Positions 1 to 64,000 of a stretch of DNA of 64,000 bases are shown here, in pieces. Below the pieces are notes generated by a model. The model saw nothing but the letters and a program-made list of their open reading frames with translations, was not told the DNA's origin and searched no databases. The position numbers were made by a program, and so were the translations under genes. Source of the stretch: an uncultured Spartobacteria bacterium (GTDB lineage Bacteria > Verrucomicrobiota > Verrucomicrobiia > Chthoniobacterales > JAATET01); the NCBI GenBank assembly GCA_937901895.1, contig CALGTD010000138.1:39688-103687 (forward strand), given 5' to 3'. How positions within the stretch are numbered: position 1 is the first letter of the stretch; each line of letters begins with the position of its first letter.

Positions 1-993
1 GATTTCCGGCAGCACTTCGAGCGCGCGATCGAGATCGAGCACCTCGGTCTGGTGGTTCGTCCCGAGCAGACCTGCGACCTTGTTCGCCCACGAGAGTTCG
101 TCGAATGAGGCCTCGGTGAATCCGATGCTGAACGTCCGCAGTGAGCCGGCGTCGACATGTCGCGTCGCCAGCGCGGTGACGAGCGAGGAGTCAATGCCGC
201 CGCTGAGGAAGACGCCGAGCGGAACATCCGACATGAGCCGCCGCTTCACCGCGGCGTCGAGCAGGGACAACAGCTCGTCGGCGAGCGCATCGTCGGATTT
301 CTCCGGCTCCGCCGGCTCGAGCACGAAGTCCCAGTATTTCGAGATGTGAGGCGTTTGCTGGCGGAGGTCGAAGACGAGGTTGTGGCCGGCGGGGAGTTTC
401 CAGACACGGTCGAGGATCGAACGCGGCGCGGGGATGAGCGCGTAGGCGAAGAATTTCTTCAGCGCGAGCGGCGATACCGAGCGGGGGCAGGCAGGATGTG
501 CGACGAGCGCGGTGAGTTCCGATCCGAACGCAAAGGTTCCCTGCTCGTGAAACCAATACAGCGGCTTCTTGCCGAAGCGGTCGCGGCTGAGAAACAGCCT
601 TCCGCGACCGAGGTCGCAGATCGCGAACGCCCACATTCCGTCGAGGCGATTTACGAAATCATCGCCCCACTCGCGGTAGGCGTGCAGCAGAACTTCCGTG
701 TCGGAGTGGTCCGTTTGAAAGATGCAGCCGAGCGCCTTCAACTCCTCGCGCAATTCGGCGTGGTTGTAGATCTCGCCGTTGAAGACGACGCCGATCTGCG
801 CGTCGGCCGTCCACATCGGCTGGCCGCCACCGGCGAGATCGACGATGGACAGGCGCCGGTGACCGAGATGGATGCCGCGTTCCGCGTCGATCCAGAAATC
901 CTCGGCATCCGGGCCGCGGTGCGCGATCGCGCGCGTCATTCGCTGCAGGTCGTCGCGCTCTCCGCGACCGACGAAGCCGGCTATCCCGCACAT
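1..993 (-). CDS. asnB: Asparagine synthase (glutamine-hydrolysing), N-terminal ~331 aa; the C-terminus lies beyond the left window edge
   Basis: Absent from the ORF track because the frame is open at the window edge. Reverse-complement translation from the ATG at 993 reads MCGIAGFVGRGERDDLQRMTRAIAHRGPDAEDFWIDAERGIHLGHRRLSIVDLAGGGQPM..., which is the Ntn Cys2 glutaminase start. The PP-loop motif ...LGVFLSGGIDSSLV is encoded around 185-215. Confidence 0.9.
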   Translation of the reverse strand, partial: MCGIAGFVGRGERDDLQRMTRAIAHRGPDAEDFWIDAERGIHLGHRRLSIVDLAGGGQPMWTADAQIGVVFNGEIYNHAELREELKALGCIFQTDHSDTEVLLHAYREWGDDFVNRLDGMWAFAICDLGRGRLFLSRDRFGKKPLYWFHEQGTFAFGSELTALVAHPACPRSVSPLALKKFFAYALIPAPRSILDRVWKLPAGHNLVFDLRQQTPHISKYWDFVLEPAEPEKSDDALADELLSLLDAAVKRRLMSDVPLGVFLSGGIDSSLVTALATRHVDAGSLRTFSIGFTEASFDELSWANKVAGLLGTNHQTEVLDLDRALEVLPEI

Positions 994-1071
994 GGTAACG
1001 AGGGATGAGCGTCGGAGCCGGAGAACTGGAAGGGGCTGGAAATCATCACGGCCTTCCCGTCTCCCGCGCTC

Positions 1072-2016
1072 TCAAACATCCACATTCCGGGTCTCGCGCA
1101 CGAGGTAGATCCGCTTGCCCTGCGATTCGTAGAACGTGCGGGTGATCATTTCCGCGAGCAGGCCCATGAGAATGCAAATGATGCCGGTCATCATGGTGAA
1201 GACGGTCATGAGCGGCAGCGGAGTCGTGATGAACGGCTTCCCGGCAAAAATATTGAGTCCCACCGCCCACAGGCCAAAGCCGGCGGAAATTGCGAGCATG
1301 ATGAAGCCGACGAGGCCGAAGACATACATCGGCTTTTGCGCGTGCCGGTCGAGAAACTTCACGACCATCAGGTCCAGCAGCACCTTCATCACGCGCTCGA
1401 GCCCGTATTTCGATTTGCCCGCGCGGCGCGCGAAGTGATTCACGACGACCTCGGTGATCTTCGCGCCGTGCCAGCTCGTGTAGACGGGCAGGAACCGGTG
1501 CATCTCGCCGTAGAGGCGCACGTCCGCGATCACGTCGCGGCGGTAGGCCTTCAGCGAACATCCGAAGTCCTGCAGCCGCACGCCGGAGACGAACGAGATG
1601 AGCTTGTTCGCCATGATGCTGGGAATGTTTCGCTGGATGGCATTGTCCTGCCGGTCGCGGCGCCAGCCGGAGACGACGTCGTAACCTTCGTCAAGCTTCG
1701 CGAGGAGCTTTGGAATGTCCTCGGGGTCGTTCTGATAGTCGCCATCCATTGGAATGACGATGTCGCCGCGCGCGTGGTCAAAGCCTGCCATCATCGCGGC
1801 GGTCTGCCCGAAGTTGCGGCGGAAGTGCAGCACCTTGACCTCGGGTGTTTCGGCGGCGATCTCGTCCAGCACCTGCTCGCTGCCATCGTGGGAGCCGTCG
1901 TTGATGAACAGGATCTCCCATGGCTGGCCGATCTCGCGCATCACTTTTGCAGTGGCCTCATAGAGCGGCCGCACGGTTTCGCGCTCGTTGTAGATCGGAA
2001 TGATGACGGACAGCAT
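1072..2016 (-). CDS. Family 2 glycosyltransferase, ArnC/DPM1-like polyprenyl-phosphate glycosyltransferase (314 aa)
   Basis: ORF 1072..2487 trimmed to the internal ATG at 2016 (MLSVIIPIYNERETV...). The 157 upstream codons are Arg-rich junk. GT-A motifs are present (IIPIYNE, FINDGSHDGS, PMDGDYQNDP), followed by two C-terminal TM helices. Confidence 0.85.
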   Translation of the reverse strand: MLSVIIPIYNERETVRPLYEATAKVMREIGQPWEILFINDGSHDGSEQVLDEIAAETPEVKVLHFRRNFGQTAAMMAGFDHARGDIVIPMDGDYQNDPEDIPKLLAKLDEGYDVVSGWRRDRQDNAIQRNIPSIMANKLISFVSGVRLQDFGCSLKAYRRDVIADVRLYGEMHRFLPVYTSWHGAKITEVVVNHFARRAGKSKYGLERVMKVLLDLMVVKFLDRHAQKPMYVFGLVGFIMLAISAGFGLWAVGLNIFAGKPFITTPLPLMTVFTMMTGIICILMGLLAEMITRTFYESQGKRIYLVRETRNVDV

Positions 2017-2794
2017 TGGGCGGGTGTCTGAATAAACCGTCGCGCGCTTCCATGAGAAGGAGGAAATCCGGCGGTTCATTTGGCTGGGGCGAGGTTGGCC
2101 TCGCGAATGCCTGCACGTTTTGCATGACATCCGGGTGTGCATTGCCAGAATGGTCATCGTCTCCAATGACCACGCTGCTTTGCTCCGCCGGACTTTTTGT
2201 CTGCTCGCTGTTTGTCGGCGACGTGGACGCGCGGCGTTCGTCGACGGACTTGGGGATCGATGCCGTCGGCGGTCCCGGCACAGCCTTCGTGGAGGCTGTG
2301 GAGAATTCCTCCGTCGTTCCGAATTCCACCAACTCCGCGGCGCTTCCGTATTGCGCCACGTCTTCGACGGGCCCCACGCATCCGCCGGAATTACTGGCTG
2401 TCTCCAGCTGCGCAGGCATTGCGCCGCGGCGTGGGCTGGGAGGGCTCTTTGTGAGAGGGCCGCCATCCGCCGGCCGCGTGATCGCAATCTGATCGCGCCA
2501 CGGACCGCCCTGCGGCCGAAAGTATTGGGCCAGGTCGGAGTGGATCAGGGGTTGCATCCCGTGAAGGGATTCGATAGTTCGTCGGACTCCCATTCCCCCC
2601 GATGAAAACGCCTCCGGACAACGACTTTGTGAAAACTTTCACAAATAGTCTTGTCATCGGTCATGGCTCGGCTATCCATTTCGCCGACGCGCGCTCCCTC
2701 GTTTTGCGTCGCCACCGGTTTCCTGCGGCCATCGGGCCATGCGGGGCCGGTTGCGTTTTCCATCGAAGGGGAGACGTCACCCGATTTTTGTTCA

Positions 2795-3670
2795 ATGAAA
2801 TTTGACGCACTTCTGGCCGCGGCGATCCCGCTGAATGCGCAGTCCGTCTTCGAGGAGTTTTACGGAGAAACCTACCTCGAATGGCTGACCAACTCGCTGC
2901 TCGTCGCCACGATCGTGGTGGGCATCATTCTCGGCTTCGCCCGCGCCGCGACCCGCCACCTCGAGCTGGTTCCTCACGGCACGCAGAATCTCTTCGAGGC
3001 GCTCTTCCACGGCATCTACGAGATGATGGAAGGCATCGTCGGCAAGCACATGATCGCCCGCACGTTCGGGCTGCTCGCCTCGCTCTTCATCTACATTCTC
3101 GTTTCGAACTGGTTCGGTCTGCTCCCGGGCGTCGGCTCGATCGGCTGGGGGCAGGAGCGTCCCGGCGCGTTTCTTTCCTACGAGCACGTCGAGTTTCCGT
3201 TGCTGCGTCCGGCGACCGCTGATTTGAACACCACGCTCGGCATGGCCACCGTGTTCATGCTGCTGTGGGTTTACTGGACGATCAGCGAGATGGGGGTCGG
3301 TGGCACCATCAAGCACATCTTCGGAGTCAAGGGTGGCTTAAAGGGCTTCATGGCCATTGCGCTCGCGCCGATCTTCTTCTTCGTCGGAATCATCGAAGTC
3401 ATCTCGATCGCCTTTCGTCCGGTGTCGCTCTCGCTGCGACTTTTCGGAAACGTTTTCGCGGGTGAGAACCTGCTCTCGACAATGATCACGCTCGGCAATG
3501 ATCTCGGCCTGCCCAAGTGGGTGGCCTATCTCTCCAGCGTCGTCGTTCCCATTCCCTTTTATTTCCTCGAGCTGCTTGTCGGCCTCCTGCAGGCGCTGGT
3601 CTTCGTGCTCCTGTGCGCGGTCTACATCCAGCTCTCGACCACCCACGACGAAGAGGAAGCCCATCACTGA
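2795..3670 (+). CDS. atpB: F0F1 ATP synthase subunit a
   Basis: Trimmed to the ATG at 2795 (MKFDALL...). Polytopic membrane protein with the subunit-a signature RPVSLSLRLFGNVFAGE. It is the first gene of an atpBEFHAGDC array. Confidence 0.93.
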   Translation: MKFDALLAAAIPLNAQSVFEEFYGETYLEWLTNSLLVATIVVGIILGFARAATRHLELVPHGTQNLFEALFHGIYEMMEGIVGKHMIARTFGLLASLFIYILVSNWFGLLPGVGSIGWGQERPGAFLSYEHVEFPLLRPATADLNTTLGMATVFMLLWVYWTISEMGVGGTIKHIFGVKGGLKGFMAIALAPIFFFVGIIEVISIAFRPVSLSLRLFGNVFAGENLLSTMITLGNDLGLPKWVAYLSSVVVPIPFYFLELLVGLLQALVFVLLCAVYIQLSTTHDEEEAHH

Positions 3671-3748
3671 CGAACCCTTTCGCTGTCGGGACCGTGGGCA
3701 AACTGCGGGCGGCGGCGTGAAACACCCAACCGGAAAGAAAACAACAAC

Positions 3749-3988
3749 ATGTATCCCATTCTTGCAGCAGCAGTGGAAGCCGCTGGCGGCATCACGGGCA
3801 GCTTCACGCTCGGTATTGCCGGCGCCGGAGCCGCCATCGGCATCGGTCTCATTGGCGCGCGCGCCGTCGAGGCCGTCGGCCGCAACCCCGGGGCCTTCGG
3901 TCGCGTGCTGACGCTCGCGATCATCGGCATGGCGCTGGCCGAAGCTATCGCCATTTACGCACTCATCCGCGCTTTCGCAGGCGCCTGA
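3749..3988 (+). CDS. atpE: F0F1 ATP synthase subunit c
   Basis: 79 aa helical hairpin with a Gly-rich helix 1 (GAGAAIGIGLIGARAVEAVGRNP) and the carboxylate in helix 2 (MALAEAIAIYAL). Confidence 0.95.
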   Translation: MYPILAAAVEAAGGITGSFTLGIAGAGAAIGIGLIGARAVEAVGRNPGAFGRVLTLAIIGMALAEAIAIYALIRAFAGA

Positions 3989-3999
3989 TCCCTGTCGCC

Positions 4000-4030
4000 G
4001 AGCCGCCCCGGCGACGAACCGGGGCGGCTC
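4000..4030 (+). promoter_or_regulatory. Perfect 12-bp stem / 7-nt loop hairpin between atpE and atpF
   Basis: GAGCCGCCCCGG (4000-4011), cgacgaa, CCGGGGCGGCTC (4019-4030). The two arms are exact reverse complements. No U-tract follows, so it is more likely an mRNA stabiliser or attenuator than a full terminator. Confidence 0.5.
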
Positions 4031-4060
4031 CGGCAACCACCCTTCGCGGCTCGATTTTCC

Positions 4061-4570
4061 ATGGATGCCATCAACCAGCTTTTGTTCAATTTCGGAGTCT
4101 CCTGGCCGAAGTTTCTCGCCCAGGTCGTGCTCTTCCTGATCGTTTACGGAATCCTGAGCAAGTATGCCTTCGGTCCTCTCGTGAAGGTGCTTGAGGAGCG
4201 CCGCCGCCGCATCGAGGAAGGCCAGGCAAACGCAGAGAAGATCAAGCAGCAGCTCGCCGAGGCCGAGAAGAACTACGCCGAGATTCTCAAGAAGGCGAAC
4301 GCCGAGGCCGCCGCTCTCATCGAGGAGACGCGCAAGAGCGCCGAGGCTCTCAGCCAGCGTGAAGCGCAGAACGCCATCCGCCAGGCTGAGGACATCATCG
4401 CCAAGGCCCGCGCCGATATCGAGAACGAGCGCAACCGCATGGTCGACGAGGTGAAGAAGGAAATGGTCGGCCTCGTGGTGAACACCACCGCGAAGGTCAC
4501 CGGCAAGGTTCTCACTCCCGAAGACCAGAAGCGTCTCAACGAAGAGACCGCCGCACAGCTCGCCGTCTAG
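4061..4570 (+). CDS. atpF: F0F1 ATP synthase subunit b
   Basis: 169 aa with one N-terminal TM helix, then a long charged helix (EERRRRIEEGQANAEKIKQQLAEAEKNYAE...). Its position between atpE and atpH fits. Confidence 0.9.
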   Translation: MDAINQLLFNFGVSWPKFLAQVVLFLIVYGILSKYAFGPLVKVLEERRRRIEEGQANAEKIKQQLAEAEKNYAEILKKANAEAAALIEETRKSAEALSQREAQNAIRQAEDIIAKARADIENERNRMVDEVKKEMVGLVVNTTAKVTGKVLTPEDQKRLNEETAAQLAV

Positions 4571-4581
4571 CCGCCACCTCG

Positions 4582-4974
4582 ATGAAGATCAGCAAGGAAT
4601 CCCGCCGCTTCGCCCGAGAGCTGTTCAAGGTCAGCCTCACGGACGGTCGTCTCGATCCGAAGAAGGTCGCCGCGTATTCCGACCGGCTGATCGCCGAGAA
4701 GCCGCGCGGCTACGTCCAGATTCTAAAGGAATACGCGCGCCTCGTCCGTCTCGAACTCCAGCGCCGTCACGCAATCATCGAGAGCGCCGTTCCGCTGGAT
4801 CCCACCGAAAGCGCGCATCTCGAAAACGATCTTCGCAGCCGCTTCGGCTCCGACATCACCATTGAATTCAAAACGAATCCCGGCCTCCTTGGCGGCCTGC
4901 GCGTGCAGGTCGGCAGCGACGTGTGGGACGGCTCGGTGTTCAACCGGCTCCAGACTCTGAAACAGCAACTCTAA
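4582..4974 (+). CDS. atpH: F0F1 ATP synthase subunit delta (OSCP), unusually short (130 aa)
   Basis: C-terminal delta/OSCP signature [32 protein letters not shown] and N-terminal RRFARELFK. It lies between atpF and atpA, and the ATG sits 11 nt after the atpF stop. Confidence 0.85.
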
Positions 4975-4981
4975 TTCCGCC

Positions 4982-6517
<1,536 letters not shown>

Positions 6518-6563
6518 CCTGCGGGTGAATTCCGACGCTCAACCCTCAACGTTCAACTAGCCA

Positions 6564-7418
6564 GTGCCCAGCACACGCGACATCCGGCGGCGCATCAAGT
6601 CCGTCAAGAATACGGCGCAGATCACGAAGGCCATGCAGATGGTCGCCGCGTCCAAGATGCGCAAGGCGCAGACGACCGCGCTGGCCGGGCATCCCTATTC
6701 CCAGCTGCTGAACCGCGTGCTCGTCTCGCTGAGCGGCCGCGTCGATCACAGCCTCCATCCGCTCCTCGCCGAGCGCGAGGTGAAGCGTGAGCTTGTGCTC
6801 ATGATCAGCACGGACAAGGGTCTCTGCGGCGGTCTCAACACGAACCTGTTTCGCGAGGCGTCGAAGTTCGACGTCGCGACGACCGATTTCGTGAACGTGG
6901 GTCGCAAGGGCAAGCAGTTCCTTGCCCGCACGAAGCGCAATCTCATTGCCGACTTCGAGCTGCCCGACCAGCCGACCTTCCTCGAGGTGAAGCAAATCTC
7001 GAAGTTCTGCATCGAGAAGTTTCTTTCTGGCGAAGTCGACAAGGTCACGGTGCTCTATCCGCGCTTCGTGAACACGCTCACGCAGGCTCCCACCACGCTC
7101 ACGCTCCTGCCGATCGCCGCGCTGCCGGTCAACAACGACGTCAAGTCTCCCGATGAAGGCTCCTCCTTCATCTTCGAGCCCAGCGCCTACGACGTGCTCG
7201 ATGCGATTCTGCCGTATTACATCCACTTCGGCGTCTACCAGACGGTGCTCGACGCCCGTGCCTCCGAGCACAGCGCCCGGATGGTCGCCATGAAGAGCGC
7301 GACCGACAACGCGAAGACCCTCGTGAACGATCTCACGCTCGAATACAACAAGATCCGCCAGGCGAGCATCACCGCCGAACTTCTCGAAATCACCACCGCG
7401 CAAATGGCGCTGGGGTAA
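6564..7418 (+). CDS. atpG: F0F1 ATP synthase subunit gamma (GTG start)
   Basis: N-terminus PSTRDIRRRIKSVKNTAQITKAMQMVAASKMRKAQ and C-terminus ITAELLEITTAQMAL. The start codon at 6564 is gtg. Confidence 0.95.
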   Translation: MPSTRDIRRRIKSVKNTAQITKAMQMVAASKMRKAQTTALAGHPYSQLLNRVLVSLSGRVDHSLHPLLAEREVKRELVLMISTDKGLCGGLNTNLFREASKFDVATTDFVNVGRKGKQFLARTKRNLIADFELPDQPTFLEVKQISKFCIEKFLSGEVDKVTVLYPRFVNTLTQAPTTLTLLPIAALPVNNDVKSPDEGSSFIFEPSAYDVLDAILPYYIHFGVYQTVLDARASEHSARMVAMKSATDNAKTLVNDLTLEYNKIRQASITAELLEITTAQMALG

Positions 7419-7449
7419 ACCACCTTTAGACAGAATCGACAGAAATTGA

Positions 7450-8928
<1,479 letters not shown>

Positions 8929-9000
8929 TCTGGAGTCTTTGGATGAGAGTTGAGAGGCCCGTCCTCTCAACTCCCGGCTCCCAGCGATCAACGTTTCCCA

Positions 9001-9411
9001 ATGGCCACTCTCAAACTCGAAATCGTCACGCCCGAGGCGAAGACCTACTCCGACGACGTGGATTCCGTCGTGATTCCCGGCATCGAAGGCGAGATGCAGG
9101 TGCTTCCGCAGCACATTCCGCTCATGACGAAGCTCGCGCCCGGCGAACTCCGTGTAATGAAGAGCGGACAGGAGGTCCGGCTCGCCGTGGGCGAGGGATT
9201 TGTCGAGGTCACGCAGGAAAGCGTCTCCGTGCTCACCGACATGGCGATCAACGAGAACGAGATCGACGAGTCCGCCGCGGAGGCCGCAATGAAGCGTGCG
9301 GAAGAGGCGCTCAAGAACGAGCACGTCAGCGCCGAGCAGCATGCAGCGCTGCAGGCCGCTCTGCAGAAGTCCATGGCGCAGCTCAAGGTGAAGCGCCGTC
9401 GCGTCGTCTGA
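9001..9411 (+). CDS. atpC: F0F1 ATP synthase subunit epsilon
   Basis: ORF 8950..9411 trimmed to the ATG at 9001 (MATLKLEIVTPEAKTYSDDVDSVVIPGIEGEMQVLPQHIPLMT...). 136 aa, last gene of the operon. Confidence 0.92.
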   Translation: MATLKLEIVTPEAKTYSDDVDSVVIPGIEGEMQVLPQHIPLMTKLAPGELRVMKSGQEVRLAVGEGFVEVTQESVSVLTDMAINENEIDESAAEAAMKRAEEALKNEHVSAEQHAALQAALQKSMAQLKVKRRRVV

Positions 9412-9463
9412 CCCCGAACAACTAATCGGCAATTAGCCGGGAGTCCGCTATCATTGGGACTGA

Positions 9464-10129
9464 ATGTTCAAGCCCCATGCCATCATAGCGGAGTATCTGG
9501 CCGAGCTTCTCGCAGCCGGAGGATTTGTGCTTGGTCAGGTGCAGGTGATGCCCGGCCCCGTGCTCAGGCACGTGGACGACACGGGAGTCCTGGAGATCGC
9601 CACCCGTCCGGAGGACGCCAGGGAGATCGCCAAATACGACGGGGAGGGAAACTATCGTCCGCTGAAAACCGCGCCGAATCTCCGTCGTGGGTGGGAACTG
9701 CGTCTCGAATCCCTCGACGATCTTCGTAGAGCACTCGACTTTTTTTATCCCGCCGCGCTGGGAACGTGGTTTGCGTTTCGACGGAACGAACTGGTTCCCA
9801 TCCATCTCCGGGAGACGCTGGGCCGGCAGACCGGACGTTACCGCGTCACCAATCTCGTGACCGATGAACAGGCGGGGGAGGCCATCCGCAACCGCTGCAA
9901 TTCCCGGACCGGTTGTCTGCGGCGCCAGCTCTGGCGGATTTCTCCGGAGATTCAGAGTCCGTTCACGGAGGATCCCTCGGAGATCAAGTTCGACGGGTCG
10001 TTGCCCATTCTGTGCGTGGAGGCATGCAATCTCCTGGTCGCGGACATTCGTCCGATCGCGAAGCAGAATGTGCAGAACCCTTCGCGACGCGCGGACGGGG
10101 GCTCACTGGAACGCGAAGGGGTTTCGTGA
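9464..10129 (+). CDS. Conserved-looking hypothetical protein with a C-terminal four-Cys cluster (221 aa)
   Basis: Good coding statistics. The C-terminal region carries CNSRTGC (CX5C) and CVEAC (CX3C), a possible Fe-S or Zn site. Its stop overlaps the GTG start of the next gene (GTGA at 10126-10129). I cannot assign a family with confidence. Confidence 0.6.
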   Translation: MFKPHAIIAEYLAELLAAGGFVLGQVQVMPGPVLRHVDDTGVLEIATRPEDAREIAKYDGEGNYRPLKTAPNLRRGWELRLESLDDLRRALDFFYPAALGTWFAFRRNELVPIHLRETLGRQTGRYRVTNLVTDEQAGEAIRNRCNSRTGCLRRQLWRISPEIQSPFTEDPSEIKFDGSLPILCVEACNLLVADIRPIAKQNVQNPSRRADGGSLEREGVS

Positions 10130-11343
10130 CGATTCACCGCGCCCGCATTGTTTTGCCGCTGGCGTCGCCGGCCATTGAGGATGGAGCCGTCGCAGTCCGG
10201 GACAGTCGCATCGAGGCGGTGGGGCGTTTCGCAGACCTCCGCACGGCATTTTCCGGTGCGGACGTCGTTGATCACGGCGATGCGATTCTTCTCCCCGGGC
10301 TGATCAATGCGCACTGTCACCTCGATTTCACCGTGATGCGCGGTGCGATCCTTTCGACAGGCAGCTTCTCCGCGTGGGTCCGGCGGATCAACGAGGTCAA
10401 GCGCACCCTGAGCGATGACGACTACCTGAAATCCGTTTCCGACGGACTCGAGGAATTGCGAAAATGGGGAACGACCACCGTGCTGAACATCGAGTCGTTT
10501 CCCGAGCTCATGGTGCGCATGCCGCCGCCGATCGTGCGCACATGGTGGTTCTACGAGCTTCTCGATATCCGTTCGCGCATTCACACCGAGGATGTCGTGG
10601 CTGGGGCGCTGACGTTCTTCGAGCAGCATCCGACGTGGCATGGAGGGTTCGGACTCTCCCCACACGCGCCCTACACGACGTCCATCGAGCTGTATCAGCT
10701 CGCGCGTTTTTGCACGGAGAAATACGGCATGCCGTTCACCACGCATCTCGCGGAGTCCGACGAGGAGATGGAGATGTTCGCGCAGGGGTCTGGACCGCTC
10801 TTTGATTTCCTGAAATCCCTCGGTCGCGACATGCGCGACTGCGGCCGAAAGTCCCCGATCCGTCTTCTGCTGGAAGCCGAGGCGCTGCCCCGCGGGGCGA
10901 TTCTCGCCCACATGAACCAGCTCGCACCCGGCGATGAGGAAATGCTGGCGAACAAGTCGGGAATCTTCTCGATCGTGCACTGTCCGAACTGCCACGAGTA
11001 TTTCGGGCGCGCGCCGTTCCCGTTCGAGACCCATCGACGGCTTGGTTTTCGTGTGAGTCTCGGCACCGACAGCTGTGCGAGCAATCGCGGGCTGAACCTG
11101 TTCGATGAGATGCGAACCTTCCGGCGAAATTTTCCAGACGTTTCGCCCGCGGAGATTCTCGACATGGCGACGCGCAATCCGGGCGCGGCGATCGGTGGCG
11201 GCATTGGTGAACTGCGACCCGGATTCCGCGCGGATTTCATTGCAATTCCCTACGCGGGCTCGGTGAACGATGCGATCGAGGCGGTCGTGGACAGTCGCAC
11301 CCCGCCCATGGCCGTTTATCTCAACGGACGTCAGAGCGCGTAG
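10126..11343 (+). CDS. Metal-dependent amidohydrolase (nucleoside/aminofutalosine/chlorohydrolase-type deaminase family), 405 aa
   Basis: ORF 9913..11343 trimmed to the in-frame GTG at 10126 (VTIHRARIVLPL...). It has the HxH metal motif PGLINAHCHLDF, later THLAES and SLGTDS motifs, and the N-terminal beta-sandwich typical of the amidohydrolase_1 family. Confidence 0.8.
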   Translation: MTIHRARIVLPLASPAIEDGAVAVRDSRIEAVGRFADLRTAFSGADVVDHGDAILLPGLINAHCHLDFTVMRGAILSTGSFSAWVRRINEVKRTLSDDDYLKSVSDGLEELRKWGTTTVLNIESFPELMVRMPPPIVRTWWFYELLDIRSRIHTEDVVAGALTFFEQHPTWHGGFGLSPHAPYTTSIELYQLARFCTEKYGMPFTTHLAESDEEMEMFAQGSGPLFDFLKSLGRDMRDCGRKSPIRLLLEAEALPRGAILAHMNQLAPGDEEMLANKSGIFSIVHCPNCHEYFGRAPFPFETHRRLGFRVSLGTDSCASNRGLNLFDEMRTFRRNFPDVSPAEILDMATRNPGAAIGGGIGELRPGFRADFIAIPYAGSVNDAIEAVVDSRTPPMAVYLNGRQSA

Positions 11344-13550
11344 TCGCCGATGTAGAGGGGGAGACGAAGCTTTGCCGCCTGCTTGCGCGCAACGATGAAA
11401 TCCCGCCCGGCCTCCTCATAGCGGGCGGAGAGTCCGAGAATGCGCAGGACGTCGATCGGCTCGTATCCGTGTTCGAGCATCCAGATGCGAAGCCTGCCGA
11501 CCCACGAGATCCAGCGTTCGAGCAGATCTTCGATGGCTCCGCCGTCCAGCGTGGCGAGGTCGCCCTTGCGAAGCCCGGCGAGGTGCGAATCGATCTGCCG
11601 GTTGAACTCGGCCTCGAGCTCTCGAAGGAGTCTGGATGCCTCCGGTTTGTGCTCCTTTGGAATCAACGGGTCGAGTTTTCCGACGGTCACGAGGAGATGG
11701 CCGCCGACGCGCTGAAGCGAATGGAGATACGCCTCGAGCTGCTCAGGCTCGCCGGCCGGGCAAAGCGGCTCCCTCAGGACGTGAATGCGCTGCAGGGTTT
11801 CGCCTGGGATCAGGGCCAGCCTGACCCGTTTCCAGAATGGCACGGATTGCGGCCCCTGTTCCACGATTGCGCGGCACGTGCGCAGGAACTCGATGAACCG
11901 GTCCCGCATCTCCCACTGCGGCAGGGACGGCCACAGGGTTCGCTGGATGAGGGCGGACAGGATCTGCGCGAGCACGATGCCGAGAAAGAAATCCATGATG
12001 GATTGGAACGGAATCGGTCGCTGTCCGTTCAGGGCGAGGATTCCGACGGAGGCAAGCATCGCGAGCTGCATGGGAATGGTCATGCCGCGCGTGGAATAGG
12101 TCAGATAGCCCCACACGAACAGCCATGTGAAGATCACGGTGTTCATCACCGCATAGCTGGAGAGCATTGGCCGCGCTGCGATGAGAATGAGCGAAAGGGC
12201 GAGCATCGCTGCGACGTTGTAGGCCGCGTAGTGAAAGGATCGCCGGTCGCCCTGCCCGCCGGGACTCGTGGCATCGAGAGCAGTGAAGACCCACGCGCCA
12301 AGGACGAACATCGTGCCGCCGGGAATATGCGCCCAATTGTCGATCAGCAGGGCGGCGACGACAGCGATCGCGGATTTCACGCCCGTTTTCATCCAGAATG
12401 GCGGAGGAGTCGGAGGAGCGAACGGCTCCGTCTCGACAGAGCGCTGGGTGGGGTCTGCGGGCAACGAGTCGAGCAGCTCGTGTGCACGCTTGATCTGGTC
12501 GCGGAGGTCGAGAAGCGCCGTGACATGAATGCCGAGGGACATCGCGATCCTGGGATCGACACCGCGCATTCCCTCCGTCTCCCGAATGTCCGAGAGCCGT
12601 CGGTCGAGCGCCTGCACGGCGTCTTCGAGAGCCTCGCGCCGGGCACGGCGGGAATCCACCGTGGAGTCCTCCCGTGAAAGTTCGTCGAGCGATGCTGTGA
12701 TTCGATCATGCAGTGCGCGCAGTTCGCCGGAGACCTCCTGCCGGTAGACCGAGTCACTCGGGAGGGTTCTGCCGAGGGTGACAATCGCCGACGCGATGCG
12801 CGACACGCACGTCGCAATCTCGGAATACGTGGGCAGCCGGGCGCGGAAATAGCTGCTTTCCCGCGCTCCGAAATCGAGGAGGCCGCGCAGGGCGGTGACC
12901 CGCGAGGGAAACCCTTCCGCGCGGCGCACAGCCTCCGCGTTGTGGCCGTCGAAAATGACCGGTGCGCTTTCGGCGAAGCAGTTTCGAAGATCGGCGAAGG
13001 CCGACCGCACATTCTGCCCGAACTCCACCCGTGCGAAGCGCGGCCATAACAGCGACTGGACGACGATCACCGACAGGATGCCGACGCTGACCTCTTCGAT
13101 ACGCAGCAGCATGAACCACCACGAGTGGTCCGGGTCGCTCATGCCGTTGCTCACGACGACGACCATCGTCAGCGCGCACAGCAGGAATGCATAGGGATAC
13201 TTGCTCTGGCCGAACATCGCAGTGGCCGCGCCCACGACAAGACCCACAAGTGTCAGAAAGATGACCGGATTCTGCTGGAACGTTGCGGTGATCAGGTATC
13301 CGAGCACGCCGCCGACTGTGGTGCCAATGATGCGGAAGATCGATTTCTCGGCGATCGCGCCGACGTAATGCGCGATCATGAGCACGTAGACGGTGAAGAG
13401 CGCCCAGGTCGGCTCCTGCAGGCGGACGACGAGTGAGAGAAACACCGCCAGCATGCCGGCGAGCCCGAACTTCAATCCGTAGCGGATTGCGCCGTCGGCA
13501 AAGAAATTCCGAACCGCTGTCAGGGCGCGCGCCATGGCGGTATGCAACAT
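11331..13550 (-). CDS. FUSC/AaeB-like aromatic-acid efflux membrane protein
   Basis: About 740 aa built as two blocks of TM helices separated by a long cytoplasmic helical region, which is the FUSC (fusaric acid resistance / AaeB) layout. The start is either the ATG at 13583 or the one at 13550 (MLHTAMARAL...). It lies divergent from AaeX/AaeA-like genes. Confidence 0.8.
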   Translation of the reverse strand: MLHTAMARALTAVRNFFADGAIRYGLKFGLAGMLAVFLSLVVRLQEPTWALFTVYVLMIAHYVGAIAEKSIFRIIGTTVGGVLGYLITATFQQNPVIFLTLVGLVVGAATAMFGQSKYPYAFLLCALTMVVVVSNGMSDPDHSWWFMLLRIEEVSVGILSVIVVQSLLWPRFARVEFGQNVRSAFADLRNCFAESAPVIFDGHNAEAVRRAEGFPSRVTALRGLLDFGARESSYFRARLPTYSEIATCVSRIASAIVTLGRTLPSDSVYRQEVSGELRALHDRITASLDELSREDSTVDSRRARREALEDAVQALDRRLSDIRETEGMRGVDPRIAMSLGIHVTALLDLRDQIKRAHELLDSLPADPTQRSVETEPFAPPTPPPFWMKTGVKSAIAVVAALLIDNWAHIPGGTMFVLGAWVFTALDATSPGGQGDRRSFHYAAYNVAAMLALSLILIAARPMLSSYAVMNTVIFTWLFVWGYLTYSTRGMTIPMQLAMLASVGILALNGQRPIPFQSIMDFFLGIVLAQILSALIQRTLWPSLPQWEMRDRFIEFLRTCRAIVEQGPQSVPFWKRVRLALIPGETLQRIHVLREPLCPAGEPEQLEAYLHSLQRVGGHLLVTVGKLDPLIPKEHKPEASRLLRELEAEFNRQIDSHLAGLRKGDLATLDGGAIEDLLERWISWVGRLRIWMLEHGYEPIDVLRILGLSARYEEAGRDFIVARKQAAKLRLPLYIGDYAL

Positions 13551-13649
13551 GCCGGAAGCTTTCCGCCGCAAGCAAATCTCCATGGAGCCGGACCGCTTCG
13601 GCGAACGCTCGCGCTTGCGCGGCGGTCGCGGAAATGGAAACTGGTCGCC

Positions 13650-13871
13650 ATGTCGTGGCTCGACCAGCTTCGCACGCCGGAGATCCGGATCGGCGAATTT
13701 CTGATTCCCTGGGGAATGATGGTAAGCACGCTGGGATTTCTCGCTGCGTGGTTCCTCGTTTCACTCGCCGAGCGCCTTTGCTGGACGCGGCATGTCTGGC
13801 AGCTCCCTGCATTCTTCATTGCGCTTGCGGTCTTTCTTGGCTGTCTTTTCGGTCTCGTTCTCGCCCCGTGA
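13650..13871 (+). CDS. DUF1656/AaeX-like small membrane protein (73 aa)
   Basis: ORF 13542..13871 trimmed to the ATG at 13650 (MSWLDQLRTPEIRIGEFLIPWGMM...). It has two TM helices and sits directly before, and overlapping, a HlyD-family gene, as in aaeXA. Confidence 0.7.
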   Translation: MSWLDQLRTPEIRIGEFLIPWGMMVSTLGFLAAWFLVSLAERLCWTRHVWQLPAFFIALAVFLGCLFGLVLAP

Positions 13872-14734
13872 CAAAATCGATTTCGAAATATCTCGTCACG
13901 TGCACGGCGATCGCACTCGCCGTGGTCGCGGCGTTGTTGATGTATGACCGCTACACGACGCGGCCATGGACCCGGGATGCACAGGTTCGCGCAAATGTCG
14001 TTGGCATCGCGGCGCGCGTTGCCGGACCGATCATCCAGATTCCAGTGAAGGACAACCAGGCGGTAAAGAAGGGCGACCTCCTTTTCGAGATCGACCCCGC
14101 CCCGTTCCAGGCGACCCTCGCCAACGCCAAAGCGAAGCTGCAGCAGGCCGAGGCCGCGCGGCTTCAGGCCGAGCAGGATCTGCAGCGGATGACCGAGCTC
14201 TACAAGACCCAGGTCGTGGACCAGAAGGCGTATCAGGATGCGCAGGACAACTACGCCGCCGCCGAGGCAAACGTCGCGGCCGCCCAGGCCGACGTCGTGA
14301 CCGCCCAGCTGAATCTCGACTACACGAAAGTGGTGGCTCCCGTGGACGGATACCTCACGAATGTGAACACGAGTCCTGGCACTTACGTCTACGGCGGTCA
14401 GCAGCTCCTCGCACTCGTGGATTCCAGCTCGTTCTGGATCGCAGCGTATTTCAAGGAAACGCAGCTCAAGCATGTCAACGAAGGCGACCGTGTGCGGCTG
14501 ACGTTGATGGGCCACCCGGAGCAGCCCTTCGAGGGCGAGGTCAGAAGCATCGGGTGGGGAATTTTCCTCGAGGACGGCTCGACGTCGTCGGAGGATCTGC
14601 TGCCGATCGTGAGCCAGACGATCGATTGGGTGCGTCTGCCGCAGCGCTTTCCCGTGCGGATTCATGTAACCGGGCAACCGCCGATTCCACTGCGGATCGG
14701 GCAGACGGTGTCCGCCGGAATTCAGGGGAAGTAG
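13868..14734 (+). CDS. HlyD-family membrane fusion protein, AaeA-like (288 aa)
   Basis: The in-frame GTG at 13868 overlaps the upstream TGA. One N-terminal TM helix is followed by biotinyl-lipoyl-like hairpin motifs (VAGPIIQIPVKDNQAVKKGDLLFEIDP ... VVAPVDGYLTNV) with a coiled coil between them. Confidence 0.85.
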   Translation: MTKSISKYLVTCTAIALAVVAALLMYDRYTTRPWTRDAQVRANVVGIAARVAGPIIQIPVKDNQAVKKGDLLFEIDPAPFQATLANAKAKLQQAEAARLQAEQDLQRMTELYKTQVVDQKAYQDAQDNYAAAEANVAAAQADVVTAQLNLDYTKVVAPVDGYLTNVNTSPGTYVYGGQQLLALVDSSSFWIAAYFKETQLKHVNEGDRVRLTLMGHPEQPFEGEVRSIGWGIFLEDGSTSSEDLLPIVSQTIDWVRLPQRFPVRIHVTGQPPIPLRIGQTVSAGIQGK

Positions 14735-14766
14735 CGTCCCGCACTGCCCCTGAGCCCCTGCCGACG

Positions 14767-15987
14767 CTAGGGGCGCATGTAGGGGGTGTGGCAGAAGATC
14801 CAGTTCGCGAAGCCGTTGATCGCGATCGAGACGGCGATCAACGCCGGCGCCCAGCCGATCTTCTTTCGAGGTTCGCCTTCGAGGAGGAGGACGAGCAACC
14901 ACGGAAACAGGACGCTCGCATAGCGGTAGGACACCTGCCAGCCGCCGGGATTGCCGTGAATCCAGAGAAGGAATGTGAGCATGGCAACGGCGGTCCAGCA
15001 CGCGACGCGCATCGTCGGGTTACCGCGGCGGATGCGGAATAGCACGAGCAGGAGGAAGGGCGAGTAAAGGAACAGCGAGCCACCCCAGCCGGTGGGAACC
15101 AGCCACGGAAATTCGGGGAGTTGTCTCCACGGCTCGATGAGCATCGCGTAGGCGTTCCGCGGGATGGCGGAAAGTGCGAAGATGCCGTCGCGATACCATG
15201 GCTCCTCGAGAACCCCCGGGATGCGTGCGTAGCCAAAATCGAAGGGTGTGCCGAAGCGTGCGGCATTGTAGGCGAGCGTGGCCACGCCGAGAAGGAAGGG
15301 CACGATCGAGAACAGAACGATACGGCGCAGCCAGTCCGGCGGGCGCTGGCCGAGGAGAAGGAAGTAGAGAATCGGCGCCGTGAGAAGAATCTCCGTGCGG
15401 TTGCCGAACCCGAGTGCGAAGAAGGCGCCGGCGAGAAACGGCCGTGGCGTTCCCGTCGAGAAATAGATCGCGCCAAGCGTGCCAAGGACGGCGAAACCGA
15501 GAGCCATCTGCCAGGCGCCGCCGTAGGACAGGTTCGGCCACAGGCACGTCGCGAAGAGCGGCGTGAACGCGAAGAGAATCTTCTTCCAGGCCGGCAGACC
15601 ATGACGACCCGCGAGCGCGTATGCAAAGGCCGCGATGCCGGCAGCGATGAGCGACAGGAATCCCCGGAGAAGCAGAAACTGAGTCGCCTTTTGCTCCGGC
15701 ACCCCGAACCAGAAGTTGTCGTGATTGCGTGTCGGGATGGCGAGTGGCATCGCGCTCAGGACGCTGCCGAGGGGGAAGACACTGAAATAGCGGCCGTCGT
15801 GGGGAACCATCTCGTTCAACCACGGCGGGGGTTGGACTCCCGTGCCTGTGGAACCGTCGAGCAGCCAGACGGCGACGCGGCGCGTGTAGTCATACTCCGC
15901 ATGCGGGGACGGTGTGGAGAACCACATGATCCCGAAGGCACATCCGGCGACGAGAACGACCTGCAGGGGGAAGGGAAGCCGTGCCAT
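14767..15987 (-). CDS. Polytopic membrane protein, putative GT-C (PMT_2/ArnT-like) glycosyltransferase
   Basis: About 406 aa with at least 10 predicted TM helices, plus a Trp/aromatic-rich loop pattern and overall architecture resembling ArnT/PMT-family GT-C enzymes. The start is taken at MARLPF (15987); the ATG at 16017 is an alternative. Confidence 0.55.
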   Translation of the reverse strand: MARLPFPLQVVLVAGCAFGIMWFSTPSPHAEYDYTRRVAVWLLDGSTGTGVQPPPWLNEMVPHDGRYFSVFPLGSVLSAMPLAIPTRNHDNFWFGVPEQKATQFLLLRGFLSLIAAGIAAFAYALAGRHGLPAWKKILFAFTPLFATCLWPNLSYGGAWQMALGFAVLGTLGAIYFSTGTPRPFLAGAFFALGFGNRTEILLTAPILYFLLLGQRPPDWLRRIVLFSIVPFLLGVATLAYNAARFGTPFDFGYARIPGVLEEPWYRDGIFALSAIPRNAYAMLIEPWRQLPEFPWLVPTGWGGSLFLYSPFLLLVLFRIRRGNPTMRVACWTAVAMLTFLLWIHGNPGGWQVSYRYASVLFPWLLVLLLEGEPRKKIGWAPALIAVSIAINGFANWIFCHTPYMRP

Positions 15988-16473
15988 TCCGGGAAATCTC
16001 CACGCCGCCGCGTGCACGAGGCAAGCTCGTTGTCATCCGGCCTCGCAACGGGTGGAACCCTCGCGCCGATGGAATCCGGCGCGGTGAATGCCTGGAATAC
16101 CGACCGGTGAGCTGGGTCTGGTTCTGCGGGTAGCAGACCCGGTGACGAGTTTTTCGGAACCGACTGGGTCAGGCTCATTCCCTTTGACGAAGGTCACGCG
16201 TTATCGATCCTTGCATCCGCATCTTCGGGGCACTGGCGTCAATCGGAGGCGAGCGGCCGTTGCGGGCGAACCCCAGAGCTCCCGCCGCAGAAGAGGATTC
16301 CGGGCGGCGGGCACGATCGTGCATCGGGTTTTCGGCAAGCACTCCTTCGATGGGATGAGGATGTGCTGGAGTTCATCTGGAATCCGGAAGTCAGGAATCC
16401 GGGCCTGTCTGGTGCAGAACACCACGGGTATTTTCCCTTTCCGGTGGCCATGCGATTGGCTATAGCCCGCGAC

Positions 16474-16797
16474 ATGTCCTCCCCCGACAATGCACCGGCC
16501 GCGCCGGATTGGGACGCCATCGCCCGCGATCCGGCATTCAGGATCCTCCTTGCGGACAAGATCAAGTTCCTCGTTCCTGCGACGATTTTCTTCGTCATCT
16601 ATTACTTCGCGCTGCCCGTGCTCGTGGGCTTTTATCCGGAGTTCATGAGCCGGGAGGTATTCGGCTCGCTGAATCTCGCGTATCTGTTTGCGCTCTCGCA
16701 GTTCTTCATGGCGTGGATCCTTGCGGGGCTCTACGTCGTTGTGGCGCGGCGCTGGGATCGCGATTCCGACGCTGTCTTGAAGAAGCTTGGACGATGA
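16474..16797 (+). CDS. DUF485 (YjcH-like) inner membrane protein
   Basis: Trimmed to the ATG at 16474 (MSSPDNAPAAPDWDAIARDPAFRILLADKIKF...). It has two TM helices, and its stop overlaps the actP ATG (ATGA at 16794-16797), the classic yjcH-actP pairing. Confidence 0.8.
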   Translation: MSSPDNAPAAPDWDAIARDPAFRILLADKIKFLVPATIFFVIYYFALPVLVGFYPEFMSREVFGSLNLAYLFALSQFFMAWILAGLYVVVARRWDRDSDAVLKKLGR

Positions 16798-18386
16798 TGC
16801 CGCTTTTTTTCGCCCAGGCAGATCCCCCGGCGCAAACCGACCGGGTCGCGCTATTCATGTTCCTGGCGTTCGTCGCGGCGACGCTGGTGATCACGTATTT
16901 CAGTGCGCGTAAATCGAAGGGCTCGAGCGCGTATTTCGCGGCGGGCCGGCGCATCACCGGATGGCAGAACGGCCTGGCCGTCGCGGGCGACTATATGAGC
17001 GCGGCGAGCTTTCTCGGCATCGCGGGCATGATCGCACTGAATGGCTACGACGGCTTCATGTATTCCGTAGGGTTTCTTGTCGCCTATCTCACGGTGCTCT
17101 TCATCGTCGCGGAGCCGCTCCGCAACGCGGGCAAATACACGATGGCGGACCTTCTCGCATATCGGCTGAAACCCCGGCCGGTTCGCGCGATGGCCTCGCT
17201 GAGCACGCTTACGGTTTCGATCTTCTACATGATCGCGCAGATGGTGGGCGCGGGAGCTCTCGTGAAGCTTCTGCTTCCCGCCATCAGCTACGAGCAGGCG
17301 GTGATCGGAGTCGGTGTGCTGATGGTCGTCTACGTCGTGTTTGGCGGAATGATCGCCACGACCTGGGTGCAGATCATCAAGGCAGTGCTTCTCATGAGCG
17401 GCAGCATCTTCCTGAGCATCCTCGTGATGGCGAAGTTCGACTTCAGCGTGATGAAGTTCTTCGATTCGCTGACCGCGATTTCATCGACCGCCGCGGATGG
17501 CACTGAGGTAACGCGCAACTTCCTCACGCCCGGCTTGCTCTTCAAGAACCCGTGGGACCAGATCTCGCTCGGGCTTGCGCTCGTGTTCGGCACGGCGGGC
17601 CTGCCGCACATCCTGATCCGCTTCTACACGGTTCCCGACGCGCGCACGGCGCGGTCGAGCGTCGTGTGGGCGATGGTGATCATCGGCCTGTTCTACATCA
17701 TGACGACGTTCTTCGGGTTCGGCGCTGCGAGCCTGCTCGGGCCGGACTTCATCAACGCCCATGGCGGGACAAACATGGCGGCCCCGGAACTTGCGCGCGC
17801 ACTGGGCGGCAACATTTTCTTTGCGTTCATCAGCGCGGTGGCATTTGCGACGATCCTTGCCGTCGTCGCCGGACTCACGATCAGCGCGAGCACGAGCTTT
17901 GCGCACGATTTTTTCACGAACGTCATTCATCACGGTCGAGAACACCGGCCTGGCGAGGAGGTGCGTGTCGCGCGCATCACCGCGTTTGTTGTTGGTGCGC
18001 TCTCGATTGGAATTGCGATCATCCTCGGGCCGACGGTGAACGTTGCCTTCCTTGTCGGACTGGCCTTCGCCGTGGCGGCCAGTGCGAATCTTCCCGCGAT
18101 CGTGCTGTCGATTTTCTGGAAGCGCTTCAACACGACCGGTGCGGTGTGCGGCCTTGGGGTCGGACTGGTCTCGAGCATAGCGCTCATTCTGGTCAGTCCC
18201 GACTTCATGAAGGAGAATCCGATCTTTCCGCTGAAGAATCCGGCGCTGCTCAGCATGCCGCTGGGCTTTCTCGGTGCGATCCTAGGCACGCTCTTTACCC
18301 ACGAGCCTTCGTCGGAGGACAAGTTCACCGAACTCGAAGTCCGCGCGAACACCGGGCTTGGCGCGGAGAAGGCGACGGAACATTGA
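16794..18386 (+). CDS. actP: Cation/acetate symporter, SSF family
   Basis: ORF 16509..18386 trimmed to MMPLFFAQADPP... at 16794. Typical ActP sequence follows: SAYFAAGRRITGWQNGLAVAGDYMSAASFLGIAGMIALNGYDGFMYSVGF... 530 aa. Confidence 0.9.
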   Translation: MMPLFFAQADPPAQTDRVALFMFLAFVAATLVITYFSARKSKGSSAYFAAGRRITGWQNGLAVAGDYMSAASFLGIAGMIALNGYDGFMYSVGFLVAYLTVLFIVAEPLRNAGKYTMADLLAYRLKPRPVRAMASLSTLTVSIFYMIAQMVGAGALVKLLLPAISYEQAVIGVGVLMVVYVVFGGMIATTWVQIIKAVLLMSGSIFLSILVMAKFDFSVMKFFDSLTAISSTAADGTEVTRNFLTPGLLFKNPWDQISLGLALVFGTAGLPHILIRFYTVPDARTARSSVVWAMVIIGLFYIMTTFFGFGAASLLGPDFINAHGGTNMAAPELARALGGNIFFAFISAVAFATILAVVAGLTISASTSFAHDFFTNVIHHGREHRPGEEVRVARITAFVVGALSIGIAIILGPTVNVAFLVGLAFAVAASANLPAIVLSIFWKRFNTTGAVCGLGVGLVSSIALILVSPDFMKENPIFPLKNPALLSMPLGFLGAILGTLFTHEPSSEDKFTELEVRANTGLGAEKATEH

Positions 18387-18445
18387 GACGTCGTTCGCGG
18401 GTTCGACCGCTCGACATTTTAGCGCGTCGGGATCACAGTCCGGGC

Positions 18446-19372
18446 ATGCGCGGATGGGTTTCAATTGCCGTCCTGTTGTTGGTGGTCTTCTTGAAAGACG
18501 CTCCTGCGGCGACGGTTACCGCCGCGGAAGCGCGATCGATGGCAGGTCGCGAGGCCTCCGTGCGGGGAACCGTTACGCAACTGGGGCAGATTCCCGCCGG
18601 CACCGGACCGTTGGTGCTCGAACTCGACGGCGAGCCGCGTGCGACGGTGTTTCGAGTCATCATTCCAGCGAATCTGCTGTCCGCTTTTGGCGAGAGTCCG
18701 CGGCAGCGGTTTCGCGATCGGGAGATTACGGTTACCGGGCAGATCGCGCTGTATCGAAATGTCCCGCAGATCGTCGTGACCGACGCCGCGCAAGTTCGGA
18801 TCGGCGACGAGCCGAAGGAAGCGTCGGAGGATGACGCTGACGAGAAAAGTGCTGAGGATGAAGGGCGCAAGGCTCGCAAGAAGTCGGAGCAATCCTCCTC
18901 GACTCGCACGCAGGAAAATCTGCTGAAGAACGCGGATTTTTCGAACGGTGCGAAGCATTGGAAACTGCCGAAGGCGGCGGAGGTTGCCGACGGAGTGCTG
19001 CGCATCCGTCTTGATCCGAAAAAATCCGTGCTGGTGCAGCAGACGTTTTCCGGCATCCCGCAGGACGCGATCCAGTTTCAGGCGGTCTTCCGGGCGCAGC
19101 TTGCGGAGGGTTCTTCGTTGTCCAAGCCGCTGATGCTGCGACTCGGGCCGAGCATTTCCGAATCAAGCTACCTTGCGCGTCCGGTGAAATCCAGTCCCGG
19201 CGAATGGACGCAGATCAAGTGGACCCGCACCGCGGACCTCAAGGGCCATTCGACAATGACGTTTTTCATTGAAGTCGGCCCCGGCGAGGGTGAGCTCCTG
19301 ATCGACGACGTGGTCCTCTTTGCCCATCCTGATTGGAAGGACAAGAAGACATGGAAGCCGTCCGACGGATGA
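18446..19372 (+). CDS. Secreted protein: signal peptide, OB-fold-like domain, charged linker, and a CBM4_9/galactose-binding-like domain
   Basis: ORF 17552..19372 trimmed to the ATG at 18446 (MRGWVSIAVLLLVVFL...). There is an OB-like segment (ASVRGTVTQLG...ITVTGQIALYRNVPQIVV) and an acidic/Lys-rich linker. The C-terminal NLLKNADFSNGAKHWK... ends in ELLIDDVVLF, which is typical of CBM_4_9 jelly rolls. Confidence 0.6.
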   Translation: MRGWVSIAVLLLVVFLKDAPAATVTAAEARSMAGREASVRGTVTQLGQIPAGTGPLVLELDGEPRATVFRVIIPANLLSAFGESPRQRFRDREITVTGQIALYRNVPQIVVTDAAQVRIGDEPKEASEDDADEKSAEDEGRKARKKSEQSSSTRTQENLLKNADFSNGAKHWKLPKAAEVADGVLRIRLDPKKSVLVQQTFSGIPQDAIQFQAVFRAQLAEGSSLSKPLMLRLGPSISESSYLARPVKSSPGEWTQIKWTRTADLKGHSTMTFFIEVGPGEGELLIDDVVLFAHPDWKDKKTWKPSDG

Positions 19373-19396
19373 CTTTTGGAGCCGCTTTCGGCACGC

Positions 19397-19756
19397 TCAA
19401 AGTTTGAGCATTTTCACGAGAGTGGAAGGCAGACCCTCCGGCACTTTCACGCGCGGCGGGTTGTCTGCCAGCATCTGCGCGGCGAGCATTTCGAGCCAGG
19501 GGCGTGAACACTCCACCTTCGTCGGAACGAAGGTGAGGGCGCCGTCCTGTTCCTCCAGGCGATAGGCGACCTTCGCTTCGATCGGCTGCGTTTCTCCGGC
19601 CAGATCGGCGGAGACTTCGATGGTGTGGGATTCGGAATCGATGCGGAGCGTCGTCATGTGGCCGAGGGATTTGAAGTGGTGATTCAGGTAGGCGCGGGCC
19701 GCTCGCGAAACTGCGAGATCCTTGAGAAACGTGAGAGTGCCCATTGCCGACACCAT
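19397..19756 (-). CDS. Hypothetical protein (119 aa)
   Basis: C-terminal part of ORF 19397..20125, starting at the ATG at 19756 (MVSAMGTLTFLKDLAVS...). Codon usage is coding-like. The upstream part of that ORF is Arg-rich and overlaps the next gene. Confidence 0.45.
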   Translation of the reverse strand: MVSAMGTLTFLKDLAVSRAARAYLNHHFKSLGHMTTLRIDSESHTIEVSADLAGETQPIEAKVAYRLEEQDGALTFVPTKVECSRPWLEMLAAQMLADNPPRVKVPEGLPSTLVKMLKL

Positions 19757-19815
19757 CGCATGCGATGCCGGTATCCGTCCCGCGTTCCGTGCAGATTTTT
19801 CCAGTCTTCGTCGGA

Positions 19816-20301
19816 TCAGCCGCGGCGTGCGGCGTCGATCGCGGCGACGTCGATTTTCCCCATCGTCATCATGGCCTCGAATGCGCGCTTCGCCTCCGCT
19901 CCGCCTGCGGCCATCGCCTCGGTGAGCGTGCGTGGCGTGATCTGCCACGAGATGCCCCAGCGGTCCTGACACCATCCGCATTCGCTGGCCTCGCCGCCGT
20001 TGCCGACGATCGCGTCCCAATAGCGATCCGTCTCCTCCTGCGTGTCGGTCGCGATCTGGAAGGAGAAGGCAATGTTGTGCGTGATGCCGGGGCCGCCGTT
20101 CAGTCCGATGCAGGGGATTCCGCATACGGTGAATTCGACGACCAGCACGTCACCCTCCTTGCCGGAGGGATAGTCCGAGGGCGCGCGATGCACGGCTCCG
20201 ACCTCGCTGTCCGGGAAGACCGACGCATAGAAGCGCGCGGCCTCCTCCGCATCTTTGTCGAACCATAGGCAGACCGTATTCTTGGGAGCAGGATTTCTCA
20301 T
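19816..20301 (-). CDS. VOC-superfamily protein, PhnB / 3-demethylubiquinone-9 3-methyltransferase-domain family
   Basis: 161 aa. VCLWFDKDAEEAARFYASVFPDSEV ... FTVCGIPCIGLNGGPGITHNIAFSFQI ... ETDRYWDAIVGNGGEASECGWCQDRWGISWQITP is the characteristic sequence of this family. Confidence 0.85.
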   Translation of the reverse strand: MRNPAPKNTVCLWFDKDAEEAARFYASVFPDSEVGAVHRAPSDYPSGKEGDVLVVEFTVCGIPCIGLNGGPGITHNIAFSFQIATDTQEETDRYWDAIVGNGGEASECGWCQDRWGISWQITPRTLTEAMAAGGAEAKRAFEAMMTMGKIDVAAIDAARRG

Positions 20302-20426
20302 GGCAGGTATTCGTTTTTCAAAGACTCGACGAACGGGTCGCCGTCTTTCGGACAGGAATCTCTTGAGATGCTGCTGTCGTGGTTGGGATGGGTTGACTTT
20401 TGCAAATCCGTTGCGACGGTTGCCTC

Positions 20427-22128
20427 ATGAATATCCGGCGCCTGTCCAGTTACGTGTCTTTTCATTGGGCCCTTGTCGTCGGCTTTTCTGTCGGGTTGCC
20501 GGAAGTGACGGCGCAGGAGAAGCGCTGGAAGGTCGAACTCGTGCGGGATATCGCGCCGGGGAGCGACGGATCGTCCCCGAGGAATTTACAAACTGCGGGC
20601 GGAATCGTCTATTTTACGGCAAACGATGGGGTGACCGGCCGGGGTTGTGGCGCACCAACGGCACGCCCGGAGGCACGGTGCCGGTCGCGGATATCCTACC
20701 CGGCCCGTTGACGGCATTCCCGGGGCCAAACAGCTTCGGCTCCTTGAATGGGCTGCTGGTTTTTCGGGCGTATGAGAACAATGGCGGGGCAGAGCTCTGG
20801 CGTTCGGAAGGCCTGGCCGCCAATACCGCTCGGATTTTCGATTTGAATCCCGGCGCCAGTGGTTCCAACCCTTTCGGTCTTGTGGAGATCGACGGGGCGC
20901 TCATGTTCGATGCCGAAATCCCCGCGACCGGCGCGGAACTTTATCGCACCGATGGCACGGCAGCGGGGACTTCCCTGGTGATGGACATCTGGCCGGGGGC
21001 GTCCGGTTCTTCGCCAGCGTCCTTTCAGCGGGCGGGCAATGCCGTGTTCTTTTCCGCGGAACGGCCGGCCGAGGGGCGGGAGCTTTGGCGCACGCTGGGC
21101 ACCTTCCTCACGACGACTCTCGTGAGAGATATCCAACCGGGGGCCAATTCCTCCAACATTACGTTGATGACGCCCGTGGGCGATCGGGTGTTTTTTCCGC
21201 CACCGATGGAGCGACGGGCACCGAAGTCTGGGTGAGCGATGGGACCTTCGCGGGAACCACCGTCACGCTGGACATCAATCCCGGGGCGGCGGGATCCTCC
21301 CCCTCCAATTTTGTCGGCATCGGGAACCGGCTGTTCTTCTCCGCGGCCATCCCCGCCACCGGTCGGGAGCCCTGGTGCAGTGACGGCACGCCCGCGGGAA
21401 CGGTGATGCTCGGCGATCTCAATCCCGGGGGAGATTCCTTCCCGGCTTTCTTCGTCGGGCTGAATGGGATGGTTCTTTTTTCCGCATTCACGCCGGCGCA
21501 GGGAACGGAACTCTGGCGCACCGATGGCACACCGGCGGGCACATCATTGTTCGTGGAAATCCGCCCGGGCCCGCTGGGATCGTCCCCCCGGCCTCTCGGC
21601 GTCATCGGAAACGAACTTCTTTTCGCCGCCGCCGATGACTCCCACGGCTACGAGATCTGGGCCACGGACGGAACCGTCGCCGGCACCCGCCTCGTGAAGG
21701 ATATCAATCCCGGGTCCGTTAGCAGCATTGGAACGGTTGTCTCCCACGTCGCGCCGGATGGATCGCTCCTCTTCGAGGCGATTACGCCCGCCACCGGCAG
21801 CGAACTCTATCGGGCCTCCCTCGATACCACGAGACCCCGGCTGCGCGGAGTGAAGAAGCGGCGGGCGACCGAGGCCCTCCGGATCCGGCTCAAAGGCCGT
21901 GTAACGGACGATCTCTACGCCGGGCGGGTGGAATACCGTCTGAAACGTCCCGGAGCCGGAACCACGAAATGGCGGAAGACGAAACTGCGCGGCAAGGGGC
22001 CGGAGGAGAAACGCTGGGTGTTGCGCCTCGCACTGCGTGAACCCGGCGCCCATGTCGTCCGCCTGCGTGCCGTGGATGGCAACGGCAACGTCAGCAAGCG
22101 CAAGAGGGCGCGTATCACCCGGATCTAG
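20427..22128 (+). pseudogene. ELWxxDGT-repeat secreted protein interrupted by two -1 frameshifts
   Basis: A signal peptide (MNIRRLSSYVSFHWALVVGFSVGLPEVTAQ) is followed by about 48-aa repeats (…GxELWRTDGTxAGTxLVxDIxPGxxGSxP…). The reading frame jumps from the 20400 frame to the 20255 frame at the G4 run 20641-20644, and to the 21085 frame at the T6 run 21191-21196. Adding one G and one T restores ...GVTGRGLWRTNGT... and ...DRVFFSATDGATGTEVW... Confidence 0.7.
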
Positions 22129-22129
22129 C

Positions 22130-23071
22130 TCACGCGTTGCGGGCCGTCGCAGGACGTCTCCTGCGCGCGGCGCCCATGGCCAGCACACCGGCCGCCGCCA
22201 GCAGCGCCACGGTTTCCGGCTCCGGCACCACCGAGGCGATCGCAGCATCGCCGAAATTCTCCGTGCCCACGTAGCCGCGCAGGGCCATCGTTCCCGTCGT
22301 GGCGTCGCCGACGATCTGGCCGGTGAGATTCGTGAGCACGCCGTCGACGAGCACATTGAAAAGCACGTTGCCCTCCGGCGTCACGGACCCGATGTGCGTG
22401 AACGCATCGCCATCCGCTGCGAGGCCCGTGCCCCAGAAATAGCCGTTGCGATAACCGGTTACGGAAAACTGCGCGGGGTCCGCGGTTCCGAAAACTCCCG
22501 GCGCCGCCAGATTCCATATCGTGCCGTCCATCCATGCCCATTCCGTCGAGAGCAGCGTCCCTTCGTCCCAGTCCGTCGGCGGCGTGAACGGCCCGTCCGG
22601 CACCTGCGCCATGTAGGCCCAATGCGTCACGTAAGCCGACCCGGTCCCCGTCAGCATCTGCATCTCCATGAATCGCCCCCCAACGAAGTTTCGCACCTGC
22701 CCGATGCCCACGGTCACCGGTCCGCCCGCCGACTCCCCGTTCGGAGTGAAGACGATGCGCACCTGCCCCTCCGGAGTGACGATGCCGCTCATCGATGAGG
22801 TCGAGACGGTATCCTGGCCGAGAATCGTCAACGTCGCCGAGCTTTCGCCGGTGAACGTCCCGCCCGAGGCGCTGGTGATGTTCCACAGCGTCTGATCGCC
22901 GATCGGAATCGGCGTCGAGAGATCCGACCCCGGTGTGAGGTAGGCGAGCAGATTGGCCGCCGGCACATACCACTGCGTATCCGCCAGCCAGTCGGACGGC
23001 GACTCCGCTCGTGCCGTTGACCATCCGACCATTCCCGCCGCCAGCACCGCAAGGAATCCGTGCTTTCGCAT
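22130..23071 (-). CDS. PEP-CTERM sorting-domain secreted protein (313 aa)
   Basis: Trimmed to the ATG at 23071 (MRKHGFLAVLAAGMVGWSTARA, a signal peptide). The C-terminus, VVPEPETVALLAAAGVLAMGAARRRR, shows the PEP motif, a TM helix and a basic tail. Confidence 0.85.
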   Translation of the reverse strand: MRKHGFLAVLAAGMVGWSTARAESPSDWLADTQWYVPAANLLAYLTPGSDLSTPIPIGDQTLWNITSASGGTFTGESSATLTILGQDTVSTSSMSGIVTPEGQVRIVFTPNGESAGGPVTVGIGQVRNFVGGRFMEMQMLTGTGSAYVTHWAYMAQVPDGPFTPPTDWDEGTLLSTEWAWMDGTIWNLAAPGVFGTADPAQFSVTGYRNGYFWGTGLAADGDAFTHIGSVTPEGNVLFNVLVDGVLTNLTGQIVGDATTGTMALRGYVGTENFGDAAIASVVPEPETVALLAAAGVLAMGAARRRRPATARNA

Positions 23072-23173
23072 GACTACAGCCTTCCAGAATCCGTGAAGTC
23101 GAGCCATTCCAAAGCACCGGCATTGGCGTGTAGTTTTACGCCTGCAACCGAAGCGATGAAGCTGCTCGAGGCA

Positions 23174-23236
23174 TCCCGGTTTCCAGAGGCGATGTCCCGG
23201 TTTCGCAGAGAGGCGTCCCGGTTTCCTGGAGCGATG
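23174..23236. repeat. Three phased direct repeats, TCCCGGTTTC core, exact 21-bp period
   Basis: Cores lie at 23174-23183, 23195-23204 and 23216-23225, with similar flanks (..cAGAGGCGatg / gcAGAGAGGCG / cTGGAGCGatg). They sit 103-165 bp upstream of the PEP-CTERM gene start (23071, minus strand). Confidence 0.8.
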
Positions 23237-23367
23237 GCTTGGATCCAAGAGATGACGGCCGGTTTGCGGGGGTGACATTGCGCGGGACGCGCTCCTCCGT
23301 TTGTGGCTGCCGCGGCCCGGAGGTCCGTGACCTGCTCCAAGAGCGTCTGAGGCGGTCAGCGGGAGGT

Positions 23368-23403
23368 GGAAATAAAAAGGGCCCCGCTTGCGCGAGGCCC
23401 TTT
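23368..23403 (-). terminator. Rho-independent terminator downstream of the GH92 gene
   Basis: On the minus strand: AAAGGGCC, a 12-nt loop, then GGCCCTTT followed by TTTTTATTT. The stem is 23376-23383 / 23396-23403 and the U-tract corresponds to the forward aaataaaaa. It begins 18 nt past the GH92 stop. Confidence 0.7.
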
Positions 23404-23420
23404 CGGAAGAGGAATCCGGC

Positions 23421-25778
23421 TTATTTCTGCGGGAAGGCCGGGTCTTTGATCTTCGCCGTTTCGGGGTCGATCGTGAGATCCACGTATTCCGAGAGCGACT
23501 GCGGCAGCTGGTCGGGCCGCCACGGTTCGGTGCGGATCGCCGGCTCGCGGCTCATCGTGAAGTCGAGCGTGGCGCCTTCCATGAGCGTCTTGTAGGGAAT
23601 CGCGAGCTTGTCGTAGGGCTTGCCGTTCACCGTGAGCGACTCGACGAACACCTTGCCCGGCGCGTTGTCGGGCGCATTGATCGTGAGGTGCTTTCCGCCG
23701 GGGAGCTGGATGACGGCCTTGCGGACCATCGGCGAGCCGATGACGAATTCGTCGCGGCCCGGGCACAGCGGGTAGAGGCCGATCGCGCTGAGGATATACC
23801 AGGCGGACATCTCGCCGTTGTCCTCGTCGCCGCCGAATCCCTCGGGGCTGTAGGCCTCGTCCATCACGCGGCGCACCCAATATTGGGTCTTCCACGGATA
23901 GCCGGCCGCCACGTAGAGGTAGGGCACGTGGTGCACGGTCTGGTTGCTGTGCGCGTATTGGCCGAAGGGGAGGCGCGCCATTTCCACCATCTCGTGGATC
24001 ACGCTGTTGTAGCCGTCGGGGCCGGTGTGGTAGGTGCCGGGCTTGGCGAACATTTCGTCGAGCTTGTCCACGAAGTTCTTCGGGCCGCCCATGAGGTTGA
24101 TGAGGCCGGCCGGGTCGTGCTGAACGGACCACGTGCTCTGCCAGGGGCCGCCTTCGACGTAGGGGCCGCCCCATGCAAATTCGTCGAAGGGCTCCTTGAA
24201 GCCGCCTTCCTTGAGCCGGCCGCGCATGAAGTTGGTCTCCTTGTCGAAGTTGTTCTGGTAGTTGAGCGCGCGCTTCTCGAACTTCTCGACCAGCTCGTCC
24301 TCGCCGAGGACGCGGGCGACCTGCGCGATGCAGAAGTCGTCGTAGGCGTAGTCGAGCGCCGCGCTGGCGGACGCATGCGCCTCGCCGTCGTAGACGTAGC
24401 CGCGCTCGAGGTAGCCGGAGAGGCCGGGGCGGCCGAATCCGTCGTCACCGGGAACGATCGTGTCGGCGTGCTTGAGCATGCCTTCGAACGCCTCGCGGAC
24501 ATCGAAGTTTCCGATCCCCTTCACCACCGCATCAGCGACGACCGCGTCGCTGTGCGAGCCGATCATGCACGCGCGATAGCCGGGCGCGGGCCACTGCGGG
24601 AACCAGCCGCCCTCGCGCAGAGCGGTCATCCAGCCGTCCATGATCTGCCCGTAACGCTCGGGATCGACGATGGAGAGGAACGAGTAGTAGGTGCGGTAGG
24701 TGTCCCAGAATCCGTTGTCGGAGTAGAGAATGCCGGGTTCGACCTTGCCGGTGTAGGGGCTGTAGTGGATCGGCTTCCCTTCCTTATTGAACTCGAAGAA
24801 TTCACGCGGGAAGAGCTGCGCGCGGTAGAGGCAGCTGTAGAACGTGCGCGTCTCGCGCGGGGTGGCCTCGATGTCGATCTTGCCGAGCGCCTTGTTCCAG
24901 ATCTCGCGGCCTTCGGCACTCACGGTGTCGAAGTCGCGGTCGCCGATCTCGCTCTGCGCGTTGAATCCAGCCTGCTCGGTGCTGATGAACGACGTGCCGA
25001 TGCGCATGGTGACGACGAGCGGCTTGCCGTCGGTGCTCGGCGCGAAGTCGATCACGGCGCCGATGTTGTCGCCCTCGAGCTTGGCCTTGGCGTCCTTCTT
25101 GATGTGCCCGAGCTCGGAGATCTGGGCCTTGGCGACCGGCTTGTCGAAGACGGCGGAGAAGTAGAACGCGTAGTTTTCAGGCACGCCGCCGGAGTTCGAA
25201 CGGGTGAACCCAGTGAACTTCTGCCCGTCGGCCGAGAGCTCGACCTGCGATTTGGCCGAACATTCGAGCATCACGCGGCCGGGCTTGCCGGCGGGAAAGG
25301 TGAACTCGAAGACGGCCGAACGGTCCGTGGGCGTCATGCGGATCTTCACGTCCGCGGGCTTGAGCGTGAGCGACATTTCATTCGGCGAGAGCTGCAGCCC
25401 TTCGAAGCGAGACTCGCGATTCTTCGACGTGACGTCGTCGCCCATCGGGCGCGCATCCCCGGCGGATGCGGTGATGTTGAACACGCCGTAGTCGCCCATC
25501 CACGGGCTCGGCTGGTGTGTGGAGCGGATGCCCTGGATCGAGCTGCTCTTCGGATCGAAGAACCAGCGTTCCTCCTTGGTCTGCATCGTCCAGTCGGTCA
25601 TGGCGAACGGTCGCGCGACCATCGGGATCGTATTGCCGGTCGAGACGTCGTGGGTCGAGTCGGTGCCCTGGAGGACGTTGACGTATTGGACGTAATCCCG
25701 CGCGGAGAGCGGCGCAATGCCTGCCGCGACGAGAGCCGCGACCCGCAGGAGTCTGCGTGAGATGGATGATTTACTCAT
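23421..25778 (-). CDS. GH92 family alpha-mannosidase (secreted), 785 aa
   Basis: Trimmed to the ATG at 25778 (MSKSSISRRLLRVAALVAAGIAPLSA, a signal peptide). GH92 hallmarks include YVNVLQGTDSTHDVSTGNTIPMVARPFAMTDWT, THQPSPWMGDYG and DEDNGEMSAWYILSAIGLYPLCPG. Confidence 0.9.
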   Translation of the reverse strand: MSKSSISRRLLRVAALVAAGIAPLSARDYVQYVNVLQGTDSTHDVSTGNTIPMVARPFAMTDWTMQTKEERWFFDPKSSSIQGIRSTHQPSPWMGDYGVFNITASAGDARPMGDDVTSKNRESRFEGLQLSPNEMSLTLKPADVKIRMTPTDRSAVFEFTFPAGKPGRVMLECSAKSQVELSADGQKFTGFTRSNSGGVPENYAFYFSAVFDKPVAKAQISELGHIKKDAKAKLEGDNIGAVIDFAPSTDGKPLVVTMRIGTSFISTEQAGFNAQSEIGDRDFDTVSAEGREIWNKALGKIDIEATPRETRTFYSCLYRAQLFPREFFEFNKEGKPIHYSPYTGKVEPGILYSDNGFWDTYRTYYSFLSIVDPERYGQIMDGWMTALREGGWFPQWPAPGYRACMIGSHSDAVVADAVVKGIGNFDVREAFEGMLKHADTIVPGDDGFGRPGLSGYLERGYVYDGEAHASASAALDYAYDDFCIAQVARVLGEDELVEKFEKRALNYQNNFDKETNFMRGRLKEGGFKEPFDEFAWGGPYVEGGPWQSTWSVQHDPAGLINLMGGPKNFVDKLDEMFAKPGTYHTGPDGYNSVIHEMVEMARLPFGQYAHSNQTVHHVPYLYVAAGYPWKTQYWVRRVMDEAYSPEGFGGDEDNGEMSAWYILSAIGLYPLCPGRDEFVIGSPMVRKAVIQLPGGKHLTINAPDNAPGKVFVESLTVNGKPYDKLAIPYKTLMEGATLDFTMSREPAIRTEPWRPDQLPQSLSEYVDLTIDPETAKIKDPAFPQK

Positions 25779-25800
25779 GGTTATCAGGGGTATTGGAGGT

Positions 25801-27447
25801 TCACACCATGCGTGCGAGCAGGCCGGTGAGATACGGAAGAAGTTGCTTCTTGCGGGAAACAACCCCGTCAAGCTGCCATACATACGGCTCGAGGGAAGGG
25901 TAATCGATCAGGCGCGTGAAGTTCTCGGCGCCGCGCACGAGGAGCATCGAGTTCTGCGTGTTGATGTCGGTCACCAGCAGCGCGGCGAAGAGGAGTTTGC
26001 GTGCGGCCCGGAAATTCTCGAGCGACTCGAGCAACGCGTCCTTCTTCTCCTCGAAATGCGAGAAACTGAGCTCCTCGATCTGCGCCACGGTGAATTTCTC
26101 TCCGGATTCCTCGTATTCCTTGCAATCCGCCCCCACCGCCTGGTCGGTCGTCATCGTGAGCAGCGGAGAACCGACGGAGAAAATCTCCGAGGCAAGGTCG
26201 GCGGGCGCGATGCCGGCAATCTGCGCGAGGTGATCCATCACGCCGCGGTCGATGTCGGTCGTTGTGGGTGAGGTGAGGTTGAGTGTGTCGGAAATCACTC
26301 CTGCCATGAGAATGCCGGCGATCGGCTTCGGGATGGGAATGCCGGCGTATTGATAAAAGGTCGCGACGATGGTGCTGGTCGAGCCGACGGGGCGGTTCAC
26401 GAAAAGAATCGGCGCCTCGGTATGGACGGATCCGACGCGGTGATGGTCGAGGATTTCGACGATCGGAATCGTGTCGGCTCCCGCGACCGCCTGCGAAAGC
26501 TCGTTGTGATCGACAAGGATGAGCTGTCGCGGGATTGGCTTGAGAAAATCGGACTTCGAGAGGATGCCTTCGAGACGGCCGTCATCATCGAGGACGGGAA
26601 ACGCGAACTGCGAGGACAGGGCGACCTGCTGTCGCGCGGCGGCGAGCGGCATGTCCGGGGAGAGCGATTCGTATTCGGCCCAGAGCATCCGCTCGGCGGT
26701 GACCGCGCTGCGGGCGAGGAGCACCGTGGTCGCGGTGTCGTAGGGCGCGACGATCACGGTGACGCCCTTTTCCCGGGCGAGTGCAAGGATGTCGTCGCCG
26801 ACAGGCAGTTCCCCCGTCACGACGAGCGCCTTCACTCCGGCTTCGATCGAGATGCGTTGGATGTTGAACCGGTCGCCAACGATGAGCACCGTGTTCGCGA
26901 GATCGAGGGACCGGATGCGCTGCTCGAACGACGAGGTGTGCATGGCCGCCACGACCAATATGTGGCGCATCGTTTCCCGGCAGAGCGTGCCGGCGAGAAC
27001 TTCGCCGTGAATGGTCGCGCAGATGTTCGAGAGCGACGCGTCCACCATGCCGGTGGAATAGATCTCCTCCGGGGGAGGGAAGAGGTGGCGGCTGATCTTG
27101 ACGCTGGAAATCAGACCCACGCAGCGATTTTCCGAATCCACGACCGGCAGACCCCGAAAACGATTTTCGCCGATCTGGAGCATCGCCTTGTAAACGGGTT
27201 CGCCGATGCTCGCGGTGACGACATTTCGCTCCATGACGTCCGAAACCCGCGGGCGCACATCGCTGTAAAATGCGGGGGGTTCGACGCCGAATTTCTCAAG
27301 GACGTAATCGATGCGCTCGTTTGTGTTTCCGCAGCGCCCGGCCGTGACCGCCGCATCGCCGGAAAGGCGTTTGAACTCTGCATAACCGATCGCGGACACG
27401 ATAGCGTCCATGTCGGGATTCCTGTGGCCGATGACGATGGTTTCCAA
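25801..27447 (-). CDS. CBS-domain family II (DHH) inorganic pyrophosphatase with a DRTGG insert, 548 aa, probable TTG start
   Basis: The architecture is DHH N-domain (IVIGHRNPDMDAI ... ILDHHRVG), two CBS domains, a DRTGG domain (LIVGDRFNIQ...ALVVTGE) and a DHHA2 C-domain. The 709-aa ORF runs into the GNAT gene in another frame. The only start candidate after the GNAT stop is the TTG at 27447, giving (M)ETIVIGHRNPDMD. Confidence 0.8.
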   Translation of the reverse strand: METIVIGHRNPDMDAIVSAIGYAEFKRLSGDAAVTAGRCGNTNERIDYVLEKFGVEPPAFYSDVRPRVSDVMERNVVTASIGEPVYKAMLQIGENRFRGLPVVDSENRCVGLISSVKISRHLFPPPEEIYSTGMVDASLSNICATIHGEVLAGTLCRETMRHILVVAAMHTSSFEQRIRSLDLANTVLIVGDRFNIQRISIEAGVKALVVTGELPVGDDILALAREKGVTVIVAPYDTATTVLLARSAVTAERMLWAEYESLSPDMPLAAARQQVALSSQFAFPVLDDDGRLEGILSKSDFLKPIPRQLILVDHNELSQAVAGADTIPIVEILDHHRVGSVHTEAPILFVNRPVGSTSTIVATFYQYAGIPIPKPIAGILMAGVISDTLNLTSPTTTDIDRGVMDHLAQIAGIAPADLASEIFSVGSPLLTMTTDQAVGADCKEYEESGEKFTVAQIEELSFSHFEEKKDALLESLENFRAARKLLFAALLVTDINTQNSMLLVRGAENFTRLIDYPSLEPYVWQLDGVVSRKKQLLPYLTGLLARMV

Positions 27448-27466
27448 GAGGTCGAACGAAAGGGAT

Positions 27467-27958
27467 TTACGAGGTTGCAGAATTAGCAGGATTTCGAGGC
27501 AGCGAAAGGCGCAGAATTGCGACAGGTTTGGCCTGGACCATTTCCTCCTGAACGAAGCTCCAGCCCAACCGTTCGTAGAAATGCCGGTGGTCGGGGGTCC
27601 ACAGATGCAGCGTGCGGATGCCCATGGCTCCGGCGCGACGCATGGTTTCGCGGACGATCTGTGTGCCGAGCCCGGCACCGCGACGGTCGGCGCGCACGAT
27701 GACGGAGCCGAGCCACGGGCTGAACTCCGGATAGGGCAGCACGTCGTCCACGAGGAGCGACGCCGCGGCGACGGGTTCGTCGTTTTCGAGCAGGACGACC
27801 GTGCAGTCGGGGCGGTCGCGATTGCGGGCGCAGGATTCCGCCTCGTCCAGGGCGGTGAACCCGGGACGGAACAGATACGGCCACTCGGCGTCATACCACG
27901 CGGCCAGAGTCGGCGCGAGGTGAGGCACATCCGCGAGAAGCCGGAAATCCAGGGCCAT
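27467..27958 (-). CDS. GNAT family N-acetyltransferase (163 aa)
   Basis: Acetyl-CoA binding motif VRADRRGAGLGTQIVRETMRRA (R/Q-x-x-G-x-G/A) and C-terminal FYERLGW. Confidence 0.8.
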   Translation of the reverse strand: MALDFRLLADVPHLAPTLAAWYDAEWPYLFRPGFTALDEAESCARNRDRPDCTVVLLENDEPVAAASLLVDDVLPYPEFSPWLGSVIVRADRRGAGLGTQIVRETMRRAGAMGIRTLHLWTPDHRHFYERLGWSFVQEEMVQAKPVAILRLSLPRNPANSATS

Positions 27959-27998
27959 CCCGCGAGGTTAGCGACTCAGCGACGCGGCAAAAGCCGGA

Positions 27999-28985
27999 TC
28001 ACCACTGAACGAGCGTGGCGCCGTAGGTGAGGCCACCGCCGAAGGCTGCGAGCAGGATGTGGTCGCCTTCCTTGAAACGGCCTTCCCGATACGCCTCGTC
28101 GAGCGCGATCGCGCAGGATGCGCCGGAGGTGTTTCCGTAGCGGTCGAGGTTTGTGAAAAACCGCGAGAAGGGCATCTCCAGTTTTTCGGCGAGGGCCTGC
28201 AGGATGCGGATGTTGGCCTGGTGCGGAACGACGCACGCGATGTCTTCGGGGCGAAGGCCCGAGGCGAACAGGACGTTGTCGATCGACTGCGCCATGCACT
28301 GGATCGCGAGCTTGAAAGTCTCGCGGCCGTTCATGCGCAGGAAGCCGTTTGAATCCGGTGCGCCGATTTCGAGATGACTGCCAAAGCGTCCATCGCTGCC
28401 GAGTGAGGTGCTCACGATGCCGCGGCCATGTGGACTCGCGGTGAGAACGACCGCGCCCGCGCCGTCGCCGAAGAGGACGCAGGTATTGCGATCCGTCCAG
28501 TCGATCACGTCGCTGAGCCGGTCGGCGGCGATCACGAGCGCGTTGTCGTAGCGTCCGCTCGCGATCCACTGCCGGGCGTTCTCCACGGCGAAGAGAAAGC
28601 CGGAGCAAGCGGCGGCAACGTCGAAGCACACGGCGTTGAGCGCGCCGAGCTGCTTCTGCACTTCGCACGCAGCGGACGGGCAGGTTTTGTCCGCGGTGAT
28701 CGTGGCGACGACGATGAGGTCGATCTCGCCGGGTTCGACACCCGCGCTGGCCATCGCGCGCCGGGCGGCCTCGGTGGCCATGTGAGTGGTTGTTTCCGCC
28801 GCGGTGGCGATGCGACGTTCCTTGATCCCCGTGCGCGTGGTGATCCATTCATCGCTCGTGTCCACGCGCTCGGAGAGCTGCGCGTTGGTGAGGACCTGTG
28901 GCGGGACGTAGCTGCCCGTGCCGGCAAAGGCGGCGATGCGGATGTCGCTCCAGACGGATGAGTGCGTGAGGGTGTTGGTCTTCAT
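27999..28985 (-). CDS. fabH: 3-oxoacyl-ACP synthase III
   Basis: 328 aa. DEWITTRTGIKERRIA, active-site Cys in DVAAACSGFLFA, His in VVPHQANIRI and Asn in RYGNTSGAS. The start lies 4 nt after the RND pump stop. Confidence 0.92.
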   Translation of the reverse strand: MKTNTLTHSSVWSDIRIAAFAGTGSYVPPQVLTNAQLSERVDTSDEWITTRTGIKERRIATAAETTTHMATEAARRAMASAGVEPGEIDLIVVATITADKTCPSAACEVQKQLGALNAVCFDVAAACSGFLFAVENARQWIASGRYDNALVIAADRLSDVIDWTDRNTCVLFGDGAGAVVLTASPHGRGIVSTSLGSDGRFGSHLEIGAPDSNGFLRMNGRETFKLAIQCMAQSIDNVLFASGLRPEDIACVVPHQANIRILQALAEKLEMPFSRFFTNLDRYGNTSGASCAIALDEAYREGRFKEGDHILLAAFGGGLTYGATLVQW

Positions 28986-28989
28986 GGCT

Positions 28990-31900
28990 TCAAGCAGACG
29001 CTGGTTGCAAAGAAGGTTGGGTCGCGGGTGCTCTGCGCGCGCCGAGCTTCATGATCACGGCATAGAATACCGGCGTGAGGAACAGCCCAAAGAGCGTGAC
29101 GCCAATCATGCCGGCAAACACGGCGGTGCCCATGGCCTGGCGCATTTCGGAGCCGGCGCCCTTTGAAACCACCAGCGGAAACACGCCGGCGATGAACGCG
29201 ATGGACGTCATGAGAATCGGGCGGAGACGCAGCCGGCACGCTTCCAGCGTCGCGTCGGCAAGCGGCAGGCCTTCGTCCTGCTTTTGTTTCGCGAATTCGA
29301 CGATGAGGATTGCGTTCTTGCAGGCGAGGCCGACGAGCACGATGAGCCCGATCTGGGTGAAAACATTGTTGTCCCCGTCGCGCAGCCAGACGCCCGTCAT
29401 CGCGGAAAGCAGGCACATCGGCACGATGAGGATGATTGCGAGCGGCATGCGGAAGCTCTCGTAGAGCGCCGCAAGCACGAGGAACACGAGCAGAATGCAG
29501 AGAGGATAGACGTAAACCGCCGTGTTGCCCGCGAGGATGCGCTGGTAGGTGAGGTCGGTCCATTCCATCGTCATGCCCGGCGGGAGCTGCTCCTCCGCGA
29601 GTTTGCTCATCGCGGCTTCGGCCTGGCCGGAGCTGAAACCGGGTGCAGGCGCGCCATTGATCTCGGCGGCGGGGTAGCCGTTGTAGCGCATTGCGCGATC
29701 GGGACCGTGCGTCTCGTTGATTTTGACGAGCGCGCCGAGCGGGATCATCTGGCCGGCGGCATTGCGCGTCTTGAGCCGGGCGATGTCCTCGGGACGCTGG
29801 CGGAATTCCGAATCGGCCTGCGCGATGACCTGGAAGGTGCGGCCGAAGCGGTTGAAGTCATTCATGTAGAGCGAGCCGAGATAGACCTGCATCGTCTCGA
29901 AGAGATTCTGCAGCGGCACGCCCTGCGCCTTTGCCTTCACGCGGTCGATGTCCGCATCGAGCTGCGGGACATTCACCGTGAACGTCGAGAACACGCCGCC
30001 GAGCTGCGGCACCTGCATGCTCCCGCCCATGAGGTTTTGCAGATTCGCGTAGAGCGCGTCGTAGCCGAGGTCGGCGCGATCCTCGATGTAGGCCTTGAAT
30101 CCGCCGATCGTGCCGAGGCCCGACACGGGCGGTGGCGGCACAGTGAGGATGAAGGCGTCCTGAATCTCGGCGAACTTCTGGTTGAGCGCCTGCATGATCG
30201 CCGGCCCGCTCAGGTCGGGCGTGCTGCGTTCCTCGAACGGATCGAGGCAGAAAAAGACGATGCCGGAATTCGACGCGACGCTGAACCCGCTGATGCTCAA
30301 TCCGGGAAAGGCCACCGCGCTCTCGACGCCCGGTTGCTTCAGGCCGATCTCGGTCATCCGCTTGATCACTTCCTCCGTGCGCGCGAGCGACGCCCCGTCG
30401 GGAAGCTGCGCGAAGGAGATGAGGTATTGCTTGTCCTGCGTAGGCACGAAGCCGGTGGGGACTTTCTGGAAACTCCATCCGGTGAGTGCCACGAGTCCGC
30501 CGTAGAAAAGCAGGACGATCACGCTCTTGCGAATGATGCTGCGAACGCCGGCGGAATACACGCGGCCGGTCCAGTCGAAGAAGCGGTTGAAGGGCCGGAA
30601 GAACCAGCCGAGCCCGCGATCCATGAGCCGGGCGATCGCATCTTTCGGAGCGTGGTGATCCTTGAGGAGCAGCGCGCAGAGTGCCGGCGAGAGTGTGAGC
30701 GAGTTGAATGCGGAGATGACGGTCGAGATCGCGATCGTGATCGCGAACTGCTTGTAGAACTGGCCGGTGAGTCCGCTGATGAACGCGGTCGGAATGAACA
30801 CCGCGCAGAGCACGAGCGCCGTTGCGATGATGGGACCGGTGACCTCGCGCATCGCACGCTCGGTGGCCTCGACCGGTGAGAGGCCGAGCGCGATGTTTCG
30901 CTCGACGTTTTCGACGACGACGATGGCGTCATCGACCACAATGCCGATCGCGAGCACGAGTCCGAAAAGCGAGAGGGCGTTGATGCTGAATCCGAACGCC
31001 AGCATCACGGCGAAGGTTCCGATCAACGAAACCGGCACCGCCGCGATGGGAATGATCGCGGCGCGCCACGTCTGGAGGAAGATCACGACGACAAGGACGA
31101 CGAGAATCAGAGCCTCGAAAAGCGTGTGGACCACGGCGTCGATCGAATGCTGCACGAAGACCGTCGGGTCGTAGACGACGGAGTAGTCGATGCCGTCGGG
31201 AAAGTCCTTCTTCAGCTCCTCCATTTTCGCGCGGATGTCGCGGGAGAGCTGCAGGGCGTTCGCTCCGGGAAGTTGGAAAATCGGGAGCGCGACGGCGGGG
31301 TGGTTGTCGAGCAGCGACTTCAATGCGTAGGACGAGGCGCCCAGCTCGATGCGCGCGACATCGCGGAGATAGGTCTTCTCGCCGTGCTCGCCGGTCTTCA
31401 CGACGATGTTGCCGAATTCCTCCTCATCGAGCAGACGGCCCTTCGCGTTGATCTGAAGTTCGAAGGGAACGGGCGCATCCTCCGGCGGCTTGCCCACACT
31501 GCCGGCCGCGACCTGCACGTTTTGCTCGCGGATCGCCGCCACGATGTCGCTGGCGGTAAGGCTTCGGGACGCTGCCTTGTCGGGATCGATCCACACGCGC
31601 ATCGCGTAGTCGCCGGAACCGAAAAGCTGCACAGAGCCGGCGCCGGGAATGCGCGCGAGAACATCGCGCACCTGGAGCGTCGCATAGTTGCGCAGGTAAA
31701 TCTCGTCGTAGCGTCCGGTCGGGGACGTGAGGTGGACGACGAGCGTGAGGTCGGGCGATTGCTTCGTGGTCGTGACGCCGAGGGCGCGCACTTCCTCGGG
31801 GAGCTTTGGAAGCGCCTGCGAGACGCGGTTTTGCACCTGCACCTGGGCCTTGTCCACGTCGGTGCCGAGGGCGAACGTGATCGTGAGCGACATCACGCCG

Positions 31901-32160
31901 TCGGGCGTGGACTGGGAAAACATGTAGAGCATGTTTTCCACGCCGTTGATCGCCTGTTCGAGCGGCGCGGCGACCGTTTCGGCGATCGTTTTCGGATTTG
32001 CGCCGGGATACGTCGCCTGCACGACGACCGTCGGCGGCACGACCTCCGGATATTCGCTGATCGGCAGTCGCACCATGGCGATGAGGCCGAGCAGCAGAAT
32101 GATGATCGACAGCACGGCCGCGAAAACCGGCCGCCGAATGAAGTAGATCGCGAAGTTCAT
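28990..32160 (-). CDS. RND multidrug efflux transporter, HAE1 (AcrB/MexB-like), 1056 aa
   Basis: MNFAIYFIRRPVFAAVLSIIILLLGLIAMVRLPISEYPEV... It has the 12-TM, two-large-periplasmic-loop layout and is AcrB-like throughout. Confidence 0.95.
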   Translation of the reverse strand: MNFAIYFIRRPVFAAVLSIIILLLGLIAMVRLPISEYPEVVPPTVVVQATYPGANPKTIAETVAAPLEQAINGVENMLYMFSQSTPDGVMSLTITFALGTDVDKAQVQVQNRVSQALPKLPEEVRALGVTTTKQSPDLTLVVHLTSPTGRYDEIYLRNYATLQVRDVLARIPGAGSVQLFGSGDYAMRVWIDPDKAASRSLTASDIVAAIREQNVQVAAGSVGKPPEDAPVPFELQINAKGRLLDEEEFGNIVVKTGEHGEKTYLRDVARIELGASSYALKSLLDNHPAVALPIFQLPGANALQLSRDIRAKMEELKKDFPDGIDYSVVYDPTVFVQHSIDAVVHTLFEALILVVLVVVIFLQTWRAAIIPIAAVPVSLIGTFAVMLAFGFSINALSLFGLVLAIGIVVDDAIVVVENVERNIALGLSPVEATERAMREVTGPIIATALVLCAVFIPTAFISGLTGQFYKQFAITIAISTVISAFNSLTLSPALCALLLKDHHAPKDAIARLMDRGLGWFFRPFNRFFDWTGRVYSAGVRSIIRKSVIVLLFYGGLVALTGWSFQKVPTGFVPTQDKQYLISFAQLPDGASLARTEEVIKRMTEIGLKQPGVESAVAFPGLSISGFSVASNSGIVFFCLDPFEERSTPDLSGPAIMQALNQKFAEIQDAFILTVPPPPVSGLGTIGGFKAYIEDRADLGYDALYANLQNLMGGSMQVPQLGGVFSTFTVNVPQLDADIDRVKAKAQGVPLQNLFETMQVYLGSLYMNDFNRFGRTFQVIAQADSEFRQRPEDIARLKTRNAAGQMIPLGALVKINETHGPDRAMRYNGYPAAEINGAPAPGFSSGQAEAAMSKLAEEQLPPGMTMEWTDLTYQRILAGNTAVYVYPLCILLVFLVLAALYESFRMPLAIILIVPMCLLSAMTGVWLRDGDNNVFTQIGLIVLVGLACKNAILIVEFAKQKQDEGLPLADATLEACRLRLRPILMTSIAFIAGVFPLVVSKGAGSEMRQAMGTAVFAGMIGVTLFGLFLTPVFYAVIMKLGARRAPATQPSLQPASA

Positions 32161-32163
32161 GAC

Positions 32164-33318
32164 TCAGCGGGCGGCGGTGTTCGGACCGGCGGACGAGGCG
32201 GAATCCTGTGCGACCTGCGGCTGCGGATTCACGGGAGCTCCCGGGCGCGCGCGCTGGACGCCGTTTACGATGATCATGTCGCCGGCGTTCAGGCCGGAGC
32301 GCACGATGCGCTTGCCGTCGGCGACGGGGCCGAGTGTGACCTTGCGGTATTCGACCGTGTTGTCCTTCCCGATCGAGAAGACGAACTTCTGTGCCTGATC
32401 CGTGCCAATGGCGGTCTCGTCCACAAGCAAGGTCGGCCGCTCCTCGCTCAGCGGGACGCGAAGGCGGACGAACAATCCGGGAATGATCCGGCCATCGGGA
32501 TTCGGAATCTGCGCACGCAGGACGATCGTGCCCGTGTTGCGATCGACGCGGTTGTCGAGCGACTCGATGAAGCCGCGGTGCGGATAGCCCTCCTCATCGG
32601 CAAGCTGCATTTCCACGGGAATGCGCAGGCCTTCCTGCTTCGTCATGAGCGCCTGAAGCTGGAGCAGCGAGCGCTCGTCGACGTCGGCGTAAACGTAGAT
32701 CGGATCCACGGAAACGATCGTCGTGAGGAGCGACGCGCCGCCGGCGTTGCCGCTCACGTAGTTTCCGGTGGTCAGCAACGCCCGGCTCACACGGCCATCG
32801 ATCGGCGCGCGGACCTCGGTAAATTCCAGGTCGAGCCGGGCGGATTTCAACGCGGCCTCGGCGGCGAGGACCGCCGCACGCGCCTGGTGGAAATCCGAAA
32901 TGCTCGTGTCGGCCTCCTCGCTCGAGATCGCGCTGCTTTTCAGCAACTGGTCGGCGCGGTGGGCCATGCGGCCGGCGTTGGCGTGGCGTGCCTTCGCCTG
33001 CTCGAGCTCGGCTTCGCGTTGCTCGACCTCGGCCTGGTAGGGGCGCGGATCAATGACGAACAGGACATCGCCCTTTTTGACGAGCTGCCCGGATTGGAAC
33101 CGCACCTCCTGGATGTAACCGGAGACGCGCGGGCGCACCTCCACGGCCTCCACGGCCTCCGTCTGACCAGTGAACTCGGTCCATTCGATGAGCTCCTTCT
33201 CGACCACCGGGGCGACCGTTACGACAGGCGCCGGCGGTGCCGTGGACTCGGATTTGTTTTTGCCGCACCCGGAAACGACAAGGCAGGTGAGGATGAACGC
33301 GACAGGCAGGATTTTCAT
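32164..33318 (-). CDS. RND efflux periplasmic adaptor (MFP) lipoprotein
   Basis: Lipobox LVVSGC and biotinyl-lipoyl hairpin motifs (VSGYIQEVRFQSGQLVKKGDVLFVIDP ... VRAPIDGRVSRALLTTGNYV). It sits directly upstream of the RND pump. Confidence 0.92.
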   Translation of the reverse strand: MKILPVAFILTCLVVSGCGKNKSESTAPPAPVVTVAPVVEKELIEWTEFTGQTEAVEAVEVRPRVSGYIQEVRFQSGQLVKKGDVLFVIDPRPYQAEVEQREAELEQAKARHANAGRMAHRADQLLKSSAISSEEADTSISDFHQARAAVLAAEAALKSARLDLEFTEVRAPIDGRVSRALLTTGNYVSGNAGGASLLTTIVSVDPIYVYADVDERSLLQLQALMTKQEGLRIPVEMQLADEEGYPHRGFIESLDNRVDRNTGTIVLRAQIPNPDGRIIPGLFVRLRVPLSEERPTLLVDETAIGTDQAQKFVFSIGKDNTVEYRKVTLGPVADGKRIVRSGLNAGDMIIVNGVQRARPGAPVNPQPQVAQDSASSAGPNTAAR

Positions 33319-33369
33319 GCGTGCGTGTGGTTGGTATTTGACTGGTCGTCTAGTGACTGGGCAAAAAAA

Positions 33370-33978
33370 TCAGGCTGCGGCGGGCTGTTTGGCGCCGAGG
33401 AGGGCTAGGGTGCCGGGATACATCTGGCGCAGAACCTCGACGTTGTTCTCGATGCGGGCCTGGGAAAGGGTGCCTTCGATGAAGGCCAGAAGGGCGCGGG
33501 CTTTTGCCTTCGGATCGGGAGCGTCGACGAGGCCCTCGGCGTGGGCGTCGCGAATGGCGCTCTCGTAGTAGCGGAGCTTTCGCTCGAGGATCGAGTGGAT
33601 CGTGGTCCGGAGCTCCTCGTCGAGCGTCGAAATCTCGCAACCCAGGGAAAAAATGGGGCATCCGAGCACGGCGCCGTGCTTTTTCACGGTCTCCTTGATG
33701 AACTCGTAGCTGTGTTCGTAATGAACGCGGAAGCGTTCGAGCGGAGGCAGCGAGGGCGAAAAATCCCGGTCGAGGTCCTTGCGATGCTTTTCCCAATCGG
33801 CTTCCAAGGCCGCCGAGGCGAGGGCCGACTTGGATTTGAAGAAATAGTAGAAGCTGCCCTTCTTGACGTTCGCCCGTTCGCAAATCGCATCCACCGACGT
33901 CGAACCGTAGCTGTTCTCCCACATGATCTGGAGAGCAGCATCGGTCAGGCGTTCTTTTGCCGTGCTGATCGGTGGCAT
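33370..33978 (-). CDS. TetR/AcrR family transcriptional regulator
   Basis: N-terminal HTH AALQIMWENSYGSTSVDAICERANVKKGSFYYFFKSKSAL. 202 aa. It is the first gene of the efflux run. Confidence 0.9.
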   Translation of the reverse strand: MPPISTAKERLTDAALQIMWENSYGSTSVDAICERANVKKGSFYYFFKSKSALASAALEADWEKHRKDLDRDFSPSLPPLERFRVHYEHSYEFIKETVKKHGAVLGCPIFSLGCEISTLDEELRTTIHSILERKLRYYESAIRDAHAEGLVDAPDPKAKARALLAFIEGTLSQARIENNVEVLRQMYPGTLALLGAKQPAAA

Positions 33979-33997
33979 GGGAACACCATTGGGGAAT

Positions 33998-34013
33998 TTG
34001 ACTGAATAGTCAA
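33998..34013. promoter_or_regulatory. Palindrome TTGACTgaatAGTCAA, candidate TetR operator overlapping a -35-like TTGACT
   Basis: Perfect 6-bp inverted arms with a 4-bp spacer, 20-35 bp upstream of the TetR ATG (33978). Confidence 0.45.
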
Positions 34014-34038
34014 CAATGTTCTGCCGCAGGAGTGACCG

Positions 34039-34845
34039 TTACTTGATCTCGACCAGGGTGCCGATGGGCACCATCGAGAAAAGCTGCCTGGCGTTTTCCT
34101 CCGGGAGGCGGACGCAGCCGTGGGAGGCTGGATAACCGGGAACATGCCCGGCGTGCAATCCAAAGTCACCGCACGAGAGCCGCAGGAAGTAGGGCATCTT
34201 CGCGTCGTAGATCGTGGACTTCCAATGCCGGTATTTGTTGGTCACGAGAAATGTTCCGGTCCGCGTGGGGGTGGCGGGTTTGCCGGAGGAGATCGGAGTG
34301 ATGAGGATGATCTCCTGTCCCTTCCAGACAATCGCCTGCTGTTTTTCGAGGTTCACGCTGATCCGATATTGCGCGGGCTCGGAATCGTCGGTGATCCCCA
34401 TGAGCAGCTTCATGATTTCCAGCCGACCGTGCCGGGCCGCCTGCCACAGGGCAAAGGTTTTGCTTTTTCCAGAGAGCCGGTTCGGATTTGCCCCGGCGGC
34501 GAGAAGGAAGCGGACCGCCATTTCGTTGCCGACAGCACTCGCAAACATCAGCGGCGTGTAGCCCGGTTCCTTTCGCAGATAGTAATACAACGGGCCATCG
34601 AGGTAGCGCTCGCGGAACGTCCTTGCCTCCGGGCAATCGGGAAAGCCCATGTCGGGATTGGGAAGGCGGTTCAGGGCAGCGCGCATGGCCTCCTTGTCGA
34701 AATCGGCGATCGCAGCAAACAGCGCGACGAGATTTTGATTTTCCACGCTGGAAGGCTTCGCGTCCGGTGCTGCGATGGAAACATTCGCCAGTGCGATGGC
34801 GAGGATCAGCGCATGGGAGGGACGAATGGAACAACGCGCGGGCAT
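34039..34845 (-). CDS. Secreted ankyrin-repeat / L,D-transpeptidase (YkuD) fusion protein, 268 aa
   Basis: A signal peptide is followed by ankyrin repeats (GYTPLMFASAVGNEMAVRFLLAAGANPN ... ALWQAARHGRLEIMKLLMG). The YkuD domain carries the catalytic motif YPASHGCVRL. Confidence 0.8.
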   Translation of the reverse strand: MPARCSIRPSHALILAIALANVSIAAPDAKPSSVENQNLVALFAAIADFDKEAMRAALNRLPNPDMGFPDCPEARTFRERYLDGPLYYYLRKEPGYTPLMFASAVGNEMAVRFLLAAGANPNRLSGKSKTFALWQAARHGRLEIMKLLMGITDDSEPAQYRISVNLEKQQAIVWKGQEIILITPISSGKPATPTRTGTFLVTNKYRHWKSTIYDAKMPYFLRLSCGDFGLHAGHVPGYPASHGCVRLPEENARQLFSMVPIGTLVEIK

Positions 34846-34961
34846 CGGCGTGGATTCGTTTCGTCCATCACGGTCGGACGCGTAATGGCACCTTGCAACG
34901 AAAGTTTTCGTGTGCGGAGGATTTGTTTTCGGATTCTGCGGTGGCGTGTTTCAATCCGCGC

Positions 34962-36296
34962 ATGTCCGGGCAAGGGGAACCGAAGCTGGCGAGATCGATC
35001 GGACTGATCGGACTCGTGGTCTATGGAATCGGCGACATGGTGGGCGCCGGAATTTACGGAACCACCGGCGTTGCGGCAGGGGTCATGGGAAACGCCGTCT
35101 GGCTGGCATTCGTCGGCTCGATGATCGCCGCGATCCTCACCGGACTTTCCTACGCGTCGATTTCCTCGCGATATCCACGTGCGGCGGGTGCGGCCTACGT
35201 CGTGCACCGGGCGTTTCACGTGCCGTATCTTTCGTATGTCGTGGGGCTGGCGGTCGTGGCGTCGGGGCTCACGTCCATCGCGACGGGCAGCCGGGTGTTT
35301 GCGGGCTTCGTGCAGCCGTGGGCGGGCGGATTGCCGGTCGTGTTGCTCGCGGTGGGTTATCTGTTGCTGCTGAGCCTGGTGAATTTCCGGGGAATCAAGG
35401 AGAGCCTCGTGATGAACGTCGTCTGCACGGTCGTCGAGGTCGGCGGGCTGCTGTTCATCATTGCCGTGGGTGCGAAGTTCTGGGGCTCGGTGAATTATTT
35501 CGAAACGCCGGGTGCGGTCGATGGAGAGGGGCTTTCCGTCGTGCTCGTGCTCTCGGGAGCGGTGCTCACGTTCTACGCATTCGTGGGATTCGAGGATCTG
35601 TTGAATCTCGCCGAGGAGACGAAGAATCCCACGCGAAACATGCCGCTCGGCATCGTGCTCGCGCTGGTCGCGGTGGCGGCGCTCTACATTGCGGTCAGCG
35701 TTACGGCGGTGTCGGTGGTGCCATTTCGCGAACTGGCCGACGTGAGCAAGGGCGCACCGACCGAGCAAATCATCGCGCGGGCGGCGCCATGGGTCCCGCC
35801 GGGGATCTTCACGGTGATCACCCTCTTCGCCGTGGCGAACACGGGACTCATGAACAACATCATGGGCTCTCGGTTGATCTATGGAATGGCGCGGCAGGGA
35901 TTGCTGCCGTCGGTTCTCGGTCGCGTGCATGCACGGCGCCGGACGCCACACGTCGCGATCGGCGTGCTGTTCGTCGTCATCGCGATTCTTATCCTCAGCG
36001 GCAACATCGCGGAACTCGCGTCCGCAACGAGTCTGTTGCTGCTGACGTCGTTCCTCATCGTAAATCTCTCGCTCATCATCCTGCAGCGAAGGCCGGGTGA
36101 GCCGAAGGGAGCGTTCGAGATTCCGTGGATCGTCCCTGCGCTCGGCGCGCTCGTTTGCGTGGGATTGATCGGCAGCCGGCTGTCGAATGGCGACCTCCGC
36201 GCACCGGTGATCGCCGGCGCGGTGCTGCTTGTCATCACCGTGCTGTATTTCCTCACGCGAGGACGCGGGACGGCCGATCCGGAGGGCGTCGAGTGA
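34962..36296 (+). CDS. APC-superfamily amino acid permease (444 aa)
   Basis: Trimmed to the ATG at 34962 (MSGQGEPKLARSIGLIGLVVYGIGDMVGAGIYGTTG...). 12 TM helices. Confidence 0.85.
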   Translation: MSGQGEPKLARSIGLIGLVVYGIGDMVGAGIYGTTGVAAGVMGNAVWLAFVGSMIAAILTGLSYASISSRYPRAAGAAYVVHRAFHVPYLSYVVGLAVVASGLTSIATGSRVFAGFVQPWAGGLPVVLLAVGYLLLLSLVNFRGIKESLVMNVVCTVVEVGGLLFIIAVGAKFWGSVNYFETPGAVDGEGLSVVLVLSGAVLTFYAFVGFEDLLNLAEETKNPTRNMPLGIVLALVAVAALYIAVSVTAVSVVPFRELADVSKGAPTEQIIARAAPWVPPGIFTVITLFAVANTGLMNNIMGSRLIYGMARQGLLPSVLGRVHARRRTPHVAIGVLFVVIAILILSGNIAELASATSLLLLTSFLIVNLSLIILQRRPGEPKGAFEIPWIVPALGALVCVGLIGSRLSNGDLRAPVIAGAVLLVITVLYFLTRGRGTADPEGVE

Positions 36297-36315
36297 TCGA
36301 CCGCCGCGGGCGCAT

Positions 36316-37560
36316 TTATTCGATCTCCAGTCGCCGCTTCACGTCGGCCGAAAGCCGGTCGATCGCGGGCATGGCGTGCTCGTAGAACGCGCGGTAGCCG
36401 GCGCACAGCCAGTTGAGGCCGGGCTCGCCATCGGCGGTCCGAAGCAGGCGGTTCTTTGGACACTCGCCCCAGCAGACACGGAGGTATTCGCACCGGCGGC
36501 AGGCACGTGGAAGCGTCTCCGATTTCGCGTAGGCGAACTTCACCTGCTCCCGTGAGAACACGAGATCGACGAGATCATCGGAGAGGATGTTTCCGCGATA
36601 AAATTCCGGGTAAACAAAGTGATCGCAGGCGTAGACGCCGCCGTCGGCCTCGATCGCGAGGCATTTTCCGCAGAGTTCGGCGGACGTGCAGTTCTGCGCA
36701 GGCAGGCCCGCCCGCTGCGCGACGAGATCCTCGAAAATGCTGACGAAGATTCTGCCCGCGTCGTTGGTGATCCAGCGATCGAAGATTCGAATGAGGAAGT
36801 ATCCCCAGTCGTCCGGGTCCACGGTCCACGGCGTGACAATCGAGCGGGAATCGGGTGCTCCGGCGCGCGGGAGTTCCGTGGAATTCCATCTCCCCGGGGC
36901 GACGCGTTCGAAATCCCGGTGCTCGACGATCGGAATGAACTGCATCCGCAGGGAGCCGATGTCGTTTCGAAGGAAACGATACACGTCGAGCGGACGACGG
37001 GCGTTGTCGCGATGGACGCACGTCAGCGTGTTGAAAGGCACCCGATGCCGGTGCAGTCGCTTCGCGGTCTCGATGACTGCGCGCGATGTCGGCCCGCCAC
37101 AGTTCGTCATGCGATGCGCATCGTGAATCTCCGGCGGACCATCCATGCTCAGCCCAACGAGAAAGCGATTCTCCGCAAGAAACTCACACCACTCGTCGTC
37201 GAGCAGTGTGCCATTGGTCTGGATGTCGTTTTCGACGCGCTGGCCGGGACGTGCATGCCGGCGCTGAAACTCAAGAACCCGCCGGAAAAACGGAATGCCG
37301 CGAAGCGACGGCTCGCCACCCTGCCACGAGAATACAACGGGACCGGTGTCGAAAGCCGCGAGCTGCTTTTGGATGAAGGCCTCCAGCGTTTCGTCCGACA
37401 TTCGCGTCGGCCTCGGTCCGCCCGGCAAACGCGGCTTCGCGAGATAGAAACAATAGTCGCATCGGAGATTGCACGTGCTGCCGCCCGGCTTCGCCATGAG
37501 GTGGAAGCGATTTCCGCCCAGGCGCGCGGCGGCAAGTGGCGCATCGTATTTGTCGCGCAT
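36316..37560 (-). CDS. Anaerobic sulfatase-maturating enzyme (radical SAM / SPASM)
   Basis: CNLRCDYCFY radical-SAM cluster. SPASM cysteines are also present (CTSAELCGKC ... ACDHF ... CRRCEYLRVCWGECPKNR). The start is taken at the ATG at 37560 (MRDKYDAPL...); the longest ORF starts at 37644. Confidence 0.85.
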   Translation of the reverse strand: MRDKYDAPLAAARLGGNRFHLMAKPGGSTCNLRCDYCFYLAKPRLPGGPRPTRMSDETLEAFIQKQLAAFDTGPVVFSWQGGEPSLRGIPFFRRVLEFQRRHARPGQRVENDIQTNGTLLDDEWCEFLAENRFLVGLSMDGPPEIHDAHRMTNCGGPTSRAVIETAKRLHRHRVPFNTLTCVHRDNARRPLDVYRFLRNDIGSLRMQFIPIVEHRDFERVAPGRWNSTELPRAGAPDSRSIVTPWTVDPDDWGYFLIRIFDRWITNDAGRIFVSIFEDLVAQRAGLPAQNCTSAELCGKCLAIEADGGVYACDHFVYPEFYRGNILSDDLVDLVFSREQVKFAYAKSETLPRACRRCEYLRVCWGECPKNRLLRTADGEPGLNWLCAGYRAFYEHAMPAIDRLSADVKRRLEIE

Positions 37561-37692
37561 GTTCGCCCAGAATGGACAAAGCGCATGGGTGAAACCTTGC
37601 GGACGGGCAGGGAATTTTCCGCCCAGGCGCTGGAGGCGACGCATCCATCATCGTGGGCGCCGGCTGCGTCCGGCGCGCGAGTGGGCAGCGGA

Positions 37693-38247
37693 TCAAATCA
37701 CGCGGCTGTTCATCCGTCGTGGCGACGACCCGCCTTTCGCCGTGCGGCATTCGCACTCTTCCAGATCGGCGACGTGGTGCTTCACGACGGCACGACGCAG
37801 CTCGGAAAAGTGCCCGTTCTCGCAGCACAACACGAAGCTCTCCATGATGGTTTTGAGCTCCTCCCAGTGGCGACGCACGGAGCGGGCCTCCGCGTCGGTG
37901 ATCTCGTTGTCCATGCTGGCGTGGGCAATCACGGCCAGCATATTGGCGAACTCCTGAATGATCTCATTCGTCGCGGGTAGAAGGTCGTTGCATTGATCCC
38001 GGTGCTCGGGATCCCAGACGAAAAATCCCCCGGCGTGATGACACAGCCATTGAATGATCGGCAGATGGTCGGTGAGTTCGATCAGCAGGCGCGTCCGGTC
38101 GAGCGGGTTTCGAGCTCCGCTGCGATCATCTCCGTCGCTTTGCGCCCATTTGTAAACAATGGAAAGGGAGACGCCAAGGGCAGCGGCGATTTCCTTCGGG
38201 CTGCGCTTTTCGTATGCCGCGCGCAAGACCTCATGGGATTCCTGCAT
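37693..38247 (-). CDS. HTH-domain regulatory protein (184 aa), phage CII/YdaS-like N-terminal layout
   Basis: N-terminal HTH SPKEIAAALGVSLSIVYKWAQ is followed by a helical domain. It is divergently transcribed from the NfeD-flotillin-ATPase genes, with a 123-bp shared intergenic region. Confidence 0.6.
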   Translation of the reverse strand: MQESHEVLRAAYEKRSPKEIAAALGVSLSIVYKWAQSDGDDRSGARNPLDRTRLLIELTDHLPIIQWLCHHAGGFFVWDPEHRDQCNDLLPATNEIIQEFANMLAVIAHASMDNEITDAEARSVRRHWEELKTIMESFVLCCENGHFSELRRAVVKHHVADLEECECRTAKGGSSPRRMNSRVI

Positions 38248-38370
38248 GGCGCTCAGAATGGGGCCTGTCGGGACTGCCGCGCAAGGAATCCGTGATGAGA
38301 AACAACGGATGTTTTTGTAACAGCGATTGACACAGTCGCTTCGCTACTTTCCGCGGCGAGGAGGAAAGTC

Positions 38371-38985
38371 ATGCAAGCACTGATTGACCAGGCCCTGTTC
38401 GCCCCGACGCTGCCATTTACGGTGCTGCTTGCCGCACTGGCGCTTTACTGGATCGGTGCGGCGTTCGGCTTCGTTTTCAGCGAGGACGAAATGTTCGACG
38501 CCTCGGACACCGACGGCGCATGGGCTTCGTTTCTTTCGTTCCTGAATGTCGGCGAGGTTCCGGTGATGATCGTCATCACGGTCCTCACGCTTTCCACGTG
38601 GGTGCTCAGCATCCTTGGGAACGAGTTTCTCGCGGGCGGCTCGCTGGCATTGGGGTTCGTGCTGCTCGTTCCGGCGTTCGCGGTTAGCTGCGTGATCACC
38701 CGGTTCACGACCGCGCCGTTCAAGAAGGTGCTGCGCCTGCTCAACAACGAGGGGGAGGCTCCCATGCAGCTCATCGGCAAGGTCGCCAAAGTGACCACCG
38801 CATCCGTTACCGACCGATACGGGCAGGCGGCTGTGGAGACCGGCGGAGCGCCCGTGATTGTGCAGGTGCGTGTCGCCGCCGGCGAATCACTGGCCCGTGG
38901 CGACAGCGCGCTCATCGTCGCAGAGAACGCCGCGACCGGAACTTTTACCGTCCGAAAAGTCAGCAACCAACAACTGGAGAACTAA
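38371..38985 (+). CDS. YqiJ/NfeD-like membrane protein (TM helices plus a C-terminal OB-fold), 204 aa
   Basis: A strong SD (GGAGGA, 38360-38365) precedes it. About 4 TM helices are followed by a soluble beta-rich C-domain (LIGKVAKVTTASVTDRYGQAAVETGGAPVIVQVRVAAGESLARGDSALIV). It ends 3 nt upstream of a flotillin gene, as in yqiJK. Confidence 0.75.
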   Translation: MQALIDQALFAPTLPFTVLLAALALYWIGAAFGFVFSEDEMFDASDTDGAWASFLSFLNVGEVPVMIVITVLTLSTWVLSILGNEFLAGGSLALGFVLLVPAFAVSCVITRFTTAPFKKVLRLLNNEGEAPMQLIGKVAKVTTASVTDRYGQAAVETGGAPVIVQVRVAAGESLARGDSALIVAENAATGTFTVRKVSNQQLEN

Positions 38986-38988
38986 ACC

Positions 38989-40995
38989 ATGGAACTCATC
39001 ACACCACTTGCACTGCTGATCGGGATCATTGCGGTCCTGATCCTGCTGGGCTTCCTCGTCATGATCGTTCGCTGCTACCGCAAGGTGGACCAGGGACAGG
39101 CGCTCGTGCGCAACGGCCTCGGCGGCACGAAGGTGTCGTTTTCCGGCATCGTCGTGCTTCCTGTCATCCACAAGGCGGAATTCATGGACATTTCCGTCAA
39201 GCGGGTGGAGATCGATCGCGCCGGCGTGAACGGTCTGATCTGCCGGGACAACATGCGCGCCGACATCAAAGTCGCATTCTTCGTGCGGGTGAATCAGACC
39301 GCGCAGGATGTGTTGAAGGTCGCGCAGTCGATCGGATGCACGAGGGCGTCGAGCCAGGGCGCCATCGTCGATCTGTTCGATGCGAAGTTTTCCGAGGCGC
39401 TGAAAACCGTCGGGCGGCAGTTCGATTTCGTCGAGCTCTACAACTCCCGCGAGAAACTCAAGGACGACATCATCCAGCTCATCGGCACGGATTTGAACGG
39501 ATTCGTGCTCGAGGATGTTGCGATCGATTACCTCGAGCAGACGCCGCTCAATCTTCTCAATCCCGACAACATTCTCGACGCGGAGGGCATCAAGAAGATC
39601 ACCCAGCTCACCGCGTCGCAGAAGGTGCTCGCGAACCAGATCGACCGCGAGCGGGAGAAGACGATCAAGAAACAGGACGTCGAGGCCCGCGAGGCCATTC
39701 TCGAGCTCGAGCGGCAGCAGGCCGAGGCGGAGGAAAAGCAGAGGCGCGAGGTCGCAGCCGTGGCGGCGCGCGAGCAGGCCGAGGCGAAGAGAGTGCAGGC
39801 GGAGAATCTGCTCAAGAGCGAAGCCGCCCGCATCCGGGCCGAGGAGGAAATCGCGATCGCCGAGGAAAACAAGAACCGGCAGATCATCGTTGCCCGCAAG
39901 AACAAGGAACGCACCGATGCCATCGAGACCGAGCGCGTCGAGCGGGACCGGCTCATCGAGGTCACTGAGCGCGAGCGCATCGTCGAACTTGCGACGATCG
40001 AGAAGAACAAGGCGATCGAGGTCGAGCAGAAGGCGATTCAGGACGTGATTCGCGAGCGCCTTGTCGTCGAGAAATCGGCGGTTGAGGAGCGTGAGCGGAT
40101 CAAGGACACCGAGGCGGTCGCCGCCGCGGACCGCGAGAAAAAGGTGAAGATCACCGAGGCGGAGATGCAGGCCGAACAGGCGCTGGTGAAGGATATCAAG
40201 GCCGCCGAGGCCGCGAAACGGGCCGCGGAACTGCTGGCTGAGCAGGAGTTGTTCAGCCGCGTGAAGCAGGCGGAAGCCGAAAAGGAAGCCGCAGAGCTGC
40301 GGGCGCAGGAGATCCTCATCGCCGCTGAGGCGGAGCAGGCAGCCGCCGTCAAACAGGCCGAGGCGAAGAAATCGCTCGCCGAAGCGACGATCGCGGAGGT
40401 TGCAGCCACCGGACTTGGCGAAGCACAGATCATCCAGGCGAAGGCCGATGCCGAAGCGAAGGGCATTCAGGAGAAAGCGGAGGCCATGAAGGCGCTCGAT
40501 GGCGTGGGTCGCGAGCACGAGGAGTTCAAGCTCCGCCTCAACAAGGAGAAGGAGATCGAGCTGGCGGGAATCACGGTCCAGCGTGAAATCGCCGAGCAGC
40601 AGGCACGCGTCCTGGGCGAGGCGCTCAAGAGCGCGAAGATCGACATCGTTGGCGGCGAGGCCCAGTTCTTCGACAAGATCACGGGTGCGATCACCAATGC
40701 GAAGGTCGTGGACCGGCTTGTGCTGGGAAGCAACACGCTTTCCGACATCAAGGACACGTTCTTCACGGGCGATCCCGAGGACTTCCGCAAACGGCTCGCC
40801 GAGTGGTTCCAGCTCTTCGGAGTGTCGAGCGAGGACGTGAAGAACCTCACGATCGCCGCGGCGCTCGGAAAGCTGATCAGCGAAGCGGACGATGACCGCA
40901 GCCGTGGCGTGCTCGCGACGCTGCTCCATCGTGCAAAACTCGCGGGCGTATCCGAAAAGACGGTGGGCTCTTTGGGCGCACTGGCAGTGAATTAA
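38989..40995 (+). CDS. Flotillin-family SPFH/Band-7 protein (YqiK-like), 668 aa
   Basis: N-terminal TM helix, then an SPFH domain (VVLPVIHKAEFMDISVKRVEIDR...DIKVAFFVRVN). A very long Glu/Ala/Lys/Arg-rich coiled coil follows (EAREAILELERQQAEAEEKQRREVAAVAAREQAEAKR...), then a flotillin C-terminal region. Confidence 0.9.
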   Translation: MELITPLALLIGIIAVLILLGFLVMIVRCYRKVDQGQALVRNGLGGTKVSFSGIVVLPVIHKAEFMDISVKRVEIDRAGVNGLICRDNMRADIKVAFFVRVNQTAQDVLKVAQSIGCTRASSQGAIVDLFDAKFSEALKTVGRQFDFVELYNSREKLKDDIIQLIGTDLNGFVLEDVAIDYLEQTPLNLLNPDNILDAEGIKKITQLTASQKVLANQIDREREKTIKKQDVEAREAILELERQQAEAEEKQRREVAAVAAREQAEAKRVQAENLLKSEAARIRAEEEIAIAEENKNRQIIVARKNKERTDAIETERVERDRLIEVTERERIVELATIEKNKAIEVEQKAIQDVIRERLVVEKSAVEERERIKDTEAVAAADREKKVKITEAEMQAEQALVKDIKAAEAAKRAAELLAEQELFSRVKQAEAEKEAAELRAQEILIAAEAEQAAAVKQAEAKKSLAEATIAEVAATGLGEAQIIQAKADAEAKGIQEKAEAMKALDGVGREHEEFKLRLNKEKEIELAGITVQREIAEQQARVLGEALKSAKIDIVGGEAQFFDKITGAITNAKVVDRLVLGSNTLSDIKDTFFTGDPEDFRKRLAEWFQLFGVSSEDVKNLTIAAALGKLISEADDDRSRGVLATLLHRAKLAGVSEKTVGSLGALAVN

Positions 40996-41047
40996 TCCCG
41001 GCGCGGCGGGAGCGCTGCTTCCGCCGCGTTCTTCCAAGGATCGATCG

Positions 41048-44000
41048 ATGGAAAACAAACCACCGACAATCGAAGGCGGCACCTACGAGGTTTTGCGCGC
41101 CCGGCTCGACGAGCAGGCGCGTGACCTCCGGGAGCGGTTGGAGCGGCTGAACGACGCGCGGCAGGAGGTCTTCGGGACCATCGAAACCGCGCTTGTCGCG
41201 ACGGGGCGGATCTCCACCGAGAACAACTGCGTCCCTCGCGACATGGTCGCGATTCGCAAACGCCGGTCGCTGCTTGGCTACAATGTCCACATCGGCCTGC
41301 GCTCGGAGGTCCGGCTCGAGGATGTGTTTACCGCCTACCAGCGCGAGGGGGACGAGTTTCGGCCGATCCCGCTCGATTTCCTGAGGGATCCGGACTTCGA
41401 AGCCGACTTCCAGAGTCTTTTCAAATACTACAAGAACACCGTCTTCACGAAGTTCGCGTTCATTGGGCCGCACCTCTTTTTTGTTTTTCAGGTCGGCCAG
41501 CGCGTGACGGACGTGAAGACATTCAAGTGGCTCGTCGGGGAGGACGGCGCGTTCACATACCTCGGAAACCGCAGCGACCACGAGTTTGTCTTTCCGCCAC
41601 AGCACGAGTTCGAGTGGAAGCGCACGCATCGCGACCTGCATCGCGATGGGCTTCATCCACATATATCGATCGAGGACCGCGTGTTTGTCGAAACGATCGG
41701 CGGCGACCTCACGATCAAGGTTGAAGATAACACCGACACCGGCGCGGGCATCTACAGCGAGCCAGTTGAGCATGCCGATCAGACGCTCGACGATGCGGAG
41801 ATTTTCTACGCCGTCGTCGGCAATCTCGTTCTGCTGCGCATCCGTCCCTACCAGGAGAAGACCTGGCGGTATTTTGTATTCAACGAAAAGCTCCAGCACG
41901 TCCGGCGAATCGATGCGATCGAGCAGTCCTGTGTGCTGTTGCCGGACGGACACGGCATTATCTTCTCGCGCGGCTACTATTTGCAAAGCGGAGAGCTGAA
42001 ACTCTTCGACGCGAACTCGACCGACATGCTTTTCGAGCGGCGGATTGCCGCGCCGAACCGCGAGGATCACCTCTTCTGCTTCTACAATCGCGAGCGCGGC
42101 GACTACATCCTGATGCCCTACAACGTGATCACGCAGCGCGTGGACACGCCCATTCATTGCCAGGGTTTTTCCATCTTCGACAGCGGCGAACTTGCGCTCT
42201 TCAAGGGGGACTCGGAACCGCAGAAACATCACACCGTCCAGATCTGGCAGACGCCGTTCACCGGCTCGACGTTCCAGACTCCGGCGAAGACCGATTCGTT
42301 TCTCTTCAAAGTTGGCAACGGCGACATCGTCCGCTGCATGGCTGAGTGCCACGAGATTCTCGGGCTGATTGCGCGCGACGAACCCTATGCCGACCTCTAT
42401 GTGGACCTTCGCAAGAGGGCCGGCGACGTGCTCGACTCGTATTTCTGGTTGCGGGAGGAGGACGCCTTTCGGTTGGTCGAACCGCTCGCGGCGATCCGCG
42501 ATGCCGCGGATCGAACGATCGAGGAGTTCGACAAGGTGCTCGAGCTGCGTCGCACGGCGGCATCGAAACTGGAAGAAGTCGCAGGAAAGGCGCGCGCACT
42601 GACGGAGGGGATTGTTCCGGGGGAGTTGCAGGATATCGACGCCTACGTGCATGCGCTGGCCGGTCTGCGCACCGTTCGCGGTGAGCTGATTGCGCTCCGG
42701 GACGTCCGATACATCGATCTGGAACGGGTCGATACCGAGGAACAACTTGTCGCCGACTGCAGTGAGGAAGTGTCCAGGCTGTGCGTGGAGTTTCTTCTCG
42801 GTGATGCGGCGCTTTCCCCGTATCGCGAGCGCGTGAAGGCGCTGGAATGCCGGATCGATGAAATCTCCCGCGTCGTTGACGGGCGCGCGCTCGAAGAGGA
42901 GATGACCGTAGCCGGCGCGGACCTGAGCATGCTCATTGAGATCGTCGGCAATCTGCAGATCGACGATGCGACGGCGACGACGCGGATTATTGACGACATC
43001 TCCGCAATCTACGCGGCGCTGAACCAGAACCTCGCCCGCCTGCGCCAACGACTTGCCGGGCTGCGTCAGAGCGAGGGAGCGGCGCAGTTTGGAGCGCAGC
43101 TGAAGCTTGTCACCCAGGCCGTAACAAACCTGCTCGAGCGCTGCGACACACCGGAGAAGTGCGATGAAGCGCTCGGGCGCATGATGGTGCAGCTCGAGGA
43201 GCTGGAGACGCGTTTTGCGGAGGCGGCGGAGTTTCTCGAGCCACTGGCGGAGAAGCGCACGGAGGTCATCTCTGCGTTCGAGGCGAGAAAACTCGCGCTT
43301 TTGGAGGCGCGCAACCGGAAGGCGACCGCGCTGGCCGGGGTGGCCGACCGCATGCTGAAGGGAATTCAAACCCGGGTGGCGTCCATCGATGACGTCGCGG
43401 CCATCCACGGATTTTTCGCGTCCGATCTCATGGTCGACAAGCTGCGCGATGTCATTCAGCAGTTGCTCGATCTCGGCGATCCCGTGAAGGCCGATGATGC
43501 GCAGTCGCGATTGAAGACCCTGCGCGAGGAGGCCGTGCGTCAGCTCAAGGATCGAAAGGAGCTGTTCGTTGATGGTTCGGACGTCGTTGCGTTTGGTCCG
43601 CACCGGTTCAATGTGAACACGCAGCCGACCGATCTGACCGTGCTGCATCGGGACGACGGCCTGTTTCTGCATCTTTCCGGCACGCGCTTTTTCGAGCGGA
43701 TCGAGGATCCCGAACTTGATGAGCTTCGTCCCGTTTGGGACCTCGAGGTTGTTTCCGAATCGCACGACGTGTATCGCGCGGAGTGGCTCGCCTGCAAGCT
43801 GCTCAGAAGCCTTGAAGATGGCGGTCGGCTGGCGGAAGCCGCCCGGTGGAGTTCCGCGCAATGGCTCGATGAGGTGCGGAATTTCATGTCCCCGCGATAC
43901 GCCGAAGGTTATGTGCGGGGAATTCATGATGCGGACGCGGTCCGAATTCTGGAAGCGCTGGCGCCGATGCACCTGGCGGCCGGAACGGTGCGGCATCCTC

Positions 44001-46081
44001 CGTCCGCGCGGGTGCTCGGAATCATGGCCTGGGATCATTTCGACAATGCGGAGGAACGGGCGCTGCTGGAGGGACAACTGGCGAGCCATGGCGCGATGCG
44101 AGGTGTCTTCGAAACCGAGGCCCGCCCGGCGCCGTATCTCGCAAGGCTCGAGGGCGTCTGCCGGCGGGCAATCGAAAGCGGAGCGCCGTTCGACGAATCA
44201 CTGGTTTCCCCCGCGGCGGAATATTTGTTCGACGCGTTGAGTTCGGGAGAGGGATTCGCGTTCAGCCAGGACGCTTTCGAGGTGTTCCGCGCGTTCGAAG
44301 ATGATGTGCGGGAGCGGGGAGCCTTCGACCGGTTTGTGGAGCTTCGAAAGGCGGTGGAGACCAATCCGTGGCGCCACTTCGAGATGCTTCGCGATTGGAT
44401 GAGCGGGTTTCTGCGCCGCAGCGACAGGGACGGGACGTTTTGTGACGAGGCAGTCTTCCTGCTGAAGCGCGGCGCGCATCACCAGCATCGCGTGGTCGAT
44501 GTTGAGCTGCGTGTGGATCTCACCGGCATGCTCGGCCAGCATCCTCGCCTCCGGAACGGCGCCTATGTGCTGGATTACCTGGATTTCACGGACCGTCTCG
44601 AGCGTCACGAGCGTGTCACGGCACCCGCCTTCGAGCGGTTTCAGGCGATCAAACGCCGTCTCTCCGAAGTGGGAGCCAGTCGCCTGCGGGTCGAGGAGCT
44701 TCGTCCGAAGGTGCTGACATCGTTTGTCCGGAACCGCCTTGTGGATGAGGTCTTTTTGCCGCTCGTCGGCGCAAACCTCGCGAAGCAGATGGGCACCGCG
44801 GGCGCGAATACGCGCACGGATCGCATGGGTCTGCTGCTGTTGATTTCACCTCCCGGCTACGGCAAGACGACGCTTATGGAATATGTCGCGAGCCGGCTCG
44901 GGCTCGTGTTCATGAAGATCAATGGTCCGTCGCTCGGCGCCGGCGTCACCTCGCTGGATCCCTCGCATGCTCCGAATGCTGCGGCGCGCGAGGAGATCGA
45001 GAAACTGAATCTCGCATTCGAGATGGGCGACAATGTGATGATCTATGTGGACGACATCCAGCATTGTCATCCCGAGTTCCTGCAGAAGTTCATTTCGCTC
45101 TGCGACGGCCAGCGGCGGATCGAGGGTGTCTATCGCGGACAGGCGCGCACCTACGACCTGCGCGGGCGGAAGGTCGCCGTGGTCATGGCGGGAAATCCCT
45201 ACACGGAAAGCGGCGAGAAGTTCCGGATTCCCGACATGCTCGCGAACCGGGCCGATACCTACAATCTCGGCGACATCGCTGTGGGCGCGCACTTCGAAGC
45301 GTTCCGCCTGAGCTACCTTGAGAATGCGCTCACGTCGAACGCGGTGCTGAACCCTCTCGCCGCGCGCGGGCGCAAGGACATCCTTGGCGTCATTCGAATT
45401 GCGGAGACCGGTGGCCGCGATGGCGTCGAGCTTGAAGGCAATTACACCGCTCGGGAACTCGAAGACATGGTTTCCGTCGTGAAGAAGCTCGGCCGCATCC
45501 GCGACGTGATCCTGAAGGTGAATGCGGAATACATCCGCTCCGCCGCGCAGGCCGATGCCTACCGCACCGAGCCGCCGTTCCGCCTGCAGGGATCGTATCG
45601 CAACATGAACCGCATGGCCGAGAAGGTCGTGCCGGTGATGAACGACGAAGAACTCGAAGCGCTCGTGATGGACCACTACCGCAACGAGGCCCAGACGCTC
45701 ACGACGGGTGCCGAGGCGAACCTGCTCAAGCTGCGGGAACTTCTCGAAAAACTCACTCCGGAGGAGGCGGCGCGATGGGAGGAAATTCGGAAGACCTTTC
45801 GTCGCAACCTGCTGGTGGCGGGGACGGAAGGGGATGACCCGATTGCGCAGGTTGTCCGGCAGCTCGTGGCGTTTAATGTCGGGCTGGAAGGGATCAAGGA
45901 CGTTATCGGGAGCATGGCCGCGAAGCCGGAACGCCCGCCCGCGGGATCCGATCCGGGGATCGATCTCACGAAGGTCGCGATCTCGCGCGAGACCTTGCAG
46001 AAGATCTGGGAGCTCATCGAGCAGGACAAGATTCGGGCGAACAAGGGCGACACGTTGCAGGTGAAGATTCCGGAGGAGTAG
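41048..46081 (+). CDS. Giant (1,677 aa) protein with a single MoxR/AAA_5-like AAA+ ATPase module near the C-terminus; function unknown
   Basis: Walker A SPPGYGKTT is at 44846-44872 and Walker B VMIYVDDIQH at 45035-45064. An AAA_5-like sensor region follows (VAVVMAGNPYTESGEKFRIPDMLANRADTYNLGD). The N-terminal ~450 aa are beta-rich, and aa ~470-1000 are long helical/coiled-coil segments. No TM helix or signal peptide was seen. Confidence 0.85.
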   Translation: MENKPPTIEGGTYEVLRARLDEQARDLRERLERLNDARQEVFGTIETALVATGRISTENNCVPRDMVAIRKRRSLLGYNVHIGLRSEVRLEDVFTAYQREGDEFRPIPLDFLRDPDFEADFQSLFKYYKNTVFTKFAFIGPHLFFVFQVGQRVTDVKTFKWLVGEDGAFTYLGNRSDHEFVFPPQHEFEWKRTHRDLHRDGLHPHISIEDRVFVETIGGDLTIKVEDNTDTGAGIYSEPVEHADQTLDDAEIFYAVVGNLVLLRIRPYQEKTWRYFVFNEKLQHVRRIDAIEQSCVLLPDGHGIIFSRGYYLQSGELKLFDANSTDMLFERRIAAPNREDHLFCFYNRERGDYILMPYNVITQRVDTPIHCQGFSIFDSGELALFKGDSEPQKHHTVQIWQTPFTGSTFQTPAKTDSFLFKVGNGDIVRCMAECHEILGLIARDEPYADLYVDLRKRAGDVLDSYFWLREEDAFRLVEPLAAIRDAADRTIEEFDKVLELRRTAASKLEEVAGKARALTEGIVPGELQDIDAYVHALAGLRTVRGELIALRDVRYIDLERVDTEEQLVADCSEEVSRLCVEFLLGDAALSPYRERVKALECRIDEISRVVDGRALEEEMTVAGADLSMLIEIVGNLQIDDATATTRIIDDISAIYAALNQNLARLRQRLAGLRQSEGAAQFGAQLKLVTQAVTNLLERCDTPEKCDEALGRMMVQLEELETRFAEAAEFLEPLAEKRTEVISAFEARKLALLEARNRKATALAGVADRMLKGIQTRVASIDDVAAIHGFFASDLMVDKLRDVIQQLLDLGDPVKADDAQSRLKTLREEAVRQLKDRKELFVDGSDVVAFGPHRFNVNTQPTDLTVLHRDDGLFLHLSGTRFFERIEDPELDELRPVWDLEVVSESHDVYRAEWLACKLLRSLEDGGRLAEAARWSSAQWLDEVRNFMSPRYAEGYVRGIHDADAVRILEALAPMHLAAGTVRHPPSARVLGIMAWDHFDNAEERALLEGQLASHGAMRGVFETEARPAPYLARLEGVCRRAIESGAPFDESLVSPAAEYLFDALSSGEGFAFSQDAFEVFRAFEDDVRERGAFDRFVELRKAVETNPWRHFEMLRDWMSGFLRRSDRDGTFCDEAVFLLKRGAHHQHRVVDVELRVDLTGMLGQHPRLRNGAYVLDYLDFTDRLERHERVTAPAFERFQAIKRRLSEVGASRLRVEELRPKVLTSFVRNRLVDEVFLPLVGANLAKQMGTAGANTRTDRMGLLLLISPPGYGKTTLMEYVASRLGLVFMKINGPSLGAGVTSLDPSHAPNAAAREEIEKLNLAFEMGDNVMIYVDDIQHCHPEFLQKFISLCDGQRRIEGVYRGQARTYDLRGRKVAVVMAGNPYTESGEKFRIPDMLANRADTYNLGDIAVGAHFEAFRLSYLENALTSNAVLNPLAARGRKDILGVIRIAETGGRDGVELEGNYTARELEDMVSVVKKLGRIRDVILKVNAEYIRSAAQADAYRTEPPFRLQGSYRNMNRMAEKVVPVMNDEELEALVMDHYRNEAQTLTTGAEANLLKLRELLEKLTPEEAARWEEIRKTFRRNLLVAGTEGDDPIAQVVRQLVAFNVGLEGIKDVIGSMAAKPERPPAGSDPGIDLTKVAISRETLQKIWELIEQDKIRANKGDTLQVKIPEE

Positions 46082-46159
46082 ACACCGACAGGCCCGCGGG
46101 ACCTTCCGGGTGGGCTTTGACGGCTTGATGGAGGAATGCGGCCCTGCCATGGTGCGGCC

Positions 46160-46624
46160 ATGAAGCGCCTGTTCCTCTCCGTTGCTTTGGTCGTCGTCGC
46201 CATCGTCGCAACCGGCTGTCTTGCATCTCCGGTTTCGAGTTCGGGAGGCTTCGGCGCGGTGACGGTCACCAACACGAATGTCGACGCGATCAATGCGGCG
46301 GCACAGGCGGTCTTCGCTGAATACGGCTATCAACCCGGACCGATGAACTATCCGGACTCCTTTTCCTTCGACAAGAAGGCGGGCGCCTTTGGACAGCTCA
46401 TGTATGCGAGCTACAACGACCCGACTTCCTACCGCGTCACGCTCTTCACGACGCAGCTTCCCGGCACGAACGATTTCCGCCTGAGCACACGCGTCGCGCG
46501 CGTTTCGGACGCCGGCGAAGCGGGATTCGAGGATACGACCCGCATGTCGGGACTGTGGTCCGCGGAATTTGGTCCGATCCTGAAGAAGATTGCCGCCCAG
46601 GCACAGGGCGCTGGTGGCATTTGA
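46160..46624 (+). CDS. Lipoprotein of unknown function (154 aa)
   Basis: Trimmed to the ATG at 46160 (MKRLFLSVALVVVAIVATGC, a lipobox). It is co-directional with and immediately downstream of the giant ATPase. Confidence 0.65.
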   Translation: MKRLFLSVALVVVAIVATGCLASPVSSSGGFGAVTVTNTNVDAINAAAQAVFAEYGYQPGPMNYPDSFSFDKKAGAFGQLMYASYNDPTSYRVTLFTTQLPGTNDFRLSTRVARVSDAGEAGFEDTTRMSGLWSAEFGPILKKIAAQAQGAGGI

Positions 46625-46633
46625 TCCCGCAGG

Positions 46634-46650
46634 GCGCCCCGGCGGGGCGC
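46634..46650 (+). terminator. GC-rich hairpin after the lipoprotein gene (possible terminator, no U-tract)
   Basis: GCGCCCC (46634-46640), ggc, GGGGCGC (46644-50). The 7-bp stem starts 10 nt after the stop codon. Confidence 0.3.
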
Positions 46651-46827
46651 GACTCCCGGACGTCGGAGCTACAGGCCTGGAGCTAAGGTCGTGTCCGGCC
46701 ATTTCTGCGCGGCATTCGGCGGGCACATTCCGGAGCCATGATCGTTGCGTCATCGCACCGGTGAAGGACGCGCAATGAATGGCGGAGGGCGTTGTCAAAG
46801 GGTGCGGACTTGATTAAACGCAACCGC

Positions 46828-48321
46828 ATGCGCCGCCCTTTTTTCCTGCTGCACCTTTCCGCTCTGCTCCTCGCCGGGGCGGCACCGTCTTCTGCGCAAA
46901 CCTTTGTGCCTGCTCCGATGCCGGCTTTGTTGAGGAAGGCGGGCCTTCCTCCCACGGTGCGCTTCGGTTACGTCACTGTCCCCGCGAACCGGGCGATGAA
47001 TAATGGACAGAAGATCCAGATCGCGGTGGCGATCCTTCCCGCGAGGGAATCGCCGAAGAAGCCGGACCCGATCTTCTTTCTGCAGGGCGGACCGGGAGGG
47101 GCCGCCACCTTGGTGGCTGGGGATCCCGTGTATTCTCTGCTCTCCAGGGATCGCGATGTCGTCTTCATTGACCAGCGGGGGTGCGGGTTCTCGCGACCGT
47201 TTCTGGGTGCGGCTTCCAATGATGTGACCGTTCCATTCCGTCCGATCGCTCGTGCCCGGGCCCGCTTCCGCGAGCGTGGAATTCCTCTTGCGAGCTTCAA
47301 TACGCCGGAGAATGCAGCGGACGTCGAGGCGGTCCGGAAGGCGCTCGGCTATGGTCAAATCAACCTGTTGGGCAGCTCCTACGGGACGGTGCTCGCACAG
47401 CAGGTGATGAGTGATTTTCCACACAGACTCCGGTCGGTCGTGCTGAGCGGGGTGGTGCCGCTGCGTGGCTGGGACCTTGTGCCCGGCAATCAGCTTGTGC
47501 AGATGGATGGCCTGCGCGGCCTGTTTCGCGACGTGCGACGCACGCGGCGCGATCGGCGTTCGTTTCCGGCCCTCTCCTCGCGGTATAATGAGGTGATTGC
47601 GCGGCTTCTGGAGCGGCCGGTCATCCTCCGTCATCGCAGACAGAAGATCCGGCTCGATGCGTTTTCGTTTCAAAGTGCGCTGATCGTGCTCCTGCAGACA
47701 CCGCAAACGGTCCGCTATGTTCCGTTGCTCATCGAGGCCGCGTGGGAAGGACGCTACGAGCAGGTGGGGCCGTATCTTTATCCGCCGATGCGGCCGGGCG
47801 ACCGCGGTCTCGCATTCGGGATGTTTCTTTCCGTCGTGTCTCACGATTTCCGGGCGCCGGGAACCCATCGCCATGCGCTGGCACAAGTCGATCGACTGCC
47901 CAATGGTCCCTTCAAGACGATGACCCGTTACACCGTCGACCGCCTCACCAAGGCGCTCGACCGCTGGCCGGTGGCCTACGATCCGGGCGCGATCCGGCCG
48001 CCGTTTGGCAGTGCGGTGCCAACTTTGCTCGTGCAGGGAGACATGGATGCGCAGACACCGCCGAAGGGCGGAACGGACGCCGCGCGGCTGCTTGGTTTGA
48101 AGAATGCGTTTGTGATGTCGTTCCCCCGCAGTGGCCACGCGACCGGTCTTTCCGAAGGGCCGGCGTGCGACGCCATTCGTCAGTTTTTTGACACGCCGAA
48201 TCGGCGACCGGTCGTCAATCTGGCCCCGCTTCGGAAACGGCACTTCTACCTCACGAAATTCCCGCAGCGCTCCCGCACGAAGGCGATGCGCCCGGTGGTT
48301 CCCGTGGCCTCGTTGCCTTGA
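46828..48321 (+). CDS. Secreted alpha/beta hydrolase, S33/TAP-like (tripeptidyl/prolyl aminopeptidase family), paralog 1
   Basis: Trimmed to the ATG at 46828 (MRRPFFLLHLSALLLAGAAPSSAQ, a signal peptide). Oxyanion FFLQGGPGG, nucleophile LLGSSYG, acid GDMDAQTP and His RSGHAT. Confidence 0.8.
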   Translation: MRRPFFLLHLSALLLAGAAPSSAQTFVPAPMPALLRKAGLPPTVRFGYVTVPANRAMNNGQKIQIAVAILPARESPKKPDPIFFLQGGPGGAATLVAGDPVYSLLSRDRDVVFIDQRGCGFSRPFLGAASNDVTVPFRPIARARARFRERGIPLASFNTPENAADVEAVRKALGYGQINLLGSSYGTVLAQQVMSDFPHRLRSVVLSGVVPLRGWDLVPGNQLVQMDGLRGLFRDVRRTRRDRRSFPALSSRYNEVIARLLERPVILRHRRQKIRLDAFSFQSALIVLLQTPQTVRYVPLLIEAAWEGRYEQVGPYLYPPMRPGDRGLAFGMFLSVVSHDFRAPGTHRHALAQVDRLPNGPFKTMTRYTVDRLTKALDRWPVAYDPGAIRPPFGSAVPTLLVQGDMDAQTPPKGGTDAARLLGLKNAFVMSFPRSGHATGLSEGPACDAIRQFFDTPNRRPVVNLAPLRKRHFYLTKFPQRSRTKAMRPVVPVASLP

Positions 48322-48439
48322 GATTGCACGGAAAGGACGTCCACCCAACTCCCGGTCGATCTTCACCCCAGCGAGGGCGACGACTGGCGGAGAGTGGTGG
48401 CGGCGTTGTCAAAGTGGGCGGACTGGATTAAAGGCACGC

Positions 48440-49939
48440 ATGCTCCGACACCTTCTTTCGCTGCGTGTCTTCGCGGCATTTCTCGTCGGGGCGGGGCCGG
48501 CTCTTGCGCAGACCTTCGTGCCTGCTCCGCTTCCGGCGTTGTTGAGAAGGGTGGGTCTTCCAGATACGGTGCTCTTCGGCTACGTGGCGGTTCCCGAGAA
48601 CAGGGGATCGGACAATGGACGGATGATTCAGGTTGCGGTCACCATTCTGCCTGCGACTCAATCGTCGAAGCGACCGGATCCCATTTTCTTTCTCGAAGGC
48701 GGTCCGGGAGGGACGGCGAGCTACCTGCCGCTCTCGCCGACGTTTTCGATCCTGGCGCAGGATCGGGATATCGTGTTCGTGGATCAGCGCGGATGCGGAT
48801 TTTCACGGCCGTTTCTTGGCGCGAATTCCAACGACGTCACCGTGCCCTATTCCCCGATCAAGAAGGCGCTCGCGCGGTTTCGCTCCGCCGGCATTCCGCT
48901 GGAGTGCTTCAACACGGCGGAGAATGCCGCCGATATCGAGGCCGTCCGTGTGGCGCTGGGTTACGGCGCGATCAATCTCCTCGGGCACTCGTATGGCTCG
49001 GTGCTCGCGCAGCAGATGATGAGCGACTTTCCGGCGAACCTGCGTTCGGTGGTGCTGAGCGGGGTGGTGCCGTTGCGCGGATGGGATTTCGTGCCGGGGA
49101 ACCAGCTCGTGCAGCGCGATGCGTTGAGGGCACTGTTTCGCGATGTGCGTCGCACTCGAAGGGCGCGCGCGACGTTTCCGAATCTCGCGCGACATTACGA
49201 AGAGGTGGTGGCGAGGCTGCTCGAAAAGCCGGTGATGGTGCCGAGATTCGGACGCCTCGTGCGACTGGATGCCTTTTCCTTCCAGATGGCCCTGCTTGGG
49301 CTCATGCAGGCGCCGAACACCATTTGCGTGGTGCCGCTTTTCATTCAGGCCACGTGGGAGGGCCGCTACGAGGAGATCGGTCGCTTTATTCCGGACGACC
49401 TCTCTCCGGTGAAAAACCGGAGTTTTGCCTTCGGCATGTATCTTTCGGTGATGTCGCGCGATTTTTTCCCGCCCGGGTCTGCGGCAAAAGCGCGCGCCGC
49501 CGCTGATGCGCTGCCGGACAGTGCGTTCAAGGAGATGACACGCGTCACCGTTTCCCGACTCGCCCGGGCGATCAATCGCTGGCCGGTGCGCTACGATCCG
49601 ACCGGACTGAAGCCGCCGTTCGGAAGCGCCATCCCGACGCTTCTGCTCCAGGGGGACATGGATGCGCAGACGCCGTCTCGTGGCGGCACGGATGCCGCGC
49701 GTCTGCTGGGCCTGCGGAACGCTTTTGTCATCAGTGTGCCGCGTAGCGGTCACAGCACCGGTGCCACCCAGGGACCCGCCTTCAACGCGGTGCGTCGGTT
49801 TTTTGCCGAACCGCACCGCAGGCCCGTGGTGAGCTTTGCCTCGTTGCGGCGGCCGAATTTTTATCGCACCCGATTTCCAGTCTCATCCCGGATGCGGACG
49901 CCCGCGGTGGCGATTCCGCAGCTCCCGACGGGGTTGTAG
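48440..49939 (+). CDS. Secreted alpha/beta hydrolase, S33/TAP-like, paralog 2
   Basis: Trimmed to the ATG at 48440 (MLRHLLSLRVFAAFLVGAGPALAQ). It is colinear with paralog 1 at roughly 60% identity by eye (FFLEGGPGG, LLGHSYG, GDMDAQTP, RSGHST). Confidence 0.8.
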   Translation: MLRHLLSLRVFAAFLVGAGPALAQTFVPAPLPALLRRVGLPDTVLFGYVAVPENRGSDNGRMIQVAVTILPATQSSKRPDPIFFLEGGPGGTASYLPLSPTFSILAQDRDIVFVDQRGCGFSRPFLGANSNDVTVPYSPIKKALARFRSAGIPLECFNTAENAADIEAVRVALGYGAINLLGHSYGSVLAQQMMSDFPANLRSVVLSGVVPLRGWDFVPGNQLVQRDALRALFRDVRRTRRARATFPNLARHYEEVVARLLEKPVMVPRFGRLVRLDAFSFQMALLGLMQAPNTICVVPLFIQATWEGRYEEIGRFIPDDLSPVKNRSFAFGMYLSVMSRDFFPPGSAAKARAAADALPDSAFKEMTRVTVSRLARAINRWPVRYDPTGLKPPFGSAIPTLLLQGDMDAQTPSRGGTDAARLLGLRNAFVISVPRSGHSTGATQGPAFNAVRRFFAEPHRRPVVSFASLRRPNFYRTRFPVSSRMRTPAVAIPQLPTGL

Positions 49940-50036
49940 GTGACAACAACTTGGTCTGATGGGGGGGACGGGGGAGTCCTCGCCGCTACATCCTTTCGCA
50001 GTGACACGCCGCCTTTCGAAGGCTACGAACCGAGGC

Positions 50037-50315
50037 ATGGCCACCACGGCGAAAGTGCTGCTTTGGGTTTTGGGGATGTTTCTTATTCCGCCGTTCGTCG
50101 GATTTCTCACGGGAGCGGCAAGTAATTGGGCAAACGCCGGTGCATTCGTCGCCTATGGCTTCGTGATGATTGGAATGGCGGTGGGGGCGGCTGTGAACGT
50201 GGCGCGAAGTCCGGCAGCGCGGATTGGCCTGTTTTTTGTTTTTGCGGTCGGAATGCTCTTCCTGCAGTGCGCCGTCTTTTTTGTCGGTTGCACGATTCTC
50301 GTGTCGGTCGCGTGA
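50037..50315 (+). CDS. Small three-TM membrane protein (92 aa)
   Basis: Trimmed to the ATG at 50037 (MATTAKVLLWVLGMFLIPPFVGFL...). It has three hydrophobic helices. Its TGA overlaps the GTG start of the radical-SAM gene (GTGA, 50312-50315). Confidence 0.6.
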   Translation: MATTAKVLLWVLGMFLIPPFVGFLTGAASNWANAGAFVAYGFVMIGMAVGAAVNVARSPAARIGLFFVFAVGMLFLQCAVFFVGCTILVSVA

Positions 50316-51688
50316 GCGGAATCGTAATCCCGAATCCTCTGGGCTCGCTGCTCAAGCGCACGCGCAGCCGGTGTGTGGTATGTCATCAGGATTGCCCCGC
50401 CGAGGTGCGGCGAAAGGCGGAGGATGGCGTCGAGAAGGTCTTTCTCACGCGCTCTTGCCCGATGCATGGCTCGCAGACGACCTGCATCGCGTCGGACGCG
50501 AGGTTCTACTGGCTCGCGCAAGGCAATCCGGACAATGCGTGCTGTGGCCCGGGGGCAGCCTGCTGCGCCTCGACGGGCGAGCCGGCCGGGTCGCTGGGCA
50601 AAAACGCATTGGGGCGGGCTGACGGTCCTTTCGAGAAGCTCTCCACCTGCCTCGCGCTGATCGAGATTGTCGATACCTGCAATCTTGCATGTCCTGTGTG
50701 CTATGCGGATTCGCCGCGCGATCATGCGACCATTGGTGCGAAACCCGTCGACGAACTGCAGGCACGGATCCAGGGCGTGATCGATCGCAAGGGCGAGATC
50801 GACATCCTGCAATTCTCCGGCGGCGAGCCGACGATCCATCCGCAATTCTTCGAGCTGCTCGAGTGGGCACAGTCGCATGCGGGCATTCGGTATGTGCTTG
50901 TGAATACAAACGGCGTGAAGCTTGCCACGGATGACGAGTTTCTTGCCGGCATGGCGGCGGCGGCTCGGCGACGGGGATTGCAGGTATATCTTCAATTCGA
51001 TGGCACTCTCGAGGCGGGGCAGCGGGAGTTGCGGGGAGGGGATCTGCGGGCGATGCGGGAGCGGGCGATTGTGCGTTGTGGCGAGATCGGTCTGCCGGTC
51101 ACGCTGGCCATGACCGTGACGCAGGAAAATCTCTCGAACGTGTGGGACACGGCGGAGTTCGGCCTGCGTTTTCCGCAGGTGCGCGGTGTGAGCTATCAGC
51201 CGTTTTTCACGAGTGGGCGACGTGTCGCGCTGGATCCTGGCTACAGACCGCTCACGACGGCCGATGTGCTGCTGGCGCTCATTGCGAACGGTCCACTAAA
51301 GGCGGACGATTTCACGCCGTTGCCATGTGGTGATCCGAACTGCGCGACCATCGGCTACCTGCTGCGCGTGGCGGAGGAGGTGCGGCCCATCAGCGAGTTT
51401 CTCGATTTCCGTGAGCTGCAGGGTTTCCTTCGCGACAAGGTGCGTTACTCGCTGGACGACCTTGTCCAGTGCGGTTGCGAGAACGAGCCGCTCGGCGAGT
51501 TGCTCAAGCAATTCGAACTCGATGAGTCGAATACGTTCCGGCTTTTCGTGAAGCCGTTCATGGATGCGTTCACCTGGGACGAGGATCGCATCGACCGCTG
51601 TTGCACGCATGTGATCCGCGAGGATGGCCGACTCGACTCGTTTTGCCGCTACTACTCCGGATTCCCGGATACGTGTTGCGCTCCGTGA
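50312..51688 (+). CDS. Radical SAM enzyme with an N-terminal Cys/His knuckle and extra C-terminal Cys clusters; resembles the COG1964 / tetraether-lipid-synthase (Tes, GDGT-MAS) family
   Basis: In-frame GTG at 50312. The N-terminus reads CVVCHQDCPAEV...VFLTRSCPMHG...SDARFYW. The radical-SAM CNLACPVC (CX3CX2C) lies at 50678-50701, followed by FSGGEPT. Later cysteine motifs are PLPCGDPNCATIGY, VQCGCENEP and RCCTHV...SFCRYY. Confidence 0.75.
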   Translation: MSGIVIPNPLGSLLKRTRSRCVVCHQDCPAEVRRKAEDGVEKVFLTRSCPMHGSQTTCIASDARFYWLAQGNPDNACCGPGAACCASTGEPAGSLGKNALGRADGPFEKLSTCLALIEIVDTCNLACPVCYADSPRDHATIGAKPVDELQARIQGVIDRKGEIDILQFSGGEPTIHPQFFELLEWAQSHAGIRYVLVNTNGVKLATDDEFLAGMAAAARRRGLQVYLQFDGTLEAGQRELRGGDLRAMRERAIVRCGEIGLPVTLAMTVTQENLSNVWDTAEFGLRFPQVRGVSYQPFFTSGRRVALDPGYRPLTTADVLLALIANGPLKADDFTPLPCGDPNCATIGYLLRVAEEVRPISEFLDFRELQGFLRDKVRYSLDDLVQCGCENEPLGELLKQFELDESNTFRLFVKPFMDAFTWDEDRIDRCCTHVIREDGRLDSFCRYYSGFPDTCCAP

Positions 51689-52372
51689 ACCTGCCGCCGC
51701 TCTATGCGCTGACGATGCTCGGCGCGATTACCCTCGCCGGCATTTTCTGGTGGCGGCTTGCGCGGCGCGATGGGCGATTGTTTTTTCTCTACCTGATCGC
51801 GCTCTTCGGCGCGTTGGCCGGTGCAAAACTGGGCTGGTTCATCGCGGAGGGGTGGCGCGAAATCGGCCATCCGCAATTTCTGATCGCCCTCGCAACCGGC
51901 AAGACGATTGTCGGCGGACTGATCGGAGGTTACCTGGCGGTGGAATGGGGCAAGCGGGCGCTGGGATTCTCCGGGGTTACCGGAGACTGGTTCGCCATGG
52001 TCGTTCCGCTGGGCATTGCACTTGGCCGTGTGGGCTGCCTCGTGCAGGGCTGCTGCGGTGGGATGCCATGGAACGGCTGGTGTGCCGTCGTGGACGCGCA
52101 GGGCATGGCGCGTTGGCCGTCCGCCGAAATGGAACTGGCGTTCAACCTCCTCGCGGCGTTGACATTTTTCCTGATGCGCAGGGGCAGGCTGCTACGGGGT
52201 CAGCATTTTCACATATACCTGATGGCATACGGCCTTTTCCGCTTCTTCCACGAATTCGTTCGCGATACGCAGCGAGAGATTGGAGTCTTCTCAGGCTATC
52301 AACTGCTCGCGCTCCTTTGCTTTGCCGTTGGCGTGGTTGGATTCGTGAGACGCGCGAATGGACAGCGCGGAA

Positions 52373-52389
<17 letters not shown>
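51685..52389 (+). CDS. Lgt-family (prolipoprotein diacylglyceryl transferase-like) membrane protein, short form (234 aa)
   Basis: The in-frame GTG at 51685 overlaps the radical-SAM TGA. Lgt-like motifs are present ([31 protein letters not shown] in place of GRxGNFxNxE, and [17 protein letters not shown]). About 7 TM helices. Confidence 0.7.
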
Positions 52390-56074
<3,685 letters not shown>

Positions 56075-56087
56075 TGCAACGTCAAGG

Positions 56088-56126
56088 TGAACGAATCAAA
56101 ACATATTGATATGTTAATTCGTTTCA
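56088..56126 (-). promoter_or_regulatory. AT-rich imperfect palindrome overlapping a candidate metH promoter
   Basis: The minus strand reads cTTGAAAcgaattaacatatcaaTATGTTttgattcgttca, i.e. TTGAAA, 16 nt, TATGTT. The core inverted repeat is AACATAT-tg-ATATGTT (56100-56115), with extended arms GAACGAAT/ATTCGTTTC. It is the only AT-rich patch in the 61-bp kef-metH spacer. Confidence 0.4.
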
Positions 56127-56135
56127 AGTCAGCGG

Positions 56136-57863
56136 TTAAATGTCCGCGTCACCAAAGAGTTCGCGGCGGACACGTTCGCGCTCGCGATCCACGTGGTCGA
56201 AGGTTGCGCCAAGGGAACGGAGCACGAATTCGGTCATGGTAAGCGCGACCTCGCCCTCGGCGGTCACGACGCGATGGGCTCCCGCGCGGTCGAGATGGGG
56301 GGCTTCGTTGAGGTAGTTTGCACGGGCGAGGATGCGAATATCGGGGTTGAGCTCCCGCGCGATGCGGATGGCCTGGTCAACTTCCGAGATGCTCGAAGCC
56401 GTGAAGATGAGGGCCTCGGCGGTGGCAACACCGGCGGAGGTGAGCGTTTCGCGGCGGGAGGCCTCGCCGTAGATGGCGTGCTCGCCGTTCTTCCGCAGTG
56501 CGCGCACCGTGTCGACGTTCATCTCGATGATGACGGGACGGATGTCATTGCGGGAAAGGATGCGCTTAACCGTGCGGCCAACGGGGCCGTAGCCCACCAC
56601 GATGGCGTGGTGCTCGTCGTCTCCATCGGGGATTTCCGGTCCGTCGGGAAGCGGCTCGGTGGGATTGAGAAAATGGTCGATCGACGGGTGCTTTTTCACC
56701 CAACGGCCCATGGCCGGAATCGCCTTGTAGAACAGCGGATTGAGGGTGATCGAGATGATGGACGCGCTGACCAGGATGTTCTGAGCGCCATCGGGTAGCA
56801 TGTTCAGGCTGCCGGCGAGACTTGCGAGAATGAAGGAAAATTCGCCGATCTGAGCGAGGGCGACGGAGACGCCGATGGCGACGTGAAACGGGTAGCCAAG
56901 CACCCGGACCACCACCAGGGCTGCGATGGGTTTGCCGATCAGGATCACCGCCGTGGCGACCGTGATGACCAACCAATCCTGTGCGAGGCGCGACGGGTCG
57001 AAAAGCATGCCGACCGAGACGAAAAACAAAACGGCGAACGCATCGCGGAACGGCAGCGCCTCGGTGGCTGCGCGATTGCTGAACTCCGACTGTCCGACGA
57101 CCATGCCGGCAAGGAAGGCGCCGAGAGCCATCGACGCGCCGAAGAATTTCGCCGACCCGACCGCAATGCCCAGCGCGAGCACGAGGATGGTGAGCGTGAA
57201 CAGTTCGCGCGAGCCGGTCCGGGCCACATAGGCGAGCACGCGGGGGATCACGTAGCCGCCGAGCAGGAACGTGAGGCCGACAAGGGCGCCGAGTTTGAGC
57301 ATGGCGCCGCCGAGCGAAGTGACGAGCGTTGCGCCGGTGGACTCGCCCGCGAGCGAGGGCAGGAGAACGAGTGCGACGACGGTGAAGATATCCTCCACGA
57401 CGAGCCAGCCGATGGCGATGTGGCCGGTGCGTGTGTGAAGTGCTCCGTGGTCGGACAGCACGCGGGTAAGGACCACGGTGCTTGCGACCGAAATCGCGAG
57501 ACCAAAGACGATGCCGGCATTCCAGTTCCAGCCGAACAGATGCATGGTCGCGGCACCGAGCGCGGTGGCGACTCCGATCTGGACGATGGCCCCGGGGATG
57601 GCCACACGCCGGACCGCGAGGAGTTCCTTGAGGTGGAACTGAAGACCGACGCCGAACATGAGCAGAATCACTCCAATCTCCGCCATCTGTGCCGCGAGTT
57701 CCGAATTCGCCTCGAATCCCGGTGTGTGCGGACTCACGGCGATGCCTGCGATGAGGTAGCCGACGATCGGTGAAAGCCCCAGACGTGTGGTGATATAGCC
57801 GAAAAGGAGGGCTGCACCGAGGCCGCCTGCGAAAGTCAAAATGAGGTCGATGTGCTCCGGCAT
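56136..57863 (-). CDS. CPA2 cation:proton antiporter with a C-terminal RCK/TrkA-N domain (KefB/KefC-like), 575 aa
   Basis: Trimmed to the ATG at 57863 (MPEHIDLILTFAGGLGAALLFGYITTRLGLSPIVGYLIAGIAV...). The Rossmann motif is VVGYGPVGRTV. Confidence 0.88.
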   Translation of the reverse strand: MPEHIDLILTFAGGLGAALLFGYITTRLGLSPIVGYLIAGIAVSPHTPGFEANSELAAQMAEIGVILLMFGVGLQFHLKELLAVRRVAIPGAIVQIGVATALGAATMHLFGWNWNAGIVFGLAISVASTVVLTRVLSDHGALHTRTGHIAIGWLVVEDIFTVVALVLLPSLAGESTGATLVTSLGGAMLKLGALVGLTFLLGGYVIPRVLAYVARTGSRELFTLTILVLALGIAVGSAKFFGASMALGAFLAGMVVGQSEFSNRAATEALPFRDAFAVLFFVSVGMLFDPSRLAQDWLVITVATAVILIGKPIAALVVVRVLGYPFHVAIGVSVALAQIGEFSFILASLAGSLNMLPDGAQNILVSASIISITLNPLFYKAIPAMGRWVKKHPSIDHFLNPTEPLPDGPEIPDGDDEHHAIVVGYGPVGRTVKRILSRNDIRPVIIEMNVDTVRALRKNGEHAIYGEASRRETLTSAGVATAEALIFTASSISEVDQAIRIARELNPDIRILARANYLNEAPHLDRAGAHRVVTAEGEVALTMTEFVLRSLGATFDHVDRERERVRRELFGDADI

Positions 57864-57951
57864 GAAGCGCAGAGTTTGCGAGTCAGGAGGCCCGGTGCGG
57901 AAGCACGAACTGGCGAAAAGATCGGGTTGCGGATAGATTCCGACATCCCTC

Positions 57952-59049
57952 ATGAGTCGAATTCGTTTCGAAATTCTTCCGCCGGTGGATCGACCGGAGG
58001 AGCCGGTGTTCGTCTGTGGGAACATTGCGGCGTTGGGGGATTGGAATGCGGAGCGGGCGCTGCCGTTGCGGTGGAACGGAGAGGTGCACGAAGGGACGAT
58101 CGAGGCGGAAATCGGGTCCTCGCTGGAATACAAGATTCTGCGTGGCGGGTGGCCTTCGGAGGCGGTCGATGCGTGGGGAAATGTGCCGCCAAATGCGCGC
58201 CACGAGGTGTGGCTGGATGCGACCGTTCACCGGACGGTCGCGGACTGGAAGGATCGCTATGACGGCCGGCTCATGCGGGACCGGACCTACTCCCGGTCGC
58301 TGGCTTCATGGAGGGAGCTGCTGGTATGGCTGCCCTCCTCGTATGCGGCGGAGCCGGACCGGCGGTATCCGGTGCTTTATTTCAACGACGGGGCGAACGT
58401 GTTCGATCCGCAAACGAGTCCGCTTTCGGGCGTGGACCTTGCGGCGGACGAATGGGTGCGCCTGCTTGCGGCGGAGGGCGGGATGCCGGAGGCGATCATC
58501 GTGGGCGTGTGCCATCCGGAGGGGTTGGCTGAGGAATATCTCAGTCTGCGCGAGGTGGATCTTTCCGATGAGCTCGGAGGAATCGCGTATTCGGAATTTC
58601 TTGCGCGCGAGCTCGTCCCCGAGATCGATGCCCGATATCGCACGCAGGCACGGGCAACGGCGCGAATGCTTGGTGGCACGGGACTCGGTGCGTTGAATGC
58701 GCTGGCGACGGCGATCCGGCAACCCGGGGTCTTTGGAAAGATTGCGTGCCTTTCCACGTCGTTTGGAGAACCGCCGGGATCGTGTGGGGAACTGGAGGCG
58801 CTCGCAGGCGCCTCTGATCTGGATCGCGAAATGCGGTGGTATTTTGACTATGGATCCGTTCCGCCTGACGACCGGCTGGAGTCGAGGCATCGCGAACTGG
58901 CGACGATCCTGATCGGGAAAGGGTGGAGGGAAGGTCGCGGGTTTCGCGTGCTGCGGGTGATTGGCGCCCCGCACGACGAGCGCTCGTGGCGCTTGCGGCT
59001 GGGCGATGCGCTGCGATTCCTCTGGCGCGACTGGAAGCGGACTTCGTGA
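57952..59049 (+). CDS. CBM20-like starch-binding domain fused to an esterase-D/enterochelin-esterase-like alpha/beta fold (365 aa)
   Basis: N-terminus: VFVCGNIAALGDWNAERALPLRWNGEVHEGTIEAEIGSSLEYKILRG, which is CBM20-like. C-terminus: YPVLYFNDGANVF ... MLGGTGLGALNALATAIRQPGVFGKIACLSTSF, the PF00756-type layout. Confidence 0.65.
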   Translation: MSRIRFEILPPVDRPEEPVFVCGNIAALGDWNAERALPLRWNGEVHEGTIEAEIGSSLEYKILRGGWPSEAVDAWGNVPPNARHEVWLDATVHRTVADWKDRYDGRLMRDRTYSRSLASWRELLVWLPSSYAAEPDRRYPVLYFNDGANVFDPQTSPLSGVDLAADEWVRLLAAEGGMPEAIIVGVCHPEGLAEEYLSLREVDLSDELGGIAYSEFLARELVPEIDARYRTQARATARMLGGTGLGALNALATAIRQPGVFGKIACLSTSFGEPPGSCGELEALAGASDLDREMRWYFDYGSVPPDDRLESRHRELATILIGKGWREGRGFRVLRVIGAPHDERSWRLRLGDALRFLWRDWKRTS

Positions 59050-59071
59050 TCGCGCCGCGGAACCACCAATG

Positions 59072-59653
59072 TCACGCCGGTTGCGGAACGCGGGGGCGAA
59101 CGGTGAGACGAATGGCCGCGAGGAACATGACGGTGAAGAGCACGTCTCCGGCAATCGACCATTTGAGGAACGTCCACGTCGGCGGAAACCCGGGCACGCC
59201 CACGGTGAGCGCCTGAACCCAGCCGCCGGCGGTCCTGGCGTAGTCCGGGCTGGCAACCCAGGCGAGCGAGTTCGAGACCAGGTAGAACAGGAGCGAGTTA
59301 CCGACGACTGCGGCGAGGGTGAGACCGATCCCGGCGTTCATGCGGCGCAACACCAGACCGCATGCCACGGCGAGCCCGTAGCTGGATGCACGCACGAGAT
59401 CGTCCCAGCCGATGGCGGGGCATCCGTAGAAAAGATTCAGCGCGATGTCGGAAATGACGAGCGCCGCCAGTGGGATGACCATGGCATAGGCACCGGGCAG
59501 GATGAGCGCTGCGCAAAGTGCGACGGCCATCACGGGCGAGAAGTTTGGCAGATCGGGCAGCAGGGTGACGCGGAAGAGTCGGAAGCCGACTGCGAAGGCA
59601 ATGAACGCGATCGCGAGAGCGAATTCCGGACGGCGGTGGATGGGTGTGTTCAT
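59072..59653 (-). CDS. Polytopic membrane protein (193 aa), possibly a DUF6580-type transport protein
   Basis: 5-6 TM helices, with a PNFSPVMAVALCAALIL motif near the N-terminus. The ATG overlaps the upstream TGA (ATGA at 59650-59653). Confidence 0.6.
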   Translation of the reverse strand: MNTPIHRRPEFALAIAFIAFAVGFRLFRVTLLPDLPNFSPVMAVALCAALILPGAYAMVIPLAALVISDIALNLFYGCPAIGWDDLVRASSYGLAVACGLVLRRMNAGIGLTLAAVVGNSLLFYLVSNSLAWVASPDYARTAGGWVQALTVGVPGFPPTWTFLKWSIAGDVLFTVMFLAAIRLTVRPRVPQPA

Positions 59654-60429
59654 TTGAGGTATTGGAAGCTGCCCCGCGGAGCGAACCGCCCGACGTTAGC
59701 TTCGGGCATGCGGTTGTCGCGAGTGGATTTGTCCATGGGTAGGAAATCGCAGGAGCCGTCGGCGAACGAGACCATCGCCATGCCGCCGTGGCGGAAATGG
59801 ACGGTCTTCTCGCGTTCGTCGATGCCATAAAACTCCTCGAGCATCGGATTGTCGGTGGTGGCCGGCGACTGGAAGGTGTTCACCTGCGCGCCGGTCGCAA
59901 AGACGACGACCTTGCCGGGATTGCTGAGATCCCAGTAGCTCATCGGCTTCTTTTTCGCGGAGGAGGTCCATCCACCGGCAAGCACGACATTGTAGGCCAC
60001 ACCGAGGTAACCGCTTTCATATTTCGATTTAAAGGCGCGACCCTTGAGGGCGAAGCTGGGATCGGGCTTGAGGCTTTGCGGGATGTAACCGGCGAGCGGT
60101 CCCTGCGAGGGATCAAATCGGCGGCGACCCTCGCCCCGGGATTTGCTTGCGTCGGACTCGAACCCAAACCACCAGCGCGTGCCGGTGGTTGCGTGCCCGG
60201 AGTCATCCACGACCGTGAATCGACTCTCGCAGTAATCCCAAAACCGGTAGTCGTTTTCCGCGAGGTAGGCGGCGGCGCCCGCGGCGAGCTGGCGGATGTT
60301 GTTCGCCGAGGTCGCCAGGCAGGACATCTCGTAGGCTTTCCACCCCGCGCCGGCGAGCATCAGAAACAGCACGGTCAGCACCGCGAGGCACGCGATGACC
60401 TCCATGAGCGTGTAGCCGCGCCTACGCAT
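59650..60429 (-). CDS. Prepilin-type N-terminal cleavage/methylation domain protein with an H-X9-DG motif (pseudopilin-like, 259 aa)
   Basis: Trimmed to the ATG at 60429 (MRRRGYTLMEVIACLAVLTVLFLML, a GYTLxE prepilin signal). The C-terminal HGGMAMVSFADGS matches H-X9-DG. Confidence 0.85.
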   Translation of the reverse strand: MRRRGYTLMEVIACLAVLTVLFLMLAGAGWKAYEMSCLATSANNIRQLAAGAAAYLAENDYRFWDYCESRFTVVDDSGHATTGTRWWFGFESDASKSRGEGRRRFDPSQGPLAGYIPQSLKPDPSFALKGRAFKSKYESGYLGVAYNVVLAGGWTSSAKKKPMSYWDLSNPGKVVVFATGAQVNTFQSPATTDNPMLEEFYGIDEREKTVHFRHGGMAMVSFADGSCDFLPMDKSTRDNRMPEANVGRFAPRGSFQYLK

Positions 60430-61063
60430 GGCGGTTCCTCCGATACCACACGAGCCCGCCTGCGCCGAGCGCGAAAAGCACGAGCACCGACGGCTCGGGA
60501 ACCGCCGCGACCGGCTGGTCGGGCGGGGCGGAGTCGAAATCCGGAGCCCACGACCAGCCATCCCAGTCGTTGTTGGACAGCTGCCGGTCCTCCATTCCCG
60601 TCTCGGCAAACGCCCATTCGTCCGGAAAAGCGTTCGAGCCGTCGGCGACATAGTAGCCCCAGAATCCTGCCGCATCCGGCTCGAACCCGCCTTGCGCGTG
60701 CTCAAGATAGTTCCACTGAAAGACGGTTTCGCCGAATCCCGGGAAGGTCTGGATGAAGAGCGTCAGGGCCGGGTCGCCCGTGCCGTCCGGCGTGGCGGGC
60801 GTGGTATTCGTTCCGATGAAGCCCGCAATCGCGCGAAGCATGTCGGCGCCCGTGGCGGTGCCATTCCAGCGGAATCCCCAGGCATAGCTCTCGGTCGTGC
60901 CGCCGTCGTTCCAGTCGATGACAAGCGCGGCGCGGTTCGAGCCGGAACCGACCCAGTAGGTGATGTCGTCGAAGGATTGGACGGTCGTGGCGGCAAACGA
61001 CGTTGCCGCGAGGGTGGCGGATACCGCGAGGGCGGTGATGGTGCGGAGAATGGAGATCTTCAT
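60422..61063 (-). CDS. PEP-CTERM sorting-domain secreted protein (213 aa)
   Basis: Trimmed to the ATG at 61063, preceded by AAAGGA (MKISILRTITALAVSATLAATSFA, a signal peptide). The C-terminus is AVPEPSVLVLFALGAGGLVWYRRNRHA. It overlaps the next gene by 8 nt (ATGCGTAG). Confidence 0.85.
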   Translation of the reverse strand: MKISILRTITALAVSATLAATSFAATTVQSFDDITYWVGSGSNRAALVIDWNDGGTTESYAWGFRWNGTATGADMLRAIAGFIGTNTTPATPDGTGDPALTLFIQTFPGFGETVFQWNYLEHAQGGFEPDAAGFWGYYVADGSNAFPDEWAFAETGMEDRQLSNNDWDGWSWAPDFDSAPPDQPVAAVPEPSVLVLFALGAGGLVWYRRNRHA

Positions 61064-61366
61064 TTTCTGTCCTTTCAGTGGCACGGGAATTGGGCTTTGC
61101 GAGAGCCAGCCTTTCTCCCGTTGCGAAAGGACTACCCCCGGCACAGACGCTTTCGCGGCGTCCCTGCCCATCTCAGGGCGGTGCGGTTTTCTCCTCCGGT
61201 TCGTGGTCGGACTTTGACCGTTGCGCGACAGTGGGGGACTTTCACCCCGCTTCCCTAGGCCGGAGGATTGGTTTGAAAAAATGGAAAGATCAGCCGCGGA
61301 GAAACTCCGCTGCCTTCGATCAAAGAAAAACGCGTTGCCGGCGTCAAGGCCGGGACGCCCTCCCGG

Positions 61367-61645
61367 TCAGGCGATCTCGTCCACGCGTTGCGCGACGTCA
61401 AAGTCCTTGGCGGTAAGACCGCCCTTCGAGTGCGTGGAGAAGCGAAGGGTGACCTTGTTCCAGCGGATGTCCACCTCCGGGTGGTGGTCGAAATCCTCCG
61501 CGATTTCCGTGATTTCATTCACGAACTCGACGGATTCCACGAAGTTCCCGAACTCGAACGTCCGCGCGATGGAATTGCCATCGAGCTTCCACTGGGGGAT
61601 GGACTTCAGCGACTGCTTGATCTCGGCATCGGTTAGGCTGGCCAT
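61367..61645 (-). CDS. Pterin-4-alpha-carbinolamine dehydratase
   Basis: 92 aa from the ATG at 61645. WKLDGNSIARTFEFGNFVESVEFVNEITEIAEDFDHHPEVDIRWNKVTLRFSTHSKGGLT is the canonical PCD/DCoH signature (DHHP). Confidence 0.92.
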   Translation of the reverse strand: MASLTDAEIKQSLKSIPQWKLDGNSIARTFEFGNFVESVEFVNEITEIAEDFDHHPEVDIRWNKVTLRFSTHSKGGLTAKDFDVAQRVDEIA

Positions 61646-61687
61646 GATCGAAGCTAGCCCGGAAATCCCATCGGGCAAGCGACGGTG

Positions 61688-62434
61688 TTACAGGCTCCGT
61701 GCCGCATCCACGATCGACCGCACCGCGGCGGTGTCGCAGATCGCGAGGCGGTATTCCCGCTCCGGCTCACCGCCGGACATGGAGACCTCCGGGTTGCGGA
61801 ATCGCATGGCGCTTTCCGTCAGGCGCGTTGGGCCGCAGTGAAACTCGGCGATTCCCGTGGCGGCGCGGATGGCCGCGAGGTTGTGCGCACGAATCCCGCC
61901 ACATGCAATCACCGCGATTCGTCCGGCAGCCAGTTCGTGGAGCTGCCGCAGGACGTCCGCTCCGGCTTCGGCGGACGGTTTCCCTCCGCTGGTCAGCACG
62001 CGCGAAACTCCGCATTGGACGAGGCTCTCGAGGGCCTCGAACGGGTCGCGCACCATGTCGAAAGCGCGGTGGAACGTCACCGGAGCAGGGGATGCGGCCT
62101 CGACGAAGGCCCGGGTTCGTGTCTCGTCGACCTGGCCGTCGGGGGTGAGAAATCCACCGACGATGCCGTGCGCGCCCCCGGCGGCGAACCATGCCGCGTC
62201 CGTGAGCATCGATGCAAATTCGTCGTCCGAATACAGAAAGTCCCCCCCGCGCGGACGGATCATCACATGGACGGGAACGGTGGCGATCCGGAGCGCTTCA
62301 CGCACCGTGCCGGGGCTTGGGGTGATGCCGCCCTCGGCAAGCGCTGCGCAGAGCTCGATACGGCCGGCTCCGGCGGTTTGAGCGGCGCGCAGCCCCTCCA
62401 ACCCCTCCACGCAGACCTCAACGAGCGGATGCAT
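61688..62434 (-). CDS. cutC: Copper homeostasis protein CutC family
   Basis: From the ATG at 62434: MHPLVEVCVEGLEGLRAAQTAGAGRIELCAALAEGGITPS...VHVMIRPRGGDFLYS...TFHRAFD, typical of CutC TIM barrels. Confidence 0.88.
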   Translation of the reverse strand: MHPLVEVCVEGLEGLRAAQTAGAGRIELCAALAEGGITPSPGTVREALRIATVPVHVMIRPRGGDFLYSDDEFASMLTDAAWFAAGGAHGIVGGFLTPDGQVDETRTRAFVEAASPAPVTFHRAFDMVRDPFEALESLVQCGVSRVLTSGGKPSAEAGADVLRQLHELAAGRIAVIACGGIRAHNLAAIRAATGIAEFHCGPTRLTESAMRFRNPEVSMSGGEPEREYRLAICDTAAVRSIVDAARSL

Positions 62435-62548
62435 CGAAATCGTTTTGGCGGAATCGCGGGCCGCGTCCACTCGAAACCGTCATAGATGCCAGGGAATGCG
62501 TTCCCCCACTGGACGCGGAACCCCGTTCGTGATTGTATGGGCGGTTCG

Positions 62549-64000
62549 ATGAGTTCCGAAAGCCAAGGCGCAAAGCCGTTAGTTGCCAACGAGGCGATCA
62601 AGTCTCAGTCCAATTTCCTGCGTGGAGAGATCGCGAAGGACGTCGCCGACACGTCCACGGGCGGGATTTCCGAGAACAGCAACCAGCTTTGCAAGTTCCA
62701 CGGACTCTACATGCAGGACGACCGCGACCTTCGCACGGAACTGAAGAAGGCCGGCAAGGAGAAGGCGTTCGCTTTCATGCTCCGCGTGCGCCTTCCCGGA
62801 GGCAAGGCGACCCCGCAGCAGTGGCTCGTGCTCGACAGCATTGCCGACGAGCTGGCGTCGCCGTCGCTCCGGCTTACCACGCGCCAGACGTTTCAGTTTC
62901 ACGGGATCCTCAAGGGTAACGTGAAGCAGGTCATCCGGAGGATGCAGAGCGTGCTGCTGGATTCCATCGCCGCCTGCGGCGACGTGAACCGCAACGTGAT
63001 GGCTCCGCCAAATCCCGAGCGTTCCCCCGTGCTCGAGCAGGTTTACCAGCACTCCCGTGCATGGAGCGAATATGCGCTCCCGAAGACGCGCGCGTATTAC
63101 GAGGTCTGGCTCGACGAGGAACTCGTGGCCGGTGGCGAAGAGGAGCCGATGTATGGTCCGACCTACCTGCCCAGAAAGTTCAAAACCGGTTTTGCGATTC
63201 CGCCGCTGAACGACGTCGACATCTTCTCGCAGGATCTCGGCTACATCGCGATCGTCGAGAACGGCGAGCTCGTGGGATACAATGTCACCGTCGGCGGAGG
63301 CCAGGGAATGAACCATGGCAATGCCGCGACCTACCCGCGTCTAGCCGATGTGCTCGGCTTTATTCCGGCGGACAGGGTGAACGCCGTGGGTGAGGCCGTC
63401 CTTACGACGCAGCGCGACTATGGCGATCGCACGAACCGCCGCCATGCGCGCCTCAAATACACGATCGACGACCGAGGGGTGGAGTGGTTCAAGGGCGAGG
63501 TCGAGCGGCGCTCCGGCGTCACGTTCGAGCCCGCACGGCCCTTTGAGTTCACCACGATCGAAGATCCGCACGGATGGCACGAGTGCGCCGATGGCACGTG
63601 GTTTTACGGCCTGCACATCCTGAGCGGGCGGATCAAGGACGTCCCCGGCTGGCCGATGAAGACGGCCCTTCGTGAGATCGCGGAGATTCACACCGGCGAT
63701 TTCCGGCTTACGCCGTCGCAGAATCTGACGATTTCCGGGGTCACGCCCGAGCAGAAGCCGAAGATCGACGAGATCCTCGCCCGTCACGGACTCTCCGCGG
63801 AAAACAACCGCTCGCGTCTGCGCCTGAATGCGCTTTCGTGCGTGGCGTTGCCCACCTGCGGCCTCGCGCTGGCAGAGAGTGAGCGCGCCCTGCCGGATCT
63901 CCTTTCGAAATTCGAAACCGTGCTCGAGGAGGCGGGACTCAAGGATGACGCGATCAGCCTGCGCATCACGGGCTGCCCGAATGGCTGCGCCCGCCCGTAT
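62549..64000 (+). CDS. cysI: Assimilatory sulfite reductase hemoprotein (siroheme/4Fe-4S), N-terminal 484 aa; it continues past the right edge
   Basis: Not in the ORF track because it is open at the window edge. Translation from the ATG at 62549 reads MSSESQGAKPLVANEAIKSQSNFLRGEIAKDV...CKFHGLYMQDDRD...LRLTTRQTFQFHGILK...YLPRKFKTGFAIPP...CVALPTCGLALAESER...ITGCPNGCARPY. Confidence 0.93.
   Translation, partial: MSSESQGAKPLVANEAIKSQSNFLRGEIAKDVADTSTGGISENSNQLCKFHGLYMQDDRDLRTELKKAGKEKAFAFMLRVRLPGGKATPQQWLVLDSIADELASPSLRLTTRQTFQFHGILKGNVKQVIRRMQSVLLDSIAACGDVNRNVMAPPNPERSPVLEQVYQHSRAWSEYALPKTRAYYEVWLDEELVAGGEEEPMYGPTYLPRKFKTGFAIPPLNDVDIFSQDLGYIAIVENGELVGYNVTVGGGQGMNHGNAATYPRLADVLGFIPADRVNAVGEAVLTTQRDYGDRTNRRHARLKYTIDDRGVEWFKGEVERRSGVTFEPARPFEFTTIEDPHGWHECADGTWFYGLHILSGRIKDVPGWPMKTALREIAEIHTGDFRLTPSQNLTISGVTPEQKPKIDEILARHGLSAENNRSRLRLNALSCVALPTCGLALAESERALPDLLSKFETVLEEAGLKDDAISLRITGCPNGCARPY

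Follow-up and report, generated by a model that had tools for sequence, protein, structure and literature searches.

The locus described here raises a simple question: why should the gene for a giant AAA+ ATPase lie next to a flotillin gene, and what might their products do together? It is part of the window, by which we mean the whole 64-kb stretch of DNA that was analysed, and its flanks there are of housekeeping type (radical SAM, amino-acid permease and α/β-hydrolase). Table 1 lists the features of the cluster. We found each feature of the preliminary description at its stated position: the five reading frames, the GC hairpin, the inverted repeat and the spacings of 3 nt, 52 nt and 123 bp. 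The YqiJ-like gene is directly upstream of the flotillin gene in the same orientation, with a gap of 3 nt; 52 nt separate flotillin from the giant gene, and a further 54 nt lie between the giant and lipoprotein genes. The core of the cluster is a conserved three-gene operon consisting of a YqiJ/YuaF-type protein, a dedicated flotillin and the giant ATPase; here it is under a divergent, lineage-specific HTH regulator.

Table 1. Features of the cluster, with nucleotide positions in the window and residue ranges in the encoded proteins
Feature	Position (nt)	Strand	Residues	Size or remark
HTH regulator gene	37693-38247	-		184 aa
Divergent control region	38248-38370			123 bp, between HTH gene and YqiJ-like gene
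Inverted repeat ATCCGT-N11-ACGGAT	38288-38310			In control region
Conserved element TTTTTGTAACAGC	38312-38324			Neighbours the ATCCGT repeat
Shine-Dalgarno sequence (SD) AGGAGG	38359-38364			6 nt ahead of the ATG of the YqiJ-like gene
YqiJ-like membrane protein gene	38371-38985	+		204 aa
Flotillin gene	38989-40995	+		668 aa
Flotillin, TM segment			9-27	
Flotillin, SPFH/Band_7 domain			32-179	Followed by a long Glu/Ala-rich helical region
Flotillin, subfamily-specific C-terminal region	40507-40992		507-668	
Giant ATPase gene	41048-46081	+		1,677 aa
Giant protein, β-propeller	41189-42250		48-401	Roughly 7-bladed; preceded by an N-terminal helix
Giant protein, middle				Helical/coiled-coil arms including DUF7902, then a helical region with a small β domain
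Giant protein, AAA+ module	44834-45280		1263-1411	Single
Giant protein, C-terminal end				Helical lid/C-terminal domain, then a disordered tail
Lipoprotein gene	46136-46624	+		162 aa ORF
GC-rich hairpin GCGCCCCG-G-CGGGGCGC	46634-46650	+		8-bp arms; 10 nt past the lipoprotein stop codon

Proteins encoded by the operon

The giant protein matches DUF3686 over the entire profile (E 6e-186, profile positions 1-448 of 448) and DUF7902 at aa 588-669 (E 1e-23), and its AAA (28.3 bits) and AAA_5 (25.8 bits, cut-off 22) matches are both above their cut-offs. It has the layout of a family of proteins of about 1,600-1,900 aa that combine DUF3686, DUF7902 and a single C-terminal AAA+ module. More than 3,900 homologues carry the same domain set, with full-length representatives of 1,600-2,036 aa; identity across phyla is 53-57%, and the family falls into few clusters at 50% identity.

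We modelled the two halves of the protein using AF2 (pLDDT 86.1 and 86.8) and compared the models with known structures using Foldseek. The N-terminal part matched generic β-propellers. For the AAA+ module, the CbbQ/NorQ (MoxR) group matched at TMt 0.55-0.62, with CbbQ2 (0.62) and NorQ (0.55-0.60) the best fold matches, and RuvB at TMt 0.41-0.47. The earlier reading of a MoxR/AAA_5-like ATPase module is therefore borne out both by the AAA_5 score and by a fold closest to MoxR-type AAA+ proteins and RuvB. The Foldseek matches also included a clathrin-like 'β-propeller + helical' resemblance, which at TM-scores of 0.15-0.2 we treated as generic.

Across 15 homologues with 52-73% identity, the segments GYGKTT (1270-1275), DD (1335-1336) and NP (1383-1384) and the residue R1401 are invariant, the invariant residues in the alignment being G1270, K1273, T1274, D1335, D1336, N1383, P1384 and R1401. 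We read these as Walker A, Walker B, the sensor-1 region and an arginine; judged by these residues, the AAA+ motifs are intact. Hydropathy analysis found no hydrophobic segment in the giant protein, which confirms the earlier proposal that it is soluble. The operon thus joins a soluble protein, whose fold matches are remodelling AAA+ proteins, to two membrane proteins.

Flotillin residues 1-230 match Band_7 (PF01145) with E 1.3e-11 and 45.3 bits against a cut-off of 23.6. A scan of the full-length protein returned no Pfam match, probably as an effect of the composition-bias filter, and searches of PDB sequences with the full-length protein and its N-terminal part gave nothing useful. The only hydrophobic segment detected by hydropathy is at aa 9-27. 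By BLASTP, the protein is 31% identical to E. coli YqiK over aa 6-506 (E 4e-50), a stretch that takes in the SPFH and coiled-coil regions, and residues 507-668 do not align to YqiK at all. Within this C-terminal region, aa 507-580 are kept in all giant-linked flotillins tested; a phmmer search with the region matched every giant-linked flotillin, and YqiK stayed undetected with the E limit raised to 10. Because their C-terminal region differs from that of YqiK, the giant-linked flotillins form a distinct subfamily.

The identity of the third protein is supported at the level of its family. The window's own YqiJ-like protein scores 20.5 bits against YqiJ_N, under the cut-off of 23, while 23 of 50 orthologues match YqiJ_N (best 3.5e-8) and only 3 of 50 match Pfam NfeD. 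The protein has a weak match to E. coli YqiJ (E 3e-4), and the sole PDB match of its family profile is YuaF 2K14 (E 0.26). With its three hydrophobic segments, it would be a YqiJ/YuaF-type (NfeD2-like) inner-membrane protein with 3 TM segments and a C-terminal β-rich soluble domain.

Conservation of the operon and its associated genes

A flotillin gene lies directly upstream of the giant gene on the same strand in 70 of 76 informative GTDB genome loci, or in 61 of 64 when only genome loci flanked by 2.5 kb or more are counted. The same was true of all eight distant PLSDB loci (39-44% identity; Pseudomonadota, Actinomycetota and Deinococcota). The gap between the two genes is at most 300 nt in 44 of the 70 loci. 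A YqiJ-like orthologue could be detected upstream in 54 of the 61 loci with enough flank and in seven of the eight distant ones. At least ten bacterial phyla are represented among the loci. Linkage in cis is not strictly required, since six informative loci have a giant gene without an adjacent flotillin.

Because our search for flotillin homologues returned only relatives with more than 61% identity, we made the reciprocal test on PLSDB instead. Thirteen PLSDB records contain a giant gene, and these same 13 rank highest among the flotillin records; the giant gene is present in none of the remaining 296. This pattern of co-occurrence excludes chance adjacency. Enrichment of flotillin/NfeD synteny around homologues of the giant protein had been set beforehand as the test of the proposed coupling, and all three comparisons (GTDB, distant PLSDB and reciprocal) found it overwhelmingly. 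The similarity matrices of flotillin and the giant protein are correlated (r = 0.77, computed without an unlinked-gene control), and Deinococcus groups with Gammaproteobacteria for both genes. We consider the coupling of flotillin and the giant ATPase to be well supported.

The association itself is not new. The preliminary description knew of no account that couples a yqiJK pair to a giant AAA+ protein; this was wrong, as comparative genomics had already brought just such an operon to light (Ravi et al., mSystems 2024, PMC11237479; preprint 2020). They report a Bacteroidota form with CesT/Tir-PspA and, elsewhere, an 'abbreviated' form with flotillin, YqiJ/YuaF and the AAA+ ATPase. Their account takes up a few sentences, without quantification, structure or experiments, and draws a contextual inference similar to our own best explanation. 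We found no experimental work on the operon in the literature, including its pQBR103 version, and in this sense the system is uncharacterised, as had been suggested.

We found PspA/IM30 within the operon in 15 Bacteroidota loci, 14 of which also contain CesT_Tir_1; in a 16th, PspA is on the opposite strand, 6 kb away. The Dokdonia-type arrangement of Ravi et al. is reproduced in 14-16 of the Bacteroidota loci retrieved with the window's giant protein. PspA also lies within the operon in a Kiritimatiellota locus (L016), where it is beside a homologue of the window's HTH gene, and on plasmid pQBR103. PspA genes are thus found inside the operon in three phyla. Using HMMs built from the Bacteroidota neighbours, we found no PspA, CesT or HTH-S24 gene in the 64-kb window. 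The window therefore fits only the 'abbreviated' form, and any link to PspA here would have to be in trans.

The remaining genes of the cluster are less widely shared. The HTH regulator, which has a Pfam HTH_23 match at aa 6-35, is 70% identical to the divergent gene of locus L081, and its homologues adjoin the yqiJ-like gene in L016, L028, L038, L042, L046 and L078. No homologue is present in the Bacteroidota, Planctomycetota, Proteobacteria or Actinobacteria loci; that is, the regulator is an accessory part, specific to loci of the Verrucomicrobiota/Kiritimatiellota type. Some of its relatives match the phage CII/CP76-like family, and the divergent regulators of L081 and L094 carry Pfam Phage_CP76.

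In the control region, the ATCCGT-N11-ACGGAT repeat is present as reported. Inverted repeats of 6 bp with a 3-20 nt spacer occur in 47% of the window's 123-nt stretches, so the repeat alone is no more than expected by chance, and it is lost in L081, the closest relative. On both grounds we rejected it as an operator. The heptamer GTTACAA/TTGTAAC occurs in six of the eight HTH-yqiJ intergenic regions, and a seventh (L078) starts at TTACAA; in five of these it takes the form TTACAA-N14-T[AG]TA[AG][TC].

The last reading frame is predicted to encode a small lipoprotein, with a lipoprotein-type signal peptide by hydropathy (...IVATGC). Its start is probably M9 at 46160, giving a protein of 154 aa as called on the source contig. 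It matched no Pfam, NCBIfam or PADLOC family. The lipoprotein had been taken as part of the unit, but none of 80 loci contains a homologue, and relatives with 73% and 63% identical giant proteins have a different gene in its position. A non-homologous gene follows the giant gene in L081, and a HigB/HTH pair in L094. The lipoprotein is a local passenger rather than a conserved member. The hairpin beyond it has no T-run (U-tract) and was not scored as an intrinsic terminator.

Possible roles of the giant ATPase

We lean towards the view that the operon is a module for envelope stress, its ATPase remodelling flotillin assemblies and, where PspA is present, those of PspA as well. We infer the following mechanism. 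Flotillin, with its one N-terminal TM anchor, would form an oligomeric dome or clamp together with its YqiJ-like partner on the cytoplasmic face of the inner membrane, as knowledge of the SPFH family suggests. The soluble ATPase would oligomerise through its MoxR/RuvB-like AAA+ module, and its helical arms and terminal β-propellers would reach the flotillin assembly, plausibly docking, by an argument from conservation only, on the subfamily-specific C-terminal region. With the energy of ATP hydrolysis, the enzyme could then take apart, open or recycle the flotillin assembly as well as its clients and any co-encoded PspA polymers. The biological role would be protection or repair under envelope or membrane stress. 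Two published results count in favour of this reading: the S. aureus flotillin-NfeD complex acts as an ATP-independent holdase clamp (PMC11222466), and human flotillin forms a 44-mer dome (PMC13000311). MoxR-type ATPases usually work with a VWA partner; none is present here, and we counted this against the explanation.

In its most specific form, the proposal would make the giant ATPase the missing ATP-driven machine that disassembles or opens bacterial SPFH/flotillin domes and co-encoded PspA polymers, working as a MoxR-like AAA+ ring whose β-propeller-tipped helical arms grip the flotillin C-termini. We offer this version tentatively, as a possibility that we would sooner expect to fail than to hold. 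If it is true, bacteria, which reportedly lack Vps4, would have in this protein a counterpart with a similar function but no homology to it, and the protein's action would be the first energy-consuming step known for the bacterial flotillin cycle.

The ATPase might instead process clients: it would extract, unfold or pass on membrane proteins that, once damaged or unfolded, are held by flotillin and YqiJ, as a functional analogue of HflK/C-FtsH or prohibitin-m-AAA without a protease domain of its own. SPFH cages do partner AAA+ proteases, as in HflK/C-FtsH (PMC13220708), and flotillin-NfeD does hold unfolded proteins (PMC11222466). The pQBR103 version of the operon includes a rhomboid protease gene, and few peptides of the family are as well conserved as FMK[IV]NGP[AS]..., the loop that follows β2 in the AAA+ core. 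However, we found neither a protease domain in the giant protein nor a protease among its conserved neighbours; we identified no canonical aromatic pore-loop motif, and in fold the AAA+ module is closer to MoxR/RuvB than to the classical unfoldases. We consider a role of this kind unlikely.

Anti-phage defence had also been put forward; in this reading, the three genes would be an abortive-infection or membrane-sensing system. Their patchy distribution, apparent horizontal transfer and presence on megaplasmids would fit such a role, as would a regulator from a phage CII/CP76-like family and the toxin-antitoxin or mobile genes near some loci (L021, L094). Against this, PADLOC produced no significant match, its only hits being to the P-loop region (the best to IetA over 29 residues, E 0.0036), and no match of any kind for flotillin or the YqiJ-like protein. 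None of 50,697 phage records contains a homologue of the giant protein (tblastn), and the flanks in the window are of the housekeeping type noted above. Instead of nucleases or other effectors, it is PspA, CesT and polyamine genes that recur as partners, and conservation as high as that of the giant protein across phyla is unlike fast-evolving defence genes. The idea found no support, and we now regard it as very improbable.

A role of the giant protein in DNA repair, as an ATPase or Holliday-junction helicase with an only incidental flotillin neighbour, is suggested by its database names ('DNA repair ATPase', 'ATPase involved in DNA repair', 'Holliday junction resolvasome, helicase subunit'), by RuvB among the fold matches and by weak RuvB_N/RuvB matches (E 5e-4 to 8e-5, far under cut-offs, aa 1247-1296 only), but is effectively refuted by genomic context: the membrane-protein neighbours are conserved in the GTDB and distant PLSDB loci counted above, the RuvB similarity is limited to the generic AAA+ core, Pfam and Foldseek searches of the giant protein detected no nucleic-acid-binding domain, and the literature we searched does not mention DUF3686. 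Thousands of database entries carry such names, and the context argues that the names are wrong.

The remodelling hypothesis bears on the function of bacterial flotillins and on how their large assemblies are built, opened and recycled, a subject on which the best mechanistic work concerns an ATP-independent holdase. A flotillin subfamily that is co-inherited with a highly conserved giant ATPase, and repeatedly joined to PspA, suggests that the biology of membrane domains or of membrane repair includes a step that depends on energy. Because the module occurs in workable hosts, the hypothesis is directly testable: we found it in Pseudomonas fluorescens SBW25 pQBR103, Proteus mirabilis, Vibrio campbellii, Streptomyces, Deinococcus and Hymenobacter.

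Comparison with known systems

The MoxR chaperones (CbbQ, NorQ and RavA) provide the best fold matches to the AAA+ module, and the module's AAA_5 score is above the cut-off; the NP...R motif after β4, as we read it, also recalls the MoxR signature. MoxR proteins, however, are about 300-500 aa long and are paired with VWA partners (CbbO, NorD and ViaA), and they have no counterpart of the 1,230-aa N-terminal β-propeller/helical extension. We found no VWA domain in the five proteins of the cluster or among the conserved neighbour clusters, and because of this we class the giant protein only as having a MoxR-like ATPase core, not as a MoxR system.

In ESCRT-III/Vps4 and PspA-PspF, there is a genetic link between an ATPase and a polymer that remodels membranes, and likewise PspA, a member of the ESCRT-III superfamily, is in the operon in three phyla. 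The comparison drawn in the preliminary description is apt as an analogy and is strengthened by these PspA genes, but it does not extend to homology of the ATPase with Vps4. The giant protein has no MIT domain and no σ54-activator domain, and a Vps4 homologue of the classical clade it is not: its PDB sequence matches to p97/Rix7 are marginal (E 1e-4 or worse), and sensor 1 is preceded in its C-terminal AF2 model by a β-hairpin (DSSP strands 677-690), which classical AAA proteins are not known to have. According to a 2025 review, a Vps4-like ATPase seems to be absent from bacteria (PMC7619361).

HflK/C-FtsH and prohibitin-m-AAA, each of which couples the function of an AAA+ ATPase to that of a membrane SPFH oligomer, offer a precedent for a possible mode of action of the system in the window. 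FtsH is a membrane-anchored, classical-clade AAA+ protease inside a periplasm-facing cage, whereas the ATPase here is soluble, about 1,700 aa long, without a protease domain and of another AAA+ type. The NfeD2-SPFH2 operons of E. coli (yqiJK) and B. subtilis (yuaFG(floT)) have the same gene pair in the same order as the window. In E. coli there is no third gene, and sibD/ibsD come next; the window's flotillin, of the separate giant-linked subfamily, is about 115 aa longer than YqiK and ends in a C-terminal region that YqiK lacks. The full form of the operon of Ravi et al. has pspA, cesT and an HTH+S24 regulator, while the window has neither of these genes, a CP76-like divergent regulator instead and an added, non-conserved lipoprotein; the two agree in the three core genes, in gene order and in the domain architectures of the products.

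Conservation of the triad

The YqiJ-like membrane-protein, flotillin and giant ATPase genes form an operon-like triad that is co-inherited across ten phyla. ORF calls and translations put these genes and their two neighbours exactly where the preliminary description had placed them, with gaps of 3, 52 and 54 nt between the forward-strand genes and a divergent region of 123 bp.

Genes of the locus, in window coordinates
Feature	Position	Strand	Basis
HTH gene	37693-38247	-	ORF call and translation
YqiJ-like membrane protein, 204 aa	38371-38985	+	ORF call and translation
Flotillin, 668 aa	38989-40995	+	ORF call and translation
Giant protein, 1,677 aa	41048-46081	+	ORF call and translation
Lipoprotein-type protein, 162 aa	46136-46624	+	ORF call and translation

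AGGAGG lies 6 nt ahead of the ATG of the membrane-protein gene. Hydropathy indicates three TM segments in the YqiJ-like protein and one in flotillin; the last ORF carries a lipoprotein-type signal peptide, and the giant protein lacks hydrophobic segments altogether. The GC hairpin described beyond the last gene is present at 46634-46650, with 8-bp arms and no T-run, and terminator scoring gave no terminator call for it. The flanking genes encode a radical SAM/SPASM enzyme, an amino-acid permease and an α/β-hydrolase. Near the locus are two radical SAM genes, at 36316-37644 (-) and 50126-51688 (+), of which one has a SPASM domain and the other an HMPTM-type zinc ribbon; judging by conservation across the other loci, neither is related to the triad.

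We scanned one genome per GTDB species and obtained 80 loci around giant-protein homologues from seven phyla (Verrucomicrobiota, Planctomycetota, Bacteroidota, Desulfobacterota, Kiritimatiellota, Omnitrophota and Bacillota), in which neighbours were found by searching the ORFs with the window proteins. Flotillin was directly upstream of the giant gene on the same strand in 61 of the 64 loci whose flank reaches 2.5 kb or more, and a YqiJ-like gene preceded it in 54 of those 61. With truncated contig ends counted, flotillin was present in 70 of 76 informative loci, separated from the giant gene by at most 300 nt in 44 of the 70; the six loci without an adjacent flotillin had unrelated neighbours. 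Between the two genes, a few Verrucomicrobiota loci carry a conserved ORF of about 140 aa (L033, 9483-9935; L062, 8434-8856; L065, 9508-9924), and other loci carry different, non-conserved insertions.

Distant homologues of the giant protein (39-44% identity) occur in annotated PLSDB records, whose hosts include Pseudomonas fluorescens SBW25 (plasmid pQBR103), Proteus mirabilis, Vibrio campbellii, Halomonas, Streptomyces, Nonomuraea and Deinococcus. Flotillin was upstream in 8/8 of the distant loci examined, with a YqiJ-like gene in 7/8. Reciprocally, 309 PLSDB records contain any flotillin homologue, and when these were ranked by covered query residues times identity, the best-ranked 13 (42-58% identity over the aligned part) were exactly the 13 with a giant gene, which was found in none of the other 296 (identity at most 37.5%). 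Because this reciprocal test is clean, the giant-linked flotillins are a dedicated subfamily. The enrichment of flotillin and NfeD genes beside giant homologues, which the preliminary description had proposed as a check on chance adjacency, is borne out by the locus scan and the PLSDB records alike. The flotillin and giant-protein similarity matrices, computed on these two linked genes alone, correlate at r = 0.77. With either gene, Deinococcus groups among the Gammaproteobacteria; within this two-gene comparison, the observations are consistent with transfer as a unit.

The three proteins

The giant protein matches DUF3686 over the whole length of the Pfam profile (E 6e-186); it also matches DUF7902 (E 1e-23) and has one AAA/AAA_5 domain. 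At 50% identity, 740 sequences represent DUF3686, and every full-length one is 1,600-2,036 aa long. For residues 1-700, AF2 (pLDDT 86) gives an N-terminal helix, a β-propeller of about seven blades (aa 48-401) and then long helices; Foldseek matched this part only to generic propellers, among them Sec12, Ycf48, prolyl oligopeptidase and the clathrin terminal domain. The model of residues 681-1677 (pLDDT 87) is helical, includes a small β domain and continues into one AAA+ module whose sensor 1 is preceded by a β-hairpin; after the module come a helical lid/C-terminal domain and a disordered tail. By target TM-score, the closest folds to this module are the MoxR proteins CbbQ2 (0.62) and NorQ (0.55-0.60), with RuvB next (0.41-0.47), which together with the AAA_5 match agrees with the single MoxR/AAA_5-like ATPase recognized earlier. 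The Walker A, Walker B and NP motifs show no variation in the homologue alignment, nor does R1401. Judged by sequence and models, the giant protein is a soluble AAA+ protein with an intact set of catalytic motifs and large protein-binding appendages.

More than 3,900 homologues were found at E <=1e-10, mostly unnamed or called 'DNA repair ATPase', with 'MoxR-like ATPase' among the other names. P0241, a database protein that clusters with the window protein at 90% identity (NCBI, JGI/IMG, Logan, ENA), is named 'Holliday junction resolvasome, helicase subunit'. We found no supporting evidence here for any of these names. Precomputed Pfam matches give three homologues (P0079, P0101, P0097) extra N-terminal ankyrin or HEAT repeats ahead of DUF3686, which are further protein-protein interaction modules at the same end as the β-propeller. 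A 1,711-aa homologue with 54% identity (P0090) comes from the EukProt record of the dinoflagellate Durusdinium trenchii, and may be either a genuine gene of the eukaryote or a contaminant from bacteria.

The full-length flotillin has no Pfam match, Band_7 included; residues 1-230 alone match Band_7 at E 1e-11, well over the cut-off. The missing match is probably an effect of the HMMER composition-bias filter, set off by the Glu/Ala-rich coiled coil, and the subfamily would therefore be invisible to routine domain annotation. The same effect would explain why all 120 flotillin homologues among the matches listed (P0121-P0240) lack a precomputed Pfam domain. Flotillin aligns with E. coli YqiK at 31% identity over residues 6-506 (E 4e-50), leaving the last 160 or so residues unaligned, and residues 507-580 are kept in every giant-linked flotillin tested and undetectable in YqiK. 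In L094, a relative of the window locus on a 775-kb contig, flotillin is called as three consecutive ORFs (7189-9998; 204, 311 and 292 aa), reflecting either assembly frameshift errors or a decaying gene.

The YqiJ-like protein scores 20.5 bits against YqiJ_N as a single sequence (cut-off 23) and matches E. coli YqiJ at E 3e-4. YqiJ_N is matched by 23 of 50 orthologues, and YuaF is the sole PDB match of the family profile. The YqiJ/YuaF assignment is weak on the window sequence alone but holds at the family level.

Operon forms and the link to PspA

Ravi et al. (mSystems 2024, PMC11237479; preprint 2020) described precisely this operon, with components including CesT/Tir-PspA and a 3-TM YqiJ/YuaF protein, and the earlier belief that the coupling of flotillin to a giant AAA+ protein was undescribed is therefore incorrect. 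In their account, abbreviated operons (flotillin, YqiJ/YuaF and sometimes the ATPase, without pspA and cesT) are more widespread and may act with PspA encoded elsewhere. We clustered neighbour genes and scanned them with Pfam. A divergent HTH_3+Peptidase_S24 regulator stands first in the arrangement of 14-16 Bacteroidota loci, and CesT_Tir_1, PspA/IM30, the YqiJ-like gene, flotillin and the giant ATPase come after it in that order. Kiritimatiellota bacterium B12222 (L016, CP120722.1, 6131-9830) has a short PspA/IM30 gene (190 aa; 40.7 bits, cut-off 33.9) between a homologue of the window HTH gene, co-oriented with the operon rather than divergent, and the yqiJ-like gene; within the PVC group, this locus bridges the abbreviated form and the form with PspA. 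On pQBR103 (L083, NC_009444.1, 84452-105392), the triad ends an operon begun by YjfI-PspA with polyamine-related genes inside (YjfI, PspA/IM30, rhomboid protease, DUF2491, DUF350, DUF1190, glutathionylspermidine synthase), a cluster that combines, on a well-studied megaplasmid, two classes of PspA neighbourhood from Ravi et al. The triad is thus repeatedly linked to pspA; neither pspA nor cesT was found in the 64-kb window.

The HTH gene is kept only in Verrucomicrobiota/Kiritimatiellota-type loci (L016, L028, L038, L042, L046, L078, L081, L094), and its counterparts in two relatives have the Pfam domain Phage_CP76. The ATCCGT-N11-ACGGAT repeat reported at 38288-38310 is present, but it is not kept in L081, a relative whose giant protein is 73% identical, and inverted repeats of its type are found in 47% of 123-nt stretches of the window. 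Kept in L081, at about 7259-7271, is TTTTTGTAACAGC (window 38312-38324). A GTTACAA heptamer occurs in 6/8 HTH-yqiJ intergenic regions. The conserved GTTACAA/TTGTAAC element is present in the window, in L081 and in the HTH-yqiJ intergenic regions of L028, L038, L042, L046 and L078; five loci have the arrangement TTACAA-N14-T[AG]TA[AG][TC], and L078 has a perfect dyad, TTACAA-N13-TTGTAA. As a candidate operator or promoter, this element is stronger than the ATCCGT repeat. The lipoprotein gene, previously counted in the cluster, drops out: it has a homologue in none of the loci, and unrelated genes take its place in L081 and L094. A HigB/HTH toxin-antitoxin pair and transposases lie 3' of the giant gene in L094.

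The window locus adds a case to an operon class known from comparative genomics; its form is the Verrucomicrobiota-type one, abbreviated and regulated by an HTH protein. We found no experimental study of the triad, and no paper using the term 'DUF3686', in the literature searched; the module is real, strongly conserved and experimentally untouched.

Possible function and known systems

According to a 2025 review (PMC7619361), bacteria appear to lack a Vps4-like ATPase. The locus merits attention for the open question it addresses; the association of flotillin with the ATPase is not itself new. We infer that the ATPase would oligomerise, dock on the flotillin assembly, plausibly at the subfamily-specific C-terminus, and spend ATP on opening, disassembling or recycling flotillin and/or PspA assemblies or their clients under envelope stress. 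It is plausible instead that the ATPase extracts clients and leaves the scaffold as it is, a reading that the present evidence does not separate from the first. For anti-phage defence, PADLOC models and 50,697 phage records gave no positive evidence. The 'DNA repair ATPase' identity, whose sole basis is a generic AAA+ similarity to RuvB, is contradicted by the genomic context of the giant gene.

SPFH cages work with AAA+ machines, as in HflK/C-FtsH. Flotillin-NfeD is an ATP-independent holdase (PMC11222466), and flotillin has a dome architecture (PMC13000311). By analogy, remodelling by the ATPase would fit all three precedents. The likeness to HflK/C-FtsH lies in the pairing: there, an SPFH cage with an AAA+ machine; here, putatively, flotillin with the giant ATPase.
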